A stretch of DNA of 64,000 nt from a virus, in the IMG/VR virus record IMGVR_UViG_3300048922_000467, positions 22,454 through 86,453 of that record; one strand, written 5' to 3'. The notes below the pieces were generated by a model. The model was not told the DNA's origin and searched no databases. It saw only the letters and a program-made list of their open reading frames with translations. A program made the position numbers and the translations under genes. Positions 1 to 64,000 of this stretch are shown here, in pieces; positions within the stretch are counted from its first letter, which is position 1, and the number at the start of each line of letters is the position of its first letter.

Positions 1-333
1 TTGCTCCGCTGCCAACTTCTCTTGCCAGGTGGCACTGTTGGCGTTGACGCGCTTATCGAGCAGTGTTTGCAGATCCAGCTTGCCAGCTTTCAGAGCATCA
101 AGATCGTCCTTCTCCTGAATGCCTGCTTCAAACGCCTTCATCCGCTCTGCCAAGGTTTTCTTCTCGTTCAGAAGATCGGCGTTTTTACTCTTTAGCGGAG
201 TGACTTCTTTCTCTACGTGAGCTTTTAAGAAGTCTAGGAAGGCAGGGTTTTCCTGCAGGGCATTGAAGTCCAGTGGCGGAACTTCATCTTCGCCGAAGCG
301 AATAAGGCTTACCAGCTTGTGCATCTGAAACAT
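1..333 (-). CDS. Putative capsid scaffolding protein (partial, continues off left edge)
   Basis: Hand translation from ATG 333: MFQMHKLVSLIRFGEDE...LKSKNADLLNEKKTLAERMKAFE...WQEKLAAEQ, open to position 1; coiled-coil; same strand as portal and downstream of it. Confidence 0.55.
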   Translation of the reverse strand, partial: MFQMHKLVSLIRFGEDEVPPLDFNALQENPAFLDFLKAHVEKEVTPLKSKNADLLNEKKTLAERMKAFEAGIQEKDDLDALKAGKLDLQTLLDKRVNANSATWQEKLAAEQ

Positions 334-421
334 TTAGTCCCCCAAGGACGTTGTTTTCTTATCGTTATGTCCTAATTATATCAATGCCAAACACACAAAG
401 GGGGACAAATGCAAATATTTT

Positions 422-1117
422 TCAGGCTTTTTTCCGGGCATGGAATAGCTTGAGAAACTGCTGATCAGATGGCTTGAGCAAATTCAGTGCATTATAGAAA
501 GACTGGCTCGGTACGAACTTGCCCGCCTGCGCTTTATATAGAATGTTGTGAACAAAGCCAGTGTCTAGCATCAGCCGCATAATCTCCATTGATGCCAGTT
601 CTTCGTCTCCCTGACCGATAAACGGGACAACTTCATCCAACGACTCGAATGCTAGGTACAACTCCATCGCCGTGAGCTTTCGCTGCGGCTTCCGGCCAAC
701 TGACAGCTTGTGCAAATAGAACCTAACCAGGAGCATCCCCACATGAAACTGGGAGTTCATCAGCGCAGCAGGGATCTGCTCGATCAACAGCTCATCTTGA
801 TGCTCCGCGAGTTGGTTCAACAAGCAACGCACAAGCTCGTAATCCCCTGAAATCGGAGCATTTCGCTGAGTTCCCAGCAGTACAGCCACGGGGCCAATCA
901 GCGTCGCCAGCTCAAGCAGCATCTCCCGATAACCACCGTCCAGCGGCTTGCTTTTGCCATCAAACCCCAGGGCATGCAGGTGATCAGCGATGTCAGCGAG
1001 GAGCTGGACAGTGCCAGCTTGCAGCTCGTTTTTGTCCAGGTGATGGCGGATGCCCTGAAGGCCACGGAGGTTGCGAGCCTTGAAGTGTTGAAAGACCAGC
1101 TCAGCTGCTTCTGACAT
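422..1117 (-). CDS. Hypothetical protein (231 aa)
   Basis: ORF 3 bp downstream of 1121..1468; helical composition; family not recognised. Confidence 0.75.
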   Translation of the reverse strand: MSEAAELVFQHFKARNLRGLQGIRHHLDKNELQAGTVQLLADIADHLHALGFDGKSKPLDGGYREMLLELATLIGPVAVLLGTQRNAPISGDYELVRCLLNQLAEHQDELLIEQIPAALMNSQFHVGMLLVRFYLHKLSVGRKPQRKLTAMELYLAFESLDEVVPFIGQGDEELASMEIMRLMLDTGFVHNILYKAQAGKFVPSQSFYNALNLLKPSDQQFLKLFHARKKA

Positions 1118-1120
1118 ATC

Positions 1121-1468
1121 TCACCATTCATTGATTTGCCCGAGCACCTCCCATGTGAGGGCATCAAGCGTGATTTTGTCGAACTCAGTGACTCGGAATT
1201 CGTACGTTGTGTGCCTAAACTTAAAGACTCCAGCGCTTAGCACGTACTGAATCATGCACCTGAAAACCTCCCAGCAGGCATGGTCGCCAAGCTCTGCTTC
1301 GATGCCCCATTCTTGCAGGGCCTTCTGACGTTTCCCGCGAAAACAATGTGACGCTCCTGAGTAAAAGTTTTTTGCCTTATCGAATCCACCGCAAAGATAA
1401 ATGGCGCAAAGGTGTCGGGTGGATTCGTCGCAAGCCAGCACTGGCACTACCAATGGATTAGCTGTCAT
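1121..1468 (-). CDS. Hypothetical protein (115 aa)
   Basis: ORF preceded by element-type leader CATAAAAATAATAAGAATGAG. Confidence 0.7.
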   Translation of the reverse strand: MTANPLVVPVLACDESTRHLCAIYLCGGFDKAKNFYSGASHCFRGKRQKALQEWGIEAELGDHACWEVFRCMIQYVLSAGVFKFRHTTYEFRVTEFDKITLDALTWEVLGQINEW

Positions 1469-1608
1469 TTCGGGTGCTCATTCTTATTATTTTTATGCTT
1501 CATTATTAGCATTGAGCGGGGCTAAAATCAATATCATGGCACTTACTAATTAGCTCGGACACCACCGTCCTGGCGGATTTGGCTTGACCAGTAAGCAAGC
1601 CTGCGACA

Positions 1609-1624
1609 CTGTATATATGTCCAG
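1609..1624 (+). promoter_or_regulatory. LexA (SOS) box upstream of umuDC
   Basis: CTGTATATATGTCCAG fits CTG-N10-CAG and lies just upstream of umuD. Confidence 0.85.
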
Positions 1625-1647
1625 CAACCTGCCCGTAGTGCATCGCC

Positions 1648-2067
1648 ATGCTCACTCAACTCCCACATCTGTCGCTCAGTCAAATCCCGCTCCCCCTGCA
1701 GCTCTGCAAGCTCAAGGCCGGCTTTCCATCACCAGCCCTGGACTACGTCGAAGACAGACTGACGCTGAATGACGTGGTTAAGCTCGATCCCAGGTACTGC
1801 TATCTATGCCAAATTGATGGCGATTCCATGATCGACTACGGCATCCAGCCCGGAGATGTAGCAGTGATCAGCCGCAACGAGCCAGCCAGGCCTGGGAAGA
1901 TTGTGGTCATCAGCATCGACGGTCAGAACACGCTTAAGCTGCTGTCTGAAGATGACCAGGGCCCGGTGCTCCTCGCCGGCAACAGCGCTTACAAGCCGAT
2001 TCGGCCAGGTGACGGTGAGGAGTGGGTATTTCATGGGGTGCTGATCGCATGCACGCGCCTGTTCTGA
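1648..2067 (+). CDS. umuD: UmuD/RulA-type S24 peptidase, DNA Pol V accessory subunit
   Basis: AGFPSPA cleavage motif, GDSM catalytic Ser, TLK catalytic Lys. Confidence 0.92.
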   Translation: MLTQLPHLSLSQIPLPLQLCKLKAGFPSPALDYVEDRLTLNDVVKLDPRYCYLCQIDGDSMIDYGIQPGDVAVISRNEPARPGKIVVISIDGQNTLKLLSEDDQGPVLLAGNSAYKPIRPGDGEEWVFHGVLIACTRLF

Positions 2068-3359
2068 AGCCAGAATGGCGTCTGAGCGCAAATCAAAAGC
2101 GTGTGTACGCCTTGGTCGACTGCAATTCATTCTACGCAAGCTGTGAGCGGCACCCCCTTTGGCGCCCTGATCTTGCTGGGCTGCCGATAGTGGTGCTGTC
2201 GAACAACGATGGTTGCGTGATTGCTCGCTCCAAGGAAGCTAAGACCTTGGGGTACAAGATGGGTGACCCGTACTTCAAGATCCGCGACCAACTCGCCAAC
2301 CAGGGCGTCCACGTATTCAGTTCGAACTACACGCTGTATGACGATCTCAGTAGCCGCGTGATGCTCACCCTGGCCGACTTCGCGAGCGAGCTGGAGGTGT
2401 ATTCGATTGACGAAATGTTCCTCGATCTGACGGGCATGCGGGGCTATCAGGTGATGGCCGAAGAGATGAAGGAGCGCGTGTTTCGATGGACTGGAATTCC
2501 CGTTGGCGTTGGGATCTCTACGACCAAGACCCTGGCGAAGCTCTCAAACTGGGCTGCGAAAAACTGGAGAGGCCTTCCTGGTGTTGCAGTAGTACTTGAC
2601 GATCAGCGGCACGAGCTGTTGCTCAAGCGTGCACCAATTGGGGAGGTTTGGGGGATCGGGCGTCGCTGGGCTGAGAAGCTGGAAGCCAAGGGCATCGTCA
2701 CAGCCTGGCACTTGGCATGCGCGGACAACGAGGCTGTCGGTAGAGAGTTCAACGTCGTACTACAGCGGACTGCTCTAGAGCTCCGAGGCATCCCTTGCAA
2801 TGATCTGGAGCTCCAGGCTCCGAAGAAAAAGCAAATCATCAGCTCACGTGCGTTTGGAAGCCGGCAACAGGGGTGGAAACCAATTGAGCAGTCGATTGCC
2901 AGCTACGTTGCCCGCGCAGCTGAGAAACTCAGAGCTCAGGGGTCGGTTTGTCGGAAGATTGATGTTGGTCTCATTGTGAGGAAAGCCACGTCGGAGAGCT
3001 TCAGTGATGCGTACTCTTCAGCGACAGCCAGACTTCAGCAGCACACCGACGACACTCTCACGCTTCAAGGGGCGGCTGTTTCTTTGGCTAAGATAATCTT
3101 CGACGACAATGCAGTTTATGCAAAGTCCTCCGTGGCATTGAGCGAGATCTGCCAGCCAGAAGACCTCACTACGGACATGTTCGCTGCTGCCAGCTCACAA
3201 AGCCCCAGAGCTAAGGTTCTCGATCAGATCAATGCCAAATTTGGCAAAGGCGCTCTGCGCTCAGCTACGACCATTGGCGACATGCAGTGGAGCATGCAAC
3301 GTGGGCACCTGAGCCCTTACTACACTACGCGCCTGTCCGACCTGCCGAAGCTTCGGTAA
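2049..3359 (+). CDS. umuC: UmuC/RulB Y-family DNA polymerase V
   Basis: ALVDCNSFYASCE, VVLSNNDGC, YSIDE, C-terminal LSPYYTT; start taken at ATG 2049 overlapping umuD. Confidence 0.95.
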   Translation: MHAPVLKPEWRLSANQKRVYALVDCNSFYASCERHPLWRPDLAGLPIVVLSNNDGCVIARSKEAKTLGYKMGDPYFKIRDQLANQGVHVFSSNYTLYDDLSSRVMLTLADFASELEVYSIDEMFLDLTGMRGYQVMAEEMKERVFRWTGIPVGVGISTTKTLAKLSNWAAKNWRGLPGVAVVLDDQRHELLLKRAPIGEVWGIGRRWAEKLEAKGIVTAWHLACADNEAVGREFNVVLQRTALELRGIPCNDLELQAPKKKQIISSRAFGSRQQGWKPIEQSIASYVARAAEKLRAQGSVCRKIDVGLIVRKATSESFSDAYSSATARLQQHTDDTLTLQGAAVSLAKIIFDDNAVYAKSSVALSEICQPEDLTTDMFAAASSQSPRAKVLDQINAKFGKGALRSATTIGDMQWSMQRGHLSPYYTTRLSDLPKLR

Positions 3360-3378
3360 AGCGTTTCTCTTAACCAAA

Positions 3379-4065
3379 TCACTTGCCCAGGTCAGCCCCG
3401 ATTAGATAGTCAATCGACTCAAACTTCCCGGCATCCATTAGCCGTTGACGAAGTACCTGCATAAACTCTTTGTCATTCTTCAAAAACTTGTCGCACTCAG
3501 AATCAGTTTGGCACTCATCCAGAATATCGGCACGTTCCGGATTAACAACGCGATAGCGGCGAATGAATTCCTCACGCTTCTTATCATGAAAGCTCTGAAT
3601 AAGTGACTTCATACTTCCTCCATAGATCATATCTTTAAACTTACCCATGTACCTAAGGGAAAATTTCATCAGGGCTAAGTCATTTCTAGCGGACAGGCCC
3701 CAGTAGTACTCATCTGCCGCATTTTCTTTGACAATGAGAATCTTGTCTAGTCTAGAAACAAAGCCCTGCACCCAGGCAATGCCAGCAATCTCATTCCCGA
3801 GCTCATGAAACAGCAGGTCTTCGTCAGCAATCGATTCAACCAAAGCCCAGACCTTATAAAATCCTCGCTCGCGATAATAACTCTCCGGCAACGCCAGGAA
3901 GTTTGAGTACAAAACAACAATCAGATCGCGCTCAGACCTGTATTCAAGGCGCTCATAGATTACATAGCCATCTTCCGCTCTGAGCAACACTGGGAATACC
4001 CATTGCAGATATCTAACAAGCGACAGTCGCATTCTCGCTCCCAGTGGCTTTTTGAACATAGTCAT
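3379..4065 (-). CDS. Hypothetical protein, third gene of AT-rich operon
   Basis: 228-aa ORF overlapping 4013..4429; ends YLIGADLGK; true start may be ATG 4032. Confidence 0.75.
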   Translation of the reverse strand: MTMFKKPLGARMRLSLVRYLQWVFPVLLRAEDGYVIYERLEYRSERDLIVVLYSNFLALPESYYRERGFYKVWALVESIADEDLLFHELGNEIAGIAWVQGFVSRLDKILIVKENAADEYYWGLSARNDLALMKFSLRYMGKFKDMIYGGSMKSLIQSFHDKKREEFIRRYRVVNPERADILDECQTDSECDKFLKNDKEFMQVLRQRLMDAGKFESIDYLIGADLGK

Positions 4066-4429
4066 TCAGGGCGCTGCAGGCTGCGTCGACATCGCTATTC
4101 TTAAGAGACCAGTAGGCTTTGGCCATAATTGCATCCAGGGCTTCATTGCGACCCAAGTCTTCAAAGAAAACTGTGTGTAGCAGATGCCAAAGAAACTCAA
4201 CATCATCAATGTTTTTTTGCTCATCCGAAATACTGTGAGCGATGCTACTGAGGCATTCAAATTCCCAATCCACATGAACTGTCGTCTCAGAGAACGAGTA
4301 AACCTGAGCGACATAATCAAAGAACTCAATGAAAGTGGCAAACTCGCACTCATCGAAGTAGTATTTACTACCATCGAAACGGATCGTGGCTGGAGAACAG
4401 AATTTGATGATGTTTTGCAGGTACATCAT
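4013..4429 (-). CDS. Hypothetical acidic protein
   Basis: 138-aa ORF with 4-bp ATGA overlap with 4426..5241. Confidence 0.7.
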   Translation of the reverse strand: MMYLQNIIKFCSPATIRFDGSKYYFDECEFATFIEFFDYVAQVYSFSETTVHVDWEFECLSSIAHSISDEQKNIDDVEFLWHLLHTVFFEDLGRNEALDAIMAKAYWSLKNSDVDAACSALNDYVQKATGSENATVAC

Positions 4430-5241
4430 AAGCCCAGCTCCGAGCCAAACATATATTCCCGCTGCTCAGCGCTCATCATTGCCATTCTGCCACGAAGAAA
4501 ACCCATGTCCCCACTTAATAGTCGACGTAGCTCATCCTCACTTTCACAAATCGAATACAGGTGATAAGCGTGAGGCCTGTCCAACTGAAGCTCTTTTATG
4601 ATTAAAGGATGCATCAAATCAAAGATATCGTCATAGGCCTTTTTCTTATCGATACCCAGACTCAACAGATCAGCAGAAAATCTTTCCCCGACATCCGCAC
4701 TAGCATGAGCCGACTCATAATTCCCCGAAAGAATGCCAGCGATACATTTAACCTGAGAAGTCCTGGAGGAATCGCTATCTCGCTCAGTAGTTAGGTATGT
4801 GAGCCAAAGCCTTCGAAGATGATCAAGCCTCTCTTCCCTAAGCATCCCTAAAAACCTGGAAACAAAGTCATTGGGACTGGTGGCGTTGAGAGCCGCAGTT
4901 GCGAACATGGGAGTAAAACTAAGAACAGGGCCATTCCAGATCTTGAATTTAAAGCTCACAATAACTGCGACTTCAAGAAGCGAAGAGCAGTAACGATCTA
5001 CAACACCATCTACTGTTTTCAATTTCAGCAGGTAATGACCACCCTGAAAGCTAAAGCCCCCGGTCATCGAGAATCTATCGTAGTCCCCAATTTGCTCGTT
5101 CAAGACTCGCTCAAGGAATTCGTGGCTCTCAGCCGAAATCCCCATCAGCCCCCTGGCTTTGGTAAACCATCTCCACGCCGCGACTTTTGGCTTCAAAAGC
5201 TTGAGTAGTAGCCTGTCTTTCGGAGTGATGAAGGTAAGCAT
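4426..5241 (-). CDS. Hypothetical protein, first gene of AT-rich operon
   Basis: 271-aa ORF ending YMFGSELGL; TTGCCA-N16-CATGAT promoter-like sequence upstream. Confidence 0.8.
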   Translation of the reverse strand: MLTFITPKDRLLLKLLKPKVAAWRWFTKARGLMGISAESHEFLERVLNEQIGDYDRFSMTGGFSFQGGHYLLKLKTVDGVVDRYCSSLLEVAVIVSFKFKIWNGPVLSFTPMFATAALNATSPNDFVSRFLGMLREERLDHLRRLWLTYLTTERDSDSSRTSQVKCIAGILSGNYESAHASADVGERFSADLLSLGIDKKKAYDDIFDLMHPLIIKELQLDRPHAYHLYSICESEDELRRLLSGDMGFLRGRMAMMSAEQREYMFGSELGL

Positions 5242-5338
5242 GACCAGCTCTCAATATCATGGCAGTTATTGACAGATTGGCAATGGAGGGTAGGAATGTC
5301 AAGGGCCCAGCGGGGTGCCAGGCCATGGGGTGTGGGGG

Positions 5339-5614
5339 CTAGGCGGTTTTCAGGCGCTCCAGGCGTTCCTGGGCAATCCGGGCAAGGCAGGCATGAAACT
5401 CAGCCAGGCAAGCAGCGGCGCACTGCTGTTGCCATTTTGGGAGCTGCTTGAGATCAGGGCGATCAGCGGGTTTTCGAGTGTCTTGCTGAGCAAGTCTGAA
5501 GCACTCGTCTACACAAAAATCCTCGACCTTGGGAGCAACCTGAAAAAGGAAGTATGTGCCGGACGAATACTCAATTGCGGCCTTGGCGTCTGCGTAAATT
5601 TTGGTGATGTTCAT
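5339..5614 (-). CDS. Hypothetical protein (91 aa, MNITKIYADAK...)
   Basis: ATG 5614 preceded by a clear copy of the element leader GCATAACAATAAGAGAG. Confidence 0.6.
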   Translation of the reverse strand: MNITKIYADAKAAIEYSSGTYFLFQVAPKVEDFCVDECFRLAQQDTRKPADRPDLKQLPKWQQQCAAACLAEFHACLARIAQERLERLKTA

Positions 5615-5684
5615 GAAGCGCTCTCTTATTGTTATGCCCTTGCATACTGTCACTATGCAGGTGGAGCAAAAGAGAGCGCAACAC

Positions 5685-6383
5685 TTAATATGAGCCTTCT
5701 GCGCGCCAATTGAGGAACCGACACACACCCTCTATATCTGGATAAATAGACTTTGAGGTAACACCGCAGCGCTCCAGGGTCATCAGGAAATCGACCTTGT
5801 CCTTACCCGCAATCACATACTCCTTCAGATACTTTTTGACTTCAGGGTTTCGTTCCAGGGGGACGAACTTCCCAGACTTTTCAGAAAACCTGTGGGCAGT
5901 AAAGTAGCCAGACTGCGCGATAATCCTATCGTTGCTAAGATTTGGGTTAATCACCCTGGTCTTTCGTTGGCTGAAGGGACTACCTTTGAGTGATGGCAGC
6001 ATTAGCGAATGAGCTTCTAGTGTGTAGACATAGCAGTCATCCGTTCCCCTGGAGCTACAAGCAAAGTAGATTGCAGCCAGGGCATTCGAAGTCCAGTCCA
6101 ACAGCCTGGTTTTCATTCCAAAATGCTGAGCAAGAACGAGCATATCCCAATCATTGTCAATGTCGACATAGCTGGGAATCATCGTCAGCCCGTGCCGCCT
6201 CAGATCAGCCAACATCGTTTTTTCGACTGCGGTTGTGTTGTTGGTGGGATCTTTCCGTGCGATACCAGGAAGCAGGTTGCCGCGTTTTGACTGCCCGCGA
6301 AACAGCACAGTCCCGCCCACCAGGTCATAACCGCTTAGACGATTGAGGAAATCCGGAACGTCCTTGATCGGAATTGAAGTCAT
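5685..6383 (-). CDS. FRG-domain protein
   Basis: LFRGQ, AQHFGMKTRLLDWT, RIIAQSGYF motifs. Confidence 0.9.
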   Translation of the reverse strand: MTSIPIKDVPDFLNRLSGYDLVGGTVLFRGQSKRGNLLPGIARKDPTNNTTAVEKTMLADLRRHGLTMIPSYVDIDNDWDMLVLAQHFGMKTRLLDWTSNALAAIYFACSSRGTDDCYVYTLEAHSLMLPSLKGSPFSQRKTRVINPNLSNDRIIAQSGYFTAHRFSEKSGKFVPLERNPEVKKYLKEYVIAGKDKVDFLMTLERCGVTSKSIYPDIEGVCRFLNWRAEGSY

Positions 6384-6385
6384 GA

Positions 6386-6766
6386 TTACGCCTGCAGCCA
6401 GCTTTCGACTTCCTGAGCCCCATGCTCCAATTTCCAGGCCTTCAAGGTGCTGTGATTACCGCCTTTCGTTTCGACGACTTCGTTTGTGTGCGGGTTCACA
6501 TAGCGTTTAACTGCACGAGGCGCACGCGGCCCCTTACGCCCATCAACCTTGCCACCCGCTGCAACCACAGAAGCCCCAGCAGCCTTGGGATCGAGGATGG
6601 CAATAACGTTGCGCAGAGACATGCCGTACTCCGCCAGCAGCTTGCGCAGTTTGTCTTCAAATTCCAGCTCCCTCTGCAGGGCTTCGCTGCCTTTGAGAGC
6701 TTCCAGGGCCTGAAGCTGTTCGGCGATCTGGCGCTCTAGGGCTCTGTATTCTGCGGCTTTTGACAT
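6386..6766 (-). CDS. MvaT/MvaU-family (H-NS-like) xenogeneic silencer
   Basis: N-terminal coiled coil ELEFEDKLRKLLAEYG; C-terminal YVNPHTNEVVETKGGNHSTLKAWK...VESW. Confidence 0.93.
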   Translation of the reverse strand: MSKAAEYRALERQIAEQLQALEALKGSEALQRELEFEDKLRKLLAEYGMSLRNVIAILDPKAAGASVVAAGGKVDGRKGPRAPRAVKRYVNPHTNEVVETKGGNHSTLKAWKLEHGAQEVESWLQA

Positions 6767-6885
6767 TAGTGGTGCTCCGTTTTAGTAAATGCCATGAAAT
6801 ATACATAGGTTGTAGCCGCTGTCAAATTCAAGCCATGACTACATATTGGACGAGCCGAGAATAGATTCATTCGGGCATTGCCTTA

Positions 6886-6901
6886 CTGTATGGGCATACA
6901 G
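6886..6901 (+). promoter_or_regulatory. LexA (SOS) box
   Basis: TACTGTATGGGCATACAGTA, a near-perfect palindrome with CTG-N10-CAG. Confidence 0.85.
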
Positions 6902-6945
6902 TATATTTAAGTCAGTAGCCAATAAAAACAACAAGAGAAAAAGAC

Positions 6946-7140
6946 ATGCAAGGCACGATCATTATCAAGAATGGCTTATTCAACAACGCCTTCGAAATTC
7001 GAGACTGCGAGATAACCCTTAGCGATACAGCGAGCGTCAGCGAAGATTGCGATTCGAACAAGAAATATGCTGAATTGACATACCGAGGCGACTCATTTCT
7101 GCATAAGTGTGTTGAGGATGTGAAAGCGCGCTTCCAGTAG
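6946..7140 (+). CDS. Small hypothetical protein (64 aa), probably SOS-induced
   Basis: SOS box and A-rich leader upstream; hairpin terminator at ~7157-7180. Confidence 0.6.
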   Translation: MQGTIIIKNGLFNNAFEIRDCEITLSDTASVSEDCDSNKKYAELTYRGDSFLHKCVEDVKARFQ

Positions 7141-7221
7141 CCATCAGATCACAGAGAGGCTCACCCGCGAGCCTTTTGTTTTCAAATCCACCTGCAGCAC
7201 ATAATAATAAGAGAGAAGACA

Positions 7222-7668
7222 GTGATCTACAGCATTCACAAGAACGCCAGCCTATTTCATATAGTCGTTAAAGGCCGAACGATGCTTCTGATGGAGCTTT
7301 TTATGGGCTCAGACCACCAACACAAACTTGGCAATGGTTATCGATTCATGGTTGCTGCTAAGCGACTTTTGGGAGATGGCTGCCTGAAAACGATAGCCAG
7401 CAAAAGGGCTGAGGGCGGTGCTCTAGTGCCCTACAAGGATACGTATAAGTACGTGGGCTCAGGAGTCTATGAGTTTTACAACGAAGTTAATGAAGAGCTC
7501 GTCAGGGCCTTTTTTGACGATAGGATTGGCATGGATGACCTGCGTTGCATCAAAGGGGACTACTTAGCCGCCCACATCGTTAAGCAAATTGACAGCCAAA
7601 TGCCTGGCTACAGGGAAAAGTACGCCATGCGAATGTCGAGAGGAGCCTTGGGCTGGGTTTTCGAATGA
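7222..7668 (+). CDS. Hypothetical protein (148 aa)
   Basis: GTG start after leader TGCAGCACATAATAATAAGAGAGA; followed by a terminator. Confidence 0.75.
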   Translation: MIYSIHKNASLFHIVVKGRTMLLMELFMGSDHQHKLGNGYRFMVAAKRLLGDGCLKTIASKRAEGGALVPYKDTYKYVGSGVYEFYNEVNEELVRAFFDDRIGMDDLRCIKGDYLAAHIVKQIDSQMPGYREKYAMRMSRGALGWVFE

Positions 7669-7672
7669 GCAT

Positions 7673-7693
7673 GCCCCCGCCAGGGGGCTTTTT
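7673..7693 (+). terminator. Intrinsic terminator
   Basis: GCCCCC-GCCA-GGGGGC-TTTTT. Confidence 0.75.
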
Positions 7694-7764
7694 GTTTACA
7701 AACAGTTTTTCTTAACCAAAACACATGCGCAACCCAACCCTGCCTCAGGGCCGCATTTGAGTAT

Positions 7765-8664
7765 CTACTCCTTTTCTGCGGATCTTTTCTTTGCATCCTC
7801 CAGAATGCCGGGGACGTGCAATGCTACGAAAAGGAGAAAGGAGAAGGCTTTCATACTGTTTATTTCGGTGCCGTAGTCTGAAACCTCCCCATGCATGACC
7901 TGATGACGATTTAGGGCGTCAAAAACCTTACCAGTTTCGCGAACCTTTGCGTTACGGGCTCCCTGGCTTTTCAGGATATCGAGCTCATGTAACTCCAGCG
8001 CTGGAAGCAGACTGCCCATAGTTTTTGCGTCAGCACCAATTTGAGTACTCAGCCATTGACTTCCCTTGATGAGATTCTGCCCTTTCACCTTGTCCATCGC
8101 TGAAGGGATGCCTGTCACTTCAGAAAAGATGCCATCTGCCTGAGCCAAGAATACAGGAATGCTCAGCGAGTAGCCGGCTGGAGCGAGGCTTCTGTGAGCG
8201 TTAATTGCCGCATGAATGGCAGTTGTGCGAGACGGATATTTTTCTGCCAGCAGCTCCGAGTAGTAGTCCCAATAATCGTTGTAGTAGGCCATCAATATTG
8301 TATCGATGTCACTAGCGCTCTTGGCTTCCCGAATGCTCTCCGTAAGCTCCATCACATCCTGAAATCCGCCTTGCCAGTTAAAAAACCAACCCTCACGGGA
8401 AGCTACTTTCATGGCTTGGCTTGAGGCCTCAGGGAAGCTCTCCAGGCGCTCCTGCACATGCTTCCAATCAACGCTAGCAACCCATTGGATCACTGGCGCA
8501 ATCTGGGTGCCTATATCAGACAACCATTTGCCAAAAGACAGCAGGGACTCCTGGATGTGAGGGGCGTGCTTTTGGAGTGCCTGAGCCAATACCTCCGCAA
8601 TCCGCTGATTTTGGAGGTTTATGGCTTCATCGATGACATTTTTCTCGGGCATGAGGGCGCTCAC
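7765..8664 (-). CDS. Hypothetical protein with HEPN-like RX4H motif
   Basis: C-terminal LNRHQVMHG preceded by SIPVFLAQADGI helix. Confidence 0.75.
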   Translation of the reverse strand: MSALMPEKNVIDEAINLQNQRIAEVLAQALQKHAPHIQESLLSFGKWLSDIGTQIAPVIQWVASVDWKHVQERLESFPEASSQAMKVASREGWFFNWQGGFQDVMELTESIREAKSASDIDTILMAYYNDYWDYYSELLAEKYPSRTTAIHAAINAHRSLAPAGYSLSIPVFLAQADGIFSEVTGIPSAMDKVKGQNLIKGSQWLSTQIGADAKTMGSLLPALELHELDILKSQGARNAKVRETGKVFDALNRHQVMHGEVSDYGTEINSMKAFSFLLFVALHVPGILEDAKKRSAEKE

Positions 8665-8887
8665 CTACCTGGCGGGGCCTTTATTTAGCCACAACCAGTC
8701 GCCGCAGGCGATGAGCTCGCATTTCTCGCTACAGATACCCCAGGCCGCAGCTGGATCAACATGCAAAGCCTGGGGCCTGTGCTGCACGATTTTGCAGTCA
8801 AAAAGCTTTTTGAAAGTCTACCGCGCTGACCAGGGCAAGGAGCACCTGGCCTGGGTTTCTGAGCTCGGGCTGGCGGGGGATCTGGGG

Positions 8888-9664
8888 CTATGATGCCTGG
8901 CGCTGCATCCAATAGATCGACGCCTCAACAACTTCCAGAACTCGAAGCTTGAGCGTCTGTTCCATCAAGTTCATGTCTCGTTTGTACTTTTCAAAAGTAG
9001 CTACGCATGCTGGATCAAGGCGCTGCTGCTCGCTCAGCTCGTTGCCGAGGTTTTCAGGGAATGGGTGCAAGGGCCATGAACCATACTGATCTGCCAGCAG
9101 CCGCACTTTGTCTGTGAGAACCAGCCAGTCGAGCGCATGGTCAGGTGATATTGACGCTGCCAACGTAAGGCCGTGCTGGAAATCCGGATACCTGGAGTGA
9201 GCGGTTTCCATTGCAAATTTGAGCTTGAGAATTTGAGCCCCCGTAACAATCGAGCTCTTGTGGGCCTTCAAGTTGTCCAGAGCCAGGATGGATGGGTCGA
9301 TCGATGTGATCGGTGTTTCGTGACCGAAAACCCGAGTGCGCTCGTAGGCGTCAATGACGGAGGCTAGGATCAGATTCAAAGGCGTTAGCGTCAGCGTCTC
9401 CCTTCGGTAGCTGGGTATGAGCTCGATCACTACATAGAACACATACGCAGAAAACAGCCCGACAAGAAGGTCACTGCTGACACTACCGGTGGCCTCGGCA
9501 GAGAGAAAGGCAGCAATCTTGCCCCCTTTCAGCCAGGGCCAAACCTCCAGCTGGAGGTTGATCAGGATGATGAGACCCAGAACAGTGAGAGCAGCTGCTA
9601 GTAGCCACTTTTCCCTCGTTTCACGCCATACCCACATGACCCAACTCTCCCTGAAATCCGGCAA
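8888..9664 (-). CDS. Hypothetical membrane protein (two N-terminal TM segments)
   Basis: Hydrophobic stretches WLLAAALTVLGLIILINLQL and LLVGLFSAYVFYVVIELI followed by a soluble domain. Confidence 0.75.
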   Translation of the reverse strand: MPDFRESWVMWVWRETREKWLLAAALTVLGLIILINLQLEVWPWLKGGKIAAFLSAEATGSVSSDLLVGLFSAYVFYVVIELIPSYRRETLTLTPLNLILASVIDAYERTRVFGHETPITSIDPSILALDNLKAHKSSIVTGAQILKLKFAMETAHSRYPDFQHGLTLAASISPDHALDWLVLTDKVRLLADQYGSWPLHPFPENLGNELSEQQRLDPACVATFEKYKRDMNLMEQTLKLRVLEVVEASIYWMQRQAS

Positions 9665-9741
9665 GGATACCGGCAGGGAGGCCGTTTGACATCAAAACAT
9701 GGCGTGGCCCATCTCTCCTGCGAGCGACGGCTCACAGGACA

Positions 9742-10689
9742 TCATTCGCCAATTGCGGTTTGGGCGGTCTTTTTCTCTAGGCTGCACAACATAACGATTG
9801 CAGATGCGGTCATGTGCAAAACGTATGCAGCGATCTCAGGCTCAACTTCTGAGACCTCCGAGCCTTGACCGTGCCCACCCTCCTTATTACGGATGGTTGG
9901 AACACTGCTTTCCAACAAGGTTGAGAGAGCATTCAGGTGGTTCTGGTGATACGACGGCAGGAAGTTATTAGCCAGGAGTACAGCCAGAAGCCTTTTAGCT
10001 GGTGAGGTCTTATCGTACTCCCACCCTCGAAGCTCCAGCACCACCTTGATGGTACTTTCAAAGGCCTTTAGTGCATCATTCAAGGCTTCTTTGAGGTTGC
10101 TATGCCGATAGTGCTCATATGCGCCAAGAAACTCATCTCTCGGGCCTGCGTATTCCGCTTGATTCAGAAAGCTTATTGCTGGCTTGACTGCTTCAGCGTG
10201 AAGAAACTCGGAGTCTATTCTAAGAACTCTTCCATCATTTATCTCGTACCCCTTGCCATGCTCTTTGAATCGCGTGTTTAACTCGGAAACACACTCGTCA
10301 ATGTAAGCGCCCGTATCCTCTTTGGGATATCGATAGGTATACGATTTATCTCGGTAAGATTCCGCGATTACGAAGCAGAGTTCAATAGCATCAAGAACTC
10401 GATCAATGTCCCGTTCGATTGAAATGAACTGACCCAGCTCATCCATCACTGTTGACCGAGCATGGAGACCTGTCACCAGCTTGTAGACCCCATATTCCCG
10501 CCGAAGCACTTCGCAAATGCTTCCGTAATTACGCTCCTGCTCATTACGATCTTGAATGCCAAGTACATCGTCGATCACATAGCATATCTGAGCACGAAGG
10601 TTGGCATTGAAGTCGTCGTACGTGTAGACATCGGGTTCCAGACCCAGCTCACGCTTCCTACGTTTTGAATACAAATCGATGACTGGCAT
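9742..10689 (-). CDS. AbiJ-N-terminal-domain + HEPN-like (Abi_C-like) protein, candidate abortive-infection effector
   Basis: N-terminal LYSKR...DVYTYD...LRAQI; C-terminal KAFESTIK and IRNKEGGHGQG (RX5H). Confidence 0.75.
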   Translation of the reverse strand: MPVIDLYSKRRKRELGLEPDVYTYDDFNANLRAQICYVIDDVLGIQDRNEQERNYGSICEVLRREYGVYKLVTGLHARSTVMDELGQFISIERDIDRVLDAIELCFVIAESYRDKSYTYRYPKEDTGAYIDECVSELNTRFKEHGKGYEINDGRVLRIDSEFLHAEAVKPAISFLNQAEYAGPRDEFLGAYEHYRHSNLKEALNDALKAFESTIKVVLELRGWEYDKTSPAKRLLAVLLANNFLPSYHQNHLNALSTLLESSVPTIRNKEGGHGQGSEVSEVEPEIAAYVLHMTASAIVMLCSLEKKTAQTAIGE

Positions 10690-10751
10690 AGGCCCTCCCG
10701 GCGCTGTGAATGGGCATCATAGCGAGCCGTGGGCCATTTGACATCAAACTG

Positions 10752-12080
10752 TCAGGCAGCGACGTACTCAGTGGCCAGCCTGTCCGCGTTGTCTTCGATA
10801 CTGAAGTCGTTGCCCATGATCCCACGGCGCTTGAGCTCGCGAAGGTACTCGTATTGGCTCAGGTCGCCGTTGGCCCTGGCGGTAGCAAGCGCGGTGAGCT
10901 CCTGGGCATTGGCGTTGATGCCGTAGTCAGTGTTGATGTCCACCTGGAAATCAGCGTTCGACACACGGCTGAAACGGGCGAGCATTCCGAACACAGTCTT
11001 GAGGGCAGACGCTGTGGCCGTGGCCATCGAAGCAATCTGGTTGTTGGTGTCCGAGGCGTTTAGAGAACGGCCAGTCGCTGTTTCGACCACACCAGTGTTT
11101 TGGAGCATCTCGTTGCCATGTGACGCCATCAGCACCTCCAAGTCTTGAAGGCTGTCCCTGCCGGCAGTGATCGCAGCGCCCGTGTGCTCAACAAACTTGA
11201 GATCTGCACCCTCGGCACTGCACATGATCGCGCTATCGACACCGATCTTGACGACTGTGCCCTCAGGAATTCCTTTGCCGAACAGGATTGGCACCCTGGC
11301 AACGTGCAGGATGTTGTCCTGGTCGGACTGGGACTGCCAGTGCTTGATGTTCATGTGCGCCAGATCCTTGAGCGGAGGCTCGCAGAACAATGTGCCCCTG
11401 GTATCAGCTGGGTTTGAGTGAATCGCCACCACCGGAATCTCCGAGAGCCCGAAATCCCTCCAGGCCTCGATCTGCACGTAGTCGGCACCGTCAGACTCTT
11501 GCCAGATTGCCCACAGCACTTTGCCGTTGACCTTCCTGAACACGCGCACCCGGCAGACCGTTTTCTCGCCCCACTCACCATCCTCGACGGTTGCCTTCTC
11601 CGAAATCCTGATCTCACGCAACTTATCATCCTCGTCGAGCTTGTAGCCCAGGATGTCATCACCGCTGAGCCAGTAGGCATAGGGCTGCCCGCCGCCGATA
11701 GGTGCATCAACACAGAGGAAGGACGACCCGTTCCACAGCGCATCCTGGAACGCCATCGCCGCCAGCGCACTCACCGAAGTCCCTTTACCGTCGATGTTGC
11801 TGCTGAACAGCTCTGCCAGCTCAGGGTGAGATTCCGAAACCACAGCTACAGGTCTTGAGAAAGGCTTTGCAGACAAACTCTTTACGACCCTGGCCATGCG
11901 GTTGTTCAGGTACGTCCTGCATAGCCGTTTTTTGTACGACTCCGGGGTCTCGCCTGGCTCGTGCGGGAGAAATTCCTGGCCAGCAGCGCGCATTGCATCA
12001 GTGCCGCCCCGGAGTGCTCGGATGGCCCTGCGATCTGAGAAGTATTTGGAGCAGATTTCGGACTTGTCTTGTACTTTCAC
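10752..12080 (-). CDS. Phage portal protein (DUF4055-like)
   Basis: [10 protein letters not shown]...[28 protein letters not shown] motifs; directly downstream of TerL. Confidence 0.88.
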
Positions 12081-12110
12081 GGTCTTTTCGACTCTTATTA
12101 TGGCGTTTAT

Positions 12111-13628
12111 TTAACCCATTATCCCATGAGAGACAGTGGTAACTGGGCGCTTCCAGGTCAGGCGATATGCCAGCGCATCCCATGCATGATCGTCAGGCCC
12201 TTTGGCCACGGCATCGAGTTGATCGTCGTCACGCTGCAGGAATGGCAGGGTCTTAATCAGGAATTTCGCAGCAGGGAAAAAGTATATGTGAGGGTTGGAT
12301 GGATCTTGTACCTTGGTGGCCTGCAGCCGCCCAAACATGAGCTGCGCAGAGGTCACACGGGAGCCGGGAGACTTGTCAGAGTTCACAAAGTCGATGCCCT
12401 CAGCCTTCAAGTCCTTGGCCACTGTGGGTGCATTTCCCTGATCGACCTTTGAGCCGTTGTAGATCTGATTATCTGCTGGCCCTGGAGCGACTTTTTTGTG
12501 AGCACTCAACACCCCAGTCAGCAGCTTTTCCTCTTTCTGTTTGAGGCGTGCCCCGATCTGGCGAGCAGAGAGGAATAACCCAGCATCCGGGCGTGCCTGC
12601 TTGCCAGTTTTGGGATCGATTTCGGTGCCGTAATCCTCGCCAATCACAACCAGGCTGCCCTTCGGAGGACAGAATTCACGATTCCCCACTCGCACAGATT
12701 CCCCGTTACTCTCGGCAACCCAGAGACAACAAAAGGGGGTGCTCTGCCCAAAGTCGAAGCACCGATCGACCTTCCAGTCAACAGGGATCTGGAACGGATC
12801 AAGCAGCAGGTTTTGAGACCAAACGGGGCCAAACATCGCTCCTGTATCGACGGCTTCCCAGTCGCCCTCCAACCATGCAGCCCTTTTGGCCGGATCGGTG
12901 AGCTGGGCCAGGTAGTTTCGGATGTAGCCGTCGTCGATGTAGTGATTCTGAAAGATGGTGCCGAACAGTGCTGTGCGTTGCCTGGTGCCATCGGCGTTGT
13001 ATGTGATCTCGCCGGGCTTGCGCCCCTCAATGAAGCGCTCATACACCCAGGTTCTGCCGGCGCCCCAGGGGTTTGTGGTGCTGCGGACTTGCAGAGGTGG
13101 CGGGAGTGGTTGTGATGGGGTCGGTTGATACGCAGTACGGAGCGTCGACATCATTGCTTCGTAGACTTCGATCGTTGACCACGTTGCCAATTCGTCAAAG
13201 CCGATGAAGGCGTACTGGTGACCGTGGAATTTGCCGTCGTACTCCCGGACGTGTTTGATGTGATTGAAGATCAGCACCTCGCCCGTGGGGAAAGTCCATG
13301 AGTGCTTGGTCTCGTTCCATACGGCACCAGGGAAGATCCTGGGAATGAGCATGCCTGCAGTCTTCACCAGGTCAGCAAGGTGCTTGAACTCTTTCCGCAA
13401 GATGATCCCGCGCCAGTACGCACCCCAACCTTTTCCCACGTGCTGCAGGAACGCCATGATGAGTGCATCAGATTTGCCATTGCCCCTAGAGCCATGGAAC
13501 AGCACTTCCCGAGTGAGGTACTGAGGCTGACCCAGCACAAGGAACATCGACTGCGACCCAGGCAAGGGCTTCCATATGATGTTCTGCACAGCACGTGCAA
13601 GCGGACGGATCGCCTGGAAAGCACTCAT
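12111..13628 (-). CDS. Terminase large subunit
   Basis: Walker A GSRGNGKS, Walker B IGFDEL, TTNPWG, nuclease residues CFDFG and DHAWDAL; ATG 13628 overlaps the upstream stop. Confidence 0.92.
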   Translation of the reverse strand: MSAFQAIRPLARAVQNIIWKPLPGSQSMFLVLGQPQYLTREVLFHGSRGNGKSDALIMAFLQHVGKGWGAYWRGIILRKEFKHLADLVKTAGMLIPRIFPGAVWNETKHSWTFPTGEVLIFNHIKHVREYDGKFHGHQYAFIGFDELATWSTIEVYEAMMSTLRTAYQPTPSQPLPPPLQVRSTTNPWGAGRTWVYERFIEGRKPGEITYNADGTRQRTALFGTIFQNHYIDDGYIRNYLAQLTDPAKRAAWLEGDWEAVDTGAMFGPVWSQNLLLDPFQIPVDWKVDRCFDFGQSTPFCCLWVAESNGESVRVGNREFCPPKGSLVVIGEDYGTEIDPKTGKQARPDAGLFLSARQIGARLKQKEEKLLTGVLSAHKKVAPGPADNQIYNGSKVDQGNAPTVAKDLKAEGIDFVNSDKSPGSRVTSAQLMFGRLQATKVQDPSNPHIYFFPAAKFLIKTLPFLQRDDDQLDAVAKGPDDHAWDALAYRLTWKRPVTTVSHGIMG

Positions 13629-14062
13629 GCCCTGAAGCCCGCTTCGCGGTTTGCGCACAAGCCGTTTTTGCTTACAAACACAGCTTCGAGAACCACCATT
13701 TCGTGAAGCTTGCGGGGCTGCTGGGATTTGGGGTCTGGGTCGTGTGCCTGGTGACCGTCCCAGTACACTGCATGCAGGTTGTAGCCGCTGCGGGAGAGGA
13801 TCGTCAGGATTGCGGGACGGTCTCGGACAACGTCGATGCTGCAGGGGTTGCCGGTGGTTTGGAGGTGTTGGTAGAAATCTGGAAAGGTTGCGTAGACCGG
13901 GCTCAGGCCAAGGCTCAGCAGGGCGTTGCAGGTGTCCGCTGCTGTTGTGCCACGCAGGTCTGCCTGGGGCCCAAAGCACTGCTGGGCTTGTTCGTAGGTG
14001 AGACCGAGTGCATTCGCCAGGCTGGCAATTCCGCAGTCAGTCAGAGTCCGTTGGGTGATCAT
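13625..14062 (-). CDS. Peptidase C39-like cysteine protease
   Basis: QRTLTDCGIASLANAL (catalytic Cys) and HAVYWDG...DP (His, Asp). Confidence 0.7.
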   Translation of the reverse strand: MITQRTLTDCGIASLANALGLTYEQAQQCFGPQADLRGTTAADTCNALLSLGLSPVYATFPDFYQHLQTTGNPCSIDVVRDRPAILTILSRSGYNLHAVYWDGHQAHDPDPKSQQPRKLHEMVVLEAVFVSKNGLCANREAGFRA

Positions 14063-14567
14063 TTGAGAGCTCTTTTGTTTTTGTTTTTGCGAGCTGTAGG
14101 GCGTCTTGTTGTTGCTGTGCGAGCACCTGGGCAATGTCCGCGTCGATCATGGTTGTGGGAATGAGTGCGATGCCTGTTCCTGTCTCACCTCCCTCCTGAC
14201 GGATTACGATTTCACGGCGTGCAGGGGCGGCGAATTGGTCTGGGAACATGCGCTGGAGGATATCGATGGCAACCCTCGGATCTTGCATTGCTCCTTTGAG
14301 CGCGGCGTCGGAAAGCCTTTGCCCGACCTTTGCGCGGGAGGCCTCGATCGTGTCCAGAAACTCCAGCAGGAGCTCGTCATTCGGACTGAGATTTTCGCGT
14401 CCAGGGTTGCCGTCAGCTATGTCCTGAGCCTGGGTTTTCCAGTAGTAAAATGTGGAGCGAGGCAGCCCAACACCACCGACCGCGACCTCGATTAATGGGG
14501 TCTTGGTGAGGGCTAAACCGAGGCGCTTGATGAGATCTCTGGTGAGTGATTTGGCAGCCATGATCAC
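14037..14567 (-). CDS. Putative terminase small subunit
   Basis: HTH-like GLPRSTFYYW followed by EFLDTIEASRA helix; position upstream of TerL. Confidence 0.7.
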   Translation of the reverse strand: MIMAAKSLTRDLIKRLGLALTKTPLIEVAVGGVGLPRSTFYYWKTQAQDIADGNPGRENLSPNDELLLEFLDTIEASRAKVGQRLSDAALKGAMQDPRVAIDILQRMFPDQFAAPARREIVIRQEGGETGTGIALIPTTMIDADIAQVLAQQQQDALQLAKTKTKELSNDHPTDSD

Positions 14568-15049
14568 TCCAGGAGGCGGATGCCGTATTTGGCGATCATC
14601 AGCGAGTCAGAGATGCCATCTTTGACTGAGGGGGTGCCGTCTTTGCGCTTACGCCCGTAGATCCCAGGGGCCTTGAAAATCTCGAATGCAACCTCGGCGG
14701 TCTGCTCCTTTGAGAGCCCGATCAGGTACTGGTGGCCTTTCCATTCCTGGGGTGTTGCGAACACCAGTCTGGCTGCGTAGACCTCTGACAGGGCCCGCAC
14801 AACGCCATAGGAATCGCCGAAGCTAAACATCGACACGACACCCTGGCCTGGGCGCGCACCGACTTTCTCGATGACAGCCAGGTCAATAGCATGGGATTCA
14901 AAGATCGCCTGAAGACCTTTCGGGCAAACCTTATCCTTGCCACCGACTTTCACCGTGGGCATGGAATAAGTTGCAATGAGGTTCAAGTTCTCGTCAATGA
15001 CTGACAGACCTCCGGACTTGCCGGGGTCGATACCAAGGATTAAGCGCAT
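14564..15049 (-). CDS. RuvC-like Holliday junction resolvase
   Basis: ILGIDPG, VIEKV, SMFSFG, PQEWK, DGISDSLMIA. Confidence 0.88.
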   Translation of the reverse strand: MRLILGIDPGKSGGLSVIDENLNLIATYSMPTVKVGGKDKVCPKGLQAIFESHAIDLAVIEKVGARPGQGVVSMFSFGDSYGVVRALSEVYAARLVFATPQEWKGHQYLIGLSKEQTAEVAFEIFKAPGIYGRKRKDGTPSVKDGISDSLMIAKYGIRLLE

Positions 15050-15071
15050 GGCGGGACTGACTTTATTATTG

Positions 15072-15830
15072 TTATTGTACAGTCATTGTAGCACTTGCTG
15101 ATTGTTGTTTGTGCGCAAAAAAGCCTGGATGGCTATTCATTCCGTCTGCGCTGAGTTGTTCTTTCAGAGACGGCAGGTTACGCCCGAAGTTTTGAACAAG
15201 CCATTTGTAACGATCGGACTTCCGGAAAGCGGCTTCTTGGCCCTCATAGCAATAGTCGAAGCCTTGCTTTTTGGCCCAGTCCTCCATCGTCATTGAAGTG
15301 CCATCAACACGAGGCTTAACCCATGGGCATTTGATATTGCGATTTGAGAAGATGAAGACGATGTGAATGTGGTTCTGCTTCGCAGCACAGATGTATTTTC
15401 TAGCAGTCTCAAGATCCGCGATAACCCCTTTGCCCTCGTAGACGATTCGATCATTTAGGGGGTCGATCCAGTCTGGCTGGTAGCTATGCTCGACATAGTA
15501 AGGAATCTTGTAAGCGGAAGGCTCGTAATCGAAGCCCTTCATGCCGCCGAAGTGCCCCATTCTGAATTCACTCCAGCTCCGATATGGGCGCGGGTAGCGA
15601 GGCAGGTCTGGAGTCTTGATGATTGACTCACCATCCTCAAACTTGCGCTGGTATGCCTGACGATTGTAGTCATTCCAAGGGAAGGCTTGCTCGACTTCAT
15701 AACAAGCATCAGCACATAGCTTGAGGAGCTCGTTGTCGACATTTAGATAGCCATGTGGCTTCTGGAAGTGTTTGGCGTATGAATCTGATTTAAAGATGTC
15801 AGCAATCTTCTGCGGATCTAGACCTTTCAC
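15072..15830 (-). CDS. T7 endonuclease I-like PD-(D/E)XK nuclease
   Basis: YEP...IPY...HSYQPDW...IVYEGKG...IVFIF...WAKKQGF pattern. Confidence 0.7.
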   Translation of the reverse strand: MKGLDPQKIADIFKSDSYAKHFQKPHGYLNVDNELLKLCADACYEVEQAFPWNDYNRQAYQRKFEDGESIIKTPDLPRYPRPYRSWSEFRMGHFGGMKGFDYEPSAYKIPYYVEHSYQPDWIDPLNDRIVYEGKGVIADLETARKYICAAKQNHIHIVFIFSNRNIKCPWVKPRVDGTSMTMEDWAKKQGFDYCYEGQEAAFRKSDRYKWLVQNFGRNLPSLKEQLSADGMNSHPGFFAHKQQSASATMTVQ

Positions 15831-15992
15831 AATGCACTCTCTTATTCTTATTATGTGCTGCTATGATCTTATTATCGTCAATGAGCAAAACATGACGCAA
15901 CACCTGGTCGCGCCTTTTATTCAATTATCTTAATTCTTTCTTATGCCGGACAACTTGCTGTGAGTTAGGGGCATCCTTGCCTCCGCAATCCC

Positions 15993-18182
15993 TTAAAGCC
16001 CGGTATACCCCTGCATCTGCTCAAGCGACTTCGGATCGATCACATAGTAATAGCCAGACTTACCGCCGTCCTTCCGCTTTGTTTTCAAACCATGCAGTGA
16101 CATGATTTCGGAGATTGCCCCTTGTTTGCTTCGGTCAGAGACTGAACCTGTGTTCTTGGGCATTTTGAATCCAGCCAGGATTGCTTCGTGCCTGACCGCA
16201 TTGATTCGATCGTAGAGAGCTACTGAGTCGGCTGGAGTCCAGTTGTCGTTGAGGAGGCCATTGTGCAACTCCTGGACGAGCTTTTCGAAGGTGGTTGATG
16301 GCTCGACGAATAGCTTGCGATAGTTGTCCAGCTTCACCTGCCCGACGCCTTCACCCCAAAACTGTGCGTCGTGGAAAGTCAGCTCCTTTCGCTTCAGGCC
16401 TTGCTGAGCCTGGTATCGGATTGCGGCAAAGTGTTCAGCTTCGCTGCTGGAGCCGATCTTCTGTGTGCGCTTGGCCTGGGCTTCAGTTGCAGCGGTAGCG
16501 TTCAGAAGGGTCAGCGCGGTGTCCTTCTTCACTGCTCTGCGACCGGCGCTGTTCGCTTTGAAGCCCTCAATGCCAAGGTCGTTATCGCTCGGGATCATTT
16601 CCAGCTTGAATCCCTGGCGTTTCAGCTCATACGGCAGGGTTAGCTGGATGTTGTCCCGGAGCCAGCCGGTGCGCTTCATGTGATCCTTCCGAGCACCATC
16701 GAAGGCGGACTTGGCTGAGGCCTCGAACTCGACGTCAGCAATCTCCTCGCGCTTGTTTTGCGGGTTGCGAAGGCCGATCACGAACTCATTCGCAGTGCGG
16801 TCACGGCGCATCATCTGGATTGCGGAGCGGGGAGTCACAGAGCCCTCAAACAAGCCGTAATGCGCCTGGAAGTGACCGCTGGTGATGCTCAGGGCCGAGG
16901 TTATTGCAGGTGAGTAAATCACTACCTGGTGGGCCGTGGTATTGGGATTGCTGATGAAGGCTGCTTGGGCTGGCCAACCTGCGGATTTGCTGGTGATGAC
17001 CAATGGGGCGATGCCAGCCTTTTCCAGGACTTTGCCCAGGGCCTCGGCGTCCCTGGCGATGTCGATTGCGATCAGGGTGTTCTGGCCTGCATGGGCTGCA
17101 GAGAGGGCCATGGCACGCACCTGGTCGAGAGCGCCTACTTTGCAGTTGACGTCAGTGTGGGCCTGATCGATCTCGAAGCAGTGAATGAATTCCTTGCCTT
17201 TTTTGATCAAGGCGAGGCATTCGTCGTTGACGTCAGCGTCCGCGAAGACAACTGATTTCGCGTTGTGTACGACCTGCTTGAGGGTGTTCCAGACGACTTC
17301 GCGCTGCTGGACAGACCCTTCAAACACGTGATCGAGCACCTGAGCGGCCTCATCAATCACCACCAGATCAACGGCTTTGATGAAGTCGTCAAATTTCGCG
17401 CTGATGAGTGAGTTGACAACCACCTTGAGTCCACGGGTTTTCTGCATCTGGCCTGGCTGTACGTCTTCGTAGTCAACGAGACCTGGGATGTCGATGCCCT
17501 TGACGATCGAGCGGCGATGGGAAATCACGAGAACCTTCTTGCCGGCGTCCAGGAAGTCGGAGATGCAAGGGTTGATGACGAGGGAGCTTTTACCCCACCC
17601 AGTCGGGCATTTGATCAGTGCGCGACGGTCGCAACGAAGGAGAACCGAGCGGAGCCAGGACGTGGAAACTGGCTTATGGACTACAGGGAAGTCATGGCTA
17701 TCGCTTTTTGAATCGAAGAACGCCTGAACGCGAAGTGTTTTATCGGCGATGGCCATTGCGCATTCAGTCTCACCTTTTCCAGACACCAAGGCCAGGCGCT
17801 GAGCGGCGACTGCTTTGTTTCCGGCAATATATGTATCCCTAGCCAATTCGTAAGCTGCTTTACTGAAATTGCCTTCAGTCATCTCGTTTTTGAGCACGAG
17901 CAGCGCAACGTCAGACTTGTTCAGTTGATAGACGTTATCTGTGATTTTCCCAGAGAGGGGATCGTAAAGGCCTGACGCGGTTTTAAATGCTGCTTCAACT
18001 GCTTTGCTTGCAGAGTTGGAGATGCTCACCAGTCTTTTAAGGCTTGGATATTCGCTCTTAATGTACTGCGTGGAATCTGTGAGGTCATCAGCTGCAACGG
18101 TTTGGAAGCCATTGACAGGAAAATCCATGCCGATAATGACCGTATTGCCAGCGCCAGTGATGTTTTGTTCGACCTGATGCAT
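15993..18182 (-). CDS. SF2 helicase-like origin-binding replication protein (UL9/CyRepA1-like)
   Basis: CPTGWGKS, VISHRRS, VVIDEAAQ, ADAD, YSPAITSALSI, QMMRRDR; start at ATG 18182 after element leader. Confidence 0.8.
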   Translation of the reverse strand: MHQVEQNITGAGNTVIIGMDFPVNGFQTVAADDLTDSTQYIKSEYPSLKRLVSISNSASKAVEAAFKTASGLYDPLSGKITDNVYQLNKSDVALLVLKNEMTEGNFSKAAYELARDTYIAGNKAVAAQRLALVSGKGETECAMAIADKTLRVQAFFDSKSDSHDFPVVHKPVSTSWLRSVLLRCDRRALIKCPTGWGKSSLVINPCISDFLDAGKKVLVISHRRSIVKGIDIPGLVDYEDVQPGQMQKTRGLKVVVNSLISAKFDDFIKAVDLVVIDEAAQVLDHVFEGSVQQREVVWNTLKQVVHNAKSVVFADADVNDECLALIKKGKEFIHCFEIDQAHTDVNCKVGALDQVRAMALSAAHAGQNTLIAIDIARDAEALGKVLEKAGIAPLVITSKSAGWPAQAAFISNPNTTAHQVVIYSPAITSALSITSGHFQAHYGLFEGSVTPRSAIQMMRRDRTANEFVIGLRNPQNKREEIADVEFEASAKSAFDGARKDHMKRTGWLRDNIQLTLPYELKRQGFKLEMIPSDNDLGIEGFKANSAGRRAVKKDTALTLLNATAATEAQAKRTQKIGSSSEAEHFAAIRYQAQQGLKRKELTFHDAQFWGEGVGQVKLDNYRKLFVEPSTTFEKLVQELHNGLLNDNWTPADSVALYDRINAVRHEAILAGFKMPKNTGSVSDRSKQGAISEIMSLHGLKTKRKDGGKSGYYYVIDPKSLEQMQGYTGL

Positions 18183-18199
18183 TTCAATTTCTCTCTGTA

Positions 18200-18663
18200 T
18201 TGTTGTCGTGCTCTCTTGCACATTTATAGTGTTATCCATGAGCAAAAGACCATGCAACACCTTTTGGGGTTGACACTTGGGTATGTTGAGGTATGCAAGT
18301 AACGCTGGGTTGATTGGGGGCTATTGAGGTAACGCCCGGTTGATTTCGGTTGCGCGAGAATGCTGTTCGAGAGCAGGGCGTAACGCAGCGTTGTGATTTT
18401 AGTTTTTCTTAACCAAGAGACTTGACCTGCCTACTGGCTCGGGTTTTCATAAACTCATCACAAAGCATCTGCACCCTCAACCGCCCCTTTCTTTTATAAA
18501 AGGAGAGACCCGTTGCAGGCGAGGTAGTTTTCTTTGGTTAAGAGAAACGGAAGTAGATTTCCTTTTGTATACCTCGACTCCAAAAATTGACAAGCGAAAA
18601 AGGTGTTGCGCAGGCTTTTACTCATATTCAACACTATAAATGTGCAAGAGAGCACGACAACAA
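18200..18663. repeat. Inverted repeat (34 bp perfect, ~66 bp imperfect) flanking a probable origin
   Basis: 18200-18233 is the exact reverse complement of 18630-18663; GTAACGCnnGGTTGATT repeats at 18299 and 18329, partial at 18380. Confidence 0.9.
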
Positions 18664-18680
18664 GAAGAGAGAGCATCACA

Positions 18681-19961
18681 ATGAAATTCGGCATTCAGTA
18701 CTCAGCAGCTACTCGACAAGTGAAGAACTGTCAGGCGGCAAGTTTCAGAGAGTTTTACGATAACGTCTTGCAAGCCGAGAGCGTTGTCGAAGAGAAAAGC
18801 GGTCGCACTTTTACGCCCGCGATCTTCAGACATCCTGAGCGATTGATCGAACACACGATGGAGCTATCGATGATCGTGTTGGACGTAGATCAGAAGCCCC
18901 ATGACGACATTATCACCCTGGAAGAGATGGAAGACGCCCTGATCGACATGAACTTCGAGCACTGCATTTATACATCACACAGCAACACTGTCGACTGCCC
19001 GCGCTTCCGCGTTGTAATGCCCCTAGACACCCCAATACAACCCGAGGCATTGCCGGCAGTAGCAGCTGCGGTTATCGAATGCCTAGACGGATTCTTCGAT
19101 GGCCGACTGATCAAGGTTCTCGATCGCTGCTGGCAAGAAGTATCCCGCTGCTACTTCACTTTTATGTCACACCCCGATCGTCGAAGCGCAGCCATGAGCT
19201 TTTATAACCCCGGCAAGCCGCTGTGCTCCCTGGATCTAAAACTCGCTCAAAGCAGCTATGGCCTCGACGTCGAATCCTCTACCCCCGGCAAGCCCCGCAA
19301 GCCAGGCACCGCTGTAGGCGCAGCAGGCCGTAGCTTCGAGCTCAATCGCATCCTGGGTGGCCTGTTCCGCTCAGCCTGCGAAGATCAGATTGTCCAAAAA
19401 ATCCTGGAGGTCGACCAGGAACAGAATCCAGGCAGTGAATACTTCCGGGATCAAAGCTACGCCCGTCACAAACCGCGCCCTGGCGAAACCAAAGACGCAG
19501 CAGCCCTGCGCGCCTGCAAAGCCTGGGTCAGATCCCACTTGAACTGGCTGCGCCGAAAAGCCAAGGGCATCGACACCACGGTCGTGAACCGAAAGGCTCA
19601 GTCCAAAGAGCCAATGCCTACCCACGAAGCCATGATCCGCTTGAAAGACTTTAAGCCCGGCAAGACCAAGGCAGGCGGCGAAACAGCCCTGGCCGAATTC
19701 GAAATCGTGTCTGGTGAGCACGCTGGCCGTCACGTCTGGCACCGGTTTTACGGCCAGGGTAACCACCCAACAGCGATCAAGATCTCCAACGAAATGATCG
19801 AAAAATTCAAGACCGCCGCCAGTCTTCCAACAGCCAGCTTCGACGATGCTTTGAAAGCAAAAGGCGTGATCGTCCACGCCCGGATCAAGCTAAAGGCAGG
19901 GACTGGGGGATTCCCTGATCAAAACGAAATCGGGACGTTCTTCACTCAACCTGTGTCGTGA
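18681..19961 (+). CDS. Primase-polymerase-like protein with C-terminal DUF669-like (SSB-like) domain
   Basis: IVLDVD, IYTSHS, RFRVVMPL; C-terminal KTKAGG...FEIVSGEHAGRHVW...QNEI. Confidence 0.72.
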   Translation: MKFGIQYSAATRQVKNCQAASFREFYDNVLQAESVVEEKSGRTFTPAIFRHPERLIEHTMELSMIVLDVDQKPHDDIITLEEMEDALIDMNFEHCIYTSHSNTVDCPRFRVVMPLDTPIQPEALPAVAAAVIECLDGFFDGRLIKVLDRCWQEVSRCYFTFMSHPDRRSAAMSFYNPGKPLCSLDLKLAQSSYGLDVESSTPGKPRKPGTAVGAAGRSFELNRILGGLFRSACEDQIVQKILEVDQEQNPGSEYFRDQSYARHKPRPGETKDAAALRACKAWVRSHLNWLRRKAKGIDTTVVNRKAQSKEPMPTHEAMIRLKDFKPGKTKAGGETALAEFEIVSGEHAGRHVWHRFYGQGNHPTAIKISNEMIEKFKTAASLPTASFDDALKAKGVIVHARIKLKAGTGGFPDQNEIGTFFTQPVS

Positions 19962-19988
19962 TATGGTCGGCCAGCCTTTGGTGCCATC

Positions 19989-20729
19989 ATGTGCTGGCCC
20001 CCATCTCACGAGACTTTGGAAATGGATATTCGCTTTTTCTTTGAGCAGCGCCTGGAGTTCATCAAGCAGCTTTATATCAATGGCTCAGCGCCCTTCGAAG
20101 AGCGCATGAGCAAGATCGTGAATGGGGAAGAGCCATTCATTCCACCGTACAGTGAAGATGGAGAGCCACCATTTCAGCTCGAATGGGAGGAAGCTGATGC
20201 ATCGATACAAGTGCTGGGCAGCTCTTGTCTTTCGATGATATCCGCATCACTACACATCTACCTGGTGGCTTGGCAGAACCGTCTAGGGCCTGCTCCAGAT
20301 TGCACAAAGTCTGCATTCAAGAATGGATGGCCAGCAGGGTATCAGGCTTTCTACGAGTCACACGGTTCAGCTAAATTCGACACTGGCCCATTCGATTACT
20401 CACTTGTTTCAGAAATTGTCTTGGCCCGAAACAGCATTCAGCATGACGAATCCCTGACATCCAACACCTTCCGATACAGAGACAGCGACCTCCCGAAGCT
20501 ACCGAGCCCTTTCTTCGTCAGTGACCAAGATAAAGAGCTAGCGAAGCAGATCGATGATGGTGAGAGAAGCTGGCTCTACCCGCCGCGCATTCACATCACC
20601 AAGGAAAAATTCCTACACATGATCTCTGAAATTTCGAATTTGGTTGAGTGGTTGGAAAAGCAAGGCGAGCAAATCCAATATCGGCAGTATCTAGAGCGTA
20701 AGAAACTGCGTGAGAGCAATCAGAGCTAG
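19989..20729 (+). CDS. Hypothetical protein with HEPN-like RX4H motif
   Basis: EIVLARNSIQH; probable start ATG 20022. Confidence 0.75.
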   Translation: MCWPPSHETLEMDIRFFFEQRLEFIKQLYINGSAPFEERMSKIVNGEEPFIPPYSEDGEPPFQLEWEEADASIQVLGSSCLSMISASLHIYLVAWQNRLGPAPDCTKSAFKNGWPAGYQAFYESHGSAKFDTGPFDYSLVSEIVLARNSIQHDESLTSNTFRYRDSDLPKLPSPFFVSDQDKELAKQIDDGERSWLYPPRIHITKEKFLHMISEISNLVEWLEKQGEQIQYRQYLERKKLRESNQS

Positions 20730-20946
20730 ATCATCAAGAAACTCAAGAGCCTCTACCCAGGGGCTTTTTCACGCCCTCACGGATTGACAGCCAACTACTT
20801 TAAGTTATACAGCAGATCACACTATTGCTTTCAAAATGTCGCTTTGACAACCAACTAATCTTAGGTATACGCCTTGACAATCTGTTGTGCGCACAATGAC
20901 TCAATGCCATAATCTAACCATAACAACAAGAAAAAGGAACTCGCCA

Positions 20947-21237
20947 ATGAATTATTTCACAGAACATCTTTCGAACATGTCTATAGAGCGGAAACTTGCA
21001 CGGATTAAGAGCTATCTGAACTTCCTGCAGCTCCCAGGCATCGACCAGACATTCCTGGATTTGCTATTAATGTCCAGAGAGCTTCATCAGTCTTCGATGT
21101 GCCGTGGAGACACAAGTATCATTGACGTTGCGGACTCAATAGATGAGTTTGTACGCAAGACGCTAGATGAAGCTTGCGAACACATTGACCGACCATACCA
21201 CGCAAAGACTTATGAGAACGAATCTACTGGCATGTAA
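20947..21237 (+). CDS. Hypothetical protein (96 aa)
   Basis: ATG 20947 after CATAACAACAAGAAAAAGGA leader and tandem sigma70-like promoters. Confidence 0.6.
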   Translation: MNYFTEHLSNMSIERKLARIKSYLNFLQLPGIDQTFLDLLLMSRELHQSSMCRGDTSIIDVADSIDEFVRKTLDEACEHIDRPYHAKTYENESTGM

Positions 21238-21321
21238 ACCCACCAAACTTTGCACTCAAAAAACCCAGCAGCTTTTGATTTATCCCCACATACAGCACTG
21301 TGGCAGTGGTAATATATAGAT

Positions 21322-21420
21322 GTAGGCAGTTCCTCTCTCTTACTGCCTATGCCTTTATTGTTGTGTGCTGCACCCAATCCCTGGCCGGGCCTCTCTCTCT
21401 CTCCTGGCCGGGGCTTTTTT
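21322..21420 (+). ncRNA. Candidate ~100-nt antisense sRNA complementary to the element's gene leaders
   Basis: Extended -10 TGGTAATAT at 21307-21315; hairpin 21322-21350 with TCCTCTCTCTT loop; seed TTATTGTTGTGTGCTGCA; terminator hairpin 21379-21413 followed by T6. Confidence 0.7.
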
Positions 21421-21645
21421 ATGTTGCCAATTTGTCAATTTCGTTACCATTCGTCAGGAAAGCAATGTGAGAAAGTTGGGGCAGTGTCAGACAACAGCCG
21501 GAATTGCTGGGGTTGCTGGGAGTTGTTGTCTGATACTGGGTGTTAGTACACTTAGTTGATTATTTCCCGACGGTTTACAGGGATATTGATTGCTCTTAGC
21601 CTTGTTCATGTCGGTTGACGACACAACAGAAAAGAGAGCGAAACG

Positions 21646-21867
21646 ATGGGGATGTACGAGCGGATTCCGAATGACCTTATTACTTCAAGCCAGGCGGCTG
21701 AGGTGCTGGGGGTGAGCATCAACACATTGAAGGTCTGGCGCTCCAGAAACCCCAACTTGGGTTACTACAGGGGTCACAACCGCGAGATTCGTTACTCGCT
21801 GAAAGAATGCCAGCAGTACTACCGCCGTTCGTTCCAGCGCGTTGTGCCTGGGTCTGGCGCGCAATGA
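21646..21867 (+). CDS. MerR-like/excisionase-type HTH protein
   Basis: LITSSQAAEVLGVSINTLKVWRS...IRYSL. Confidence 0.85.
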   Translation: MGMYERIPNDLITSSQAAEVLGVSINTLKVWRSRNPNLGYYRGHNREIRYSLKECQQYYRRSFQRVVPGSGAQ

Positions 21868-21936
21868 AGACGCCCTCGGCTCGACAATTTATTATCAAAA
21901 ATGATAGTTTTCTGTGGAGTCAGTCGAGGGTGAGTT

Positions 21937-22470
21937 ATGAATCGAAAGCTGCTGCTGGAATCGTGCAGAACGCTGGCAGCTGCCGGGGTGTGGTGCATCC
22001 CTGAATCGACTCTGATCGGGTTTGCGGGGTATCCAGACAAAGCTTACTTCCGCGTTGCCATGGCCAGGCATTTTAGAGCCGGCATCATCGAGAAAATCGC
22101 CCCCAAGCTTTACGCCAATCCCTTCCTGCGCCCACCTGCGGCTGGGCTGTTTCGCTTAACCAATTTTCTAAGGCCATTGGACAGCTTTTATCTGAGCTGT
22201 GAATCGGTGCTCAGTGAGCATGGTTGGATCAGCCAGCTGCCTTTCTGCCTGACCTTCGTTACTACTGGCCGAAGCTATCGATACAGCACGTTGCTGGGTG
22301 ACATCGACTTCGTGCACACCGAAGAAGACCCCGCAACCTGGTTAGGCCATCTGCAGCGAAATGAAGACCGTCAGGTATGGGAGGCGTCCCCTGAGAGAGC
22401 CCTGGCCGACCTGCAGCGCTACAAGCGCAACCTTGATCTCGTCCTGCCCGAATCCGAGCGCCCGCAATAG
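21937..22470 (+). CDS. AbiEi-family antitoxin-like protein (orphan)
   Basis: YLSCESVLSEHGWISQ, VTTGRS, ASPERALAD. Confidence 0.8.
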   Translation: MNRKLLLESCRTLAAAGVWCIPESTLIGFAGYPDKAYFRVAMARHFRAGIIEKIAPKLYANPFLRPPAAGLFRLTNFLRPLDSFYLSCESVLSEHGWISQLPFCLTFVTTGRSYRYSTLLGDIDFVHTEEDPATWLGHLQRNEDRQVWEASPERALADLQRYKRNLDLVLPESERPQ

Positions 22471-22524
22471 CCTCTCGCGGCGCCATGGCTTATTATCCCC
22501 GATATTTAGATCCGGGGCCTCGAC

Positions 22525-23508
22525 ATGCCAAAGCCATCTGCCATTGAGCTCAAGCGCAACCAGCTTGCCCGACTCAAAGCCAATCTCGACGAGTGCGGCT
22601 TTCGCTTGGCCGAGCCATTGGCAGCAGAAGACCCGCACACAGCTATTTTGCGCGCAAACGCGCTGTCCCAGCGCCTTAGCCTGGGGATGCTCATCTCAAG
22701 GGGTGGTGAGACGAAAGCCTCTCTCTCTAAGCAGCTTGCGCAGCTTCCCGCAGTGCATGACGTGTTCGCGTTTCAGAAAGCCCCGGAAGTCCATCTGCGC
22801 GTTGGAAAGATCGCAAAGTCGGATGAACAAGCCTACGTCGAAATGGTTGCTGAATTCACTCGCGAGCTTGAGGAGCTGAATGGCTTTGAGGTCGAGCAGG
22901 GAGAGGAGATATCAACACCTGAGTCGATATCCCAAAGGATCGAGTCAGCGCCAAAAATTGGCAGGCCATCAAAGACCCCTCTCGAAAATCTAGATCGGGG
23001 CTTGGCAGAAAACTACGGCATAGCCCGCCTTGCTTTAGCGAAAGCCATGATCAACGAAGAGAATCCGAGATCGATGGGCCGCCCTGCACGGACAGTGGCT
23101 CAGGTTGAGGCGGACTACGCCCAGCGCAAACAGGATCTGGACACCTCGATCACTGACCTAGAGTCCAAGCTCAAGGGTGTGGAAATCCATGATCGGGCCA
23201 GCAAGATATACCGAGACGTTCTGGCTCAATTCAAACGGCTAGTGAAGGAGCTGGGAGGCGTAGACCAGATCGAAGCCAGGTCAGAAGTCACGCGCCTGGA
23301 AGGCCATCTGAAATTCCTGAAGCAGGATCGAAAGCGCTACATCGAACTCGGCGAGCCCGACTTGCCCTTGGAGCACCATAACTCCCCACGCCACCACCTG
23401 TTGTCAGCAAAAGCAGAGCTGGCAGCAGTTCGCGACGTATACGACCAGCTGACGCTTCCGAGAGAGATCAAGCGCCTGAAAGACATCGAGGCCAGGAAAG
23501 CCAAGTAG
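22525..23508 (+). CDS. Hypothetical coiled-coil protein with two GRP motifs
   Basis: 327-aa ORF containing KIGRPSK and MGRPAR. Confidence 0.75.
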   Translation: MPKPSAIELKRNQLARLKANLDECGFRLAEPLAAEDPHTAILRANALSQRLSLGMLISRGGETKASLSKQLAQLPAVHDVFAFQKAPEVHLRVGKIAKSDEQAYVEMVAEFTRELEELNGFEVEQGEEISTPESISQRIESAPKIGRPSKTPLENLDRGLAENYGIARLALAKAMINEENPRSMGRPARTVAQVEADYAQRKQDLDTSITDLESKLKGVEIHDRASKIYRDVLAQFKRLVKELGGVDQIEARSEVTRLEGHLKFLKQDRKRYIELGEPDLPLEHHNSPRHHLLSAKAELAAVRDVYDQLTLPREIKRLKDIEARKAK

Positions 23509-23940
23509 CCCCTCCAGCTCCAGCCCCCAGTCAGCTTTGTTCCCGAACACCTCGCTGGACGGCTCAAGCCGGGGGCAGCGTTGGTCGCGGCTAGAGCCAG
23601 ATCGACAGAATGTACAAGATGATCAGCAGGTTGAACCCGTTGCGACACAGATTTTTAATCGTAGTCATTTCTCGCCCCTGCCGACATATTATGGCAGTTA
23701 TTAACTCACAGGTTCAGATCTAAATCAAGCTCAATGCCCCAGTTTTGCTGGGCATTTCACGTATGTCTCTCGTACCTACCTGCATTAGTACACTAAGTTT
23801 ACTTTCAGTATATTGCCAATTTGTCAATTGTTTTCTCTGATAATTCCGACGAACGGCATTGCCAAGATCTCGATTTGCCAACATATTGATGTCAGACGGG
23901 CTGCGCAGTGTCGCCCGATTTGAAGACTGGGCAGAGTGAG

Positions 23941-24231
23941 ATGAATGCGTGTGTGAGGGTCGAAGACATTGAGGTAGCCATTGACAGGGCAGCTGCAGAG
24001 CGCGAGCGTGCGAGGCTGGCTGAGTCGCTGGGCTATTGGACAGAGAGCCAGGTTGCGATGCTGGCGGGCGTTAAAAAGTCGACGCTAGAGTCCTGGAGGA
24101 AGCGAGCGAAAGGGCCCGACTCTATTCTCTTCGGAAACGAGCCCCTTTACTCGATTGCAGACGTTAAAGGCTATTTCGACAGCCTTGCTCAAGCCAAATC
24201 AGACCGTAGTCACATCCGAGCCGCGTTGTGA
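23941..24231 (+). CDS. HTH protein, probable excisionase/recombination directionality factor
   Basis: ESQVAMLAGVKKSTLESWRKRAKGP; convergent with and overlapping the integrase 3' end. Confidence 0.75.
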   Translation: MNACVRVEDIEVAIDRAAAERERARLAESLGYWTESQVAMLAGVKKSTLESWRKRAKGPDSILFGNEPLYSIADVKGYFDSLAQAKSDRSHIRAAL

Positions 24232-25290
24232 ACGATCCTCGCTTGCACGGCGAAGAGCTTTCCTCCGCTCCTGCAGGTGGACTGACTCGGGATTGATGTG
24301 TGTATATCGACGCAGAGTCTTCCAATCTTTATGGCCAGTGAAAAGCGCTACGGATTCGATATCAAGCTCGCGGGCAAACAGATCTGTCGTTGCTGTGTGC
24401 CTCAGGTCATGAAAACGCAGATCCTCGATACCAAGGGCTTGGCAAGCCCTGGTAAACGAAGCACTCACTGAACGATGGTTGTAAGGGAAGAGCTGACCTC
24501 GCCTCCTGCTTCCCATGGCTTTGAGAATCGGCTCCACAAAGTCATCAAGAATCGGAACAACGCTGTGGTTGCCCTTCTTGTCAGTGGGGTGCTTTCTATC
24601 TCTTACCACCATCACGCGACGTTCTAAGTCGACATCCTCAATACTCAGCGCACAGATTTCTTCCTGGCGCAGCGAAGTTAGAGTTGCGAACTCCATGACA
24701 GCAATCATATCAATCTGAGCGCGTTGCATTTTCCTGTAGTGTCCAGCCAGCTTCTCGATTTCCTCTGGTGAAGCGACTCTCGTTCGCTCTGTCGATCGAA
24801 CCCTCAATCCCCTCTGTTTCAATGACCTTTTAACATCAACAGTGATATCCGGGTTGACGTTCAACTTGCGAACATAGCGAGCCCAACTTAAGACCGTCCG
24901 GAGATAGGCTAGGTCGATGCTGATTGTCACTCCGCCAGCGCCATCCTTTACGCGTCTGTCGACGAAATCACGTACGATGGCCTCTGACAGAGATCTCAGC
25001 TTCACATGACCAATCTTGCGCTTGAATGACTTCAGCACAGCGGCCTTGTTCTTGCCGAAAGGCTTCACTCCACCAACATCTTCTTCGTACCGGACAATCA
25101 GATCCTCCAGATTTGCGTCCTTGTGTGGATCTATGTACTCGCCCGTGCTGGAGAGCTTGAGCTGCTGCTCGATCTCTTTCGCCCACTTCCTGGCGGTTTT
25201 TTCGAGATCGAAGGTCTGTGCCCTGTAGAATCCTCCAATCCTGACCTGAGCGCGGGTCTTGCCCGAAGGGAGTCGTGTAAATGTCGCCAT
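24199..25290 (-). CDS. int: Tyrosine integrase (dusA-associated type)
   Basis: SLRQEEI, FHDLRH, TGHKDWKTLRRY; clearly homologous to 62858..64000; start MATFTRLPSG at 25290. Confidence 0.93.
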   Translation of the reverse strand: MATFTRLPSGKTRAQVRIGGFYRAQTFDLEKTARKWAKEIEQQLKLSSTGEYIDPHKDANLEDLIVRYEEDVGGVKPFGKNKAAVLKSFKRKIGHVKLRSLSEAIVRDFVDRRVKDGAGGVTISIDLAYLRTVLSWARYVRKLNVNPDITVDVKRSLKQRGLRVRSTERTRVASPEEIEKLAGHYRKMQRAQIDMIAVMEFATLTSLRQEEICALSIEDVDLERRVMVVRDRKHPTDKKGNHSVVPILDDFVEPILKAMGSRRRGQLFPYNHRSVSASFTRACQALGIEDLRFHDLRHTATTDLFARELDIESVALFTGHKDWKTLRRYTHINPESVHLQERRKALRRASEDRSQRGSDVTTV

Positions 25291-25293
25291 GCC

Positions 25294-25379
25294 CGTGTGC
25301 ACCCCGTGTGCAAAATCGTCTAGACATATTATGGACACTATTTAGACCGTTCAAGCCCTTCGTGTGCACCCCGTGTGCA
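25294..25379 (+). repeat. 19-bp direct repeat, probable integrase arm-binding sites
   Basis: CGTGTGCACCCCGTGTGCA at 25294-25312 and 25361-25379, between int and the att junction. Confidence 0.7.
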
Positions 25380-25417
25380 CCAGCTGCACAAATCACGGTA
25401 AAATAACTCAATTTGAA

Positions 25418-25501
25418 TTGCAAAATATCCTTATGAATCAACAAGTTATGTCGCGCAAATTTTCCGTTGCGCCGATGATGGATCGGGTCGATCAAAAATG
25501 A
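25418..25501 (+). pseudogene. dusA: Truncated dusA 5' fragment / att junction between the two elements
   Basis: Reads LQNILMNQQVMSRKFSVAPMMDRVDQK*; FSVAPMMD is the DusA N-terminal signature; homology stops after MMD. Confidence 0.85.
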
Positions 25502-25682
25502 TGAACCATTAGATACTGGGTATTGGGGAGACCTGGTGTTTTGCTGTAGCAAAATCTCAGCAAATTTGAAAAGGTGATTTCGTAAATTATCAAGCAGAAG
25601 TGCTATCCCAGGCCGACATTGCGAGTACTCCTTCAGGCACAACTCGTCAGCTCGTTCTTAGTGATCCCGGATTGAATCCTTA

Positions 25683-25698
25683 CTGTACACAAATACAG
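25683..25698 (+). promoter_or_regulatory. LexA (SOS) box at prophage end
   Basis: TACTGTACACAAATACAGTA. Confidence 0.75.
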
Positions 25699-26048
25699 TA
25701 TTAGCTGGGCCTCATCATGGACACCGACATACCCGGCTTCGAGCTTAGTAATGCCGATCCTCAATAAACTGCTTCAGTAGCAGAGCCACCTGCGCTGCAT
25801 TTTTAGCTCTCAAGTTTCGACTTTTGAGAGATTCCTACACATGTAAACGCGCGAACGGATGGCTAAACTTAATATTTAAAGTAAGCGATCACCAAGGCAA
25901 AATAAAAAATTTTTGTGTACTTGGCTAGCGCCGACTATACTATCTAGAGTATATCGCGCCAGAAGCAATAACTAAGAATTAACCCCAGAACCCACAGATT
26001 CTTTCTTATGATAATCCAGCATCGAACCTAAGAATTAGAGGCAGTGAA

Positions 26049-26849
26049 ATGTACCTTGTGAAAAGCTGCGAAAGACAACACAACATAAAAAATTGCAACA
26101 CCATTATGCTTGGAAGCCTTTACTACTATAGAGCCATAGAAAACCCAGAAATAGCTGATAAAGATGAAGGAAAAGCCACCTACGAGATTGAAATTACCGG
26201 CCCTGCAATTATAAAGAAGAAGTGGCTGAATGTAATTTTGCAGGGGATATTCTCGATAGATGAAGGCGCTGAAGAGACTCAGATTGCTCATGGGTTATTA
26301 AAACCCACCATCCACAAATATCAGTCCACCGGAGAAGGAAAAGACAACGTACGAATCGAAAAGCTTCACGCAACAATTGAAAGAGATTCTTTCAATGAAT
26401 TCATATATTGCATGTCCCTATTCGAAACACCGCCCCGAGACCCTAAAATATTTTCAGGATACGATGACTATTGGACAGTGGAATTAAAACACGCCGATGC
26501 TATTGGCGGCATCATAGCGAGATTGATTGGCAAAGCCATAGTGGAAGGGCGCGACTCAGGAAAACACGTAATTGACCCTTTGATTGATCTCGAAACCGTC
26601 GACTGCTTATTCAGGTGTGATAGCGTTATGTACACATCGAGAAAGCTCGAAATAAATGAAGCAAATAATATCGAAGCAGAAGAATTCTTAAGCAAAATCG
26701 AAGACATTGCCTTTATTAAACCAAAAAAATTTGAATCCGAAAATGAATTTCGCTTTAGCTTTATTATCTGCTCGGGCAACCGAATACTAGAGATTATGCC
26801 AGAACACTTAATACTTGACTCAACCGAGATCAGAAAACTAATCATCTGA
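26049..26849 (+). CDS. Hypothetical AT-rich moron protein
   Basis: 266 aa, opposite strand to late genes; motifs GSLYYYR and FIKPKKFESENEFRF. Confidence 0.8.
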   Translation: MYLVKSCERQHNIKNCNTIMLGSLYYYRAIENPEIADKDEGKATYEIEITGPAIIKKKWLNVILQGIFSIDEGAEETQIAHGLLKPTIHKYQSTGEGKDNVRIEKLHATIERDSFNEFIYCMSLFETPPRDPKIFSGYDDYWTVELKHADAIGGIIARLIGKAIVEGRDSGKHVIDPLIDLETVDCLFRCDSVMYTSRKLEINEANNIEAEEFLSKIEDIAFIKPKKFESENEFRFSFIICSGNRILEIMPEHLILDSTEIRKLII

Positions 26850-27041
26850 AACCTTAGCTTTTGACATTTAGGAACTTTTCGATACGTATTATGAGTATGA
26901 GCCATACCATAGGTATTTTCACTCATACAGCACAACAATATTACACAATCATGCATTTAAATTAGCACGAGCCAAATGACCTAATTTCTCACCACAACGA
27001 GCCTATGATTAATTCATTAATCGACTACAGGAAATTAATAG

Positions 27042-27887
27042 ATGCCTGACTATGACCAGCCAACTAGCAGGAACATTCCATTACCTGTCCAGCGAGAAGT
27101 ACGCCAAAGATGCGGATTTGGATGCGTAATTTGCGGACTGCCATTGTACGAATACGAACACATGGAAGAATGGGCAATTGTTAAAAGGCATGTAGCGGAT
27201 GAGATCACACTCCTATGCGACCAACACCATCGCGAAAAGACAGGTGGCTTGCTACCTAAAGAAGCAGTATTAGCTGCAAACTCTAAGCCTTACAATCTTC
27301 AGAAAAACACCCCAAAGCCTTACACTTTTCATTTTTTTGGAACCCACGCGGAAATAATACTCGGCGGCAACAAGTTCACTTGTGAAGACAAAGGCTATGG
27401 CACGACTGTCGCAGCGCTAGTAATAGACAACCTGCCTCTTGTTGGATTTGTCATCGCTGACGGCCACTTGCTTTTCAACCTGGTTGCTTTTGATGAGTTC
27501 AACCAAAAAATTCTACACATAAAAAACAATCATTTATTCTACGCTACTATGCCTTGGGATATTCAGTTAGTAGGACGGACCCTAACTATAAGAGAAGCCC
27601 ATCGAAAAATATTGATTGAAATTGAGTTCTGCCCTCCCAATAAGGTAATAGTGAATCGAGGAAGATTCTTATTCAACGGCGTGGAAACGCTAATAAGCCC
27701 TGACAGACTCATGATAACAAATAACTCTATCAGCTTGATTCGAATGGCTGCAGTAGATTGCCCGATAGGCCTTCGCGTAGGAACTGGAAATAGCGGACCA
27801 GCAGCCTTCGCATTTGACCAGATACCAAGGTATAATTTCGATCGCACTCAAGCAGAAGAATTTGAAAATAACCTCATGAATAATTAA
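27042..27887 (+). CDS. HNH endonuclease with C-terminal beta-rich domain (moron)
   Basis: REVRQRCGFGCVICG...YEH...LLCDQHH. Confidence 0.85.
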   Translation: MPDYDQPTSRNIPLPVQREVRQRCGFGCVICGLPLYEYEHMEEWAIVKRHVADEITLLCDQHHREKTGGLLPKEAVLAANSKPYNLQKNTPKPYTFHFFGTHAEIILGGNKFTCEDKGYGTTVAALVIDNLPLVGFVIADGHLLFNLVAFDEFNQKILHIKNNHLFYATMPWDIQLVGRTLTIREAHRKILIEIEFCPPNKVIVNRGRFLFNGVETLISPDRLMITNNSISLIRMAAVDCPIGLRVGTGNSGPAAFAFDQIPRYNFDRTQAEEFENNLMNN

Positions 27888-27937
27888 ACGGATAATTCAC
27901 ACGAACAATAAACCCTTTAAAAATCATTAACACCTGT

Positions 27938-28483
27938 TCATTTTATTATTTGACTTATAAAACTTTGACAAGCCTGTAGCGCCCTCAATCCATCGTCGCC
28001 ATCACCGGTGATGCCGACAATTCGTTGAGCATGCGCTGGGTCAAGTTCGGCTCGCGTGGCTCCATGAACCACGCCGCCGGCGCCGGCGGCGGCTCGCAGC
28101 CCACCGTCACCACCTGCGGGGGGACGGGCGCCGGCGTTGAGTAGGACTGACAGCCGCAGGTCAGCAGTAGCAAGCCTGTCACGCAGGCGATCGCGCTCAT
28201 TTTGAGCATGGGTGAGTTCCTTGTGGTGAAGTTGGTCTTGCGCCTGCAGGCGCTGCTCGAGCGCCCCGCGCTTGGCTTGTTGCTGCTGTACCTGCTCCAG
28301 GACCATCGAGACAGCGCTGGCCTGCCGCTGGGCAGACTGGCGCTGCATGTCGGCCACCTCGCGGCCCTTGCTGGCCAGCTGTCGCCCGTACTCATTGTCC
28401 TGCCAGAGCCAGGCGCCCCGACCACCGACGTACAGGCCCAGCAGCAGTACCAGGATCGCCAACCGCCAGTTCAGGCCCATCAC
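27938..28483 (-). CDS. Rz-like inner-membrane spanin
   Basis: N-terminal TM, coiled coil, RLSV and ALQACQ motifs; follows endolysin. Confidence 0.88.
   Translation of the reverse strand: MMGLNWRLAILVLLLGLYVGGRGAWLWQDNEYGRQLASKGREVADMQRQSAQRQASAVSMVLEQVQQQQAKRGALEQRLQAQDQLHHKELTHAQNERDRLRDRLATADLRLSVLLNAGARPPAGGDGGLRAAAGAGGVVHGATRAELDPAHAQRIVGITGDGDDGLRALQACQSFISQIIK
27985..28209 (-). CDS. Rz1-like outer-membrane lipoprotein spanin embedded in Rz
   Basis: MLKMSAIACVTGLLLLTCGC lipobox, Pro-rich, alternative frame. Confidence 0.75.
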   Translation of the reverse strand: MLKMSAIACVTGLLLLTCGCQSYSTPAPVPPQVVTVGCEPPPAPAAWFMEPREPNLTQRMLNELSASPVMATMD

Positions 28484-29025
28484 TGCAGTACCTGCAGCGC
28501 GGCCTTGTAGAACGCTTCACGTTCCTCCAAGCCGTTGGTACCGCCGTTGATTCGCTTGGTGATAGTCACGAAAGCCCCCTTGTCGGCCAGGCTGTTTAGC
28601 CCCTCCTTGTGCCAGAACCAGGCCGCCGAGTTCGCCGCGTGCTCTGGCTGCTCGAGAAGTTCGGGGTGGTTGAGCAGGTCCAGGCCCAGGGCCTCACCGC
28701 AGCGCGCGTGATTGTCGCGCCCAGTGATCTGGATCAGGCCGTGGCCGCGATACTTCTGCCCGTCGCCGTCAGCCTCGGGCGTGTTGCCCAGCCGCGCGGC
28801 CAGGGGGCCGGTGTCGTACTTGGCCAGGTACTTGTCACTGCCCAGCTCGCGCACGTAGCGGAACTGCCCGGACTCGTGCCCGACCTGGGCCAGGAAGGCC
28901 GCGCGGCGCAGTCTGGTGACGATGCCCCATTTGCCCATGGCCGCATTGAGCGCAGGAACAAAAACGCCGGCGTTGCGGCCGGCGTTGGGGAAAATCTGCT
29001 GTAGCTGTCGAACGGTGATGGTCAT
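28480..29025 (-). CDS. GH19 endolysin
   Basis: FLAQVGHESG, YRGHGLIQITG, RINGGTNG. Confidence 0.93.
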   Translation of the reverse strand: MTITVRQLQQIFPNAGRNAGVFVPALNAAMGKWGIVTRLRRAAFLAQVGHESGQFRYVRELGSDKYLAKYDTGPLAARLGNTPEADGDGQKYRGHGLIQITGRDNHARCGEALGLDLLNHPELLEQPEHAANSAAWFWHKEGLNSLADKGAFVTITKRINGGTNGLEEREAFYKAALQVLQ

Positions 29026-29058
29026 CTTGCTTCTCCAGATAGGGGGCATGGCCCCGCG

Positions 29059-30105
29059 TTACACCTGCACCACACGAAGCGGTTTGTCGGTTTTCTTGGT
29101 CTTCTTGCCTTTGGCTTTTGCCTTGCCCTTCTTGCCGCCGTTGCACTCCACGGTCGTGGTCCACCCGGACTGGGTGAACACTTGATCGACTCCGTCCACC
29201 AGGTACTCGCCGTCCAAGCCAGGCTTGAACCCTTGGGCGTTGATCGAGCGTTCGGCGAACAGATCAGTGCGCCCAGGCATCTCGAGGCGCACGCCGGCGG
29301 TGCTGCGGTTGAACGCTGCCAAACGCGCCTTGGCGGCCTGCTGGGCAGCGGTCTTGTTGGGGTAGACGTGCCGATCGGTATGCACAGGCGGCAGGCTGTC
29401 CGGGGCGTCGTCGTTGCCCAGCTCGACCACCTGCAGCTTTCCAGTCTTCTGGTCTTGGTGCTGGGTCTTCACCGCCTTCTGCGTGCTGCGATCGCCAAGC
29501 CGAAATTGGTACCGGTTCACGTCGGTCTTGTTGATCGTCACCACCGACATGGCCTTGCCGGTGGTGCTCTGCCCGCCTTGACGCGGCATGACCAGCAGCT
29601 TGCCTTCGGCCACCTTGGCGGTGCAGTCGTATTGCTTGGCCAGGCGGGTGATGAAGTTAAAATCGGACTCGTTGCGCTGGTCGACGCGCTCGACCTTGGT
29701 GGCCACCGAACACACCGGCTCCCAGCCGTTGCGCTTGGCGATGTCGCCGACGATCTGCGACAGGGGCACGTCCTCCCAGCTGCCACTGCGCACGGTCTTG
29801 CCGCTGCCGCGCATGTCGCTGGCCTTGCCGCGCACCACGATGGTGTCAGGCGGGCCGGTCAGCTCGACCTCGTCGACCGTGTAAGCGCCCAATCGGGTCA
29901 GGGCCTGGCCTTCGTAGCCCATCAGGACCGCGACCTGACTCCCGCGTGCGGGCAGCGCCACGGCCTGATCGCGGTCGTCAATGCGCAGCTCGAACTCGTC
30001 CGACTCCATGCCGGGCTTGTCCGAGGTGCGCAGCATCAGCAGCCGATCGTTGATCAGCGCCGTGATGTCGTTGCCGTCGGCGATGATCTGATAGGTAGGT
30101 TTCAT
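29059..30105 (-). CDS. P2 gpD-like baseplate hub
   Basis: QRNESDFNFITRLA; tail-module position. Confidence 0.9.
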   Translation of the reverse strand: MKPTYQIIADGNDITALINDRLLMLRTSDKPGMESDEFELRIDDRDQAVALPARGSQVAVLMGYEGQALTRLGAYTVDEVELTGPPDTIVVRGKASDMRGSGKTVRSGSWEDVPLSQIVGDIAKRNGWEPVCSVATKVERVDQRNESDFNFITRLAKQYDCTAKVAEGKLLVMPRQGGQSTTGKAMSVVTINKTDVNRYQFRLGDRSTQKAVKTQHQDQKTGKLQVVELGNDDAPDSLPPVHTDRHVYPNKTAAQQAAKARLAAFNRSTAGVRLEMPGRTDLFAERSINAQGFKPGLDGEYLVDGVDQVFTQSGWTTTVECNGGKKGKAKAKGKKTKKTDKPLRVVQV

Positions 30106-30165
30106 GTGAGACTCCAGAAACAGCAAACCCCGCACCGGGCGGGGTTCGTGACGCGTAACGCTGCT

Positions 30166-30372
30166 TTAGCCGAACAGCTGCAGCAGCTCGACGGCAGGTG
30201 CCGCCAGGTCAGGTAGGTGGATGAGCAGACCGGCGCGGTACGGCTGCGCCTGCCTGGCCAGGTCCGGGTTGGCCTCCAGCACCGCCTCGACGGTGCCATT
30301 GAGGTGCCCGTAATACTGCTGACAGAGCACGTCCAGCAGATCCCCGTTAGACGTTCTGCAGGTCGTTGCCAT
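30166..30372 (-). CDS. P2 gpX-like tail protein
   Basis: GDLLDVLCQQYYG...VLEANP. Confidence 0.9.
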   Translation of the reverse strand: MATTCRTSNGDLLDVLCQQYYGHLNGTVEAVLEANPDLARQAQPYRAGLLIHLPDLAAPAVELLQLFG

Positions 30373-31192
30373 AGCTCACAAACTCCAAGGTGAAGCCCTG
30401 CTTACGCGGGATGCCGCCGGCGAGCAGATTGCTCTGCTCTTCCTCGACGCTGACCAGGCACCAGTCGCCCAGCACCTCGCCATAGCCGGTGACCAGATTC
30501 AGCGGCCGTAGGCCTCGCCCGATCGTGCGCAGGGTGTTGAGTTGTTTCAGCCCGCCCTTGTGATGCGGGAAGATCGCGCCCTTGAGGGTGATCTTCTCTT
30601 CGCCCAGGCCGACCGCCTGCTGGGCCACGCTCCGGCGCAGCCGCTCCTGACCCGCCCAGCGGAAGGACGCCTGCCGGCGCAGTTCGTCGAACGCGGCCGT
30701 GTCGAGGTTGAAGTAGTACGGTTGCACGTTGGGGTCGTGCGTCTGGATGATCAGCAGATGCGGATACGGCGCCACGGCCTGGGGCTTCGGGGTTGCCGAG
30801 GCTGCCAGGCTGCTGGACGGCACGACGCTGGCCAGCGCAGGGCTGGTCTTGCCGGCGAACTGGATCACCTTCGCCGAGACCTTGCTGGCCATCTGCTTGA
30901 AGGCTCCCAGCCGCTCCTGCACCTGGGAGACCCCGGACACGACACGGTTGTACGTCGACGCTACCTGGCCGACCCGTGCCTGGGCCATGTTAATGGTACG
31001 CATCATCCGGCCCAGCTTTTCACTGGCACCTGACGGCAGAAACGGGATGTTCTGCAGGTCCGTGGCCGCGCCGGTGATGTTGACCACGGCAGTATTGAGC
31101 GGGGCCAGCATGCCGTCTGCACTCTTGCGACCGGCCTCCCCCGCCGCCACCAGGCCCGACAGTGACGCCTCCAATTGCTGCATGTACGCCAT
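30347..31192 (-). CDS. P2 gpU-like tail protein
   Basis: C-terminal WAGQERL...ITLKG...FTLEF. Confidence 0.85.
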   Translation of the reverse strand: MAYMQQLEASLSGLVAAGEAGRKSADGMLAPLNTAVVNITGAATDLQNIPFLPSGASEKLGRMMRTINMAQARVGQVASTYNRVVSGVSQVQERLGAFKQMASKVSAKVIQFAGKTSPALASVVPSSSLAASATPKPQAVAPYPHLLIIQTHDPNVQPYYFNLDTAAFDELRRQASFRWAGQERLRRSVAQQAVGLGEEKITLKGAIFPHHKGGLKQLNTLRTIGRGLRPLNLVTGYGEVLGDWCLVSVEEEQSNLLAGGIPRKQGFTLEFVSYGNDLQNV

Positions 31193-31201
31193 AGCGGTTC
31201 C

Positions 31202-34200
31202 TTAGACATGGGGTTGATCGAACAGCTGGGCCGAGGCCATACGCGAGGCCGCCTCGCGGCTCCAGGACTCGAACAATTGCCTCAGTGGGCCTTCCATCTC
31301 ACGCAGCAGCTGCGCCGGGTCTTTCACGTCGCCCTGCACGTCGAGCTTGATGCTCGGCGAGAAAGAGAACGCTTGGTCGACCTTCGGCGCCGGCGGCGTC
31401 GCTGCCTTAGCCGGAGCGGCGTCGGGCAGTTTCGCCGGCGGCGCTGCGCTCTTGCTCATGCCGCGCACCAGGTCGCCCAGTCCGGCAGGCGGTTGAGGTC
31501 TGACGGGATCTGCGCCGGGGAACCGCACCGCACTGGCTGCAGGTGCCGGCACCACGAAGGGGGCTTCGGCCGGTGTCGCCGGCGCAGGCTTGGCCCTGAC
31601 CGCTGCGCCCAGCTTTGGCGCCGGACCATGCTGCACGCGTGTCGCCGCTTCGGCCTTGGCTCGCCCCGCCTGCTCGGCTTCGTACTTCTCCCGGTAGCCC
31701 GGGGGCACCAGGTCAGCCCCCGGGAAGCGCACCCGCCCGGCCGTCAGTGCCGGCACCACGAAGGGATCTTCGCCGCCTGGGCCGTACTGCACGCCCGACG
31801 CCGCCCCGGCCTTGGCTTGCGCCGCCTGGGCTTGCTCCGCTTCGTACTTCTCCCGGTAACCCGGAGGCACCAGGTCAGCACTAGGGAAGCGCACCCGCCC
31901 GGCCGCGAGTGCCGGCACCAGAAGCGCGTCCTCAGAATCAGGGTCGCGCGGGTCATACGACACAGCCCGTGTCGGCGGCGCAGGCTGCGGCTTGATCTCC
32001 CGATCGGCGGGCGGCGTGACGGGTAATGTTGCTGCAGGTGCGGTGGATGGCTTCGCCTTGGCGCCCTCTGCCTTGGCCTCTTCCGCGTCCTCGCCGAATA
32101 GGCGCTTGCCCAGCCAGCCGCCTGCCGACTCGCCACCAAGCCCACCGAGGAACGCGCCGACCAAACCGCCGACCGCTGTACCGATCACCGGAACCACGGA
32201 CCCGATCGCCGCGCCTGCAGCAGCACCGGCAAGCGTGCCCGCCATGCCACCAGCAGCACCGCCGTAGCCTTCGGCCTTCTCGTCCTGGGTCTTGGCATTC
32301 ATCGCCACGTCCAGGACCGTAGCGCCGCCATCGATCAGCTTGGCGCCTGGCACGAACTTGCCCAGGCGTGTGACGCCGCGTAGCGCACGGGCGGCCTTGC
32401 CCAGCTTCGACGCGCCGGTGAGGGCTGACGGCGCTGCAGGTGGCACGGCTGGAATCTGCGGCTTGGGCACAGGCACCTTGGTCGACAGCTTGGCCTTGGC
32501 AGCAGGCCCACCAGCACCGCCCTGTCGCGCGGCGCGGCGGCGCTCCCGGCGCCGTGTCCGCCGACTGCCCTTTGAACCGCCTGCAGGGCCGTTATTAGCG
32601 ACCCGACTGCCAATCCCACCGATGGCATCGGCATTGACCACGAACACGCGCTGCGGGTCGTTGGCGGCCTCTGCGGCCTCAGTCGAGGCGCCCGGTGCGA
32701 ATACCTTGCCCAGCAGGCCCAGCCCGGTGTCCAGCACCTTGCTGCCGGTCTTGGGCAGGTTGATAGGCGGCCGCGCGGCCCGGTTGCCCCGATCGGCCAT
32801 GCCTTCCAGGCTGCGGCCGAGCGCGATGTTGAGTACCCCGCGCCCGATCTTCAACGCACTGCGCGCCGTCACGAAGGCCATCACGGCCGCCGTGACGCCG
32901 GCAATGCCCATGACCAGCGGCTGGAAGTCGTCGGCCAAGGCGGTGACCTTGCGCGCGACCAGGGTCAGTCCCTTGGCCGCCAGGTCAGTGGCCGGGCGGA
33001 TGGCATCGCCAATGCTGCGCATCGAGTCGTCGGCCGCCTGGCGCAGTTCGTCCCACTGCTGTTTCGAGGTCTCGCGGCGCTCGGTCAGGTTCTTGTCGAG
33101 GATGCCCGAGGCCTTGCGCGAGTCGGCCTTGAGTTCTTCGTAAAGTCCGCGATTCTGCCCGTAGGCCGTGAGCGCGGCCTTGACTTGCATGTCGGCGAAG
33201 ATGTCGCCGGTACGCAAGGTGCGCTCCAGCGCCTCGAGCGCGGCCTTGGCCTTCTCCGGGTCGGCCTCCTTGTCGATGTTGGCCTTGGCCTCTTCGATCT
33301 TCTTGGCCTTGGCAGGATCGGTCGCCTGGACGTACTTCATGGCCAGGGCCATGGACGACTCGATGACGTTCATGCCCTTCTGCAGGCCAGTGTTCAGCGA
33401 ACCCTGATAGTCGATGCCGGCGTCCTTGTACGCCTTGACTACGTCGCCGGCGCCGATCTTCTCCATCCAGTTCTTGAAGTTGTTCGCCGCCTCGTCCGAA
33501 CTGCCGGCGGTCTTCATCTGCACCTGCAGCATCGAGCCGAGCGAGGTCACCGCGTCCAGTCCGGTGATGCCGTTCTTCTCCATGCCGGCGAGCAGCTGCG
33601 GGAACCACTTGGCCATATCGTTGGCCTCGAAGCTACCCGCCTGGCCTTGGTAGGCGATCGCCTCCAGGGCCTGCTGCATGACCTTGGGATCGCTGATCTT
33701 GGCGTTCTGCTCGAGCGCCTGAATCATCGACGCCGTGTCGACGCCCGAGGCGCCCTGGCCCACGGCGAACTTGGCTGCCACCGGGGCATAGGACATGGCC
33801 TTGTCCAGGTCCATGCCAGCGCCGACCAGCTGGTTGACCAGGTCGGCCACGTCGTTGCGCGACATGCCGGTGTCCTTGGCCGTGTCGATCACGGTACGGC
33901 TTAGCTGCTGTTCCTCGGGCTTGTTGGCGATGTCGGCCTTGATGGCGATGTCGCGGATGATGGCCTGATAATTTGCGCTGATCGTCGTCGGTACCGCAGC
34001 CAGTCCTGTGGCGACCACGGCCTGGCCGATGTTGGACTTGAGCGCACTCTTACCCGCCTGCAGCTGCTGGTGACCCTTGAGCTGCAGGTCGGCCGCCCTC
34101 GCCTCGCGGCCCAGTCGCTGGTACTCGCGGCCCAGTCGTCCGACTTCGATCCCCTGCTTGCGCAGCGCATCCAGATTGCCGTCCAGTTTCTTCTGCAGCT

Positions 34201-34408
34201 TGTCGGCATTGGCCGACCCGCTGTCGTGCGCGCGCTTCCACTCCTCGCGCAGCTTGATGGTCTCGCCGATAGTGCTCTTGAGCACCTTGGCCTTGTTGCC
34301 CTTGGCCTCGAGCTTCTGGATGCCGTTTTCGACGGTCCTGAACGCGGCGCCGACCGACGAGGCGACCGCGCCGCCGATCACCAGCGATAACGCTACCCTG
34401 CCCGCCAT
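31202..34408 (-). CDS. Tail tape measure protein
   Basis: Long Ala/Gly-rich ORF after the tail assembly chaperones. Confidence 0.9.
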   Translation of the reverse strand: MAGRVALSLVIGGAVASSVGAAFRTVENGIQKLEAKGNKAKVLKSTIGETIKLREEWKRAHDSGSANADKLQKKLDGNLDALRKQGIEVGRLGREYQRLGREARAADLQLKGHQQLQAGKSALKSNIGQAVVATGLAAVPTTISANYQAIIRDIAIKADIANKPEEQQLSRTVIDTAKDTGMSRNDVADLVNQLVGAGMDLDKAMSYAPVAAKFAVGQGASGVDTASMIQALEQNAKISDPKVMQQALEAIAYQGQAGSFEANDMAKWFPQLLAGMEKNGITGLDAVTSLGSMLQVQMKTAGSSDEAANNFKNWMEKIGAGDVVKAYKDAGIDYQGSLNTGLQKGMNVIESSMALAMKYVQATDPAKAKKIEEAKANIDKEADPEKAKAALEALERTLRTGDIFADMQVKAALTAYGQNRGLYEELKADSRKASGILDKNLTERRETSKQQWDELRQAADDSMRSIGDAIRPATDLAAKGLTLVARKVTALADDFQPLVMGIAGVTAAVMAFVTARSALKIGRGVLNIALGRSLEGMADRGNRAARPPINLPKTGSKVLDTGLGLLGKVFAPGASTEAAEAANDPQRVFVVNADAIGGIGSRVANNGPAGGSKGSRRTRRRERRRAARQGGAGGPAAKAKLSTKVPVPKPQIPAVPPAAPSALTGASKLGKAARALRGVTRLGKFVPGAKLIDGGATVLDVAMNAKTQDEKAEGYGGAAGGMAGTLAGAAAGAAIGSVVPVIGTAVGGLVGAFLGGLGGESAGGWLGKRLFGEDAEEAKAEGAKAKPSTAPAATLPVTPPADREIKPQPAPPTRAVSYDPRDPDSEDALLVPALAAGRVRFPSADLVPPGYREKYEAEQAQAAQAKAGAASGVQYGPGGEDPFVVPALTAGRVRFPGADLVPPGYREKYEAEQAGRAKAEAATRVQHGPAPKLGAAVRAKPAPATPAEAPFVVPAPAASAVRFPGADPVRPQPPAGLGDLVRGMSKSAAPPAKLPDAAPAKAATPPAPKVDQAFSFSPSIKLDVQGDVKDPAQLLREMEGPLRQLFESWSREAASRMASAQLFDQPHV

Positions 34409-34427
34409 GGATACCTCCCCTGCCCGC

Positions 34428-34529
34428 TCAGTCCGTGAGCCACCAAACCATGTCGGCATACGACATGGTCATGATTTCTTGCGCGGAAAAATGCAGCTCG
34501 GACGCCAGGCGCCTGGCCGCATGCTTCAA
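34428..34529 (-). CDS. GpE'-like frameshift extension of tail assembly chaperone
   Basis: LKHAARRLASELHFSAQEIMTMSYADMVWWLTD*; frame offset from 34540..34836 equals +1/-2. Confidence 0.6.
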   Translation of the reverse strand: MKHAARRLASELHFSAQEIMTMSYADMVWWLTD

Positions 34530-34539
34530 CGTCTGCGGG

Positions 34540-34836
34540 TTACAGTTCGTCTTCTCGCACCAGAAAGTTGTACCCGGTGGCCAGGCGGTTGTAGTCCTTG
34601 TAGGTCAGCCCCTCCAGATCCTTCACCCCCACTTCGGACAGGGAGGCGAACAGGTTCAGCTCGCGCTGCTCATCGTCGTCACCGCCGGTCTGCGTGGAAA
34701 CGCGCACGTCACGCACGGTAGGCGAGCGCATGGTGATGGTCTGCACGTTCACGCCGTTGACCTCGCTCGGCTTGGTCAGGGTGATGGTGACGCTCTCGGC
34801 GCTCAGGTTCAGGTACTTCGGTACTGGCTTGCTCAT
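34540..34836 (-). CDS. Tail assembly chaperone (gpE-like)
   Basis: MRSPTVRD...DYNRL; position after tube. Confidence 0.85.
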   Translation of the reverse strand: MSKPVPKYLNLSAESVTITLTKPSEVNGVNVQTITMRSPTVRDVRVSTQTGGDDDEQRELNLFASLSEVGVKDLEGLTYKDYNRLATGYNFLVREDEL

Positions 34837-34929
34837 GGTGTGGTGTCCTTGGGAAATAGTCGAGAGGCGGCCCACGTGTCATGGGTCGCCAGGTAGTCGG
34901 GGGGATAGGGAAGCCGAGGGGTAGCGGGC

Positions 34930-35439
34930 TTACAGGCCGAGGTCGGAGCGCTGGCTGGCCAGCTGGTCAGTGCCGTTGATCACGCGCTTCATGCCGATCG
35001 GATCGATCTCGTAGATCAGCTCGCCGCCGACCTCGAGCTTGTAGTAGGTGACGGCGATGCCATGCTTGACCTCGGCCTTGTCGCCGGCCTTCCAGTCGCC
35101 CATGTCCAGCTCCTTGAGCAGGCCGCGCAGGGTGACGACGACTGCCTTGGTCGCGCCGCGCTGGCCCTTGAACGAGCCACGGAACGTGCCGTTGAAGGCG
35201 TTACCGTCGGCCAGACCGAAGAACTTCAGCGACTCCTTGCGCACGCCGGTGGTGGTGAAGTTGGATTCCATCTTCTCCATGCCCATGTCCAGCTCGATGC
35301 CGATGTCCATGCCACCGGCACGGTGCTCCTCGGTCTTGAGCGTGAGCTTGGGCAGGGTCAGGCTGGGCACGTCGCCCTGAAAGCTGACGCCGTCGACGAA
35401 CAGGTTGGTGTTCGCCAGGGTTTCGGGAATCAATGCCAT
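34930..35439 (-). CDS. Major tail tube protein (P2 FII-like)
   Basis: LPKLT...HRAGGMD...YYKL. Confidence 0.92.
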   Translation of the reverse strand: MALIPETLANTNLFVDGVSFQGDVPSLTLPKLTLKTEEHRAGGMDIGIELDMGMEKMESNFTTTGVRKESLKFFGLADGNAFNGTFRGSFKGQRGATKAVVVTLRGLLKELDMGDWKAGDKAEVKHGIAVTYYKLEVGGELIYEIDPIGMKRVINGTDQLASQRSDLGL

Positions 35440-35451
35440 GCGGGGCACTCC

Positions 35452-36630
35452 TTAAGCGGCTTTGTCCAGGACTTCGGTGAGCCACTGGTTGGTCACTTCG
35501 ACTTGGAAAGTGGGGTTCTCAGCCGGTGGCACGTCGGTGAAACGGATGTTCCAGTACACCTTGCCCTGCTCGAGCTGGGTCGCGGTGTTCAGCACGGGAT
35601 CTGCGTACACCTCGAAGTTGATGATCGCGCCCTGATTCTTGAGGTCGCGCATGAACGCCTGCAGGCCCTCGGTCACGTCCTTGACGTAGGTCGCGGTAAT
35701 GCCTCGGTCGACCGCCCAGCGGTGGCCGTACAGGATCGCGTCCATGACCATGTCCATGGTTCGCACGCGAGTGACGAAGGCCCACTTGGGATCGCTCGAC
35801 AAGGTGCGGTTGCCCCACAGGCGGTAGCCGTCCTCGCGGATGATGGTTGTAACATTGGCGTTATTCAGCAGGTTGGCCCGGCAGGTCTCGTCGCCGTCCA
35901 GGAACTCGACGGAACGAGTGGTACCGGTGATGCCGACGAACTCCTTGTTGGACGGCGAGGCCCAGAAGCCGTACTCGGCATCAGTCCAGGCGAACAGGCC
36001 AGCGGTATAGGCAGAACCCGGCGCGTCGATGGTGGCATTTTTGGTGGTGTCCCAGTACTGCACGCCAGGGTCGACCATGAATACGCGCCTGGAACCGAAG
36101 TTCTTGGCGTAAGCCATGGCCGCCTCGTCCGTGGTGCCCGGCCCGTCGATGATGGCGAGCGCGCGCAGCTTGCCGGCCAGTGCATCCATGGCCGTGGCCA
36201 CCGCCAGGGTCGCGCTGTGCTTGGGCGCGATCAGCAGACGCGGCTGGGCGTTGAAGCGGCTCTTGCCGTCCAGCAACGCCTGCAGGCCGCTACGCTTGCC
36301 GCTGGCCAGCACCCCGCCAATGATGGCCGAGGTTTGCGCGGCCGCATCGGCAACCTTGGCCACACCGCACCCAACGATCACCGCCTTGGCCCGGACGAAG
36401 ATCGCCTGACAGGCCTTGGTGATGGCTGCATCAGCGCCCCAGGCGGCGATCGCCTCGCGCTCGTTGGTGATCAGCAGCAGATCGCCGGCGGCCGCAGTCG
36501 GTGTGCTCGAGGCGCCGGGGCCTGGGGTGAAGGTGTCGACCAGGCCGATGATCGAGGAAGACGGCAGCGCAATGCTGCGCGCCCCGGTGTCGACGTTCGA
36601 GACCGTGACGCCGTGAAAGAATCTAGCCAT
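35452..36630 (-). CDS. Tail sheath protein (P2 FI-like)
   Basis: FFHGV, FWASPSN, GYRLWGNRT, PPAENP. Confidence 0.93.
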   Translation of the reverse strand: MARFFHGVTVSNVDTGARSIALPSSSIIGLVDTFTPGPGASSTPTAAAGDLLLITNEREAIAAWGADAAITKACQAIFVRAKAVIVGCGVAKVADAAAQTSAIIGGVLASGKRSGLQALLDGKSRFNAQPRLLIAPKHSATLAVATAMDALAGKLRALAIIDGPGTTDEAAMAYAKNFGSRRVFMVDPGVQYWDTTKNATIDAPGSAYTAGLFAWTDAEYGFWASPSNKEFVGITGTTRSVEFLDGDETCRANLLNNANVTTIIREDGYRLWGNRTLSSDPKWAFVTRVRTMDMVMDAILYGHRWAVDRGITATYVKDVTEGLQAFMRDLKNQGAIINFEVYADPVLNTATQLEQGKVYWNIRFTDVPPAENPTFQVEVTNQWLTEVLDKAA

Positions 36631-36680
36631 AGAAAGGCTCCAGAAATCACAAGGCCGCGACAAAGGCGCGGCCGGGGTAC

Positions 36681-36702
36681 AAAAAAAGCCGCATAGCGGC
36701 TT
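36681..36702 (-). terminator. Intrinsic terminator
   Basis: AAGCCGC-TAT-GCGGCTT followed by a T-run on the minus strand. Confidence 0.7.
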
Positions 36703-36724
36703 GGGGGTGATCCGACAAAACGGG

Positions 36725-37189
36725 TCAGGCGGCGTTGCCTACTCCCTGTACGGCGGCCTTGATGGCAGCGATGGCCGCGTCGGTCACCGCCTCTACTGCT
36801 TCATGCGTGCCTGCCTTGAGCGCTTGCTGCTTGCCCTTGAGGCGCGCGGCGCGGATGGCATACAGCGCACCTTTCCAGGCTGCAGCCTCCGCCAAGATGC
36901 TGTCGGCGGCATCCTGGGGCGAAAGATCAGCGGCATCGATCCAGGCCTGGACTGTGGCTGGTACAGTACCCTTGTAGCCGGCTACGGCGAAGGCCTGGGC
37001 TTCCTCGGCGGCGATTCGGTACTCGAAGGCGCGCAGTGGGTCGCCCAGCACAGCCAGACGCGCCGCGTCAGCTGCCTGGTCGACCTGGCGGCAAGCCACC
37101 TGCAAGGCCGCACCAAAGGGCAAGGCCGTGAAGCCGAAGCCGATATAGGAATTGCCGGCGTAGTCAATGGTCAGGTTTTGCTTTTCCAT
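36725..37189 (-). CDS. Tail fibre assembly-like protein
   Basis: VDQAADAAR...EY...IRAARLKGK; follows fibre genes. Confidence 0.7.
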   Translation of the reverse strand: MEKQNLTIDYAGNSYIGFGFTALPFGAALQVACRQVDQAADAARLAVLGDPLRAFEYRIAAEEAQAFAVAGYKGTVPATVQAWIDAADLSPQDAADSILAEAAAWKGALYAIRAARLKGKQQALKAGTHEAVEAVTDAAIAAIKAAVQGVGNAA

Positions 37190-37201
37190 GGGTTTCCTCG
37201 C

Positions 37202-37957
37202 TTAGAGCGCGTTCAGGTTGGTCAGGACGTTGTTCAGCGATTTCGGGTCGGTACCCGAACTGACGCCAGCGATGTATTTACCCCCGAACCCGCTAGGGAA
37301 CGTCGTGGAGTACACGTTCAGCGCGGTGGCACAGGTGCTTGGTCCCACCAGAGCGCCGAAGAAAGAGGCATCCATGGTTACAGCCAGGGATTCCAGCGAA
37401 ACGCCAATGATCGGCGGCAGGCTCGATCCGGAATTGGCCCGGATCAACGAACACAGGCGCGTGTTGGTGGGAGCAGGCGAAACGCCGGCCGTGGAAGGGA
37501 ACACCACGTCGACGTTACGGATCTCGATCGAGGACGATTGCGACAGCATCAAGAAGCTGCTCAGGCTGGTGATGACACCATCGGCCTCGGTGCTCTGGCT
37601 GTATTTGGGCTTGAGCTTGGGCTGGGTCGCCGCAAAACCGCCGTAGATGTACAGGTAAGCGCAGCTTGAGATGATGCGACTTTCCATGGTGTAGTCGGAC
37701 AGCAGGTTGACCTGACAGGTACCGGCGGCAGGCGTCGACTTCAGTGCCTTCTCGATGGTCTTGAAGGGCGCTTCGCGGGTACCGGGGTTGGTGTCCAGGC
37801 CCACAGCCTGATCGACGTACCAGGAACGAGTCGTCTCTGGCACGGCGGCGATGGCTGCGGCCACTGCGCTATCGATCGAGTTCTTGCGCGCGTTGAAGTA
37901 GTCGATCAGCGAGGTCGCTTTGCTGGTCAAGGCTGCAATTTCGGTTTCGAGACTCAT
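37202..37957 (-). CDS. Putative distal tail fibre / receptor-binding protein
   Basis: MSLETEIAAL coiled coil, YVDQAVGLDTNPGTREAPFKTI motif, beta-rich C-terminus. Confidence 0.65.
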   Translation of the reverse strand: MSLETEIAALTSKATSLIDYFNARKNSIDSAVAAAIAAVPETTRSWYVDQAVGLDTNPGTREAPFKTIEKALKSTPAAGTCQVNLLSDYTMESRIISSCAYLYIYGGFAATQPKLKPKYSQSTEADGVITSLSSFLMLSQSSSIEIRNVDVVFPSTAGVSPAPTNTRLCSLIRANSGSSLPPIIGVSLESLAVTMDASFFGALVGPSTCATALNVYSTTFPSGFGGKYIAGVSSGTDPKSLNNVLTNLNAL

Positions 37958-37962
37958 GGGTC

Positions 37963-38841
37963 TTACGCTCCGTTGATGTGTTTGGTCAGTTGTGTTTGTG
38001 TGGAAAGGATCGCTTCGGCAGCGCTGATACCCATGCTGCGCACGCCTTCATGGTCGGTCGCATGCTGCTGTTCGGCTGCCGCCAACCGTTCCCCGTGTAG
38101 CGCCAGGCGATCACTGTTACTGGTCTGCCGTCGGCTCAATTCGGTCAGCTGGTCTTGTCGTTCAAGGCCGCGCTTCTGCTCGCTGATCAAGGCCTCGGCG
38201 GCGCTGATACCCATGCTCAAGAGGCCATCGTGGTCATCGACCTGACGTTGCTCGACTGCCCCCATTCGGTTGGTCAGATCCTCGATCAGGCGGGCAGCTC
38301 GCTCGCTGCTGACCTGCTGCCGCTTTGCCAGCGCCTCGAGATCGTCGCGCTGCAGCAAGCCGCGTAGTTGCTCACCCAGCAGGGCACTGGCTATGGCAGC
38401 CAGGGGAGCCGCGAGCGTCAGGTTAAGACCGGCCGCACCGCTGACGATGGTCACGCTGTCCGCCGGCAGCGCCGACAGCGACAGGTCATAGGCCAGCAGT
38501 AGGTCGGTGCCGGCCGCTTTGTAGGTCAGGATCTCGGTCGGGTGCGACCACACCGCGAGCAGCGTGCCGTCGGCCAGGACAAAGCCGATCTCCCGTACCC
38601 AAAACTCGGCATCACCGTCGGCCAAAGCGGTCAGGTGGATCAGCGTGTCGCTCAGCCGCTCGCCCCCTGCGATCGGGTACTTGGCCACCTGGGCGCGCAG
38701 GCTTTTCTGTGAGTTGCTGGGGGTGTAACCGGCAGTACCGAGCACGACGTGGGTAATCTGCGCGGACAGCCCGGTGTTGGTCTCATTCCAGACCGCCCCC
38801 AAGCCGGCCTTGGTGATCACAGGTTGCAACGGGGTACTCAT
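37963..38841 (-). CDS. Proximal tail fibre/collar protein
   Basis: ITKAGL...FWVREIG...LLAV fibre N-terminal domain followed by coiled coil. Confidence 0.75.
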   Translation of the reverse strand: MSTPLQPVITKAGLGAVWNETNTGLSAQITHVVLGTAGYTPSNSQKSLRAQVAKYPIAGGERLSDTLIHLTALADGDAEFWVREIGFVLADGTLLAVWSHPTEILTYKAAGTDLLLAYDLSLSALPADSVTIVSGAAGLNLTLAAPLAAIASALLGEQLRGLLQRDDLEALAKRQQVSSERAARLIEDLTNRMGAVEQRQVDDHDGLLSMGISAAEALISEQKRGLERQDQLTELSRRQTSNSDRLALHGERLAAAEQQHATDHEGVRSMGISAAEAILSTQTQLTKHINGA

Positions 38842-39650
38842 AAAACAGCCTCCATCGTGCCGCGCACGACGATACGGGCGCGGGCCGCATTGGCGACCTG
38901 CACGCTTGCCTGAACATGGATCGGTACGCCCAGCGCCTCGGCAAAGCCTCGAGACACCGCGCGCGCTTGGGTTGCGTTGGCCCAGTGCAAGGCCTGGGCC
39001 GACAGCGGCAGCGGTACGGCCGTCGCTTCCAGGGTCGTGCGGTGCAGCGCCTGCCCTTGCGTGGCGTTGGCCAGCTGCAGGGTCTGCGCCGAGGGATCGA
39101 GCGGCACCGGCTGGGCTTGGGCCGTTTTTCGATGCAGCAGGTAGGCCTGCCCGGCGTTGGCCATGGCCAGGCCGCCATCGAATCGCGCACCGAGCCGAAA
39201 GGTATAGTGACTGCGCTCGTTCTTCGCCGCGTCGACCAGGGCGCGTAGCCGCTGCTCGAGCTGCGGCGAAATGATCGTGCCTTCACCGCCTCGGTTCTCG
39301 TTGGCCCAGGCCGTGACCTGGAAGGTGTACGGCACCCCGTTTGGGATCTCCCGCCAGTCCTTGAGATCGGCGTTGACGTTCACCGCCCGCAGTACCCGGC
39401 GGATAGCACCGACCGTGCCCTTGGTCTTGTGGATCGGTATCGCCTGGCGGATCAGGGCGCGCTGCTGGTCTTCGGTGTTGGCCGCCTCCCAGCCTTCGAC
39501 CTTCATCGCCCAGCCAAGCCAGGGCAGGAAGTTCGGCGGACAGCGCGCCGAGTCCGCCACCCCACGGATGATGTCGGGGTCGACGTTCTGGTCGCAGGCC
39601 ACTTCCAGCGCGCGCTCGAGCTGGGTCGCGTTGGGCGGTAGCAGGCTCAC
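38838..39650 (-). CDS. P2 gpI-like tail protein
   Basis: MSLLPPNATQLERAL, LPWLGW, HKTKGT. Confidence 0.9.
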   Translation of the reverse strand: MSLLPPNATQLERALEVACDQNVDPDIIRGVADSARCPPNFLPWLGWAMKVEGWEAANTEDQQRALIRQAIPIHKTKGTVGAIRRVLRAVNVNADLKDWREIPNGVPYTFQVTAWANENRGGEGTIISPQLEQRLRALVDAAKNERSHYTFRLGARFDGGLAMANAGQAYLLHRKTAQAQPVPLDPSAQTLQLANATQGQALHRTTLEATAVPLPLSAQALHWANATQARAVSRGFAEALGVPIHVQASVQVANAARARIVVRGTMEAVL

Positions 39651-40627
39651 GTCACCACCTTCGTATCCAGCGCGATGCCGGTGCAGTTGGGGTAGTGACG
39701 CTTATCGCTCAGCACGTCGCCCTTGGGCTGGACCAAGTCGACGCGCTGCACCCCGCTGACGTGCAGCGCGGCGTAGATGGCTGACAGCGACAGTTCGCCT
39801 TCCAGATCCCGCGCCTTGGCAATGGCCGCGTCCAGGCTGGCTTTTGCAGCCTTCTTGACCACGGCAGGCTCCGGGCCGCTGTCCAGCTCGAGCGTGGCCA
39901 CCACCTTGAAGTCCACCGGCTGGCCCAGCTGGGCACGCGGTCGATCGGTGAGCGGTCGCACCGTCTCGGCAGACAGCGCAGCCTGCACCAGGTCCACCAG
40001 CGCTTGCGGCTTCTCCTGGCTGTCCAGCCGTGGCAGCACGGCCAGGGACACGTCGCCGGGCAGCGGGTTGGCCAGGCCTGCGTCGTAATCGCAGACCAGA
40101 ACGATGGCCCCGGCCGGCAACTGCGCGCGCACAGCCTCCGGTACCGCGACCCCGACAAAGGTCGGCGAGTCCACCGACACGCTGCCCACGCTCGCCGAGG
40201 CACTGAGGCCGTGATACTCGTAGGCACCGCGACTGCCGGCAACGGACAGGGCCTCGAGCGACAGCCGCGTGCGGTAGCGCAGTGGCTCGTCCTTTTCCAT
40301 GACGGCCTCGACCGGCGGTACCGCGTCAGGATCGGCCGGGATGAGGGTCAGCCGCTTGACCTCGTAGTCGGCCGCGCGGTTGTCCAGGTCAGCGCCCTTG
40401 GCATAGGCCAGCAAGCTCGACTTGGCCGCATCGTTGGTACGCGCCCGACCGAGCATCTTCTGGTAGGCCGCGACCTCGAGCAGCTTCACGACCGGATCGG
40501 ACTCGAGCAGCGCCGTCCATTGATCGCCCATCTGCGCGCGGAAGTTGTCGAGTACTTCCTGATAGAGCGCTTCGTACTCGAGCGTTTCCAACACGTCCGG
40601 CGGTGGCAGTAGAGAAAGATCGATCAT
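39647..40627 (-). CDS. Baseplate J-like protein
   Basis: MIDLSLLPPP, LSVAGSRGAYEYH, VRPLTD. Confidence 0.92.
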   Translation of the reverse strand: MIDLSLLPPPDVLETLEYEALYQEVLDNFRAQMGDQWTALLESDPVVKLLEVAAYQKMLGRARTNDAAKSSLLAYAKGADLDNRAADYEVKRLTLIPADPDAVPPVEAVMEKDEPLRYRTRLSLEALSVAGSRGAYEYHGLSASASVGSVSVDSPTFVGVAVPEAVRAQLPAGAIVLVCDYDAGLANPLPGDVSLAVLPRLDSQEKPQALVDLVQAALSAETVRPLTDRPRAQLGQPVDFKVVATLELDSGPEPAVVKKAAKASLDAAIAKARDLEGELSLSAIYAALHVSGVQRVDLVQPKGDVLSDKRHYPNCTGIALDTKVVT

Positions 40628-40950
40628 GCACTAACCTCCACGACCAGGGCGTTGCCCAGGTATTCGCCGCTCAGGCGCAGGCCGATCTGTCCGTCGATCA
40701 CCGAGACCACCTGGACCCGCTCGAGCTTGATGCGCGGTTCCCAGCGGCCCAGCGCGCGGGCAACCTCGGCCTGCACGGCACTTTTCCAACCGTCGTTGAC
40801 CGGCATGTCGACGTAGCGGCGCAAGGTGCTGCCGTAAGCCGGACGCATGCGCCGACTCCCTACAGGGGTCGTCAGGATGTCGCCGATGGACTGCTTGAGG
40901 TGGTCAACCCCGGACAGCGATAGGCCCGTGCTGCGGTCGACGCCGATCAT
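40624..40950 (-). CDS. Baseplate wedge gpW/gp25-like protein
   Basis: HLKQSIGDILTTPVGSRRMRPAYGS, RWEPRI. Confidence 0.92.
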   Translation of the reverse strand: MIGVDRSTGLSLSGVDHLKQSIGDILTTPVGSRRMRPAYGSTLRRYVDMPVNDGWKSAVQAEVARALGRWEPRIKLERVQVVSVIDGQIGLRLSGEYLGNALVVEVSA

Positions 40951-40954
40951 GGGG

Positions 40955-41185
40955 TCAGCCCTCGCGCACCAGGTCCGAATGCGCCTGCAGGAAGGCCATG
41001 GCCTCAGCGTCGTCTTCGGCAACGCTCACCAACTGTGCACGCACGGGCAGTTCGCGCATGCTGTCCGGCAGGATCAGCACGCGGGAGGTGAAAACGGTGT
41101 CGCGGAACGTCACCTGCGCCGGCGCCGGTGCGGCCTCGGTGGTGGTGGTGTCTGGATCTGCTGCAGTGGTCTTTTTCGTGGCCAT
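40955..41185 (-). CDS. Small phage hypothetical protein
   Basis: MATKKTT...FRDTVFTSRVLIL; GGAG RBS. Confidence 0.7.
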   Translation of the reverse strand: MATKKTTAADPDTTTTEAAPAPAQVTFRDTVFTSRVLILPDSMRELPVRAQLVSVAEDDAEAMAFLQAHSDLVREG

Positions 41186-41241
41186 GTGTGGCTCCAATGA
41201 AAGGCCCGCACGCGGCGGGCCTTGGAAGGGTTGGTGAGGGG

Positions 41242-41556
41242 TTAGCCGTGCTTGGCGACGGCCTTTTCGACTTCTACAGCCAGCGCAGTGGCCAGGGCCT
41301 GGGGCTTGGCCGTGCTTTGGATGTTGAGGTTGATCGTCACACTGCGCGCCGGCCCTTCGATGTAGCGGCCGCCGCTCAATGCGCGGCACAGGCCCTCAGC
41401 GATAACCTCTGGCTCGTTGTCGCCGGCCAGCAGCCGACGCCAGTAGTCGCGCATGCGGTACTGATCAAATTCCCCGGTGATCTGCCGAGCCACCATGGTG
41501 GCCACCGTCTCGCTGTCGACCCCGTTGATGGGTCCGCGTGTCTTGCTGTCAGCCAT
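41242..41556 (-). CDS. Hypothetical protein inserted after baseplate spike
   Basis: MADSKTRG..., 104 aa, co-directional. Confidence 0.55.
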   Translation of the reverse strand: MADSKTRGPINGVDSETVATMVARQITGEFDQYRMRDYWRRLLAGDNEPEVIAEGLCRALSGGRYIEGPARSVTINLNIQSTAKPQALATALAVEVEKAVAKHG

Positions 41557-41563
41557 GCCTGCC

Positions 41564-42166
41564 TCAATGCTTGTGGTTGGGGGTGTTGCCGGCGGTATCG
41601 ATGATCCTTGCACCGCCGAATATGTCGCCCGTTACGCGTAACACGCCGTTGACTTGAACGTTGCCCTGCAGGGTGATGCTCGGTGCCTTGACCGTGACCG
41701 CCTGGGCCTCGACGGATGCCGTCGCGGTCTTGGCGGTGATGGTGTCGTCGGTGATCACCGCCGTACTGCTGCCGACCTTGGTGGTGACCGTGCCGCTGGG
41801 TAGCGTGATGGTGTAGCTCTTGGCCTCCCAGTCGTAGACCAGCGAACCGCCATCGTCGAAGCGCCAAACCTCGACGTGGTCGCGGTTGTCCGGCTGGGGA
41901 CCGGCGTTGCCGTATAGCCCTGGCACGAACGTACCCTGCGCCGGTTCGCCGCTCGGGCTGATCAGCGCACCCTGCTCGCCCAGGCTGGGCGCTCGCCAGT
42001 GCCGTGCCTTGCCGGCGGCCAGGGCATACCAGCGCACCCAGGCGCTGGTCCAATCGCCGCCGTCTGACACACGCACCTTGCCGGCTGCCAGGTCTACGCC
42101 GACGACGTAGCAGGGAATCACCAGGCCTGCCAGCATGCGATCGGCCTGGGCCGCCGCGTAGCTCAT
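41564..42166 (-). CDS. Baseplate spike gpV
   Basis: [18 protein letters not shown]-terminal HKH. Confidence 0.92.
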
Positions 42167-42723
42167 GCCAGACTCTCCGGCGCCTGCAGACTCTCCGGCG
42201 CCTGATAGTGGCCTTCGTTGCTCGGTCCAGACTGAGGATCGAAGGCAAAGACCAGCGACCCCGGCGGTTCGTCTGGCCATGGCCACTCGGTGTCGCCCAA
42301 GTAGACCACCTGCCGCCATTGCACTGACCAGCCGACGCATTTCAGCAGTTCCGGCGTGATCTCCGACGGCATGGCCTGCACGTCATGGGTCTGGTCGACG
42401 AAGTCCAGATCCCAATACTGCCCGTCCAGCAACTTGACCAGCTTGCTGGCCAGGATCGCGGCCTGCAGCGGCGCCTGTTCGCGGACCTCCTCGACCAGAA
42501 TCAAGGCCTCGAAGGTGGCCACGATGCAGGTGCGGCCGTCGCCGGGATCTGGCCCAGGGGCCATGCCGGTGATGGCATAGAACAGCGCCGGCAGTTTCAT
42601 GCCCTCCTCGATCACCGGATAGGCCGCGATGTTCTGCAGCTGCGGCAGCGCCTGGGTCATGGCCTCGGTCATGGCCGTGTGCAACTGGGTCAGCTCGCTA
42701 GGTGATGTCTGCTGTTCGCTCAT
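42163..42723 (-). CDS. Tail completion/terminator-like protein
   Basis: Position between head joining gene and gpV; WSVQWRQ. Confidence 0.7.
42169..42204. repeat. 18-bp tandem duplication
   Basis: CAGACTCTCCGGCGCCTG x2, encoding QAPESL twice. Confidence 0.9.
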
Positions 42724-43072
42724 GCTTCACCGTCAGGATCAGGGTTACCCAGCCGGTACCATCAGGCTCCGGCCGTACCACGGTGTAGGCCCCGCCGCCG
42801 TCCTCGGGGGCCAGCTCGATGGTCAGAGCAGCCCCCTTGCCCAGGCCGGCCGCGTCGGTCACCGGCAGACTGAACTGGGGTTCGCGCGCCGCCTCGGCGT
42901 TGATGCTCGAGGCCAGGCGCTTGCTGCCCAGCTGGGGGTCGCGGAAGGGATTTTCGAAGATGCCCTGCACTGAACGGCCATCGGCAAGCGTGGCTCGATC
43001 GCCGACACATCGCAGAATGGGTCCGTCCAGGCGCCGGGCCGCACGCTCTCGAAAGCTCGATGCCGTCGCCAT
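42698..43072 (-). CDS. Head-tail joining protein
   Basis: YTVVRPEPDGTGWVTLIL; position after DUF2190. Confidence 0.75.
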   Translation of the reverse strand: MATASSFRERAARRLDGPILRCVGDRATLADGRSVQGIFENPFRDPQLGSKRLASSINAEAAREPQFSLPVTDAAGLGKGAALTIELAPEDGGGAYTVVRPEPDGTGWVTLILTVKHERTADIT

Positions 43073-43386
43073 CACTGCACGATCAGCACTTCGGCATAGC
43101 CGCCGGCGGAATCGCTCAGCAGCTTGCCGTAGGGCTTGGAGCCTTCCGTACCCGGCGCGACCAGCGCGCCGTCCTTCACGCTGGCCGCGTTGCCGGCCTT
43201 GAGCGAGGCGTCGGCCGGGACGCTCCAGGCCCCGGCCGTGCGGTAGGTGATGAGCGTGCCCTTGGGGCCGCTTTCCAGCGGCATGACCGCCAGGTCGTTG
43301 ATCACTTGGGGAACGCCCTTCTCCGACCCGCCGGTCGGTGCCGGCAGGGTGACGGTGTCGCCACTGTTCACATAGTTGGTCGCCAT
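43072..43386 (-). CDS. DUF2190-like head decoration protein
   Basis: MATNYVNSGDTV; follows capsid. Confidence 0.8.
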   Translation of the reverse strand: MATNYVNSGDTVTLPAPTGGSEKGVPQVINDLAVMPLESGPKGTLITYRTAGAWSVPADASLKAGNAASVKDGALVAPGTEGSKPYGKLLSDSAGGYAEVLIVQ

Positions 43387-43448
43387 GATTCTCTTTCTCC
43401 AGAAACAACAAACCCCGCAGGTGCGGGGTGTTTGGCATCGCGCGCGGC

Positions 43449-45500
43449 TTACTGGCCGGCGGACTTGTTCAAGCCGCGAGCATCGAGCGCGGACACGCCG
43501 GCATCGATGCGGACCTTGGAGGCGATACCGTCGCTGGTGAAGCCTTCCTGCTGGTCGAAATACGGCGTCTCGATACCGTCCAGGTAAGCCACCTCGATGG
43601 TGTCCGAGCCTTGCTTGGCCGCCATGTAGTAACTGGTGGCCGAATCCACGTCCAGTCGTGGTTCGGCGATGACCTGGGCGAAGTTGCGGATCGGGTTGTC
43701 GATGCCGGCATTGGTTTCGGCGCCCGGTACCGAGGCCGAGCGGATCAGCTGGTTGGCCTTGTCTTCCAGGGCCACCGGGCACAACAGGAAGGCAGGACGG
43801 ATGTTCAACGGACGCGGCTTGGCGTCCTTGGCCACTGTGGCCTGCTGCAGCGCCATGGCGGTCTTGGCTGCGCTCATCGCCTCGATCGACAGCTTGGAAG
43901 CGGCGCCGGTGAAGAGGTTCTTGCGCGAGGCATCGAACAGCGGTTTGCCGTCCTTCATCTTGCCGTTCTTGATCAACAGGTCGTAGACCAGGTCACCGAT
44001 GGTCGCACGCGCGGCTTCACCCATCAGGCGCGGAACCGCAGTCAGCGCGTCGAGATCATCGTTGATGATCGCCTGACGGTTGATGGTGAACAGCTCGCCG
44101 TAGGTGGCCAGCTGGATGGTCTCCCCGGTGTCGCCCAGGGTGATGTTCTTGTAATCGGCACCAGGACGCACCTCACGCAGCGACGAGAACGACCCCAGGC
44201 CAACGCGGTTGGCGACCTTGAAGTCGCTCAGACGGCCTTTCTTGGTCCAGAGGTGATACGTCTCTTCGGACTTCTCCCAGCCCGCCAGCAGCGACTTATA
44301 GGCCGCGTCGAGCAAGATGTTGCCGAAGTCACTCGAGCCGTGAGTAAAGGCCAGGCCAACCATGCTCATAGGGTGCAGCGTCGAGACCGGCACGCCGCGC
44401 TCGACCAGCGAGGCACGAGCCAGCTCGCGCAGGGTCATGAAATTGAAGCCGTTGTCGTTCTGCAGCTCGTCCAGGCCGGCCCGCGCGTAGATCGAGGCGC
44501 GAACCGAGTCGCCCACCAGGTTGCCGTTGGTAATGTGGCCATGATGGCGGACGGTACCGGTTGGGGTCGTACCTTGGCCGATCACCTCGAGCAGCTTGGC
44601 GTTGGCCTGCTCGAGCGTGCAGTTGGTGTCGTTCAGGCAGGTATCGCGCAACGCTTCGTGCCCGGTGAAGGGGGTGAAGGCCGCCTGAATGGCGGTACGG
44701 CGAGCACCATCAGCCGCCAGGACACGCGCGGCGATCTGCTCGGTGGTTTCGGTGGGGTTGCCAGGCGTTGTTGCTGGCACGCCTGCAGGCGGGGTGACCG
44801 AACCGCGTGGGGTGAAGAGTTGCTGTGCAGCTGGGGGCATGTTGGTGTAGTCCTTCAGGCGGTTGGAGTTGATCGTGGCGAAGGCTTCGATCGGGTCAAG
44901 CAAGGTGTCGGCAAAGCCCAGGGCGACCGCCTCGGCGCCGGTCATCCAGGTTTCGGCCGTCAGCAGCGCCTCGACCTCTTCGACGCTCTTGCCGGTCTTG
45001 GCGACGTACACCGCCACCATGCCGGTCTCGAACTTGTCGAGGGTTTCGGCGTACTTACGCATGGCCTCGGCGTCGCCGCCCTGGATGCCCCAGGGCTTGT
45101 GAACCATCATCATGGCGTTGACCGGCATGCGGATCTCGTCGCAGGCCATGGCCACCACGCTGCCCATGCTCGCGGCCAGGCCGACCACGGTGCCGATCAC
45201 GCGCGCCTTGTGGCTCTTGAGCAGGTTGTACATGGCCATGCCTTCGAAAACGGCACCGCCGGGCGAGTTGATGTGCAGGTTGATCTGCGACACGTCGCCC
45301 ACGGCGCGCAGGTCGTTGGCAAACTGCTGCGCCGAGATCCCCCAGTCGCCAATGTCGCCGAACAGATACACCTCGGCCACGCCGCGCGTGGCAGCGGCCT
45401 TGATGGTGTACCAGCTGCTGCCGGGGCTACCCGTCGTCGTCCCGACCGACCCCTGCGGGTCCATCAGCGGCGGGGGCAGGTTCCTTGTTTGCGTCTGCAT
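43449..45500 (-). CDS. ClpP-like prohead protease / major capsid fusion
   Basis: INSPGG, AASMGS, MMVHKP; capsid part TYGELFTINRQAIINDD. Confidence 0.92.
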   Translation of the reverse strand: MQTQTRNLPPPLMDPQGSVGTTTGSPGSSWYTIKAAATRGVAEVYLFGDIGDWGISAQQFANDLRAVGDVSQINLHINSPGGAVFEGMAMYNLLKSHKARVIGTVVGLAASMGSVVAMACDEIRMPVNAMMMVHKPWGIQGGDAEAMRKYAETLDKFETGMVAVYVAKTGKSVEEVEALLTAETWMTGAEAVALGFADTLLDPIEAFATINSNRLKDYTNMPPAAQQLFTPRGSVTPPAGVPATTPGNPTETTEQIAARVLAADGARRTAIQAAFTPFTGHEALRDTCLNDTNCTLEQANAKLLEVIGQGTTPTGTVRHHGHITNGNLVGDSVRASIYARAGLDELQNDNGFNFMTLRELARASLVERGVPVSTLHPMSMVGLAFTHGSSDFGNILLDAAYKSLLAGWEKSEETYHLWTKKGRLSDFKVANRVGLGSFSSLREVRPGADYKNITLGDTGETIQLATYGELFTINRQAIINDDLDALTAVPRLMGEAARATIGDLVYDLLIKNGKMKDGKPLFDASRKNLFTGAASKLSIEAMSAAKTAMALQQATVAKDAKPRPLNIRPAFLLCPVALEDKANQLIRSASVPGAETNAGIDNPIRNFAQVIAEPRLDVDSATSYYMAAKQGSDTIEVAYLDGIETPYFDQQEGFTSDGIASKVRIDAGVSALDARGLNKSAGQ

Positions 45501-46983
45501 CGGTTTGGTTCTTCCCGTAGATTTGGTGGTAGTAGTCCGAACTCAGGACCAGCTCGGCCGCGCGGTTGGCGGCAATCTCCGCGATCCGCGAGGCCTTGAG
45601 TTCGGACGGGTTGCGCTGCCGGGACCGGGCCACCTCGGCCTCGTCGGCAAAGCCTGCCTTGACCAGGATTTCCCAGGCGGTTGCCTCATGCACAGGGTTG
45701 ATCCAGGGCATGACCGGGCCTTGGTAGAAGGCGCCGTAGAGGGTCCGCTGATCAACGTCAGGTGGCACCCGCAGCTGTCCGCTCATGACCGCCATGCGCA
45801 GCCAGGCCCGGTACACCGGCCGGCACCAGTAGTCGATGAACTCGTGCTGCAGCAGGTCATAGCCCAGCTGGCCCTCGACCAGCTCCTGCCGCTGCGCCGA
45901 GTAGGTGCCGTCGTAGCTGCGGGCCACGCTCGAGTAAGTGCTACGCGCGCCGGCGGCCACCGCCTTGAGCTGACCGTTGCGGAAGCCTTCAAGGAAGGGA
46001 TTCGGGCGGTTGCTCTCGATCATCCCGACTTCCTCACCGGGCAGCAGGTTGTCCATCACCGTACCTGGGGCAAACGGGAAGGTTCGCTGCTGCTGTGTCT
46101 GTCCCTGGGCGGGTGGCACATAGTCGTCAGGCGTGCCCTTCTTGATGTACATGGCCAGCGCGGCGCTGATCCGCGCGGCCACACGCTCGCTCTGCTCGTA
46201 GTCCTTGATGTCCGCCAGGCGGATTACCACCGAGTGCAGGAGCGGCTGGCCTCGGTTCTGACCAATGCGCTTGCGGTTGGCGATGTGAATCACCTGATCG
46301 GCCGGCACGCGCTTGGTGTTGCTCGCCCACTTCTGGCCAACCATGGCCCCTGGATGGCCATCAAGCAGGTGATAAGCCTTCACCCGCCGCCAGTTGTCGC
46401 GCTCGACGCCCTGGACGATGCCAGCGCAGTAGTCGACGTATTCAACCGGCAGGTAATCAGGCTCGAGCAGCTCGATGGCAAAGGGCACACCGTGCAGGTG
46501 CGTATAGCCTGGCACCTTGCCCATGAGCATTTGCCCCAGGGCCTCCCCGTCGCGTAACCAGGTGCGGCACACCAACCGCTCCATCTGCGGCCGGGTCAGC
46601 TCGCCGGAGGTCTCAGGGCGCAGCGACCATTCGGCCCACAGCGACTTGATGGCCGCTGCAAACGCTGTATGCACCGTGCCGTCATAACGCAGGGGAATCG
46701 GCTCGACAGCGATGCCAGGCCCGCCCACTACACGCTCCTCGAGCCGATCGAACAGACCTGTGACCAGGTCGTGATCCTCGTCCAACTTGCGGCACTGCTC
46801 ACGCAGGGATTTCAGCGAGGCGTGCAGCGAGCTGTCGGCGTCTTTTGCCTGTTTCTTGGGCTTGTGCGTGCGTGAGGGCTTGGCGGCCTCGAAGGCCAGA
46901 ATCACGCTGCGGGCACGCATGCGATCGGCAACCACGCGCGGGAAGAACGGCGCCAAGGCGCGGTCGACCAGGTCACCGATCAT
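45427..46983 (-). CDS. Lambda-family portal protein
   Basis: DGEAL, GQNRG, YSAQR, PWINP. Confidence 0.92.
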   Translation of the reverse strand: MIGDLVDRALAPFFPRVVADRMRARSVILAFEAAKPSRTHKPKKQAKDADSSLHASLKSLREQCRKLDEDHDLVTGLFDRLEERVVGGPGIAVEPIPLRYDGTVHTAFAAAIKSLWAEWSLRPETSGELTRPQMERLVCRTWLRDGEALGQMLMGKVPGYTHLHGVPFAIELLEPDYLPVEYVDYCAGIVQGVERDNWRRVKAYHLLDGHPGAMVGQKWASNTKRVPADQVIHIANRKRIGQNRGQPLLHSVVIRLADIKDYEQSERVAARISAALAMYIKKGTPDDYVPPAQGQTQQQRTFPFAPGTVMDNLLPGEEVGMIESNRPNPFLEGFRNGQLKAVAAGARSTYSSVARSYDGTYSAQRQELVEGQLGYDLLQHEFIDYWCRPVYRAWLRMAVMSGQLRVPPDVDQRTLYGAFYQGPVMPWINPVHEATAWEILVKAGFADEAEVARSRQRNPSELKASRIAEIAANRAAELVLSSDYYHQIYGKNQTDADANKEPAPAADGPAGVGRDDDG

Positions 46984-47189
46984 TCGAACGTCGCCAGGGA
47001 GTGCCCTGGACGCCCTCCGCGTGCTGCAGCAGCGGCGCGGCGCTCCCATTCCAAGCGACCGGCGCGGATCTGCGGCAGCTCGGCCATCGTCACGCGGCGG
47101 CCGCCAAACTGCACGTCCTTGCCGCCCTCGAGCAGGTCAATTTCGGCCTGCATGTAGCGGTCCACCATTTCCTGTGCGGTTACAGCCAT
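46980..47189 (-). CDS. gpW-like head completion protein
   Basis: YMQAE...GGRRVTMAEL; between TerL and portal. Confidence 0.85.
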   Translation of the reverse strand: MAVTAQEMVDRYMQAEIDLLEGGKDVQFGGRRVTMAELPQIRAGRLEWERRAAAAARGGRPGHSLATFE

Positions 47190-49264
47190 CCGCTGTCTCC
47201 TGTATCGATCCAATCGCCAGAAACTGACGGTGGGTCTGGTTGGGGGGATGCCGGGGGATCTGCTACTGGGGCAGGCTCCGGCTCGCTTTCGGGTTCGCTT
47301 GGCTGCTCAGCGGCTGTTTCGTCGGCCTCCTCGTCAGCCTCGGGGGAGAGTTGCAGCGGCTGCGCTTGAATCTTGTAGGCCTGCACTGCTGGGTTCTGCA
47401 GGGCCAGCACCTCAAGGTCCAAGCCGAACTTCTGCTGACTGATCCGCAGGGCGGCAAGCGCGTACACAAAGCAGTCGAGTGCTTCGTTGCGTCGCTTCTT
47501 GGCGTCCCAGCGCAGCACGCGACGCCCGCGCACGATGACCCACACCTTGCTCTCGCTGGTCAGCTGCTTGAGTTCGTCGTCGTCGCAGATCAAGTCGTCT
47601 GCAGGGAAGTGAACAAGCCCAGGTACTGGGCGATCGCCATCAGGCTGCAGCTTGAGGCGGTTGTAGATAACCTCTTTGGCGTTGTCGGTACCGACCTCGG
47701 TTAGGTAGGTCTTGGACTTCTTGTCTTTTTTCTTCGGGAACGAGGCGATGGCCTTGCCGTAGGTACTGGCCCCGAATATCGGGATGACCCAGTGCAGACC
47801 GTGCTTGCGGCTCTGCTCCTTGACGGTGTCGGAGTGGTGACCACCGGAGTCCCAGCACCACCGCATCACGCCCATGACCGTGCCATCGGCGCGGGTGAAC
47901 TGCCGGTGCAGCTCCAGCCCCACCTGCCGCAGCAGCTCGATACTGGACGGGTCGCCCGTAAGCACACGCCGATAGATCAGCCATGACTCTTCGCCAGAGC
48001 CAAACGCCCATACTCGCAGCTCGTAGCGATCGTCCTGGGTATCGATCGATCCCATGAGTACCAGGGCGCGCGCCGGCACCTGCGCTGGGTAGACCTCGCG
48101 CCGCTCGCGCAGCTGCTCCCAGCTGACCTTTTCCGTTTCGTCCTCTTCCCACACCTCACCCAGGGTGGTGTTGACGAAGGTTTTCAGCTTGCCGCGGTCT
48201 TTGCCGACCTCGACGCGCTCGGCGGCGATCTCCACCCAGGTGGTGAAGGTCGAATAGATGGTCCAGATGTGAAACGTGACCGAGCGCGGCGGCGCGATCG
48301 GCTTATCGTCAGCGCGAAACCACGACATGCTGTCACGCGTCCACACGCCGGTGCGATCGCAGATATAGCGTCCGGTCTTGGCGGCCGCTTCGACCATTTC
48401 GTGGTACTCGAACGTACCGCCCTGGCAGTGCTCACACAGGTACCAGGCCGCTACCACCTCGCCGTCCTCGCCCTTGCGCCACTTCAAGCCATACGGCTCA
48501 TCAGGCCCGCCCCATTTCAGGGTCTGCTCGGCGCCGCAGCATGGGGCCTTGATGTGGAAGCGCATGTACCGCGAAGACTTCTCGGCGGCTCGGCTGACCT
48601 GACAGGCACCGGCAATACCAGGGGTCGATCCCCTGATCGACTTCTTGTAGGTCGAACCCTCCAGGCGCTTGTCGCCCAGCATCGTCGGCGCGCCTTCACC
48701 CTCGATGTCAGGGTCAAACTTCGACAGCTCGTCGTAGACCACCTCATCGGGGCTTTTCTCGCGGTAGTTGCGGGCCGCTTTGCCCCCCAGGCACCACAGC
48801 ATCTTGCGGTTCTCGAAGCACTTCGAGTCGATGGTGTTATCGCCGTGCTTCTTGCCGTGCCACGGGGCCAGGGCCAGCAGCACCGGCACGTCACGAATCA
48901 TCGTATCGACGTGCCGCTTCATCATGCCTTCCGCGTCCGGGTCGGTCGGGCAGTACATGAGCAGATTGCGTTTCTTGTGCTGAACCTTGTAGCCGTGGTT
49001 CGCCATCAGCATCTTGGTGTAGCCGATCCGCGCAGACTTGATCAGGTTGACGATGCGGATCAGGTCATTGCCCATCGCGTTGAGCAGCGCGACCTGGAAG
49101 GGCGCAGTGGTCCACCGGCCTTCCTGATAGGACGACTCGGACGACAGGTAAAAATGCTTGTCGGCCCACTCAACGGCCGACAGGGGAGGTTCTTTGTAGA
49201 GCGCGGCCAAGCCACGCCTGACCGCTTCACCCAGACTCTTTGTCCAGGGCGGCGACGTACTCAT
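47180..49264 (-). CDS. Terminase large subunit (lambda GpA family)
   Basis: KSARIGYT, YDEL, GSTP, WDSGG, RNEALDC. Confidence 0.95.
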   Translation of the reverse strand: MSTSPPWTKSLGEAVRRGLAALYKEPPLSAVEWADKHFYLSSESSYQEGRWTTAPFQVALLNAMGNDLIRIVNLIKSARIGYTKMLMANHGYKVQHKKRNLLMYCPTDPDAEGMMKRHVDTMIRDVPVLLALAPWHGKKHGDNTIDSKCFENRKMLWCLGGKAARNYREKSPDEVVYDELSKFDPDIEGEGAPTMLGDKRLEGSTYKKSIRGSTPGIAGACQVSRAAEKSSRYMRFHIKAPCCGAEQTLKWGGPDEPYGLKWRKGEDGEVVAAWYLCEHCQGGTFEYHEMVEAAAKTGRYICDRTGVWTRDSMSWFRADDKPIAPPRSVTFHIWTIYSTFTTWVEIAAERVEVGKDRGKLKTFVNTTLGEVWEEDETEKVSWEQLRERREVYPAQVPARALVLMGSIDTQDDRYELRVWAFGSGEESWLIYRRVLTGDPSSIELLRQVGLELHRQFTRADGTVMGVMRWCWDSGGHHSDTVKEQSRKHGLHWVIPIFGASTYGKAIASFPKKKDKKSKTYLTEVGTDNAKEVIYNRLKLQPDGDRPVPGLVHFPADDLICDDDELKQLTSESKVWVIVRGRRVLRWDAKKRRNEALDCFVYALAALRISQQKFGLDLEVLALQNPAVQAYKIQAQPLQLSPEADEEADETAAEQPSEPESEPEPAPVADPPASPQPDPPSVSGDWIDTGDSGWL

Positions 49265-49772
49265 CTAGCAGCTCCGGTATGGTTTCGGCCAGACCGGCCG
49301 CTTCGTTACGCGTAACAGCAATTTCCCGCTCGAAGCTCTCCATGAAACGGATCTCGAGGTCAGGGTGTTTGAGCTTCACTTTCTTGGGGATCGTGTCCAG
49401 GTAGGAGGCCAGCAGAGCGCACAGCCTGGCCAACATGAACGTGGCGAAAGCGACGGGGACCAGCTCCTTCTCCCCTACCCGGTTTTTCCGGGCCTGGGCG
49501 TCGGCCTGCTCCTTGGTGAGCCGCCATCGCTCGAAGTCGATCTTGTGTCCGATCAGCGGATCGATGTCGGCAGCACCAGGTTGTTGTTTCCCCGTCTGGT
49601 GCTGCAGGCGGTTGTCGAGCACCGACCGGGTGTCGTAGAAGGATTCGCGGCCGATCTTCGCGACCGGCTCAACCTTCCATTTATCAAAGGCTTGGACGGT
49701 GATCCCGAGGCTTTCGGCCATGCTTTTTTTGTTCAGCCAATACGGCTTGCGTGCGATCGTTGAAATGGCCAT
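49227..49772 (-). CDS. Terminase small subunit (Nu1-like)
   Basis: LNKKSMAESLGITVQAFDKW winged-HTH; RLTKEQAD. Confidence 0.88.
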   Translation of the reverse strand: MAISTIARKPYWLNKKSMAESLGITVQAFDKWKVEPVAKIGRESFYDTRSVLDNRLQHQTGKQQPGAADIDPLIGHKIDFERWRLTKEQADAQARKNRVGEKELVPVAFATFMLARLCALLASYLDTIPKKVKLKHPDLEIRFMESFEREIAVTRNEAAGLAETIPELLDEYVAALDKESG

Positions 49773-49819
49773 AGACGAAACAACAACCAACCTCTGAAAT
49801 TGGGTCGTACATAGCGAAG

Positions 49820-49867
49820 AAGCGGGGCCCGAATTACCCCCTACCCCCGGTACCCTCGGGAGGACCC
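49820..49867 (-). other. Putative cos site
   Basis: GGGTCCT (identical to lambda cosQ) at 49867-49861, followed by a GC-rich segment just upstream of terS. Confidence 0.55.
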
Positions 49868-49980
49868 GCCGAAAATGGTCAAAAATCGACCAAAACCGAC
49901 AGAATCGACCCGCTCGCCCTACCCCCTCACCCCTGCAAGCCACGGAATACGTGGCCTCCAGCGTATCGGCCTGGAAACGG

Positions 49981-50721
49981 TCAGGTTCGAGCGGTCAGGA
50001 TGGCATCGCGCAGGGCGCGGTCGAGCACAGTAGGGCCGTGGGCCTTGGCGATGCTCGAGGCGATCTTGAAGAACGGGAAGATCACGCGGTAGGACGGCGC
50101 GCTGTCGGTGAACAGGAAGACAGGCTTGGCCGCTTCACCGAAAGCGGTGTCCTTGCGCTCCCATATGCCCTGCTCATCGTTGACCGTGCCGGTGAAGTAG
50201 CGCCTGGCATTGCCCTTACGCTGGCTGCGCTTGCTGCCAGTGGCATTGGCCTGGAAGCCACTTGCCGACTCAGCCGCACCCAGACCCGACAGGATGCGAG
50301 TCATGGTGCCGCGCGAAACGTTGCCGTACTGGTTGAGCAGGTCGTTGACCGGTACCGCGTACTGCCCGGACTTCATCAGCCCCTTGGCGATCAGCGACTT
50401 CTCAAACCGCTTGTGGGGCCGCTGTCCGCCCTGGACAGCCTGCTGCAGGTAGGTATCAGCAGGAATACCCGAGGTCCAAGCGTCCTTGAAATAGACCCTG
50501 GCCGGGCGGCTCTTGGTGGCCGCCTGAACGAACAAACTGCGCATCGTGGTCGGCGTGGGCCGGTCGATGCGCTGTTTCATCACTTCCAGCATGCCCGCCT
50601 TGATCTGCTGGGCCAGCCGGGTCTGGGCAAGGATCTGTGCGAACGGGATCTGCCGCTTCTGGATGTCTGAGATTTCGCGGGCCAGCGGGACGCGGTCGAT
50701 GTCCAGTTTGAAGTCGATCAT
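49981..50721 (-). CDS. Phage morphogenesis-associated hypothetical protein
   Basis: QIPFA...IDRPTP motif; late operon upstream of terS. Confidence 0.75.
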   Translation of the reverse strand: MIDFKLDIDRVPLAREISDIQKRQIPFAQILAQTRLAQQIKAGMLEVMKQRIDRPTPTTMRSLFVQAATKSRPARVYFKDAWTSGIPADTYLQQAVQGGQRPHKRFEKSLIAKGLMKSGQYAVPVNDLLNQYGNVSRGTMTRILSGLGAAESASGFQANATGSKRSQRKGNARRYFTGTVNDEQGIWERKDTAFGEAAKPVFLFTDSAPSYRVIFPFFKIASSIAKAHGPTVLDRALRDAILTART

Positions 50722-50739
50722 GGCTGGCCCCTCGATACG

Positions 50740-51177
50740 CTAGACAACGCCGATCTGGTCGCGTACCGGCGATGGCGACGTGAAAAGCTGACTGCGCTGC
50801 TCAGCCAGCAGGCCATTCAGCTGCACGAACAGTACTTCTCGGACTTCGCCTTTGACGACTTCGAGAGTTCGAGCAGTGGACTCGATCGCTTCGGACAGTG
50901 GGTTACTGACCAGCAACGCCTCCCCCGAGACCAGTTCAACGCATGCTGAATGACTCGAGGCTTCCAGGGCTGCATCGTGCTGCGACTTGCCCATGATGAC
51001 GCCTTCGAGCTGACCCACTGCCCGCTGAAAGGCGATCATTGCGCGCTCGAGTGCATGTTCATCCACTTTTTTAGACCCGTGAAGATCGACTGCCAACCGC
51101 TGCCCTTGGATCCTTAGCGTGCTTAGGTCTTCCAGGCGGAGCACCAGGTACGAATTAAGAATGACGGAATTGCTCAT
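50740..51177 (-). CDS. Hypothetical protein
   Basis: 145-aa co-directional ORF with GAGG RBS. Confidence 0.6.
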   Translation of the reverse strand: MSNSVILNSYLVLRLEDLSTLRIQGQRLAVDLHGSKKVDEHALERAMIAFQRAVGQLEGVIMGKSQHDAALEASSHSACVELVSGEALLVSNPLSEAIESTARTLEVVKGEVREVLFVQLNGLLAEQRSQLFTSPSPVRDQIGVV

Positions 51178-51294
51178 TGCAGGCCTCGCTATAGGGAGTG
51201 GCGGCCAGGGAAGCGGCCGATTCGTAGGAACTCATATGCCCCTGCAGCGCAAACGCGACAAAGGCGACGACAACAGCCAGAAGCGGCCGGGCGA

Positions 51295-51621
51295 TCATTG
51301 CGAATCAACCTTGCGGCTGGCCCATTGGCGACCCAACTGGCGGACCTGCTCAACGCCGAGCACACCAACAAAGCCAGCGACTGCATAGGCGTAGCCGCCG
51401 GTCATACCGAACTTTTCCGCGCCGATGCCGACCATGAAGACCAGCACACCACCGAGTGCAGCCTCGAGCAGGCGGCGATCCCAGCGTGGTTCCTTGTCGT
51501 CCCAGAGGATTCGTAGGTAACTGAGGATGGTGGCCAAAGCGGCGGGCATGCCGTGGTCACGCACGGCGGCCGCAAGCATGACCCAGAAGGTCGGATCCTT
51601 TTCGGGGGGCATGGTCTGCAT
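51295..51621 (-). CDS. Lambda-type holin, possible dual start (Met1/Met4)
   Basis: MQTMPPEKDP, three hydrophobic segments, GVLGVEQVR. Confidence 0.85.
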   Translation of the reverse strand: MQTMPPEKDPTFWVMLAAAVRDHGMPAALATILSYLRILWDDKEPRWDRRLLEAALGGVLVFMVGIGAEKFGMTGGYAYAVAGFVGVLGVEQVRQLGRQWASRKVDSQ

Positions 51622-51788
51622 CTCGATTCCTCCCGAATCGGGAGTGCAAAGTAAAACGCCCCGGCAAGTGCCGAGGCGCAGAAACGAAAAACCCCGACTC
51701 ATTGGCCGGGGTTCGTCAGTGTCACATTGCGTTGCAAGCTGGACACGCTGCTATAGAAACAGGTCTTTATCCGCGCGGAAAGAACTTT

Positions 51789-52178
51789 TTAAGCTGCTTC
51801 TCTCACCTGCTCCAGTGCGCAGTCAATCCAAGCAACTCCGGCCTTGATCAGCTCGCGTGCTTTGGCTTCGCTTATCTTGCTTTCTCGGGCCACACGGAGG
51901 GCAGGCCATTTGGCTCCGAAATACAGCCAAAGAAAGTCGCCCATCTGCTGATCACGCTTTGTCAGACGAGCCAAGGCACCATCCACCGCGAGGGCCAGTT
52001 CATCGGTAATGACGTACTGCTTCACGCCTCCTTCCGAAGGTACGTGATCACGCATGAGCGCAAACAGAGGCGAGACGTAACGCGGTATCCCCATCCCATC
52101 CATACGCCACCACCCCCATTGCTCAAGCATATACTCGGTGTCACCCAGGGGCTTGTCCGTGTAGGTTCGTTTTTTCAT
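51789..52178 (-). CDS. Late antiterminator Q
   Basis: LEQWGWW, ITDELALAVD, AGVAWID; upstream of holin. Confidence 0.85.
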   Translation of the reverse strand: MKKRTYTDKPLGDTEYMLEQWGWWRMDGMGIPRYVSPLFALMRDHVPSEGGVKQYVITDELALAVDGALARLTKRDQQMGDFLWLYFGAKWPALRVARESKISEAKARELIKAGVAWIDCALEQVREAA

Positions 52179-52185
52179 GTGCCGC

Positions 52186-52515
52186 TCAATCCCCAGTGAA
52201 GTTGGATCCGCCCGCGCCGCGCCGGTTGGAACCTTGGTAATGCTGCTCCGGCCCTTGCATCACGCTAGGCCTTTTCATCTGTTTTATTTCTTGCTCTGCC
52301 GCTTGCAGTTTGAAGCTGAGCTGGGTCACCAGGTGTTCCAGTGAAAGCACCAACCTGGAACCTTCAACAACCCAACCTGACCCGTTGCAATCCGTGCATG
52401 CCAACTCAAAAAACACGCCTTCTACCACTGCCCTGCCCTTGCATGTCGGGCACTTGATCAGGTCCAAGCGGGGCTGCTCAAAGCCACGGTTGGTGCTCTT
52501 TTTCACGTTGTGCAT
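52186..52515 (-). CDS. Zinc-ribbon phage protein
   Basis: CPTCKG...CTDCNGSG. Confidence 0.75.
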   Translation of the reverse strand: MHNVKKSTNRGFEQPRLDLIKCPTCKGRAVVEGVFFELACTDCNGSGWVVEGSRLVLSLEHLVTQLSFKLQAAEQEIKQMKRPSVMQGPEQHYQGSNRRGAGGSNFTGD

Positions 52516-53803
52516 TCTCCTCTGTAATAAATTCGTCGATGGGGCTGCGCGCCTTGCGTGGCTTGGCTTGCGGCCCGTTGTGAGAAATTGCGGATTGCAC
52601 GTCTGTCAACTTGTGAATGGCTGCGAAGCCGATCCCGTCAAGCCATTCGTGCCACTGCTCCAATGCGTCTCGACGCAGACCATTTGCCATGGTCTTGATA
52701 TAGGTGTCAGCAACCTTCCCCAGCGAGTGATTCAGCAGCATTTCGCCAATGAAACCGTCGACGCCCATGTCAAACCATGCCGTGCGGGCGACCTTGCGCA
52801 AGTCGTGACTCGACCAGGCCCGGCAGGCCAGACGGCGGAAAATGGCCGAGGCCTGGCTTTCACTCAGCGGCTGCCCTTTACGACCAGGGAACAGGTACTG
52901 CCCGCTATACCCGGCTGTGATTTGCGCGGCCCGGTACCGCCGTAGAAGCGCAGACACGCGGGAGGTCAGCGGCAGGCGGTGTTCAGATCGAGTTTTGGTG
53001 CGCACTGCGGGAATGACCCACTCCGCATGGCTCAGCGAGAAGTCTGCCCATTGCGCCTGGCGAGACTCGCCCAGACGAGTACCGTGGCAGATCATCAACA
53101 GCACCAACATGGCCTCGGCAGGCTTCTGCTCGAATAGCGCAGCCAACGCGGGTACTACCTCATGCAGGTGGTCTGCGCGCAGCCGGCCATCCTTCGGCAA
53201 GATCTTGGTCTTGATGAAGTGGGTGAACCTCATCTCAGCCATTGGGTTCGCGGCAATCAGCCCCAGCTCACGCGCTTTACCGACAGCTAGACTCAGCACG
53301 CGAAACATCTGCCGAACGTAGGCCGTCGAGAACCTTGCTTGGGCTGGCCACATCAGCAGTTTGTCGAGCGTAGCCGCAGTTAGAGCAGTGATCGGCAGTT
53401 CATCCAAGCGTGGCAATAGCTGCTTGCTGATCACGGTTCTGACCGTGTTCTTCCAAGAGTCGGATAGCGAAGCGTCATTGCCTACTCGATCACTGAACCA
53501 TCGCAGCAGATCGCCTACGGTCACCAGGCCTTCCAGAGCCACCGCATCGTCAGGCCGACCCAGCAAACGCTGTCGCAAGGCTGGAAGCTCTGCAAAGATC
53601 GCCGCTGCGCCGTATTCGGGAAAGCGGGCAAGCCGGTTCCACTTGCCGCGCACGACGAGAAACCAGGTGCCGGCCTTCCGGCTTTGGTCAAAGCGGAACC
53701 GCAAACCAAGGTGGCGTGGGTCGCGGAGATCTCGCACGCCATCCACCATGGCCTGCCGTCGAATCTCAGCGTCGGATACTCTCACTACTGCGGTAGCGCT
53801 CAC
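52478..53803 (-). CDS. Second tyrosine recombinase in the delayed-early operon
   Basis: GTRLGE, HDLRK, LNH...TY; GTG start overlapping the upstream stop. Confidence 0.88.
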   Translation of the reverse strand: MSATAVVRVSDAEIRRQAMVDGVRDLRDPRHLGLRFRFDQSRKAGTWFLVVRGKWNRLARFPEYGAAAIFAELPALRQRLLGRPDDAVALEGLVTVGDLLRWFSDRVGNDASLSDSWKNTVRTVISKQLLPRLDELPITALTAATLDKLLMWPAQARFSTAYVRQMFRVLSLAVGKARELGLIAANPMAEMRFTHFIKTKILPKDGRLRADHLHEVVPALAALFEQKPAEAMLVLLMICHGTRLGESRQAQWADFSLSHAEWVIPAVRTKTRSEHRLPLTSRVSALLRRYRAAQITAGYSGQYLFPGRKGQPLSESQASAIFRRLACRAWSSHDLRKVARTAWFDMGVDGFIGEMLLNHSLGKVADTYIKTMANGLRRDALEQWHEWLDGIGFAAIHKLTDVQSAISHNGPQAKPRKARSPIDEFITEENAQREKEHQPWL

Positions 53804-54096
53804 GCGGCCACCACGCCTTCGCTGATCAGGATAGCTTGGGTGCGCATGACGCCCTCGGCGTGGTACTGGCGTGCGGTGGCCCGGTCGATCGCTCGACTGC
53901 GGCCGTCGCACGCATCATGGCAGGCGCTGCACGCCCAGGCACCCTGCAGGTCGTTCGGCTTGCTGCCCACGCCACAGGTTCCGGCCATACGGTAATGCGC
54001 CAGCACGGTCGTCTCGGGGTTGCCATTGCACACGTCTGGTACACGCACCTGGCACTCTCGACCGCGCGCGGCCTTGGTCAGCTTGCTCTGCTTCAC
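53800..54096 (-). CDS. DUF1364-like protein
   Basis: ARGRECQVR...CNGNPETTVLAH...ACSACHD. Confidence 0.88.
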   Translation of the reverse strand: MKQSKLTKAARGRECQVRVPDVCNGNPETTVLAHYRMAGTCGVGSKPNDLQGAWACSACHDACDGRSRAIDRATARQYHAEGVMRTQAILISEGVVAA

Positions 54097-54872
54097 GACT
54101 TCACCTTCAGTTGGGCAACAGCAACGCGCGCCTGGCGTTTGCGCAGGTAGGTATCGACACGCTTGCGCTGCAGGTCCTTCTTGCGCTGGCGCTCTTTGCT
54201 GATCTTCGAAGCGGCCAGGATCGAGCGGACCTCACCCAGCTTCTCGCGGACATGGGCGCTGACGTGGGTTCGCTTTTCACCGGTAAGCAGCCCGGCGATC
54301 GCCTGGCCATCTTCGGTGATGGGAGCGATACGCAGGTCGGCCACGTACTTGGCGCCACGGTCATGGCTGATCAGCTGTGCACGGACAGCCGACTCGATTG
54401 CGGTAACGCGGCGCCCGGCGTCGAAGCCTAGGGACACCTCCCACACAGCCGGGCGATCCTCGGCGCGCGCGAAGCTCACCAGCCGCTCGTAGGCGCTCAT
54501 GAACGCCATCCGCGCCCCGACTTTGTCGTTCGCCTCGAGGATCGGGGTGGACGCGATCATGGCCTGGCGGATCTCGGCGGTCAGCACCACGGTCTCGTAC
54601 TCGTCGCTGGCAGCGAGCGCGATAGACCAGGCTTCGTCCTTGCCTGGCCGTCCATCTGCAGCGTGGATGTGCTTCAGGACCATGCCCAGCGACAGGCGCC
54701 CGGCTGGCTCGCGACGGCATGCGCGCAGTGCGGCGACGATCACCTCGGGTTCGTGCGCTGACAGGTCTTCGGCGATCAGCTTGGCGCCAGCAGCACTGAT
54801 GGTCTGGCCCATGGCTTCGGCGGTGGCGCAGATGGCCATGGCCAGCTCGGCGATATCGTCACAGGAAAGCAT
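54093..54872 (-). CDS. Replication-associated protein downstream of initiator
   Basis: DGRPGKDEAW, ARMAF...YERL, VSLG. Confidence 0.75.
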   Translation of the reverse strand: MLSCDDIAELAMAICATAEAMGQTISAAGAKLIAEDLSAHEPEVIVAALRACRREPAGRLSLGMVLKHIHAADGRPGKDEAWSIALAASDEYETVVLTAEIRQAMIASTPILEANDKVGARMAFMSAYERLVSFARAEDRPAVWEVSLGFDAGRRVTAIESAVRAQLISHDRGAKYVADLRIAPITEDGQAIAGLLTGEKRTHVSAHVREKLGEVRSILAASKISKERQRKKDLQRKRVDTYLRKRQARVAVAQLKVKS

Positions 54873-55830
54873 TGCGTTTGCTCCCTTGGCTGTTGCGAAT
54901 GGCATCGGCGGCGTCTTGGGCGGCGTTCATGTTCGCCTGGGTTTGTTCCTGCTGGCGCGCCGTAGTGGCGTTCATCTGGCGGTTGGTCACCCACTGGGTG
55001 TGGTAGGCCTCGCACTTGATCAGCAGGTCACCAAGGTTGTGGCAGCCGTTGATCAACCTCGAATCGTTGATCGACACGAAGTACGCGGCGACCTGGTGGG
55101 CGACGTCGATGCCCAGGCGGTCGATCAGCTGGCCCAGTTGGCCACCGACCTTGGCGTTCCACACCGGCCAGGCGCTGTAGCGCTTGCGGTAGGCCATCGC
55201 GTAGTTGGCCCAGGCCTTGAAGGTCTTGCAGGACTGGTCTTTCGGCCCTGGCATGTCCTCGGGGATTTCACACCGTGGTGCCCCCGCCTGAACCAGGGTC
55301 AGCCCCGTGGGTTGCGACGGCGTAGCCGGGGCGTCCTGCAAGGTGTGACTGGTATCCTGATTGGTATCTTGATTACTGGTATCTTGATTTGTCGGAGATT
55401 TTTCCGACCCTGGCTCGGATTTTTCTCCGACCTTGCTCGGATTTTTTTCCGAGGTAGGTCGGATTTTTTTCCGACCCCCTGCCCCGGCCTGTTGGGTCGG
55501 ATATTTTTCCGACCCATCCTCTTTCTTGTTCCACGCTGCAGCCTTCTCGGTGAGGCGGAACAGGGTTACGTTCGACGTGCTGGACAGCTCGATTAGACCC
55601 ACGTCCTGCAGGGCCTTCAGCATGCGATAGGCCGTGTCCGGCTTGTCGGTCAGCAGCGGCAGCTCTTCGATGATCTTGGCCTTGCTCAGCACGAAGAAGA
55701 CGCCATTCTCCGTGGTGATAGGCTTCGCCCAGCTCGGACAGCCGTACACAAAAGCGAACAGCAGCGCCTGCTGGGAGTTCAGACCCCACTCCAAGGCTTT
55801 GACCTGGTTGATGGTCAGCGTGAATTGCAT
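54859..55830 (-). CDS. Phage replication initiator
   Basis: N-terminal winged-HTH, internal iteron array. Confidence 0.82.
   Translation of the reverse strand: MQFTLTINQVKALEWGLNSQQALLFAFVYGCPSWAKPITTENGVFFVLSKAKIIEELPLLTDKPDTAYRMLKALQDVGLIELSSTSNVTLFRLTEKAAAWNKKEDGSEKYPTQQAGAGGRKKIRPTSEKNPSKVGEKSEPGSEKSPTNQDTSNQDTNQDTSHTLQDAPATPSQPTGLTLVQAGAPRCEIPEDMPGPKDQSCKTFKAWANYAMAYRKRYSAWPVWNAKVGGQLGQLIDRLGIDVAHQVAAYFVSINDSRLINGCHNLGDLLIKCEAYHTQWVTNRQMNATTARQQEQTQANMNAAQDAADAIRNSQGSKRNAFL
55392..55512. repeat. Five 16-bp iterons (prophage origin)
   Basis: TCGGA-N6-TCCGA at 55392, 55415, 55437, 55459, 55497. Confidence 0.85.
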
Positions 55831-55831
55831 G

Positions 55832-56614
55832 TCAGGTGCGCTCCGTGGGGCGCTTGGCGGCGGTACCGGGAACGGCCGCGGCGCCAGCGATGTTCTTCTC
55901 GGCCAGGTAGGTCAGGCCCTTGGTGGTCACCAGCACGCTGTACGCCGCCCGCTCTTCGCCCGTCTCCCGGTCCGGCTTGAGCGCCGTCACCTTGTGCTTG
56001 AGCAGGCCGGCAGTGATGCGTGGCTGGAAGGCGACCCAGCGCGTTGATCCAGCGCGGCGGTAGATCCAGCGGTTCTGCTCCATCCAGGCGAACAGCTTCG
56101 CCGGCGCCAGCTGCAGCTGCTTGGCCGCGTCGGTGATGCAGATCGCGCCGCCAGCGCCAGCCAGCCGGTTGATGGCCGCAACCTTGGGGGCCTGCTTGGC
56201 CAGGGCATCTTGGAGGCGCTGGTTCTCCTCGGCCTTGTCGGCAGCCAGGCGCAGGGCCTCGGCGAAGGTGGTCGGGATCTGGACCTGGGCCACCACGCGG
56301 GCCTCCAGCTCCCGCCAGCGGTCGATGATCTTGGCGCGCAGCTCAGCGTTGTAGCCTGAGACCAGCACCAGCGCATCACGCTGGGTGAGCAGGAATTCGG
56401 GGTAGCTCTGACCGTTCTGCGGGTGCCGATAGGGGGTCTCCTCAGATTTGAGGACACCCCTTCTGGCCAAGGATCGGGCGTCACGCAGCACGTTGTCGTG
56501 GCTCTTGCCGGTGAGCTCGGCAACCTCACGTGTCGACATGAGCTGGGATGGCTGGGCCTGGACTGTGAGGGTGCTCCCGGTGGGGGTGTTGCGTGCATCG
56601 AGTGCTGTGTGCAT
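55832..56614 (-). CDS. Rha-domain / KilA-C antirepressor
   Basis: MSTREVAELTGKSHDNVLRD, IPTTFAEALRLAA, ITDAAK, VTTKGL. Confidence 0.88.
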   Translation of the reverse strand: MHTALDARNTPTGSTLTVQAQPSQLMSTREVAELTGKSHDNVLRDARSLARRGVLKSEETPYRHPQNGQSYPEFLLTQRDALVLVSGYNAELRAKIIDRWRELEARVVAQVQIPTTFAEALRLAADKAEENQRLQDALAKQAPKVAAINRLAGAGGAICITDAAKQLQLAPAKLFAWMEQNRWIYRRAGSTRWVAFQPRITAGLLKHKVTALKPDRETGEERAAYSVLVTTKGLTYLAEKNIAGAAAVPGTAAKRPTERT

Positions 56615-56683
56615 AATCGACCTCGATTCGTTGTTGAAGAAACCGCCCCGCCAGGCGGTTTTTTTGTGCCTGCGATTCAGGTA

Positions 56684-56699
56684 CTGGATGGATCATCAG
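56684..56699 (-). promoter_or_regulatory. Possible LexA box upstream of antirepressor
   Basis: CTGGATGGATCATCAG fits CTG-N10-CAG but the spacer deviates from consensus. Confidence 0.45.
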
Positions 56700-56762
56700 T
56701 CACATTGGGAATCTGGCGGCAAAGCGCCAGCTGATTGAAAATTCGCTAACTGGCTGGCGTGG

Positions 56763-57002
56763 TCATGCCACGGTTTTGGTTGGCGCGACCTGATCGAGCA
56801 GTCGTCGAGCCTTGAACGGCTTTCCATTAGCCTTCGCAAGAGCCGCAATCTTCTCGGCGTAGCTGGTTTCGCCGGTGTACTCGGTGCGCGGGAGGCAGCC
56901 GGAGGTGAGCCACTTGTAAACGGCTCGACGACTTTTCCCACAGGCGAGCGCGACGGCAGCAACGCCACCAGCGTCGTCAACCGCTTTCTTGAGTGCCTGC
57001 AT
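56763..57002 (-). CDS. Cro-like repressor
   Basis: AGGVAAVALACGKSRRAVYKW, LPRTEYTGET; divergent from CI. Confidence 0.88.
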   Translation of the reverse strand: MQALKKAVDDAGGVAAVALACGKSRRAVYKWLTSGCLPRTEYTGETSYAEKIAALAKANGKPFKARRLLDQVAPTKTVA

Positions 57003-57020
57003 ATGGCCTCCCCTGAGATA

Positions 57021-57092
57021 TGAACTGTAAGTACATATTATGTCGGAACTGAAAGTACACGCAAGCGCGTGCCATATTGAACCTATGGTTCA
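57021..57092. promoter_or_regulatory. Three CI/Cro operators (OR-like)
   Basis: TGAACTGTAAGTACA, GGAACTGAAAGTACA, TGAACCTATGGTTCA. Confidence 0.75.
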
Positions 57093-57789
57093 CATAGAAG
57101 AGATAAGGGCAGCCTTCACGGCGCGCCTAAAAAAAGCACTCGCCGCCAATGACATACAGTCGTGGGGAGCCGGCGCGCGCCTGGCGCAAATGGCCCAGGT
57201 CACCCCAAAAGCAGCCAGCAAGTGGTTGAACGGGGAATCCCTACCAGGAAGCGCGAAAATGCAGGCTTTGGCCGCATCACTCAAAGTGCGTCTCGAGTGG
57301 CTGGAATATGGAAAGGGCGGTATGACCGAGGACACTCCTCCCTTCGACGCCAACGTGGAGCCGATTGCGGGTCCTGTCAGATATTACGAGTACCCTGAAA
57401 TCAGCTGGGTCCAGGCTGGGATGCCCATGGAAGCTATCGAAACGTCTAACATTGCCGGGTGCGAGTTTCACCCCTCTGATGCTTGGGCTGGTCCACAAGG
57501 GTTCTGGCTCAAGGTGCGCGGGCCTTCCATGACGTCCCCCAACGGCATGTCCTTTTCTGAGGGGATGGTCATTCTGGTTGCCCCCGGATTTGACGTTGAG
57601 CATGGCCAGTTCGTTGTGGCCAAGCTGATCGATTCAAACGAAGCCACGTTTAAGCAGTTCATTTGGGATTCCGGCAAGGCCTACCTCAAGCCTCTTAATC
57701 CTGCGTTCCCCACTGTGGAAGTCGACAAGACCTGGCTGATCGTTGGTCGGGTGATCGACGCCAAATGGCCTCGTTCAGTTCTGAGCTAA
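57085..57789 (+). CDS. CI-like repressor (HTH + S24 peptidase)
   Basis: VTPKAASKWLNGES, SWVQAG, GPSM, ATFK. Confidence 0.93.
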   Translation: MVHIEEIRAAFTARLKKALAANDIQSWGAGARLAQMAQVTPKAASKWLNGESLPGSAKMQALAASLKVRLEWLEYGKGGMTEDTPPFDANVEPIAGPVRYYEYPEISWVQAGMPMEAIETSNIAGCEFHPSDAWAGPQGFWLKVRGPSMTSPNGMSFSEGMVILVAPGFDVEHGQFVVAKLIDSNEATFKQFIWDSGKAYLKPLNPAFPTVEVDKTWLIVGRVIDAKWPRSVLS

Positions 57790-57817
57790 GTCAACCTCCC
57801 CGAGTCTCTCTTCCTCC

Positions 57818-57841
57818 AAGCCCGCCTAGCGCGGGCTTTTT
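57818..57841 (+). terminator. Intrinsic terminator after cI
   Basis: AAGCCCGC-CTAGC-GCGGGCTTTTT. Confidence 0.8.
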
Positions 57842-57860
57842 CATGCCCACAAGCAAAATA

Positions 57861-57899
57861 TGTACTTTTGGTACTTGACACATGTGAACCTACGGTACA
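57861..57899. promoter_or_regulatory. Two CI operators overlapping a sigma70 promoter (OL/PL-like)
   Basis: TGTACTTTTGGTACT and TGAACCTACGGTACA flanking TTGACA. Confidence 0.75.
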
Positions 57900-58329
57900 T
57901 ATTTGTACTGCCGGTGACGCGCTGCTTGCCATGTGCTTCAAGCGTTCCCGCACGCTCTTTACACAACCAGACGTAACCACCTCGACGCACCCAGGCCATC
58001 ACCTGGGTCGGGACAAGCTAAGTCGTCGACCACGCCAGTTAGGACTGGCCCATGCCCGGCTCTGGAGACCGGGCCAGGACGACCCGCTGGTGCATCTGGA
58101 CCCAGCAGCCAACGTCCTGCGCTGTTAGCGCTCCCTACCGGGGCCGAGATTAGGCGCTCCGCCGGCACAGCTCGAAGCAGCGAGCAGTAATGCCCACCAG
58201 GGTGGCGAGTAACCCTGCATCGACAGCCAGAGCAACAACCAGCCACCGACGCCAGCAGCGGGTCGCTGAGGTTTCACCGATTGGCCTGCACACGCGGGCC
58301 AGACGGGAAACCAACCAAGGAGTAGGACC

Positions 58330-58509
58330 ATGCTGATACTGACCCGCAAGGCAGGCGAGACCATCGTGATTAACGACAACATTCGCGTGACGGTGCTGAG
58401 CGTCCAGGGCAACCAGATCCGTCTGGGCGTTGAAGCGCCAGAGGACGTGCCCGTGCACCGCCAAGAGATCCACGAGCGGATCAAGGCCCAGGCTGAAGCC
58501 GCCGCCTGA
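58330..58509 (+). CDS. csrA: CsrA/RsmA-family RNA-binding regulator (59 aa, missed by ORF track)
   Basis: [51 protein letters not shown]; AAGGAG RBS. Confidence 0.93.
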
Positions 58510-58817
58510 CCAGAACAACCAGCGCCACGGCAGCCTGCCGTTAACGGCCCGATGCCCTGCCTCCCATCGCAGGGTGCATCGGGATTCACATTGAACGCGA
58601 GTTGATCGCCGCGAATTGTGAGCCAGGGTAGCGTCTCGCCCTTCGGTGAGGCGTCCGGACACCCGGTTTGCCCCGGAATGTGGATCACCGATACACCCCG
58701 CATCCCCTTCCCTTCACACACGACCGCATTGGCAGGCGGCAGGCACGCGCCTCCGGCTGCGCGTGGGTTTGGTCACCCGCCCTGGCGCCTGACCAATGCG
58801 GTCCACCGAGACAGATT

Positions 58818-59201
58818 ATGGAAACGATCACCTGCGGTACATGGACTGGCCAGCTCGGCGATGCCCTGGCGCCCCGTGAGCTTGAAGCTCTGCTGTGGGT
58901 CGCCCAGGGCCTCACCACGAAAGAGATCGCCCGCCAGATGGGCACCACTCCCGGTACCGCCGCCAACCGCGTGAAGCTGGCCCTGTTCAAGATGCAGGTC
59001 AGCCGGCGCGTCGAGGCCGTCACCAAGGCCATGAGCCGCCAGATCATCAGCCCCCTGTGCATCGCGCTGGCCAGCCTCATCGCGCTGCATGCCGCCATCG
59101 ACGTGGGCGACCCCATGCGCCGCGACCGCCGCGTGCCAGAGCGCCGCACCGCCCAAGTTCGAATCGTTCGCAAGGCCGAAGCCTTCGAGCTCCACGTCTG
59201 A
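58818..59201 (+). CDS. LuxR-type HTH protein
   Basis: LAPRELEALLWVAQGLTTKEIARQM. Confidence 0.85.
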   Translation: METITCGTWTGQLGDALAPRELEALLWVAQGLTTKEIARQMGTTPGTAANRVKLALFKMQVSRRVEAVTKAMSRQIISPLCIALASLIALHAAIDVGDPMRRDRRVPERRTAQVRIVRKAEAFELHV

Positions 59202-59215
59202 CCGAGGATCACATC

Positions 59216-59485
59216 ATGCAAACAGCAACGAGTCGCGCCTTCGCTCAAGGCGTTCCGCAGCTCGAGGCGCTGCTGGCCCGCACCAGTCTCGCCCGCCAAG
59301 AAGCCCAGGCCCGCGTCAAGGTCACCGCTCCCCGCTACCAGGCCATGAGCCGCGGCAAGATCTGGGAGGTGGTCGACCTCGGTACCGGCGCTGTCATGGG
59401 CATGGCCTACCAGTACGAAACAGCTCTGGTGTTCGTCAACGCGATGGAGGCAGCTGCCCGGTGCAAGCTGATCGGGCGACGATGA
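59216..59485 (+). CDS. Phage hypothetical protein
   Basis: GAGGA RBS, MQTATSRAF..., co-directional. Confidence 0.7.
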   Translation: MQTATSRAFAQGVPQLEALLARTSLARQEAQARVKVTAPRYQAMSRGKIWEVVDLGTGAVMGMAYQYETALVFVNAMEAAARCKLIGRR

Positions 59486-59821
59486 TCGACGAAAACGTTT
59501 CGGAGAAGCACAAGAGCTTGTGCAATCTGAGGGCAGCGTGGTGCAGTTCTTGGCCAAATGCGGATCCGGCTCGATCTCACGCTAGTCTCCTTGCGAGGAT
59601 ATCTAGACCAGCCATCACAGGATGAGCTGGTCACACAGGGGCAGCAAAGTCTCCAGCTGCTCGGGCTGGCTATTCAAACAATCAAGACCTCGACGGTGGA
59701 TGAGGTCAACGGCCACAGATGCCACCTGGACACAACTGCTGTCAGAGCCCCTCTAGAGCATGCGTTCTAACTCAACAAGAAAATCAAGCAATTTTGCTTT
59801 AAGGCAAATCTTTACATACAG

Positions 59822-60598
59822 CTACAGCTCTATAATTTCAGCAAGCGCGTCAGAAAATGCTCTAACGTTAGAGCTGGATTTCTTCAGGAATCCTAGAAGA
59901 TCATAAGGGTGCCCCTGCATTTCAAAGCTAACCCAGTCGTAAGACTTACTGATATCAACAACGTTACCCAAAATCTCTCTTACCTCCCGCCCACTCATTG
60001 AGTCGGCAATAAGTACTGGCTCAGAACCAATAACTTCTGTATCACCATAAAATATATCACTCAGACTTGCACTCGACCCACCTGAAATAACTATTCTCCC
60101 TCCAATATTAACGCTACCGCTAGTTGAGTTTAATCTATTCTGGACACCGAGATGGCGGTGCTTTGTTATATTAGTCATAGTACAAAGATCTAAAAGCCAC
60201 GTATCCCCGCATGAATGAGGCTGAATAGATTCAATCAAAGAAAAAACTTTAGGAGACTGCTCAGCCAAACCATTCAAGTGTTTTTTAACAGAGTTCAAGA
60301 AACTTGCCTTATCCTTGCCGTAAGGAAAATGCGGAAATCCATTCTTTCTAGAGTAGGATTCATATATAGAAACCGCACAATAATCAAGCACGCCACGAAG
60401 ATCGCCAAGCACAGTCTTAATTACAGGCCGAGCAACTACCAAATGATCTTCGTTATGTTTGGCAGCCTCATACGCCCCCTCCAACGCCATAATATTACGA
60501 TCAACCACACCAAGTAGTTCCTGTATATCTTCATAGCGGCGCATTCTGGTATTCCTCTGAAATTTCAGATCTTCAAAAACATTAAAATTTCGACCCAA
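59822..60598 (-). CDS. AT-rich moron protein, HEPN-like
   Basis: LRGVLDY, FPYG, WLLDLCTMTNITKHR; opposite strand; start may be internal MRRYEDI. Confidence 0.75.
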   Translation of the reverse strand: MGRNFNVFEDLKFQRNTRMRRYEDIQELLGVVDRNIMALEGAYEAAKHNEDHLVVARPVIKTVLGDLRGVLDYCAVSIYESYSRKNGFPHFPYGKDKASFLNSVKKHLNGLAEQSPKVFSLIESIQPHSCGDTWLLDLCTMTNITKHRHLGVQNRLNSTSGSVNIGGRIVISGGSSASLSDIFYGDTEVIGSEPVLIADSMSGREVREILGNVVDISKSYDWVSFEMQGHPYDLLGFLKKSSSNVRAFSDALAEIIEL

Positions 60599-60836
60599 TC
60601 AGCCACTAACAGTTAAGACTGTAGCGTCCAACCCCACACCTAGAAAGACCAGCACATAAGATTTTTACCCTTCCTCAAATTAAGCCTCACAGACAGGCCA
60701 ATTTAAAATTTAGCAAGCAACAGCGACCTGTCTGTTTGATCAATATCCCGTTTACATGTGATAGCTCACAACTACAAAATTTTCCACTCATGCTTCTACT
60801 TATTCAAAGATAACGCCTGACCGACGAGGCCCACCC

Positions 60837-61949
60837 ATGCCTGCGTATTACAACGAGATCGACCCATACGCCGCGCAGTGGCTCCGCAACCTTATTGCCG
60901 CTGGCCACATCGCGCCAGGCGACGTTGACGAACGCTCGATCGAGGACGTACACCCTGATGACCTCAAGCCCTACACCCAATGCCACTTCTTCGCCGGCGT
61001 CGGCGTTTGGTCCTATGCCCTTCGCCGCGCCGGCTGGCCAGATGACCGACCTGTTTGGACCGGTTCCTGTCCGTGCCAACCTTTCAGCGCGGCAGGCGCG
61101 GGCGCTGGGTTTGATGACCAGCGGCACCTGTGGCCGCACTTCCATTGGCTCATCCGCGAGCGCCAGCCTTCAGTCGTTTTTGGAGAGCAGGTTGCAAGCA
61201 AGGACGCAGACCCTTGGCTCGACCTTGTACAAGCTGACGTGGAAGCCATGGCTTATGCCTTCGGGGCTGTCGCGTTCCCGTCTGCGGGCGTCGGTGCTCC
61301 GCACATCCGAGATCGCACGTACTGGGTGGCCCACGCCCACGGCAGCACTGGCAGAAAAAGGGGTACGCACCTTCGAGGGCGGCCTCATGGAAGCGATGCG
61401 CAATCATGGTCTGGACCTGGCGGCAGCGGCCTGCCTGGCGGGATGGCCGACTCCTACAGCCAACGCAAAGGATCAAGTCGAGACACGACGCGGATTACAG
61501 ACGCTGGGCGGGTCAGCACTGCTGTCGGGCTGGCCAAGCCCAACGGCCTGCGATTCGAACAGAAAGCCGTCGCAGGACTTCAAGACACCGAACATCACGC
61601 TGAATCACGCGGCAGTGCTGAGCGGCTGGCCGACCCCCAACGCTGGAACGCCGCAGAGCCTACGCGGCAATGGTCAGGATCCCGAAATACGCCGCTCCCA
61701 GGGCCATCAAGTCAACCTCAAGGATGCTGTGCGCTATCTGATGCACGACCACCCGGCCCGGTTAACGGCCTGTGGGCAGATGCTGACTGGCTCTTCTGCA
61801 GGGATGGCAAGTGGCGGCCAGTTGAGTCCGGAACATCCCCGCTGGCTCATGGGGCTTCCAGCCGAGTGGGACGCCTGCGCGCCTACGGAAACGCCATCAA
61901 TGCTGAAGCGGCGGCGCACTTCATAGCCGCCTATCTCGAAACCCTATGA
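60837..61949 (+). CDS. C5-cytosine DNA methyltransferase, large (alpha) polypeptide
   Basis: FFAGVG (I), GSCPCQPFS (IV), GEQV (VI), PHIRDR (VIII), LRAYGNAI (X); motif IX absent. Confidence 0.88.
   Translation: MPAYYNEIDPYAAQWLRNLIAAGHIAPGDVDERSIEDVHPDDLKPYTQCHFFAGVGVWSYALRRAGWPDDRPVWTGSCPCQPFSAAGAGAGFDDQRHLWPHFHWLIRERQPSVVFGEQVASKDADPWLDLVQADVEAMAYAFGAVAFPSAGVGAPHIRDRTYWVAHAHGSTGRKRGTHLRGRPHGSDAQSWSGPGGSGLPGGMADSYSQRKGSSRDTTRITDAGRVSTAVGLAKPNGLRFEQKAVAGLQDTEHHAESRGSAERLADPQRWNAAEPTRQWSGSRNTPLPGPSSQPQGCCALSDARPPGPVNGLWADADWLFCRDGKWRPVESGTSPLAHGASSRVGRLRAYGNAINAEAAAHFIAAYLETL
61042..61926 (+). CDS. Alternative-frame (beta) polypeptide of the methyltransferase
   Basis: +1-frame ORF with four GWP(T/S)P repeats and motif IX-like QLSPEHPRWLMGLPAEW; start uncertain. 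Confidence 0.7.
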   Translation: MTDLFGPVPVRANLSARQARALGLMTSGTCGRTSIGSSASASLQSFLESRLQARTQTLGSTLYKLTWKPWLMPSGLSRSRLRASVLRTSEIARTGWPTPTAALAEKGVRTFEGGLMEAMRNHGLDLAAAACLAGWPTPTANAKDQVETRRGLQTLGGSALLSGWPSPTACDSNRKPSQDFKTPNITLNHAAVLSGWPTPNAGTPQSLRGNGQDPEIRRSQGHQVNLKDAVRYLMHDHPARLTACGQMLTGSSAGMASGGQLSPEHPRWLMGLPAEWDACAPTETPSMLKRRRTS

Positions 61950-62560
61950 CACCACAGGCGAGGTATCCCATGCCCACAGAACACGACTACATCGACGTGC
62001 GCGATCTGTTTGTAAGCATCAACCCAAGCGGCTTGGACGAGAAAGAGCTGGAGCGCGATGGCGCCAGCTTCGTCGAGCCGCAGACGATCAACGAATACCA
62101 CCTCTTCCATACTGGGTATCAGGCGGCGCTGGAGGCCCAGAAGGGCCAGGGCGAGCCGGTGGGTTACCAGATCCGTAGCAAGACTGATAGACCCGGGTCA
62201 CAGTGGATGCCATGGCGGGAGTGCTGTGATACCGAACGCGCCTTGCACTCCCATGAGGTAGGCCGCTTCAATCAGTTCGGGATCATGCGCGAGATTCGGC
62301 CGGTCTTCGCCAGCGCTGCCGATCCTGCCGAGGTTGAGCGACTGCGCACCGATAATGTCCGCCTGAATGGCTTGAAGCCTGAAGGACCACCGCGGCCACC
62401 AGCTGGATGTGGCCTGCCTCGCTACGGTCTCCGCTGGAACGGTCCACAGCAGCCTATCGCAGTACCCATGGATGATGGCTATTGGACGCCTTGGCATCTG
62501 GCGGATCGCCTGCGCCAAGAACGCGACAACCTGCTCGAAGCCGGCGCACACCTGCTGTAA
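61946..62560 (+). CDS. Phage hypothetical protein
   Basis: 204-aa ORF with MDDGYWTPWHLA; probable start 61970. Confidence 0.7.
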   Translation: MTPQARYPMPTEHDYIDVRDLFVSINPSGLDEKELERDGASFVEPQTINEYHLFHTGYQAALEAQKGQGEPVGYQIRSKTDRPGSQWMPWRECCDTERALHSHEVGRFNQFGIMREIRPVFASAADPAEVERLRTDNVRLNGLKPEGPPRPPAGCGLPRYGLRWNGPQQPIAVPMDDGYWTPWHLADRLRQERDNLLEAGAHLL

Positions 62561-62586
62561 CCCTTTCCCTAATCTAGCTCGCCGAC

Positions 62587-62889
62587 ATGCGCGGGCATGG
62601 AGAACTCGTGAACACTCATTTCCTGCTGATGGCCCAGTACGGTGGCCAGGCAATCATCCCGCTCGAGCGCATATGCCTCGATTACTTCAGCCACCTGACC
62701 CCCGAGAAGATGAAGGCAAAGGTCGCCCGAGGCGAGATCAACTTGCCCCTCGTCTGTATGGAAGCCAGCCAGAAGTCAGCTCGAGGCGTACATCTGAACG
62801 ACCTGGCCGCCTACCTCGACGCGCAGCATGCCAAAGCCAAGACCGAGCACGACAAGCTCATGGGTCGCGGTCTTCGACGCGCCTCCTGA
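62587..62889 (+). CDS. PrtN-like/excisionase protein
   Basis: NTHFLLMAQY...SQKSARGVHLNDLAAYLD; convergent with integrase. Confidence 0.85.
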   Translation: MRGHGELVNTHFLLMAQYGGQAIIPLERICLDYFSHLTPEKMKAKVARGEINLPLVCMEASQKSARGVHLNDLAAYLDAQHAKAKTEHDKLMGRGLRRAS

Positions 62890-64000
62890 TTCTCTTCCGG
62901 GCCTCGATCACGGGGCCCGCTATCACCCTGTCGATCCATCCCCACCCCGCATACGGATCGCCATTCCCCCGCAGGTGCGTATAGCGCCGCATCGAGTTCC
63001 AATCCCGGTGACCGGAAACGGAGGCCACCTTCGGGATATCCCACCCCATTTCGAAAAGCCGGCTCACGCCATCATGACGTAGGTCGTGAAAATGCAGGTC
63101 GTCGATCTCTAGAAAATTGCATGCCCTGGTGAACGAGGCCGATATCGACTTCGAGTTGTACGGAAAAACCTCGCTGGCTACACGCGGCATCGACTGCAGG
63201 ATGCGCCAGGCTTCGTCCGGCAAATGGCACCACACGTCATTCCCATATTTCTGCCCAGGGTTCTTCATGTCGGTGATGAGGGCTGACCGGTCCTTGTCGT
63301 TGAGCGAATCCCAGCGTATGCGTGTGATCTCCTCCTGCCGCCGGGTAGAGAAGAGCGCGAATAGCACCACCCGAAGCATATCGATCTCCTGCTTGCGACG
63401 GTCGCGCATCTCGTCGAAGTACGCTAGCAGGCGCTCAAGCTCGTCCAGAGTCGGCCGTCGGTTTCGCTCGCGGCTTTTGCTGACCGCGCCCATCTTCCTC
63501 AGTACCTTCCGGGCGTCGGGCATAGCGTGCGGATCAACTTCATAGCCCCAGGCCGGCCGCGCGACGGAGAGAACCGCGCCTAGGTGCGCCAAGTCGTTGC
63601 CCACAGTCTGTGCCTGAATGCCGCTGTTCTCCATCCGCCACATGGCGTACTCGACCAGCTTCTGGCTGGTTAGGTCTGTGTCCGCAACCTCGCCCAGCCA
63701 AGTTTCCTTGATGGCGTTCAGGGTAGCGCGTTTCGTTTTGCCCAATGGGCGCAACTTCTCGTACTGATCCAGGTAACGGTCGACCATGTGCTTGACCGTG
63801 ACGCCGCCGCGGTTCGCCTTGTCGATCGCGCCTGGCTCATGTAGCTCGGCCTCGCGCTTCCTGATCCAGGCCTGCGCTGTAGCCTTGCGATCGAACGTCT
63901 GGCTTTCCTGATAAACTGACTGACCCTTCTTCATGATCCGGATCTGCGCGGTGTACGCTGCAGACCCATCCTTGCGCTTCCGAAGCGTGATGGTTCCCAT
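62858..64000 (-). CDS. int: Tyrosine integrase (dusA-associated type)
   Basis: STRRQEEI, FHDLRHDG, SGHRDWNSMRRYTH. Confidence 0.95.
   Translation of the reverse strand: MGTITLRKRKDGSAAYTAQIRIMKKGQSVYQESQTFDRKATAQAWIRKREAELHEPGAIDKANRGGVTVKHMVDRYLDQYEKLRPLGKTKRATLNAIKETWLGEVADTDLTSQKLVEYAMWRMENSGIQAQTVGNDLAHLGAVLSVARPAWGYEVDPHAMPDARKVLRKMGAVSKSRERNRRPTLDELERLLAYFDEMRDRRKQEIDMLRVVLFALFSTRRQEEITRIRWDSLNDKDRSALITDMKNPGQKYGNDVWCHLPDEAWRILQSMPRVASEVFPYNSKSISASFTRACNFLEIDDLHFHDLRHDGVSRLFEMGWDIPKVASVSGHRDWNSMRRYTHLRGNGDPYAGWGWIDRVIAGPVIEARKRIRRRVEDRDP

Follow-up and report, generated by a model that had tools for sequence, protein, structure and literature searches.

A small structured RNA unit of a Pseudomonas prophage is antisense to the leaders of about eight phage operons and may switch them off by base pairing

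To our knowledge, RNA-based control of lysogeny is confined to a handful of phages (P1/P7, P4, N15 and P22), in which it acts on one operon. An intergenic locus in a Pseudomonas prophage raises the question of whether a single small RNA could act on many. The locus, found in the window analyzed here (the whole stretch of DNA under study, 64,000 nucleotides long), holds a structured unit of ~95 nt within 21307-21420 of the plus strand, the letters and coordinates of which were checked. About eight operons of the phage have start regions that the unit mirrors, and it may therefore switch them off by base pairing. The initial annotation had gone further and called it a master silencer of many genes; about eight operon-first leaders are retained from that claim, which is overstated for most genes. 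If the proposal is true, one small RNA would coordinate a whole phage programme, including the replication, packaging, head and tail operons.

The RNA unit, its strand and its homologues

The unit opens with an extended -10 promoter-like box TGGTAATAT (21307-21315, plus strand), from which transcription would start near 21322. The box is followed by hairpin 1 (21322-21350), folded by RNAfold into a 9-bp stem (arms 21322-21330 and 21342-21350) and an 11-nt loop UCCUCUCUCUU (21331-21341) that is the complement of the leader box AAGAGAG; by a single-stranded G/U-rich linker (21351-21378) with the core seed UUAUUGUUGUGUGCUGCA at 21355-21372; and by an intrinsic terminator (21379-21420) with an 11-13 bp GC-rich stem (arms 21379-21389 and 21403-21413), a 13-nt CU-repeat loop (21390-21402) and U6 (T6 in the DNA, 21415-21420). 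Box, hairpin, seed and terminator had all been described in the initial annotation, and each lies where it had been placed.

CAGTGGTAATAT of the -10 box is invariant in 10/10 homologous loci; its upstream flank is variable, two of the loci having insertions there of 8 and 10 nt. A second GGTAATAT-N3-4-GATGTARGCA box stands upstream of another gene in the same phage. The promoter scan does not list the box at 21307 because it has no -35, and the consensus terminator scan, which allows loops of up to 8 nt, misses 21379-21420 with its 13-nt loop. The terminator consists of a GC-rich stem and then U6 (U5 in one homologue), as expected of Rho-independent termination. A terminator hairpin with a 3' oligo-U tail, together with an accessible seed, gives the unit sequence features that would suit an Hfq-dependent sRNA.

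Both stems are held together by base pairing in the nine distinct homologous sequences, in which 200/207 stem cells pair, compared with 37-52% when the partners are slid; variation inside the stems always retains pairing. In hairpin 1, 94.4% of cells are paired, one pair changes from U-A through U-G to C-G among the homologues, and four further stem pairs, and in part the loop-closing pair, vary to wobble pairs only. In the terminator, 98.3% of cells are paired and one pair passes from G-C through G-U to A-U. Loop 1 is invariant among the nine sequences, three of which were retrieved by a pattern containing loop 1. UUGUU and CUGC are invariant in the linker, the flanks of which are the most variable part of a 420-bp block. 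The covariation score does not exceed that of column shuffles (200/500 shuffles reach it), because nearly all stem changes are one-sided wobble changes. The same wobble pairs settle the strand: 43 of the paired stem cells are G:U, which become A.C mismatches on the minus strand, so that the plus strand alone folds (~76% of cells would pair on the minus strand, a figure added from the pairing table) and a minus-strand RNA is ruled out. On that strand no T-tract follows the terminator stem and no ORF lies downstream of AAGAGAGAGG. A 65-aa frame from ATG 21349 was also rejected, as its start codon is absent in 6/9 homologues and this loss, together with 1-, 2- and 4-nt indels, excludes a coding frame. 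Farther downstream, the inverted repeat 21482-21495/21525-21538 was discarded as an RNA hairpin, since by our reading its changes in relatives are not compensatory. The stretch 18600-23500 is found in eight sequencing runs from five studies, none of them on record as RNA; the runs examined (X1, X2, X3 and X5) are contigs of uncertain kind that give partial cover by relatives.

The homologues (nine distinct sequences at ten loci) come from complete siphovirus-like prophages of Pseudomonas that form a narrow lineage. P. putida GM4FR has its homologue on contig NZ_MKZO01000015.1, within 99923-119819. The view that this is not a described family stands: in Rfam no family, C4 included, scores at or above its gathering threshold anywhere in the 64-kb window, and a search of 21000-21800 (801 nt) at E up to 10 returned ErsA and mir-30 only. 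The hit to ErsA/Pseudomon-1 (RF01719) has 19.5 bits and E 0.3 against a threshold of 50 bits, and its alignment covers the terminator only. No DNA or protein match to the region was found in the phage collection, and none in the E. coli genomes. When 401 Pseudomonas species genomes were searched at the DNA level, 10 hits had E<=0.01, two of them full-length (G001 and G224) and the other eight pieces of 20-34 nt. The covariance model (R1) gave three hits in 151 genomes, and only G001 (108 bits) is real; G055 (33 bits) and G148 (31 bits), the latter overlapping the end of a 426-aa ORF, resemble ordinary terminators. The loop pattern was found in 10 viral and at least 118 metagenome stretches, and among the matches listed eight loci align to the region (L042, L043, L044, L047, L048, L100, L110 and L119). 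Two unrelated viral contigs with the exact 18-mer seed (L006 and L007) were taken as chance, and P. fluorescens PfAR1 (L009) encodes a neighbouring protein with 64% identity, but lacks an RNA homologue and differs in context.

The RNA is not singled out by conservation, as the entire 420-bp intergenic block is conserved at 77-93%. This agrees with an unlikely, though serious, alternative in which the locus is a cis element only: the two hairpins would terminate or insulate the rightward replication operon (primase, phrog_28203 gene and a variable ORF), and perhaps also act as an attenuator before the HTH/xis-side genes, with the likeness to leaders a remnant of a promoter-leader cassette that was partly duplicated in inverted orientation, and no role in trans. 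From the stop codon of the preceding ORF (21237) to 21379 there is indeed no other terminator, and the promoter scan gave no strong sigma-70 promoter for the 21646 gene. However, a terminator alone needs neither an invariant -10 box, nor an invariant 11-nt loop in the upstream hairpin, nor a conserved linker core.

Candidate target leaders

The linker is the exact mirror of the consensus of a leader family, GCAC-AAYAAYAA-GAGAG, of which linker and loop 1 together form the predicted antisense counterpart. This family heads about eight operons: helicase, primase, endonuclease/packaging, scaffold, two units of the tail region and two small cargo genes, one of them 7222. The complement of loop 1, AAGAGAG(AG), sits 6-9 nt upstream of the starts, and the AAGAGAG box occurs in 14 copies in the phage versus 2 in the neighbouring 38 kb. 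As in the C4 family, exposed segments of the RNA are complementary to the ribosome-binding region of candidate phage targets. The best pairing sites lie 3-21 kb from the sRNA locus, the top site being 14 kb off.

This best predicted target is the leader of a 148-aa ORF (7222-7668), where 19 bp with 3 G:U to the linker (7193-7211, plus strand) contain the 18 bp with 2 G:U reported earlier. It ranks 1/11,505 windows at -23.9 kcal/mol in an accessibility-aware cofold of the 86-kb record; the linker match stops 11 nt before the start, and AAGAGAGA comes directly after (7209-7216). The leader is kept in three relatives (G224, G005 and G003) in which the gene behind it differs. The 7222 gene belongs to the variable cargo and not to the core lytic genes, and a LexA box precedes it; its protein has no Pfam or PHROG family (Atlas scores 0.79 or less). 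The leader of the endonuclease gene (15837-15862, minus strand; gene 15072-15830, first of the packaging operon) ranks 19 and contains the 14-bp helix that had been proposed, at 15848-15861 with 2 G:U; its AAGAGAG box lies 6 nt upstream of the GTG, and the leader is kept in four relatives. Helices of 13 bp each, where 12 bp had been claimed, occur in the scaffold-gene leader ACATAACGATAAGAAAA (354-370, minus strand; helix 358-370; rank 214), which is downstream of a TATAAT box, and in the leader GCATAACAATAAGAGAG of a 91-aa ORF (5621-5637, minus strand; helix 5625-5637; rank 112), with AAGAGAG 6 nt upstream of the ATG. The leader of the 21646 HTH gene, downstream of the sRNA, pairs weakly (rank 290, -6.8 to -13 kcal/mol).

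The two-part antisense order suggested for the matches holds for the leader family, and it extends to three colinear parts for the helicase and primase leaders. The helicase leader (18183-18221, minus strand; rank 83), downstream of a TATAAA box and predicted to form a duplex with the RNA, has the order AAGAGAG - GCACGACAACAA - AGAGAGA, colinear with terminator loop, linker and loop 1. The primase leader (18641-18680, plus strand; rank 132), which reads AAGAGAG - GCACGACAACAA - GAAGAGAGAG - ATG 18681, is a near-identical inverted copy of it, and the AAGAGAGAG of the two-part match claimed there is located at 18665-18673. Such inverted leaders, like the duplicated GGTAATAT box, indicate that the phage freely re-uses promoter-leader cassettes, as the duplication origin assumed for a purely cis-acting element would have it; against that origin, by our reading the likeness to leaders is limited to the two functional boxes, and the flanks are unlike.

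AAnAAnAA has 96 overlapping hits in the record; within the prophage, the majority are on the coding strand, 7-27 nt upstream of the start of an ORF. With this motif over the translation start region, the leaders would qualify by sequence as A-rich targets of Hfq/Crc. It is therefore conceivable, although we judge it distinctly improbable, that the leader serves proteins: the motif would be an Hfq/Crc target, or the 18-mer an oriented DNA operator for a phage repressor, as the 'stoperators' of mycobacteriophage L5 are oriented DNA operators, or an AT-rich nucleation site for an MvaT-like silencer, and the copy in the RNA gene would be another such site or a coincidence. The motif stands directly upstream of the start codon in most prophage genes, often without a Shine-Dalgarno sequence; in four leaders it closely follows a -10 box, where operators are typically found; and an MvaT-like gene is present at 6386-6766. 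The consensus itself is described for Hfq/Crc translational repression in PMC5113210. What a role for proteins leaves unexplained is a structured plus-strand RNA that carries the exact, ordered mirror in its single-stranded parts; as DNA sites, moreover, all other copies are better conserved than the one in the RNA gene. Occupation of the leaders by Hfq is also compatible with the sRNA model, since Hfq on A-rich leaders is a usual partner of sRNA pairing. In the Hfq/Crc-CrcZ/CrcY system of Pseudomonas, the target leaders carry the same AAnAAnAA at their starts as the leaders here; CrcZ, however, carries the A-rich motif itself and titrates Hfq, whereas the phage sRNA carries its complement and therefore would bind mRNAs rather than mimic them.

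Pairing against chance and among relatives

Helices claimed in the initial annotation were checked allowing G:U. In the cofold scan, which cannot score loop-leader kissing, seven leaders other than 7222 rank 15, 19, 28, 83, 112, 132 and 214 of 11,505 windows. When leaders are defined independently of the linker, by AAGAGAG/AGAGAGA a few nt before the start, the six tested all rank 132 or better; the 21646 leader, in which the box is also present, ranks 290. Composition-preserving shuffles of the linker never reach the real mean energy on eight leaders (0/200; real -14.85 versus -7.74 +/- 1.84 kcal/mol). These eight leaders, used also in the five-genome and variant tests below, were selected for matching, and eight targets are not eight independent observations because the leaders are paralogous copies. 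The 18-mer TGCAGCACAYAAYAAKAA has 3 copies in the window versus 0.27 expected, and 0/100 shuffles reach 3, with a pattern derived from those same 3 copies.

The complementarity is far from general. Taken as a whole, the element's start sites show no stronger pairing than the start sites in the neighbouring 38 kb (58 v 45 sites, p=0.41). By a rough reading, at least ~15 helices of 12-13 bp with 3 or fewer G:U lie off leaders among the matches listed, and in plain duplex energy many GC-rich sites equal or better the 7222 leader. The 12-bp helix claimed for the RuvC leader is present (15061-15072) but not above chance (rank 687), and the 7-9 bp matches taken as targets in the portal, 1468 and 6946 leaders are background (ranks 621, 1610 and 1151).

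These ranks also weigh on the idea of an sRNA directed at the host, by which the linker would act on A-rich host starts of AAYAAY type (the Hfq/Crc regulon), or the CU loops on host Shine-Dalgarno sequences, altering lysogen physiology, while the matches to phage leaders would be a side effect of an A-rich style. The invariant UUGUU of the linker and the CCUCU loops are complementary to A-rich and purine-rich starts in general, and many known prophage sRNAs target host genes. We nonetheless find this very unlikely: the top sites within the record are the phage's own GCAC-containing leaders, and its generic A-rich leaders (portal, RuvC, 1468 and 6946) are at background.

Complementarity persists in five related phages. 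In the five genomes, 26/31 distinct own-genome sRNA-leader pairs are among the lowest 5% when set against 300 random windows (28/33 as rows, two rows being duplicates). Divergent natural linkers with 5-7 changes retain -14 to -20 kcal/mol, compared with about -9 kcal/mol for random linker variants with an equal number of changes, and 0/5000 resamplings reach the natural mean; every type of substitution was allowed in that null, a choice that works in favour of the natural variants, rich as they are in transitions. In G003, by our reading, the altered linker matches the 5614-type leader of that genome over 16 bp. Such retention, and in G003 extension, far above random variants argues against a locus that works in cis only. 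In favour of the latter, neither seed-target covariation nor cognate specificity is found. The leaders are nearly invariant and do not covary with changes in the seed; the linker core has single substitutions in 4/9 sequences, each of which by our reading introduces a mismatch inside the pairing with GCAGCACAUAAU. In 4/5 genomes, some other sRNA pairs better with the leader set than the cognate one.

Proposed action and known regulatory RNAs

We tentatively propose, as a reading that could well be right, that 21322-21420 (plus strand) is an undescribed trans-acting anti-leader sRNA that lowers translation from the leaders by a c4/CI-like logic. The sRNA would most likely be made from its own extended -10 promoter, and possibly also be cut from primase-operon read-through; transcription would stop at the strong plus-strand intrinsic terminator. 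In the predicted fold, an exposed G/U-rich linker separates two hairpins, the CU-rich loops of which are invariant. This linker would pair with the AAYAAYAA tract and loop 1 with the AAGAGAG ribosome-binding box, G:U wobble allowing one linker to read both C and U variants of AAYAAY, and Hfq may assist the pairing. We infer that the unit is transcribed, that it pairs in the cell, and that pairing just upstream of and into the ribosome-binding box lowers translation.

As a hypothesis, which we consider highly doubtful, the sRNA may be the immunity repressor of the phage, one ~95-nt RNA silencing the operons in a phage without a recognisable CI-type protein. Its two anti-ribosome-binding-site CU loops and wobble-rich linker would clamp AGAGAG - GCAC AAYAAYAA - GAGAG, a signature (in two or three boxes) at the 5' end of every operon-first message. 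The sRNA supplied alone would then give superinfection immunity, and an SOS-induced transcript with the best site (7193-7211) could antagonise it. The statement that there is no CI repressor holds only for HTH_3 and Peptidase_S24; other HTH proteins (21646 and 23908) and the MvaT-like silencer are present.

Anti-Shine-Dalgarno loops rich in C/U are a feature of RNAIII, LhrC, RoxS and the CcsR 'cuckoo' RNAs, which are chromosomal regulators of other bacteria. Like these, the phage sRNA has multiple hairpins with conserved pyrimidine-rich loops complementing purine-rich ribosome-binding boxes; unlike them, its loops fit the phage-specific AAGAGAG beside a long linker match, and there is no homology. 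Among phage RNAs, P4 CI and N15 CA are related to c4 of P1/P7. According to PMC12197685, c4 (P1/P7 immI) is produced in the lysogen, and an exposed loop and single-stranded segments of it pair with ribosome-binding regions of phage mRNAs, and translation is blocked. The present putative sRNA is likewise a small structured phage RNA with short complementary boxes repeated in the genome. In contrast to c4, it has no sequence or structure match to Rfam models; c4 is processed from the leader of the single operon that it controls, whereas the phage sRNA is 14 kb from its best site and mirrors about eight separate operon leaders. The sar RNA of P22 is a cis-antisense RNA overlapping its target, whereas the phage sRNA is encoded in trans with many candidate sites. 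In a table of PMC12197685, sar is listed as a short phage RNA whose pairing partner is the start region of a gene of accessory or antirepressor type.

Pseudomonas A-rich leaders are already read by Hfq/Crc, and the sRNA, if the proposal is true, could therefore tie prophage silencing to host carbon status. Even without a trans role, phage-wide AAnAAnAA leaders lacking a Shine-Dalgarno sequence inform translation in Pseudomonas phages. The case is directly testable, as the RNA, the boxes and the natural variants are all defined, and at least one cultured lysogen, P. putida GM4FR, is in existence.

The candidate RNA and its prophage

The stretch at 21322-21420 most likely encodes, on the plus strand, a small RNA from an undescribed family whose exposed parts mirror the operon-leader signature of the phage. 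An extended -10 box, TGGTAATAT (21307-21315), is followed on the plus strand by a 9-bp hairpin 1 with the loop UCCUCUCUCUU (21322-21350), the seed stretch UUAUUGUUGUGUGCUGCA (21355-21372) and a terminator whose stem (21379-21389/21403-21413) closes a CU-repeat loop of 13 nt and is followed by six T residues; the coordinates proposed for all four in the initial annotation were correct on re-reading the sequence, and RNAfold reproduced the two-hairpin fold (-36.2 kcal/mol). An Rfam search of the whole window at gathering scores gave no match, with ErsA (19.5 bits, driven by the terminator) as the sole hit at permissive settings; the RNA is outside Rfam C4 and every other Rfam family. Because CAGTGGTAATAT is unchanged in 10 of 10 loci while the preceding 20 nt vary (two loci have insertions of 8 and 10 nt further upstream), the circumstantial evidence is consistent with a promoter of the extended -10 type that lacks a -35 element. 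The motif GGTAATAT-N3-4-GATGTARGCA has one second copy in the record, before a 77-aa plus-strand ORF of the tail region; the leader of that ORF is a member of the family described below.

The window covers bases 22454-86453 of an IMG/VR provirus record of 86,453 bases. The record's 22 kb left of the window encode tail functions (a tape-measure protein, major tail protein, tail assembly proteins and a tail protein), which makes the left element a complete siphovirus-like prophage of some 48 kb and rules out a tail-less satellite. Around the RNA, PHROG and Pfam scans placed a phrog_28203 gene (19989-20729), a variable ORF of 96 aa (20947-21237), an HTH_17 protein of 73 aa (21646-21867), an excisionase-like ORF (23908, +) and an integrase (24199-25338, -). 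The primase (start 18681, +) diverges from the helicase (start 18182, -), beyond which lie the endonuclease, RuvC-like resolvase, small and large terminase and portal genes, all on the minus strand. In the slot that separates the phrog_28203 gene from the RNA gene (20730-21240; same place in the relatives' loci L002, L003 and L005), the ORF content differs from relative to relative (96, 153, 110, and 201 plus 95 aa), and the conserved block begins exactly at the stop codon of this variable ORF. At 5685-6766 (-) the phage carries an MvaT-like xenogeneic silencer (C-terminal DNA-binding domain, E 1.5e-21) beside an FRG-domain protein.

Conservation of the fold and strand

The 411-bp intergenic block 21240-21650 is present in four IMG/VR proviruses, in P. 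putida GM4FR and one other of 401 Pseudomonas species genomes, in one further provirus that is the same as a metagenome contig (L048/L119) and in two short metagenome contigs (L100, L110), giving ten loci and nine distinct RNA sequences at 77-93% block identity; the relatives are Pseudomonas proviruses and genomes. A genome-wide repeat was rejected on the DNA search (2/401 genomes) and a covariance model with one real hit among 151 genomes. Also rejected was a coding frame from the ATG at 21349, which is absent in six of the nine sequences, with indels of 1, 2 and 4 nt in the linker and loop.

Counted on a hand-written structure for alignment A5, 200 of 207 stem cells are paired (96.6%); sliding the 3' partners by 1-3 columns lowers this to 37-52%. 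The seven unpaired cells fall in the loop-closing pair (5) and the terminator base (2). Four pairs in hairpin 1 and eight in the terminator never vary, and of the 11 variable pairs among 23, nine keep pairing through transitions to wobble and two stepwise series (U-A > U-G > C-G at columns 4-30; G-C > G-U > A-U at columns 66-92). Each of the 43 G:U cells (table sum) would be an A.C mismatch in a minus-strand RNA, so selection for the structure acts on the plus-strand transcript. The argument is drawn from the direction of one-sided changes, not from classical covariation: only one pair shows a two-sided change, and a column-shuffle control was not significant, its covariation score being reached by 200 of 500 shuffles.

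The 225 bp from the terminator to the HTH gene (21421-21645) are conserved to the same degree as the RNA and contain CAATTTG/CAATTTC repeats and a 14-bp inverted repeat (21482-21495/21525-21538). In the relatives this inverted repeat varies without compensatory changes, so it looks less like an RNA hairpin than a DNA site, perhaps an operator or origin.

The shared leader family

The shared leader proposed in the initial annotation is real and has two layers, a phage-wide AAnAAnAA and a narrower GCAC-type family. AAnAAnAA lies immediately 5' of the start codon in most prophage genes, often without a Shine-Dalgarno sequence, and the adjoining 38 kb has few such sites; one start within the prophage (record 1-47800, window 1-25400) reads ...aagaagaataacaaATG. 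According to PMC5113210, AAnAAnAA is the Pseudomonas Hfq/Crc target consensus, with translation repressed when it overlaps the start region. The phage may thereby couple its translation to catabolite repression in the host, or may use A-rich enhancers; that the leaders serve Hfq/Crc, a DNA-binding repressor or the phage MvaT-like silencer, and not the RNA, is distinctly unlikely in our estimate.

The narrower pattern, (GCAG)CAC-A-YAAYAAKAAGAGAG with the start codon 6-9 nt further on, precedes the 7222 ORF, the endonuclease/packaging operon, helicase, primase, a 91-aa ORF (5614), the scaffold gene and, left of the window, two divergent tail-region units (record ~11027 and ~11197). Five of them have a -10-type box just before them (TATAAT or TATAAA at four, GGTAATAT at one) and thus resemble primary transcripts at their 5' ends. 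AAGAGAG is concentrated in the prophage, with 14 copies against two in the remaining 38.6 kb; six of the copies are placed 6-9 nt ahead of an ORF start, a position at which the helicase has AGAGAGA. The divergent promoter region of the tail module (prophage part of the record, L023:11003-11215, record coordinates) reads leftward as TATAAT and the leader CACATAATAATAAGAAGAA, and rightward as GGTAATAT-TGAA-GATGTAAGCAA, a leader with AAGAGAGAG and the 77-aa ORF, the rightward box resembling the promoter and 5' end of the small RNA. Helicase and primase carry near-identical inverted promoter-leader cassettes (18183-18229, -; 18633-18680, +), each with ACACTATAAATGTGCAAGAGAGCACGACAACAA... and two AGAGAG boxes.

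Complementarity to the leaders and possible function

An 18-mer pattern has three copies (7193, +; 15845, -; the seed mirror at 21355, -) against 0.27 expected, the pattern being derived from these same copies. By plain duplex energy the seed match is not outstanding: chance sites of high GC content are just as good, and the seed, being G/U-rich, can form numerous 12-15 bp helices rich in G:U. The RNA was then judged by a cofold scan of the whole record (60-nt windows, 15-nt steps, both strands; 11,505 windows after excluding its own antisense), in which both self-fold energies are subtracted from the cofold energy, so that the RNA's own structure must open. Here the 7222 leader ranked first (-23.9 kcal/mol), followed within the family by the tail-region leaders (15 and 28), endonuclease (19), helicase (83), 5614 ORF (112), primase (132) and scaffold (214). 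The initial annotation proposed one antisense RNA that could silence the element through the shared leader: its observation and a structured plus-strand RNA mirroring that leader are upheld, but its RuvC, portal, 1468 and 6946 matches are background (ranks 621-1610), and 58 element start regions pair no better than 45 from the rest of the record (Mann-Whitney p=0.41; a crude ORF-based set of 103). A host-directed sRNA seems a remote prospect.

Composition-preserving linker shuffles reached the real mean for eight family leaders in 0 of 200 cases (-14.85 vs -7.74 +/- 1.84), these leaders having been chosen because they match. A less circular test picks leaders solely by the box complementary to the loop: against the linker, six of these place at 132 or better, and the 21646 leader at 290. 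The helicase and primase leaders match the RNA in three colinear, antiparallel parts: AAGAGAG pairs with the terminator loop, GCACGACAACAA with the linker (one bulge) and (G)AAGAGAGAG with loop 1.

Comparison of the nine RNA sequences with the relatives' leaders gave no clean seed-target covariation, because the 7222 and endonuclease leaders are near-invariant and the single substitutions in the linker core of four of nine sequences each create one internal mismatch to GCAGCACAUAAU. As the upstream ORF lacks its own terminator, primase-operon read-through transcripts must also end at 21420. A purely cis-acting terminator or attenuator, its likeness to the leaders inherited, is rather unlikely. 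When each phage's own RNA was set against its own leaders in five genomes, 26 of 31 distinct pairs scored within the lowest 5% of 300 random windows (33 table rows, helicase and primase being one locus in the relatives G004 and G224). The most divergent natural linkers (5-7 changes) score -14 to -20 kcal/mol, against about -9 for equally changed random consensus variants, of which 0, 1 and 0 of 40 equalled the natural linker; the natural mean was reached by 0 of 5000 resamplings, under a null that admits all substitution kinds and scores every variant on this window's leaders. In our reading the G003 linker, with an altered 5' flank, forms 16 bp with its own 5614-type leader, into the AAGAG box. 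The picture is of a linker core (UUGUU...CUGC invariant) and an overall complementarity that are maintained while the flanks drift.

The predicted duplexes stop 10-12 nt before the start codon and extend into the AAGAGAG box, where they would block the 30S subunit at the ribosome-binding box; for this reason our tentative preference is for an RNA that represses translation in trans by a c4/CI-like logic. As described for c4 of phages P1/P7 in PMC12197685, that RNA presents a loop and single-stranded complements of ribosome-binding regions. The present RNA is predicted to expose the same elements, but unlike c4 it is encoded far from its sites and matches about eight operons.

The 7222 leader follows a LexA-type box (TACTGTATGGGCATACAGTA, 6885-6904), a 64-aa ORF (6946-7140) and a terminator (7149-7180). 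Since the gene behind it differs between relatives (148, 109, 113 and 74 aa), the top target would be an SOS-linked cargo slot and not one of the core lytic genes. When sRNAs and leader sets were crossed in a 6 x 5 matrix, no cognate preference emerged (the G003 RNA was best on every set, the cognate RNA first in G003 only) and therefore no sign of heteroimmune specificities. HTH_3 and Peptidase_S24 models found no CI-type repressor in the first element, a UmuD-like protein being the sole match there; that the RNA is itself the phage's immunity repressor is very unlikely. A CI-type repressor of 252 aa (HTH_3 + Peptidase_S24, ~57178-57756, +) marks a separate second element, prophage-like as well, in the right-hand part of the record. 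The UmuD-like Peptidase_S24 protein (139 aa) and the overlapping 445-aa ORF after it (1648-3359, +) are possibly umuDC-type cargo within the prophage.
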